From positions 51,499-71,498 of the forward strand of contig PS015015.1 of NCBI GenBank assembly GCA_048213135.1: a stretch of DNA of 20,000 bases. Direction: 5' to 3'. Below the pieces are notes generated by a model. That model was not told the origin of the DNA. It worked only from the letters and a program-made list of their open reading frames with translations, and did no database searches. The stretch comes from Reclinomonas americana ATCC 50394 (taxonomy: Eukaryota). Of this stretch, positions 1-20,000 are shown in pieces. How positions within the stretch are numbered: position 1 is the stretch's first letter; every line of letters starts with the position of its first letter. A program made the translations under genes and the position numbers.

Positions 1-8164: not shown

Positions 8165-11100
8165 ATGTCGTCGCGGTCGCCTCCGCCTTTACTGGTGGGC
8201 GACGGACGGTCCACGACTCCCACCTCGGTGACCTCGTCAGTGCTGCAGTCGCACTCGTCGCTGCCTCCGCAGGCTCCACTCGCCGCGCGTGGCAGTCTCG
8301 CTCTGGTGGGCTCTGCGGACACAGGCGCAGGCAGCAGCAGTGGTGGTGGTGGTGAGCGACCCAGCACACCAGTGAGTCAAGGCGCACACTCGGGAGGCGG
8401 CGGTGCAGCAGCAGCGCCTCAGCGCAGTGATTCGCTGCGTGGAACCCTGACGCAGGTTCGTCTCTCTCTCACACACACGCACTCTCCCATCCACACATGT
8501 GTGTCTCTTTCATCTCACAGGAGGAGTTGGAGGGCACCGATCGCTTTCTCCGCTTTGGCGATCGCATTGTGTTGATGCACGCCGACATGCGTGGCTTTAT
8601 CACCAGCGAAGGGTGTGTGTGTTGGGGAGAGAGAGCAGCTATGTGTGTGTTTGTTGTACTCACATCTAGTCATGTCTCGCAGCACGGTCGACGATCGCGT
8701 CGGTCTCACTGCCGGCACTCCCGGCAACCTGCCGCTCACGCCCTCTGGTGAGCTCCCTCCTCCATCTCCGTCTCCGCCATCTCCTCTTCGCGCTCACTGG
8801 GCGTCGCTGCGCAGATGTGGTGTACGAGTTGACTCCGATCACCTCGTACAAGGCGCAGTCGGCCTTTACGCGGCGCCTGAAGAAGGCCATTGATGACTTT
8901 GCGCCGGATCTCACGGCAGTCGGTCGCGCCGAGGTGCTGCGCTCGTTTGATGCGCGCAGACCGCCTCCGTTCCTGCGAGTGGTGCGTTCGCTCGTCCATG
9001 TCTGTGTGCGTGTGTGCCTGATATCTACGCTGCTCACCGCATTGCCCAACAGGATCAACACGAGGAGCGCCGCCTGGAGGAAGTCGGGGACGCCAACGAC
9101 AAGATCGGTTCGTTCAACCTGGGCCAGATTGTCGGCACGTCGCTCGAGCTGTACAAGCGGCGTCTCGAGGGCCAGTCGAAGAGTCGCACGCTGGAGGAGT
9201 TGATGGAGTTGCAGGTGCGCTGTTGTGCATGAGATAGTGAGGGAGAGAGAAACAAAGGCGCTCATTCACCTCGTGGGCAGACTCGCGCCGAGTCCGAGCT
9301 GGCACAAAACAACGCCGAAGACGAGCGTGCGAACGGTCGACCGGTCACCTACGGCACTGTGGTGCAGCTGCGACACGTTCGCTGGGGTCACTACGTGACC
9401 GTGCAGAGCGACATTGCGGAGACGGATGCCGCGTGCACTCGTATTGCGCTGCAGCCGACGGCCAGTTCGCGCTCCTTCTTCGTCATCTCGGCCGGCAGTC
9501 GGTTCCGCGCCGAGGGCGAGCGCGTGCAGATTGGCGACCTGGTGTCGTTCCTCAACCGCAAGTTTCGTCTGTACATTCACGCCAGCCGGGCGGCGATACG
9601 CGACCGCTTCCGTCGTCTCGAGGTCAACGGCTCCTTTGACGAGACACACTGGCTGCTGCTGCTGTACTCGCGAGCGCGTGCGGCTGGCGACGAGGACAAG
9701 CTGATGGCTGGCGACACGGTACGCATCTTTCATCCGCAGCGCGATGGCTACGTGGCGCGCGTCGTCGGTGCACCGGAGGATCTGTATGGTTTGTTGCGCG
9801 CATACCTATGCTCTGTTGATGATGAAAGAGTCACCTCACCACCACCACCACCACCACCACCACCACCACCACCACCACCACCACAGTCTCCATCAACGAG
9901 CAGGAGAAATCGGAACTCTCGCGACCGATCCTGCCCGAGGCCGATTTCGAGATTGAGCGTGAGCTGCCGGTGGCCGGTGGATTGATGCGCTTCGGGCAGA
10001 CCTTCCGCCTGCGTCACGTGCTCACCGGTGCGTATCTGCGAGTGGAGCCAAAGGTGGTGGACGAGTCGTTGCAGCCGGCGGACTGGTTCGGCGCCGTGGT
10101 TCGCGAACGGCGCTTCACTCGCGCCCACGTGCTGCGCGATCAGAGCGACGACGACGACGACGATGACGACTATGCAGGCGGCATGGGTGGCGACGGTGAC
10201 TTGGACAGCCTCGGCCTTCCGCCGTCGCCGACGTCGCTAATGTCACCGGGAGCGACTGACGATGACGCGGCGCGCATGTTTGACGATGACGATGATGATG
10301 AGGGTGGTGGTGGCATGGTGGCCTCGATGAATCCCCTGCAGCGGAATCAGCGACAGAATTCCGCACGCACCCTTGGCGTCGAGAGGCGCCGATCCATTCG
10401 CGCATCGTCCACGTCCATGGAGATTGGCAAAGGTGTGTGTGTGTGTGTGTGTGCCTCGCCAGCGATTATGATGTATTGAGTCTAACGCCGTCATTTCCCC
10501 GCAGGCTATTTTGCTCGCCGCCGTCCGAGTGCTGTGGAGGCTGCAGAGCCGATCCCAGTCGTCGACGTGTCGGATCTGGTGGTACCGGTCAAGGTCCGTT
10601 TCTCCGACGACCGAGCGGATCCCAACTGCCTGTTTGCCTTTGCGCCGCTGCAGTTTGCGGTGCGTTTTTCTCGCATGGCTGTTCGCCGCGCGTACCAGCG
10701 TGATTTCTCACTGGTGTGCATGACGCTGCGTACGATGCAGGCCGACGACGATGGTCGCAGCGTGGTGCGAGCCGATGCTCTCGTCAGTCTGCGACACGCC
10801 GCTACCGGTTTGTACCTGTCGAATGTCGAGTCACCGATTTGTTTCCGAGGCGTTTCGCGACGCAAGCACACGTCCGCCCCGGTGAGTCCTTCACCACCTC
10901 CATCGGTCCACGCACAATCCTGACTCGCCTTTGTCCTCTCACGCAGCTGTGCCTGTCCACCATTCCCGATCCCAACACGGCATTCCGCGCGTCGCGAACA
11001 CTGCAGAGCGATGTGCAGGATCTGTACATTACGACGCTCACCATTGGAGTTGCGGCGACGTGGTGGTGGTGGCAATCGTCAGCCGTCCTTACCCACTCAC

Positions 11101-14100
11101 GTGCTTGATGACACCCGACAGTACTTGGATCAACTGCGCTCGGCACTGAACGAGAACGCTCGCGATCGGCTCGTGGACTACCGAACTGCGTCGACAGTGC
11201 TGCCGCGTTTGATTCGCATGTGTACGGACAGCTCCGAGCTCGACGTCTTCAAACGAGAAGGTGCGCTTGCCTACTGCTGTTACGGGAAGGAGATTGGTGG
11301 GTGTTGACTCGGCTGGTCTCAGGTGCCCCAATTCGCTCACGGCAGATTCTGTTTCGCGAGTGTGGAGTTTCGTTGTCGGTCATCGCTGTGCGCTCTGCTA
11401 GTTGGTGCTGACCGATTGCGATAGATGTACGCGTTCCTGGCACAACTGGCCGCGGCCATCACAAACTCGCGTGATGTGGAGGCTCGTGGCGAGGCCGGCA
11501 GTGTGGTCACGGATACGCTGCGACTTGTCTTCCGGCTCATGAAGCAGATGAGCAAGCAGTACCCGCTCAATCTCTCGCTGTTCCAGCGTGACCTGCCGCT
11601 CTTGCTCGAGTTCTTTGGACGCGATGTCGGCGCCGAGGCCGCCATCATGGAACTGTTGCGTCTCCGAAAAGAAGCAGCAATCGTATCCGCGTGCAATGTT
11701 CTGACACCACCCCGCCCTCTGCTGTTTCACAGTTTCTCGAGCAACAGCCACAGCCTCGTGCGCCAGATCGACTACAAGTACATTCAGTTCTTCATCGATT
11801 TGCCTCGTCGGCGGGGCTTCACATTTGAGTTTCGTGTATGTGCGTTGCTGGCATCGTCGCCGCTCATGACTAACAAATTGAGTCTTAAAGGCACTTGCCG
11901 TTCCTCATCGAGTTNNNNNNNNNNNNNNNNNNNNNNNNNNNNNNNNNNNNNNNNNNNNNNNNNNNNNNNNNNNNNNNNNNNNNNNNNNNNNNNNNNNNNN
12001 NNNNNNNNNNNNNNNNNNNNNNNNNNNNNNNNNNNNNNNNNNNNNNNNNNNNNNNNNNNNNNNNNNNNNNNNNNNNNNNNNNNNNNNNNNNNNNNNNNNN
12101 NNNNNNNNNNNNNNNNNNNNNNNNNNNNNNNNNNNNNNNNNNNNNNNNNNNNNNNNNNNNNNNNNNNNNNNNNNNNNNNNNNNNNNNNNNNNNNNNNNNN
12201 NNNNNNNNNNNNNNNNNNNNNNNNNNNNNNNNNNNNNNNNNNNNNNNNNNNNNNNNNNNNNNNNNNNNNNNNNNNNNNNNNNNNNNNNNNNNNNNNNNNN
12301 NNNNNNNNNNNNNNNNNNNNNNNNNNNNNNNNNNNNNNNNNNNNNNNNNNNNNNNNNNNNNNNNNNNNNNNNNNNNNNNNNNNNNNNNNNNNNNNNNNNN
12401 NNNNNNNNNNNNNNNNNNNNNNNNNNNNNNNNNNNNNNNNNNNNNNNNNNNNNNNNNNNNNNNNNNNNNNNNNNNNNNNNNNNNNNNNNNNNNNNNNNNN
12501 NNNNNNNNNNNNNNNNNNNNNNNNNNNNNNNNNNNNNNNNNNNNNNNNNNNNNNNNNNNNNNNNNNNNNNNNNNNNNNNNGTGCTCCACGGACGAACCAG
12601 TTCGCCGAAACCAGGTGCGTACCCGATCATAGACAGCGAGCAGCGTGGATGGTGGTGGATTGACACGTTGTTCCCCGTCGTGCAGGAGTACATTCTCGAG
12701 CACTTGGTGATGCCGGATCGTCCGTACGTGATCCTGACGCAGATGCGCGGCGACACGGTGTATCTGGTGGCCGATCTTGACGGCTCTCATTTCGAGTCAC
12801 GTATTGTGGATGTGGCGTGGCCTGGTTGGGCGCCGCCACCCATGCGACCAGATGCCACTGCGTCGGGTGAAGCTCTGGCGAACTACGAGCAAGCGCGTGC
12901 GAGTTTTGAGCGATCCAGATTGCACGCCGAGTTCTACCTGTTGCAAATCAACTTGTTTTCCGAGCTGTGCGCAGTTACGTACCCTCTCCTCCTGTGAGGT
13001 GCATTATGTTCCTCTCTCCCTCTTGCTCACTCTCTGGACGATGCAGGGCCGCAATCCACGCGCACAGCAGATCATTTCGCGACTGCTGCCAATCAACGTT
13101 GCTGTTGTCGGGTGTGTCACTCATCCGTCATGCGGCTGACGTAAAGGACATGTTGCTTATCGGTGGCATGTGCACGCACAGGCTGATGGAACCGGGACTG
13201 CCGAGTCTCGTACGTGCCGCGTTTGACCGCTTGCTGTTGCATCTGTACGTGGATCGCAACCCGTTCAACAAGATCCAGCTCGTCGAAACGCTGCGGGTCT
13301 GTGTCCTCACAAAGTGCTCTCGTGCCTCTCATTATCGGACTCATCGTATTGTCGCTGGCAGGTGTGGGCCGACATTCCCCTGGAGCCGCAGTTCCATCGC
13401 AGTGAGACGTACGAACTGCAGCAGATTCGCCATCACGTGTCTTCCGGTTTCTCAGTGCTGCCCATCATGAACGACATGCTGAACGCCATTATCTCGTTGC
13501 TGGTGAGTCTCGTGTTGCCGCCGTTCACGCCACGCGCTGCCAGATGGTTGTGGTTCTGAACAAAGCCACACAGCGCTGGAAAGGCGCACTGCGAATGCGC
13601 TGGCGCGATCCCAACTTTACCAACTTTCATGTCAACACCGTTGCGTGCAGTTTCGTCTGTTGCACACCCTCCGAGTACAGCTCTGAACTCCTTTCTGCAG
13701 ATGCTACAGCTGCTCATGGCGATGTTGGAGGAAGGGTTCGTGACACACCGCGGCTACTTGGTGCTGCTCAACGAGACGCTGTGGGACCTGGTGGATGGAC
13801 GCACTGACGACTACCTCGGTTTGTTTCATCTTGTTCGTCATATCGCTGTGGTGCGCGGCCACTGAGAAGCCCTTTCCGTGGCAGGTCAACCGGATTCCTT
13901 CCGGTACAGTGCCAACGAGAACAACTTGATCATCATGGTTTGTGCGGCGTAGCGGTCAGTCAGTGTTGCTGCCACACACATCTCACATGTGCACAGGAGG
14001 TCAAGTGGCGCGCGTGCCGCATCTTGGATCTGCTACTGGACATTCAGGTGAACCATCGTGTGGCCAAGTTCCTCTCCTATTTCCGTGGTGGCAATCCGGT

Positions 14101-17100
14101 CGAGATGGAGCGCATGCTCGGTCGCACGTACATTGTGGAGGTCAACGACCAGACACTGCCCATTCTCTCCGACCTGATGAAGTACGATTCGGCGCCGCTC
14201 AACGCCGTCGCGTCGCGTCTGCTGTTCCGCGTCTTCCAGTGCGTCCACCTTGTCTCTGCCTCCGTTTTCTTGCAACTCATGCGTTTCTGGCAGACAACGA
14301 ATGGAAATGTTTTCGACGCTGGGACGCACCACGCTGCTCGTGTCGCACTCCCTTGTCGAAGCATTCGTGCGCCTGCGCACGGTGTGGGACGAGCTGCGTG
14401 TGACACTGGTGGAGCATCCCGACTGGCCGTCGCGGACAAACATTGTGCAGCAGATTGTGCGCCTGCTGCGCACCCTGCGACACGGTGCGCCGATTCTTAT
14501 CGGGTTGCCGCACTTTATTGTCACCGCATTCTCACTCCTAGGCTCGCTGCCGCGCAGAGATGCAAACCTCGAAGCAGTTGCAGGTGCTGGCCCGCTCATT
14601 GTCGTTGCATGACACGCTGATCAATGTGCTGAAAGCACCAATGTTGCGACTCTTCACATCCCTCGGTCCCCTCTCTTTCCACTTTTCTCACCTCGTCGTT
14701 CCTCGCAGTCGCAATCAGCGGCCTGTGCCCGGCACACCGCTCTTTGAGGCATTCGCCCTGATCTACCAGATCCTCCAGTTGGTGTGTCATTCGCTGCAAG
14801 GAAGAACGCCTGTTGTATTCGTTTCTCACTGTGTCGCGCCACACACCGCAGTACGTTCTCCGCAATGCCGAGAATCAGCGCGCAGTCTCACGAAACTGGA
14901 GTCTGTTTGTCACGCATTCTGGGTTCGTGATGACTCCCGTCCGTTTGCCGTGCTCGAAAGTCCCTCACTATGCCTTGTTTTTGCAGCGTCGGCATGGGCA
15001 CAGAGGAGCTGTTGCACACCATATTCGATGGCAATCGCCGTCTCGTGGAGACTGTCGACCCATCGCTGGTGCGGTGGTGGATTTCGGACATGGCCAGCCG
15101 CACGCCGAATTACAAGTCGCTGGCCTTCCTCAAGGTCCGTTCCTGCCGTCCTGCGTGCGCATCTTGTTTCTGTCAATTTCTATGCTGATTGCTTGCGCTA
15201 GTCATTGGCCGTGGTGAACGACGCACCGATCCAGCACAACCAGATTCTGGTGATGGACAACCTGATCGAGTTCCGCAATTCGCTGGTGCTCTTTGAGACG
15301 CCAGACGGTCGGCGAAGACGGTGCACACACCGGGGCTACTCCTGACTGCTGCACCTCTCAGTCACTCACTAATCACCATCGTTGTGGTCCGTGTGCAGTC
15401 GCGAGTTGATGCAAGGTGGCGCCGAGGCCGATCCGCGTGCGTCGTTGGCACCACTGCTGGAGTATCATGTGGAACTATTGAGCCTGCTCTCCCTGTGTAC
15501 GGCTGGACACTTTCACCAGACCGAGGCACAAGCGCAGCAGCTGCTGTCGTTTGCCACGTGTGCAGACATGCTGCTGGAGGCACAGCAGCTGCCACAAGTG
15601 AAGCAAGGCCTCCTGCAGTTCTTCACCGAGGTACGCCACGTGTTGCTGCATCATCGCGTTACGCCTGATTGCTGACCTTGCCATTGCATGCTACGCAGGT
15701 GTACGTCAAGACGGAGCGTTTGGTGCCCGCCGTCAACTTTTCCACCGACATGTGCAACGTGCTGCGATCCGTATGTGGCGACCTGGCGCAGTTCATTCGC
15801 CTCTCGCGCTCGTCGCTGGCCTCCACCACTGCTGTGCGCATCAACTCCACGNNNNNNNNNNNNNNNNNNNNNNNNNNNNNNNNNNNNNNNNNNNNNNNNN
15901 NNNNNNNNNNNNNNNNNNNNNNNNNNNNNNNNNNNNNNNNNNNNNNNNNNNNNNNNNNNNNNNNNNNNNNNNNNNNNNNNNNNNNNNNNNNNNNNNNNNN
16001 NNNNNNNNNNNNNNNNNNNNNNNNNNNNNNNNNNNNNNNNNNNNNNNNNNNNNNNNNNNNNNNNNNNNNNNNNNNNNNNNNNNNNNNNNNNNNNNNNNNN
16101 NNNNNNNNNNNNNNNNNNNNNNNNNNNNNNNNNNNNNNNNNNNNNNNNNNNNNNNNNNNNNNNNNNNNNNNNNNNNNNNNNNNNNNNNNNNNNNNNNNNN
16201 NNNNNNNNNNNNNNNNNNNNNNNNNNNNNNNNNNNNNNNNNNNNNNNNNNNNNNNNNNNNNNNNTTGAAGAGGTGCTGTTTACCGTGGCTCCCTTGCTTT
16301 CTTCTCGCAAGCGCACTCACACTTCGTGACAAAAAATGTGCAGTAGTGGACAGGAAATTGTGGATGAACTCGCTGTCAACGTGCAGCGGGTCAGGCGGCT
16401 CGCGCGCGGCTCTGGCGAACGCTCCGTAACCGATCGTGCCATTGCGGCTCTGGTTCGACCGCAGTGGACGCCAGTGGCTGTGGATTCGCGAGTTGTACGT
16501 CCACTTGCTTGTTCCTTGTCGTTTTTGTCGTGCACATGGCTCACCCGTGACGTCTGTGAACCAGCTTTCGACGGTACCGTCGGCGGCCACGTTTGAGATG
16601 TCGTCGGCGTCGCTGTCTTTCAATGGCATGCGCAGCCCGACCATGATCTCACTCGGTGACGAAGCTGAAGTCGCGCTGGAGGAGCGACTGCAAAACTATG
16701 TGGAGGCCAAGTGCGTCTGTGTCTGCCAATGCATGTGCGTGTGTCTATGTGGAATGGACATTTGACTCTTCCGCGCCACAGCAAACCGGCTGACCTGGAC
16801 ACCGATTACGACGATCTACTCCGCCTGCTCATCACCAATCGGCAGTTGTTGGCACGGCTCATCGAGTTGCTGAGGTGCGTCCGTGATACGTCGACGAGTG
16901 AGCGATGCGCTGCGCAAGCTGACCGCGACTTCGGTCAACATGTAGACCAACAAAGGAGAGCGACCGCGACGACATTCCTCCGGAGGTGGCAGTCATTGAT
17001 GAGGAGACGCGCCTGATGGACGTCATGCGAATCCTCTCGCTTCTGGTGACCCGCGGCGGTGAAGTGGCCGATATTAGACCGGAGCACCAGCGGCAGACAA

Positions 17101-19933
17101 CGCTGCAGTGCATGCTGGCGGATCTCGGTGCCGTGGAAATGGTAACTCGATAGTGATAGTGTTGTTGGGTGGTGGTAAGCACTGAATGCTGCTTGTGTGT
17201 GTCGCGCCCGCAGGTGTGCCAATTGATGACCCAGGCGCAATCACCCAAGCTGGCGCAAATGGTGTTTGAGTTTGGCTGCAAGTTGCTGCAGGGTGGCAAC
17301 CGCTACGTGCAGACGTACTTTTACCGCTTGATGCAACACGGCGGCAGCGCCGAGCATCTTCTCGTGGGCTTGCGCAATCGTCTGCAAGTTGCGACGACGG
17401 AGATTGACGAGAAACTGGCGTACGAGGAGCTGCTTGAGCGCCGTCGCAATGAGCTCGAAGATGACGAGTTGGGTGCTCGTGTGCAGTGTCTTCCCCCTGT
17501 CTCTCATGCACTGCTGATGTCTGTTGCGCAGAAACAATCCCGAGAACGACGCGCTTGAAGTGGCATTCGAGGAGCGCGGGTTTGCGGCAGAGGTCCTTCG
17601 CTTCATTCAGTTGCTGTGTGAAGGGCACTATCTGGAGATGCAGGTACGGCGAGTGTGAGGGAGTGATTATTACAACTGCGCTTGTTCACTCACTCGTGGG
17701 ATCACAGGATTTCCTCCGTCGACAGCCCGGTCGTGGAGTGGAGAATGTGGATGTGGCCAGCGAGATCCTGAGATACTTGCGCGCACTGGAGCCCAATCTG
17801 ACGACGGCGCGCGTGGATACTGCGGTGCAGCTGTTCGCGACGCTGACCGACCTCATGCAAGGCCCTTGTGTGTCCCAGCAGCAATCACTGGCCGCCTCCG
17901 ATTTCCTGTTCATCGCCAACCGCCTGCTGGAGACGGCACCGAATGATGCACCGTCACTGGGTTTTGCACGACTGCAGCTGACCGTACTCGACTCCATGAT
18001 GGCAGTGATTGAGGTGAGTGCTCAGAGGAAAAGTGTACGTGTTGTGTATCAGTCAGTCCTCATTGTTGCGCGCAGGGGCCATCGGCGTTGGAAACCACCA
18101 AGCAACTGCGACTGGCCATCACACTGAACAACATTGCGCGCAGTGCAGTGCAACTGCATGCCGTGATGGAGGAAGCCGAACGGGTGGGCGTGCACCGCAA
18201 CATTGTGTCGTACGGCAAGAGTCTGTCGACAAACGCGATGCGACCGGCGTCGCCCGACTTCCCGCTGCAGAAGGCTTTCACGTTTTGGATAGAGGACCCG
18301 GTGCTTATTCGCACACTCGGTATCCGCTACTACTTCCTCATCAACAGGCTCGGCGACGCGTCGCCCACTGTGCAGCGGCATGTGAGTTGATGTGGATAGT
18401 AGAGCCGGCGCTATGTGTGTGTGTGTGCCGACCGTCGTTCGTCGCAGATCGGCAAGTTGGTGGACGATGAAAGTGCGCGGCTTGGCATCCGTCCCGCGGC
18501 TCCCGGTAAGTGCCTGCTGTGGCGTTTCCAGCGCAACACCGGGCACGTGGAGGTGCTTCGCAATCAGGAGGTCGAAAAGTTGTACTTTGAGATTCCGCCT
18601 CTGGCCTCGTGGTTCCAGTCGCGGCTCTATCGCCGCTGGCAGGACGAGGTCGATCGCAGCTCGTCGACCTCCAAACTGGAGGGCCTCTTCCGTGAGGTGC
18701 CATACTTTTACCAGCACATGCGACACGGAGTTGCGTGAAGTGTCTTGTCTGTCTATCCCGTTTCTTACGCACATCCTCATTCTCTTCGGCGCCCACCTCG
18801 CAGCTGTACTTGCGTGAGACAAAGTGGTTCCGCTACAGCAATCTGACGCTGCCGTACACGCGCCAGCTCAGCTTTGTCGTCGGCCTCTGCATCAATCTGA
18901 TTCTGCTGTTCGCCTTCCAAGTGCAAAACATCGACTCGGACTTGAACGTTGTCACGTTGCGTCTGTGGGAGAGGGTCAGCACTCTTGTCGCGTGTCGGAG
19001 GTTGCGGAGCTCATGTGGCGATGCTTCGTGCAGATCGTACGGCTACAAGACGGACGGAGCCGGACATGCAGTCATCATCCTCGCCATTATAGAAATCTTC
19101 CTTCAGCTACTTCTGTTCCTTGGTTATATTGCCGGCCCAGGTGCATTGCGCGCCATGAAACAGTGGTCGCCGGCACTCGGATATGTTGCGCTCCACTGCT
19201 CTTCATTTCATCGTCTTGCTTCCCCACCGTTTTCTTGACTGTGGTTTTTCTTGTCTGCAGCAACACTTGACGGATCTACCGCGCGCTTCGGCCTCTTTTA
19301 TGCGCAACATTCTCCGCGGGTACTTCCGAGACTTTTTGTTCTACTTTAGAGTGCGTTCGCCGACTGTCGGTGTGGTGCGCTTCACGTGTTGCTAACTATT
19401 GCTCTCACTCGCTGCAGGTGGCCTGTGTGGTCGTCAGTGCACTCGGATTGCTCGTGAGCGAGGCGTTTTTCCCGTTCCTGCTGCTGGACGTGGTGCTGTC
19501 GTTCAGCATTCTTCGCAATGTGGTGCGATCGGTGTCGACAAGCCTTGTCAACCTGCTGCTGACGGTGACCACATTTGTTTGCGACTTTGTCGTCTTTCAA
19601 GCTCACCCTTTGTGCACAGCTCATGCTCGGTCTCTTCATCATCTTCTTCTTCGCCATGGTGCAAATGGTGTCCTTCAACGACGAGTTCATCCTGTCCGAC
19701 GGCTACCGCATCTGCAGCGAGGCCACCGGCTGCTTCTTCAATCTCATGAACTTTGGGTACGCGCGGCTGCTTTTTCTCTCTTTCACATTTGAGCTCACGT
19801 ACGGCACGTCGCAGTTTGAAGCATGGTGGCGCCTTCGAGGATCTCTACCCTGTCAATGTGACGCCCGCACGAGTCATTTTCGACTTGCTGTTCTTCTTCC
19901 TGATTCTCGTCGTGCTTCTCAACCTGGTGTTTG
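8165..19933 (+). CDS. ITPR: Inositol 1,4,5-trisphosphate receptor family Ca2+-release-type channel (divergent), about 46 introns, 3'-incomplete (continues past the window within helix S6)
   Basis: Collinear ITPR motifs after splicing: FLRFGDRIVL, GTVDDRV, YKAQSAF, VTYGTVVQLRH, RAEGERVQIGD, GDTVRIFH, FRLRHVLTGAYL (suppressor/MIR trefoils); RSRQILFRE, DVGAEAAIMELF (RIH); LVRAAFDRLLLHLYVDRNP; RLLFRVFQQR; second RIH TIFDGNRRL; YHVELLSLLSLC; LLQGGNRYVQ; LRFIQLLCEGHYLEMQDFLRRQ; LTDLMQGPC; TGHVEVLR..VEKLYFEIP; TM region ending ARVIFDLLFFFLILVVLLNLVFG (IP3R1 [23 protein letters not shown]). One intron near 16270-16355 is unresolved. Confidence 0.96.
9837..9883 (+). repeat. (CCA)n trinucleotide repeat at the 3' end of ITPR intron 9789-9886
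   Basis: About 15 perfect CCA units directly before the acceptor cag; gives spurious poly-Pro/His/Gly in the ORF track. Confidence 0.95.
11915..12580. other. Assembly gap (666 N) inside the ITPR-like gene
   Basis: Run of N. Confidence 0.99.
15852..16264. other. Assembly gap (413 N) inside the ITPR-like gene
   Basis: Run of N. Confidence 0.99.
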
Positions 19934-20000
19934 GTGCGTCATCGTTGACTGCATTCATTTCCCTCGAGTGGTTATGCTCATTGGCTTCTCCTCTATCATC

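Follow-up and report, generated by a model that had tools for sequence, protein, structure and literature searches.

A candidate IP3R/RyR-superfamily channel gene with a GGAFED selectivity filter and its relation to Naegleria-type proteins

The window, i.e., the whole 20-kb stretch of DNA analyzed here, is likely to comprise most of a gene, from a GC-rich and intron-rich eukaryote, that encodes a pore-forming subunit of a tetrameric intracellular cation (Ca2+) release channel in the IP3R/RyR superfamily, and the selectivity filter of the encoded protein reads GGAFED at the position where the canonical motif is GGG(V/I)GD. This form seems to be the earliest-branching, or least derived, one known of the filter type [GDE]-G-[AF]-[FW]-E-D. 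The variant filter is conserved within a strongly supported clade of Naegleria-type proteins, and the position of the window gene as the sister of this clade is moderately supported.

Results

The gene and its domains

When eight full-length homologues were used as tblastn queries, colinear matches were obtained on the forward strand from position 9278 to about 19800 (Table 1), and weak matches at about 8542-8622 (E 0.13-0.31) leave room for an upstream extension of the gene. The homologues colinear with it are 2368-3446 residues long. There are three runs of N in the window, two of which, at 11915-12580 and 15852-16264, fall inside the gene.

Table 1. Features of the channel gene on the window, with the basis of each assignment
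Feature	Position	Strand	Basis or remark
IP3R/RyR-family gene, many short introns	9278..20000	+	continues past the window end
Ins145_P3_rec (suppressor / beta-trefoil), N-terminal	9308..9667	+	Pfam PF08709, E=1.1e-18, 67.6 bits
MIR stretch	9946..10125	+	Pfam PF02815, 25.8 bits vs cut-off 25.6 (marginal)
RIH_assoc, interrupted by intron 17644-17707	17575..17929	+	Pfam PF08454
3' exons 1-5	17214-17467, 17532-17643, 17708-18013, 18076-18381, 18448-18729	+	script model
3' exons 6-10	18804-19184, 19261-19350, 19418-19564, 19620-19756, 19815-19933	+	script model
S4-S5 linker and S5, FPFLLLDVVLSFSILRNVVRSVS...LMLGLFIIFFFAMVQMVSF	19418..19676	+	alignment with homologues; intron 19565-19619 inside
Pore helix CSEATGCFFNLMNF, both conserved Cys	19713..19754	+	alignment with homologues
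Intron, 58 nt, GTACGC...TCGCAG	19757..19814	+	splits the Gly codon before Leu-Lys-His
Selectivity-filter position, GGAFED vs canonical GGG(V/I)GD	19825..19842	+	translation and alignment
S6 pore-lining helix ARVIFDLLFFFLILVVLLNLVF	19867..19932	+	phmmer vs PDB: human IP3R3, E=4.4e-5

The Ins145_P3_rec match corresponds to residues 26-145 of ORF 9233-9982, and the best PDB matches of the N-terminal ORF were IP3R2, IP3R1, and IP3R3 (E about 1e-15), the RyRs scoring 3e-9 or weaker. The MIR match covers residues 41-100 of ORF 9826-10476, and the surrounding region 9757-11400, which would hold the putative IP3-binding core, is broken up by introns and low-complexity inserts. RIH_assoc was recognized on two ORFs (E=3.7e-13 and 3.2e-6; 49.7 bits vs a cut-off of 28.5) and includes the motifs LLCEGH (Glu codon 17620-17622) and LTDLMQGPC (Asp codon 17849-17851); HMMER placed LLCEGH and QGPC against RyR1/RyR2 without gaps, though the E-values (0.04-0.5) are weak. 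The RIH domain (PF01365) gave no matches among the 95 + 32 ORF translations of the window, in which the exons are short and N gaps take up 1079 nt mid-gene, while tblastn revealed colinear homology across this same stretch. No match to Pfam Ion_trans was obtained on the ORF fragments of the window, and Rfam returned none for its whole length. The affiliation with the ITPR/RyR family, proposed in a preliminary description of this DNA, is thus borne out by the Ins145_P3_rec and RIH_assoc domains, the colinear tblastn matches, and the PDB matches.

The 3' exon chain 17214..19933 makes an open frame of 711 residues over 10 exons; its weakest points are donors 17468 and 19185, for which other choices existed. 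All nine introns modeled in this chain are 55-76 nt long, with GT at the 5' end and CAG at the 3' end; in the joined coding sequence GC3 amounts to 0.73 vs a GC2 of 0.38. The coding sequence extends past the donor GTGCGT at 19934, and the post-S6 linker with its CxxC zinc-finger motif and the C-terminal domain would fall downstream of position 20000.

Reading of the selectivity filter

Exon 19620-19756 terminates in ...AACTTTGG and is followed by exon 19815-19933; after removal of the intron between them the forward strand of this multi-exon gene reads ...CFFNLMNFGLKHGGAFEDLYPVNVTPARVIFDLLFFF..., and when the two exons were joined and translated by script, the product, ...RICSEATGCFFNLMNFGLKHGGAFEDLYPVNVTPARVIFDLLFFFLILVVLLNLVF, contained the same GGAFED that had been reported before. 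The departure from the canonical motif at three consecutive filter positions, together with R>K, was likewise confirmed, as was the good in-frame conservation of the pore helix and S6 on either side of the filter: the counterpart of the former in human IP3R3 is cdtllmcivtvmnh, and the S6 exon alone was sufficient to retrieve human IP3R3 (Table 1). Upstream of them, tblastn matches over the S4-S5 linker and S5 span 19397-19636. The positional equivalence of the filter is fixed by an ungapped HMMER alignment of Naegleria lnyglrtggffedqf to human IP3R3 mnhglrngggvgdil.

Two other readings of the splice site were considered and rejected. Retention of intron 19757-19814 keeps the frame open but puts S6 out of frame, and the use of the next AG (19820-19821) as the acceptor leads to a stop.

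It is very improbable, in our opinion, that the unusual filter is an artefact or a product of decay, that is, of bases miscalled or misassembled at 19825-19842, a mis-modeled splice, or a pseudogene. Such an origin might be suspected since the assembly is a draft one with N runs both within and outside the gene, and since the searches yielded no close relative in which the conservation could be checked. With the RIH_assoc ORF as the query, a HMMER search of 1.84 billion representatives retrieved 24 matches, the best being an 83-residue fragment with 57% identity, and no close relative of the gene; the metagenome scan with the RIH_assoc exon as the query gave 596 pattern matches and no relatives; a homologue search with the read-through ORF 19750-19998 scored nothing among proteins of up to 2000 residues. 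Against this stands the fact that the conversion of GGAFED to GGGVGD requires three separate base changes (GCC>GGC, TTC>GTC, and GAG>GGG), and no frameshift yields GGGVGD from these codons. Furthermore, no other in-frame GT..AG intron would restore S6, and the one removed resembles its eight sister introns. The long open frame through 10 exons makes general decay unlikely, as had been argued initially, and so does the strong codon-position GC signal. Filters of the same kind occur in independent genomes. As to an alternative exon with GGG(V/I)GD, envisaged as one of the threats to the initial reading, the six frames of the whole window contain no other GGGxGD or G[LV][RK]xGG coding stretch.

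Relatives with an aromatic-Glu-Asp filter

The filter GGFFED was found in a Naegleria gruberi "predicted protein" (P0025), in FDP41_012062 of N. fowleri (P0026), and in P0010; DGFFED in KAL9643554.1 of Willaertia magna (P0005); EGFWED in P0027, P0030, and P0031, from environmental eukaryotes; and GGFWED in a metagenome locus (L001). In all eight variant proteins the aromatic-Glu-Asp triplet occupies the same ungapped filter position. Among the seven that were aligned (32-40% identity to the first row), the filter residues L, R, the second G, F, and E are invariant. The clade pattern [GDE]-G-F-[FWP]-E-[DG] is matched by the window gene at G, the aromatic residue, E, and D, whereas Ala stands at the Phe that is found in 7/7 clade members. 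The loop between the filter and S6 comprises 9-11 residues in the window gene and the variant rows vs 14-19 in four canonical rows.

When the C-terminal 711 residues of the window gene were compared with 49 metagenome loci, the GGFWED locus was the best (221 bits), the next single alignment scoring 122 bits. Most metagenome relatives with a readable filter (32/37) keep G-[IVM]-G-[DE], and only 2/37 have Glu at the position of the Glu in the window gene. The initial question of whether GGAFED marks a clade can probably be answered with yes once the motif is widened to [GDE]-G-[AF]-[FW]-E-D, which is common to the window gene, Naegleria, Willaertia, and environmental sequences; the exact hexapeptide is present in 0/37 of the metagenome relatives. 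Other odd filters among the homologues are GLAQ.., GPVFSD, and KSVRND. The literature searched by motif and by Naegleria contains no description of the aromatic-Glu-Asp filter type and no functional studies of the Naegleria-type IP3R-like proteins.

Phylogenetic placement

In a 29-row tree built from 666 columns, with the filter columns left out, the window gene is the sister of the eight filter-variant rows with a support of 92/90, a value under the starred threshold of the tool, while the variant rows form a clade of their own at 100/99. Of 200 bootstrap trees, 91% contained the grouping of the window gene with them, and none of 500 label shuffles equalled it. The branch of the window gene is long (1.9 changes per column). 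In a 12-row tree the same grouping received 74/80. A 17-row tree of 950 columns has a polytomy at the window gene, which was grouped with the variant rows in 16% of the bootstrap trees, and in a quick 17-row tree it was paired with another long branch. The AU test for one clade of the window gene and the variant rows gave p=0.355, a value that neither rejects nor demonstrates such a clade. Genomes of Naegleria-like amoebae are AT-rich; the joining of a GC-rich gene with AT-rich amoeba proteins makes base composition an unlikely cause of the grouping.

Considering the 17-row polytomy and its low bootstrap value, the aromatic-Glu-Asp filter of the window gene might have been gained independently of the Naegleria-type clade, in which case GGAFED would be private to its lineage and not transitional. 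The nearly equal identity of the window gene to every homologue (22-28%), its S6 (LNLVF, FDLLFFF), which is nearer to that of animal IP3R3 than to that of Naegleria (LFEVVF), the Ala at the invariant Phe of the clade, and the appearance of odd filters elsewhere in the family all point in this direction. Nevertheless we regard convergence as unlikely, because the single group was obtained without the filter columns, was not rejected by the AU test, and is accompanied by the short filter-to-S6 loop common to both and by the rank of the GGFWED locus as the top tblastn partner.

Discussion

Proposed function of the pore

Judging from its primary structure, the protein probably works as a tetrameric cation-release channel with two carboxylate rings at the mouth of the filter. 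The predicted P-loop still has its pore helix and the first and second glycine, whereas its luminal half is A-F-E-D in place of G-(V/I)-G-D; cation conduction should be retained. With an additional Glu next to the conserved Asp, each tetramer would have two carboxylate rings at the luminal mouth, the putative number of acidic residues being that of the RyR D-E pair (GGGIGDE), and the aromatic residue may repack the loop onto the pore helix. Given such a filter, conductance and divalent/monovalent selectivity would be unlike those of animal IP3Rs.

The available part of one study of RyR1 (PMC2217374) describes the rabbit mutation G4898E (human G4899E), located at the position of the Glu in the window gene, as abolishing voltage-gated Ca2+ release, which means that Glu at this position is not tolerated in the animal background. 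G4898E and other filter mutants that do not release Ca2+ still assemble and couple, according to the same part of that study, and a canonical paralogue may exist in the same genome. By analogy, the window gene could encode a non-conducting or modulatory subunit that assembles, possibly with such a paralogue, without a Ca2+-permeable pore of its own. There is only a small chance of this, since the invariance of the variant-filter residues in a divergent clade fits a selected permeation role better than a dead pore, and the sequence has lost neither the pore helix with both Cys nor, in S6, the Asn and the Phe of LNLVF. In addition, the pore-region searches gave, for each Naegleria species, a single protein with the aromatic-Glu-Asp filter and none with the canonical motif, a weak argument, as the word search favours look-alike pores. 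A working release channel is therefore the reading that we prefer.

A bolder possibility, which we consider doubtful, is that the aromatic-Glu-Asp filter represents an old, separate class of the IP3R/RyR superfamily with a permeation unlike that of any characterized member. If so, the double carboxylate ring might give a much tighter divalent selection, or the pore might favour another ion; such a class would occur in Heterolobosea and also in one or more GC-rich, seemingly unrelated lineages of protists; and GGAFED would be a surviving intermediate, in which the Gly-to-Glu and aromatic changes preceded the loss of the third glycine.

Significance

GGGxGD is regarded as the hallmark of IP3R and RyR pores. 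Replacement of the fifth residue of this motif, Gly, by Glu does away with Ca2+ release and occurs in humans as a central-core-disease mutation, and a clade that conserves this very Glu along with an aromatic residue offers a natural experiment in how the pore selects and conducts ions. The window gene has the form of the filter type nearest to the canonical motif and extends the aromatic-Glu-Asp filter type beyond the AT-rich Naegleria-like amoebae. With only three filter residues changed and an animal-like S6, it should be the most practical donor for IP3R1 pore swaps.

Comparison with known channels

The Naegleria/Willaertia-type IP3R-like proteins (the eight variant ones and P0016) have the same domain order as the window gene and share with it the aromatic residue, Glu, and Asp after G-L-[RK]-x-x-G and the short loop between the filter and S6, in spite of an identity of 22-28%. 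They differ in having Phe and Arg in the filter region, where the window gene has Ala and Lys, and the Naegleria, Willaertia, and P0016 rows have E-[AV]-V-F in S6, where the window gene keeps the canonical Asn (LNLVF). Unlike these relatives, the window gene is GC-rich and contains many introns of 55-76 nt.

With metazoan ITPR1-3 (PDB 6DQJ, 7T3P, 3JAV) the window gene shares Ins145_P3_rec/MIR, RIH_assoc, S5, the pore helix, and S6, the S6 pattern being nearly identical, and it retains G-L-[RK]-x-G-G; the metazoan filter continues as G-V/I-G-D and that of the window gene as A-F-E-D, with a shorter post-filter loop. The Glu of LLCEGH aligns with position 3893 of RyR1 and the Asp of the second motif with position 3967 (weak E-values of 0.04-0.5), which we take to be Ca2+-sensor residues. 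Metazoan IP3Rs have Glu as the second sensor residue, and it is Asp that aligns there in the window gene, at the same weak E-values. In rat IP3R1 the cytosolic Ca2+-sensor glutamates of ARM3 are E1978 and E2042 (PMC9522344).

In RyR1-3 (GGGIGDE), as in the protein of the window gene, each subunit has a pair of acidic residues where the filter faces the lumen (D-E vs E-D), and LLCEGH and QGPC of RIH_assoc align ungapped with RyR1/RyR2. The acidic pair of the window gene is, however, offset by one position and takes the place of the Gly whose mutation to Glu kills RyR1 release, as reported in the consulted part of PMC2217374. RyR chains are about 5000 residues long, much longer than the colinear homologues of the window gene, whose N-terminus scores lower against RyRs; no SPRY or RyR-repeat domains were found in the forward-strand ORFs of 7565-20000 that stop short of the N gaps.

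Paramecium CRC-I to VI and the oomycete channels resemble the window gene in being protist superfamily members with non-canonical filters. In Paramecium, the sections consulted state, the full filter consensus is present only in three group IV members of 34 CRCs (PMC3213138), and the filter of the oomycete ITPR-like channels is given as GGGLG(G/S) in the part of PMC7399828 available. The variants described in these portions of the two papers have a GG[V/I/L]G core or no similarity, without mention of an aromatic-Glu-Asp triplet. Hence the initial reservation that the motif might already be common in protist homologues applies to non-canonical filters as such and not to the aromatic-Glu-Asp type, which figures in no paper as far as the consulted texts go. 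The window gene (GGAFED) departs from the GGGxGD consensus, as do, to judge from the consulted sections of PMC3213138, many accepted protist members, so that this consensus defines the animal channels and not the superfamily.

Gene structure and verification of the pore sequence

The window contains a real, intact-looking channel gene of the IP3R/RyR family. Eight full-length homologues gave colinear tblastn matches from 9278 to about 19800; a Pfam scan of 95 plus-strand ORFs detected in it Ins145_P3_rec (E=1.1e-18) and MIR (25.8 bits, marginally over the cut-off), while RIH_assoc was matched by Pfam as two intron-split halves (E=3.7e-13 and 3.2e-6). RIH (PF01365) and Ion_trans had no match here, nor among the 32 ORFs of a further scan. 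The N-terminal ORF matched IP3R2/1/3 (E about 1e-15) ahead of RyRs (3e-9 or weaker), and the S6 exon by itself matched human IP3R3 (E=4.4e-5, aligned stretch parvifdllffflilvvllnlvf). As the gene exits the window, the post-S6 linker and the C-terminus lie outside the sequence examined.

Features of the window (window positions)
Feature	Position	Strand	Details
Yip1-domain ORF	4300-4815	-	PF04893, E=1.3e-7
(CA)29 microsatellite	7231-7288		upstream of the channel gene
(CAC)16 repeat	9837-9884		perfect
Acidic low-complexity stretch	10100-10330		Asp/Gly runs
N runs in the channel gene	11915-12580; 15852-16264		two of the three in the window
Glu opposite RyR1 3893	17620-17622		ungapped but weak alignment
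Asp opposite RyR1 3967	17849-17851		ungapped but weak alignment
Exon before the pore intron	19620-19756	+	ends ...AAC TTT GG
Pore intron	19757-19814	+	58 nt, GTACGC...TCGCAG
Exon after the pore intron	19815-19933
GGAFED filter codons	19825-19842	+

The GGAFED observation is confirmed. Exons joined by script read ...RICSEATGCFFNLMNFGLKHGGAFEDLYPVNVTPARVIFDLLFFFLILVVLLNLVF, exactly the spliced pore string of the preliminary description, and the alternative GGGxGD exon which that description had named as contrary evidence does not occur, since neither GGGxGD nor G[LV][RK]xGG is encoded elsewhere in the six frames of the whole window. The 10-exon chain starting at 17214 gives an open frame of 711 residues, with the donors 17468 and 19185, picked among alternatives, having the lowest certainty. 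All nine introns modelled in 17214-19933 are 55-76 nt long, with 5' GT and 3' CAG, the pore intron being like its neighbours. Retention of the latter keeps the frame open but puts S6 out of frame; use of the next AG downstream of 19814 as the acceptor yields a stop. The assembly is a draft, as follows from the three N runs; the joined coding sequence has a GC3 of 0.73 vs a GC2 of 0.38, and three separate base changes would be required to turn GGAFED into GGGVGD. That the filter is an artefact, or the gene a pseudogene, seems to us very improbable.

The RIH_assoc region contains LLCEGH and LTDLMQGPC, and in ungapped but weak alignments it has Glu opposite RyR1 position 3893 and Asp, not Glu, opposite position 3967; these two RyR1 positions belong to the cytosolic Ca2+ sensor. 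Agonist-evoked release was lowered by the corresponding substitution E2002D in human IP3R1 (PMC9522344).

Several low-complexity tracts were observed. The (CAC)16 repeat, located after the homology block of Ins145_P3_rec and before that of MIR, would be translated as 16 Thr if read with the MIR ORF, which extends into Asp/Gly runs (DDDDDDDD...DDDDDDDEGGGG) falling in the would-be ligand-binding region. Shorter CA/GT runs produce repeated HTHT and CVCV strings in ORF translations of the window. In the scan of 32 ORFs, of which 25 lie upstream of the gene, the one additional Pfam match was that of Yip1.

Relatives with the same kind of filter

With the RIH_assoc ORF as query, HMMER returned 24 matches in total from 1.84 billion representative proteins, the best being an 83-residue fragment with 57% identity; no close sequenced relative of the lineage was found in this set with this query. 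Filter relatives were drawn from these matches and two follow-up searches. The filter region, GLKHGGAFED in the window, reads GLRTGGFFED in Naegleria gruberi, N. fowleri and a further protein (P0010), GLRTDGFFED in Willaertia magna (KAL9643554.1), GLR[GA]EGFWED in P0027, P0030 and P0031, and WLRDEGFPEG in P0016. The HMMER alignment of the Naegleria stretch lnyglrtggffedqf with mnhglrngggvgdil of human IP3R3 is gap-free, and therefore the filter positions correspond one to one. Seven variant proteins, with 32-40% identity to the first row of their alignment, have invariant filter columns at L, R, the second G, F and E; judging from this alignment, the variant filter of the Naegleria-type proteins is conserved, without drift. 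Where these proteins have the invariant Phe the window has Ala, and their Arg is Lys in the window. As to the S6 motif L-N-[LI]-[IV]-F, its Asn is retained in the window, P0027, P0030, P0031 and the metagenome locus L001, and is replaced by Glu in the N. gruberi, N. fowleri and W. magna proteins and P0016 (LFEVVF, LVEAVF, MMEVVF).

A metagenome scan with the seven-protein alignment retrieved 49 loci, in 37 of which the filter was readable: GGGIGD (13 loci), SGGIGD (5), GGGIGE (4), QFGIGD (4), LGGVGD (3), and GGGMGE, KKGIGE, RKGIGE, FGGISD, GPVFSD, KSVRND, GGFWED (L001) and EGMPEG (L002), one locus each. These tallies refer to loci, not lineages, because several loci are near-duplicates, and the sample is biased towards relatives of the variant clade by the CF[IV]CDI-type and WNY..F-type patterns that the scan used. 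G-[IVM]-G-[DE] is kept in 32 of the 37 filters and Glu at the fifth position occurs in two; GGAFED occurs in none. A scan of the metagenomes with the RIH_assoc exon of the window found no relative. Other filters observed were GLTYDGLAQGLEGVRD (with an insertion), GLRKTDVGD and SGGNLG.. in the proteins P0007, P0021 and P0033; GPVFSD, KSVRND and FGGISD belong to the loci L014, L023 and L027. Filter diversity of environmental IP3R-like channels extends beyond the canonical and aromatic-Glu-Asp types.

Phylogenetic position

Filter columns were excluded from every tree. In the first (17 rows, 950 columns) eight Naegleria-type rows formed a clade (support 99/99), and the window gene, on a long branch, fell into a polytomy. 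It grouped with the seven other labelled filter variants (P0016 being unlabelled) in 16% of bootstrap trees, and the AU test of one clade comprising the window and the eight rows neither rejected nor established it (p=0.355). The main rival to common descent is convergence, in which the window filter would have arisen apart from the variant clade. When the long-branch rows P0033, P0021, P0014, P0007 and P0032 were omitted (12 rows), three canonical rows separated from the window and the eight with support of 74/80. A third tree, of 29 rows over 666 C-terminal columns, was supplemented with ORFs that have at least 600 residues and cover the pore in full, taken from 18 of the 49 metagenome loci; P0010 and P0032 were removed before alignment, and P0033 and the near-duplicates L013, L007 and L037 were omitted. 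Here the window gene, again on a long branch (1.9), was sister to eight variant rows with 92/90, under the starred, higher support level of the tool; the grouping appeared in 91% of 200 bootstraps and was equalled in 0 of 500 label shuffles. Independently of the trees, the 711 C-terminal residues matched best, among the 49 loci, the GGFWED locus L001 (221 bits; next single alignment, 122 bits). A shared origin of the window filter and that of the variant clade is, on these comparisons, moderately supported.

Discussion

GGGXGD is reported to be conserved in parasite homologues (Prole and Taylor, PMC3194816), the filter of ITPR-like channels in oomycetes is GGGIGD or GGGLG(G/S) (PMC7399828), and among 34 Paramecium channels only CRC-IV-1a/b and CRC-IV-2 have the full consensus, CRC-VI being practically devoid of similarity (PMC3213138). 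The oomycete and Paramecium reports mean that unusual filters in protist homologues are already described; the aromatic-Glu-Asp type, however, was not found in print. GFFED, GGFFED, GGAFED and GFWED occurred in no channel paper within the scope of the literature search, which left figures and most subscription journals outside; no paper on a Naegleria IP3R channel or its selectivity filter was found, judging by titles and beginnings of abstracts, and PMC7016017 does not mention Naegleria. GGAFED is a new form of a filter type already sequenced yet undescribed in the literature searched, and it is of value as the member of this type that departs least from the canonical pore.

In PMC2995152, GGGXGDX is placed within or close to the selectivity filter, V-to-I substitution is reported to raise IP3R conductance, and the acidic residues are said to concentrate cations. 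We consider it rather probable, from sequence comparison, that the window gene encodes a cation channel which still conducts and in which conductance and the selection between divalent and monovalent ions are altered. The aromatic residue at the V/I position and a shorter filter-to-S6 loop would repack the loop, and Glu may be tolerated in the variant clade owing to this repacking. The substitution G4898E of rabbit RyR1 (human G4899E) abolishes voltage-gated release with targeting and coupling kept (PMC2217374), and it is a Gly-to-Glu change at the very position of the Glu of GGAFED; a silent or modulatory subunit is nevertheless an unlikely reading. In a conducting channel, Glu and Asp would line the luminal mouth with two rings of carboxylates, as many as the D-E pair gives in RyRs.
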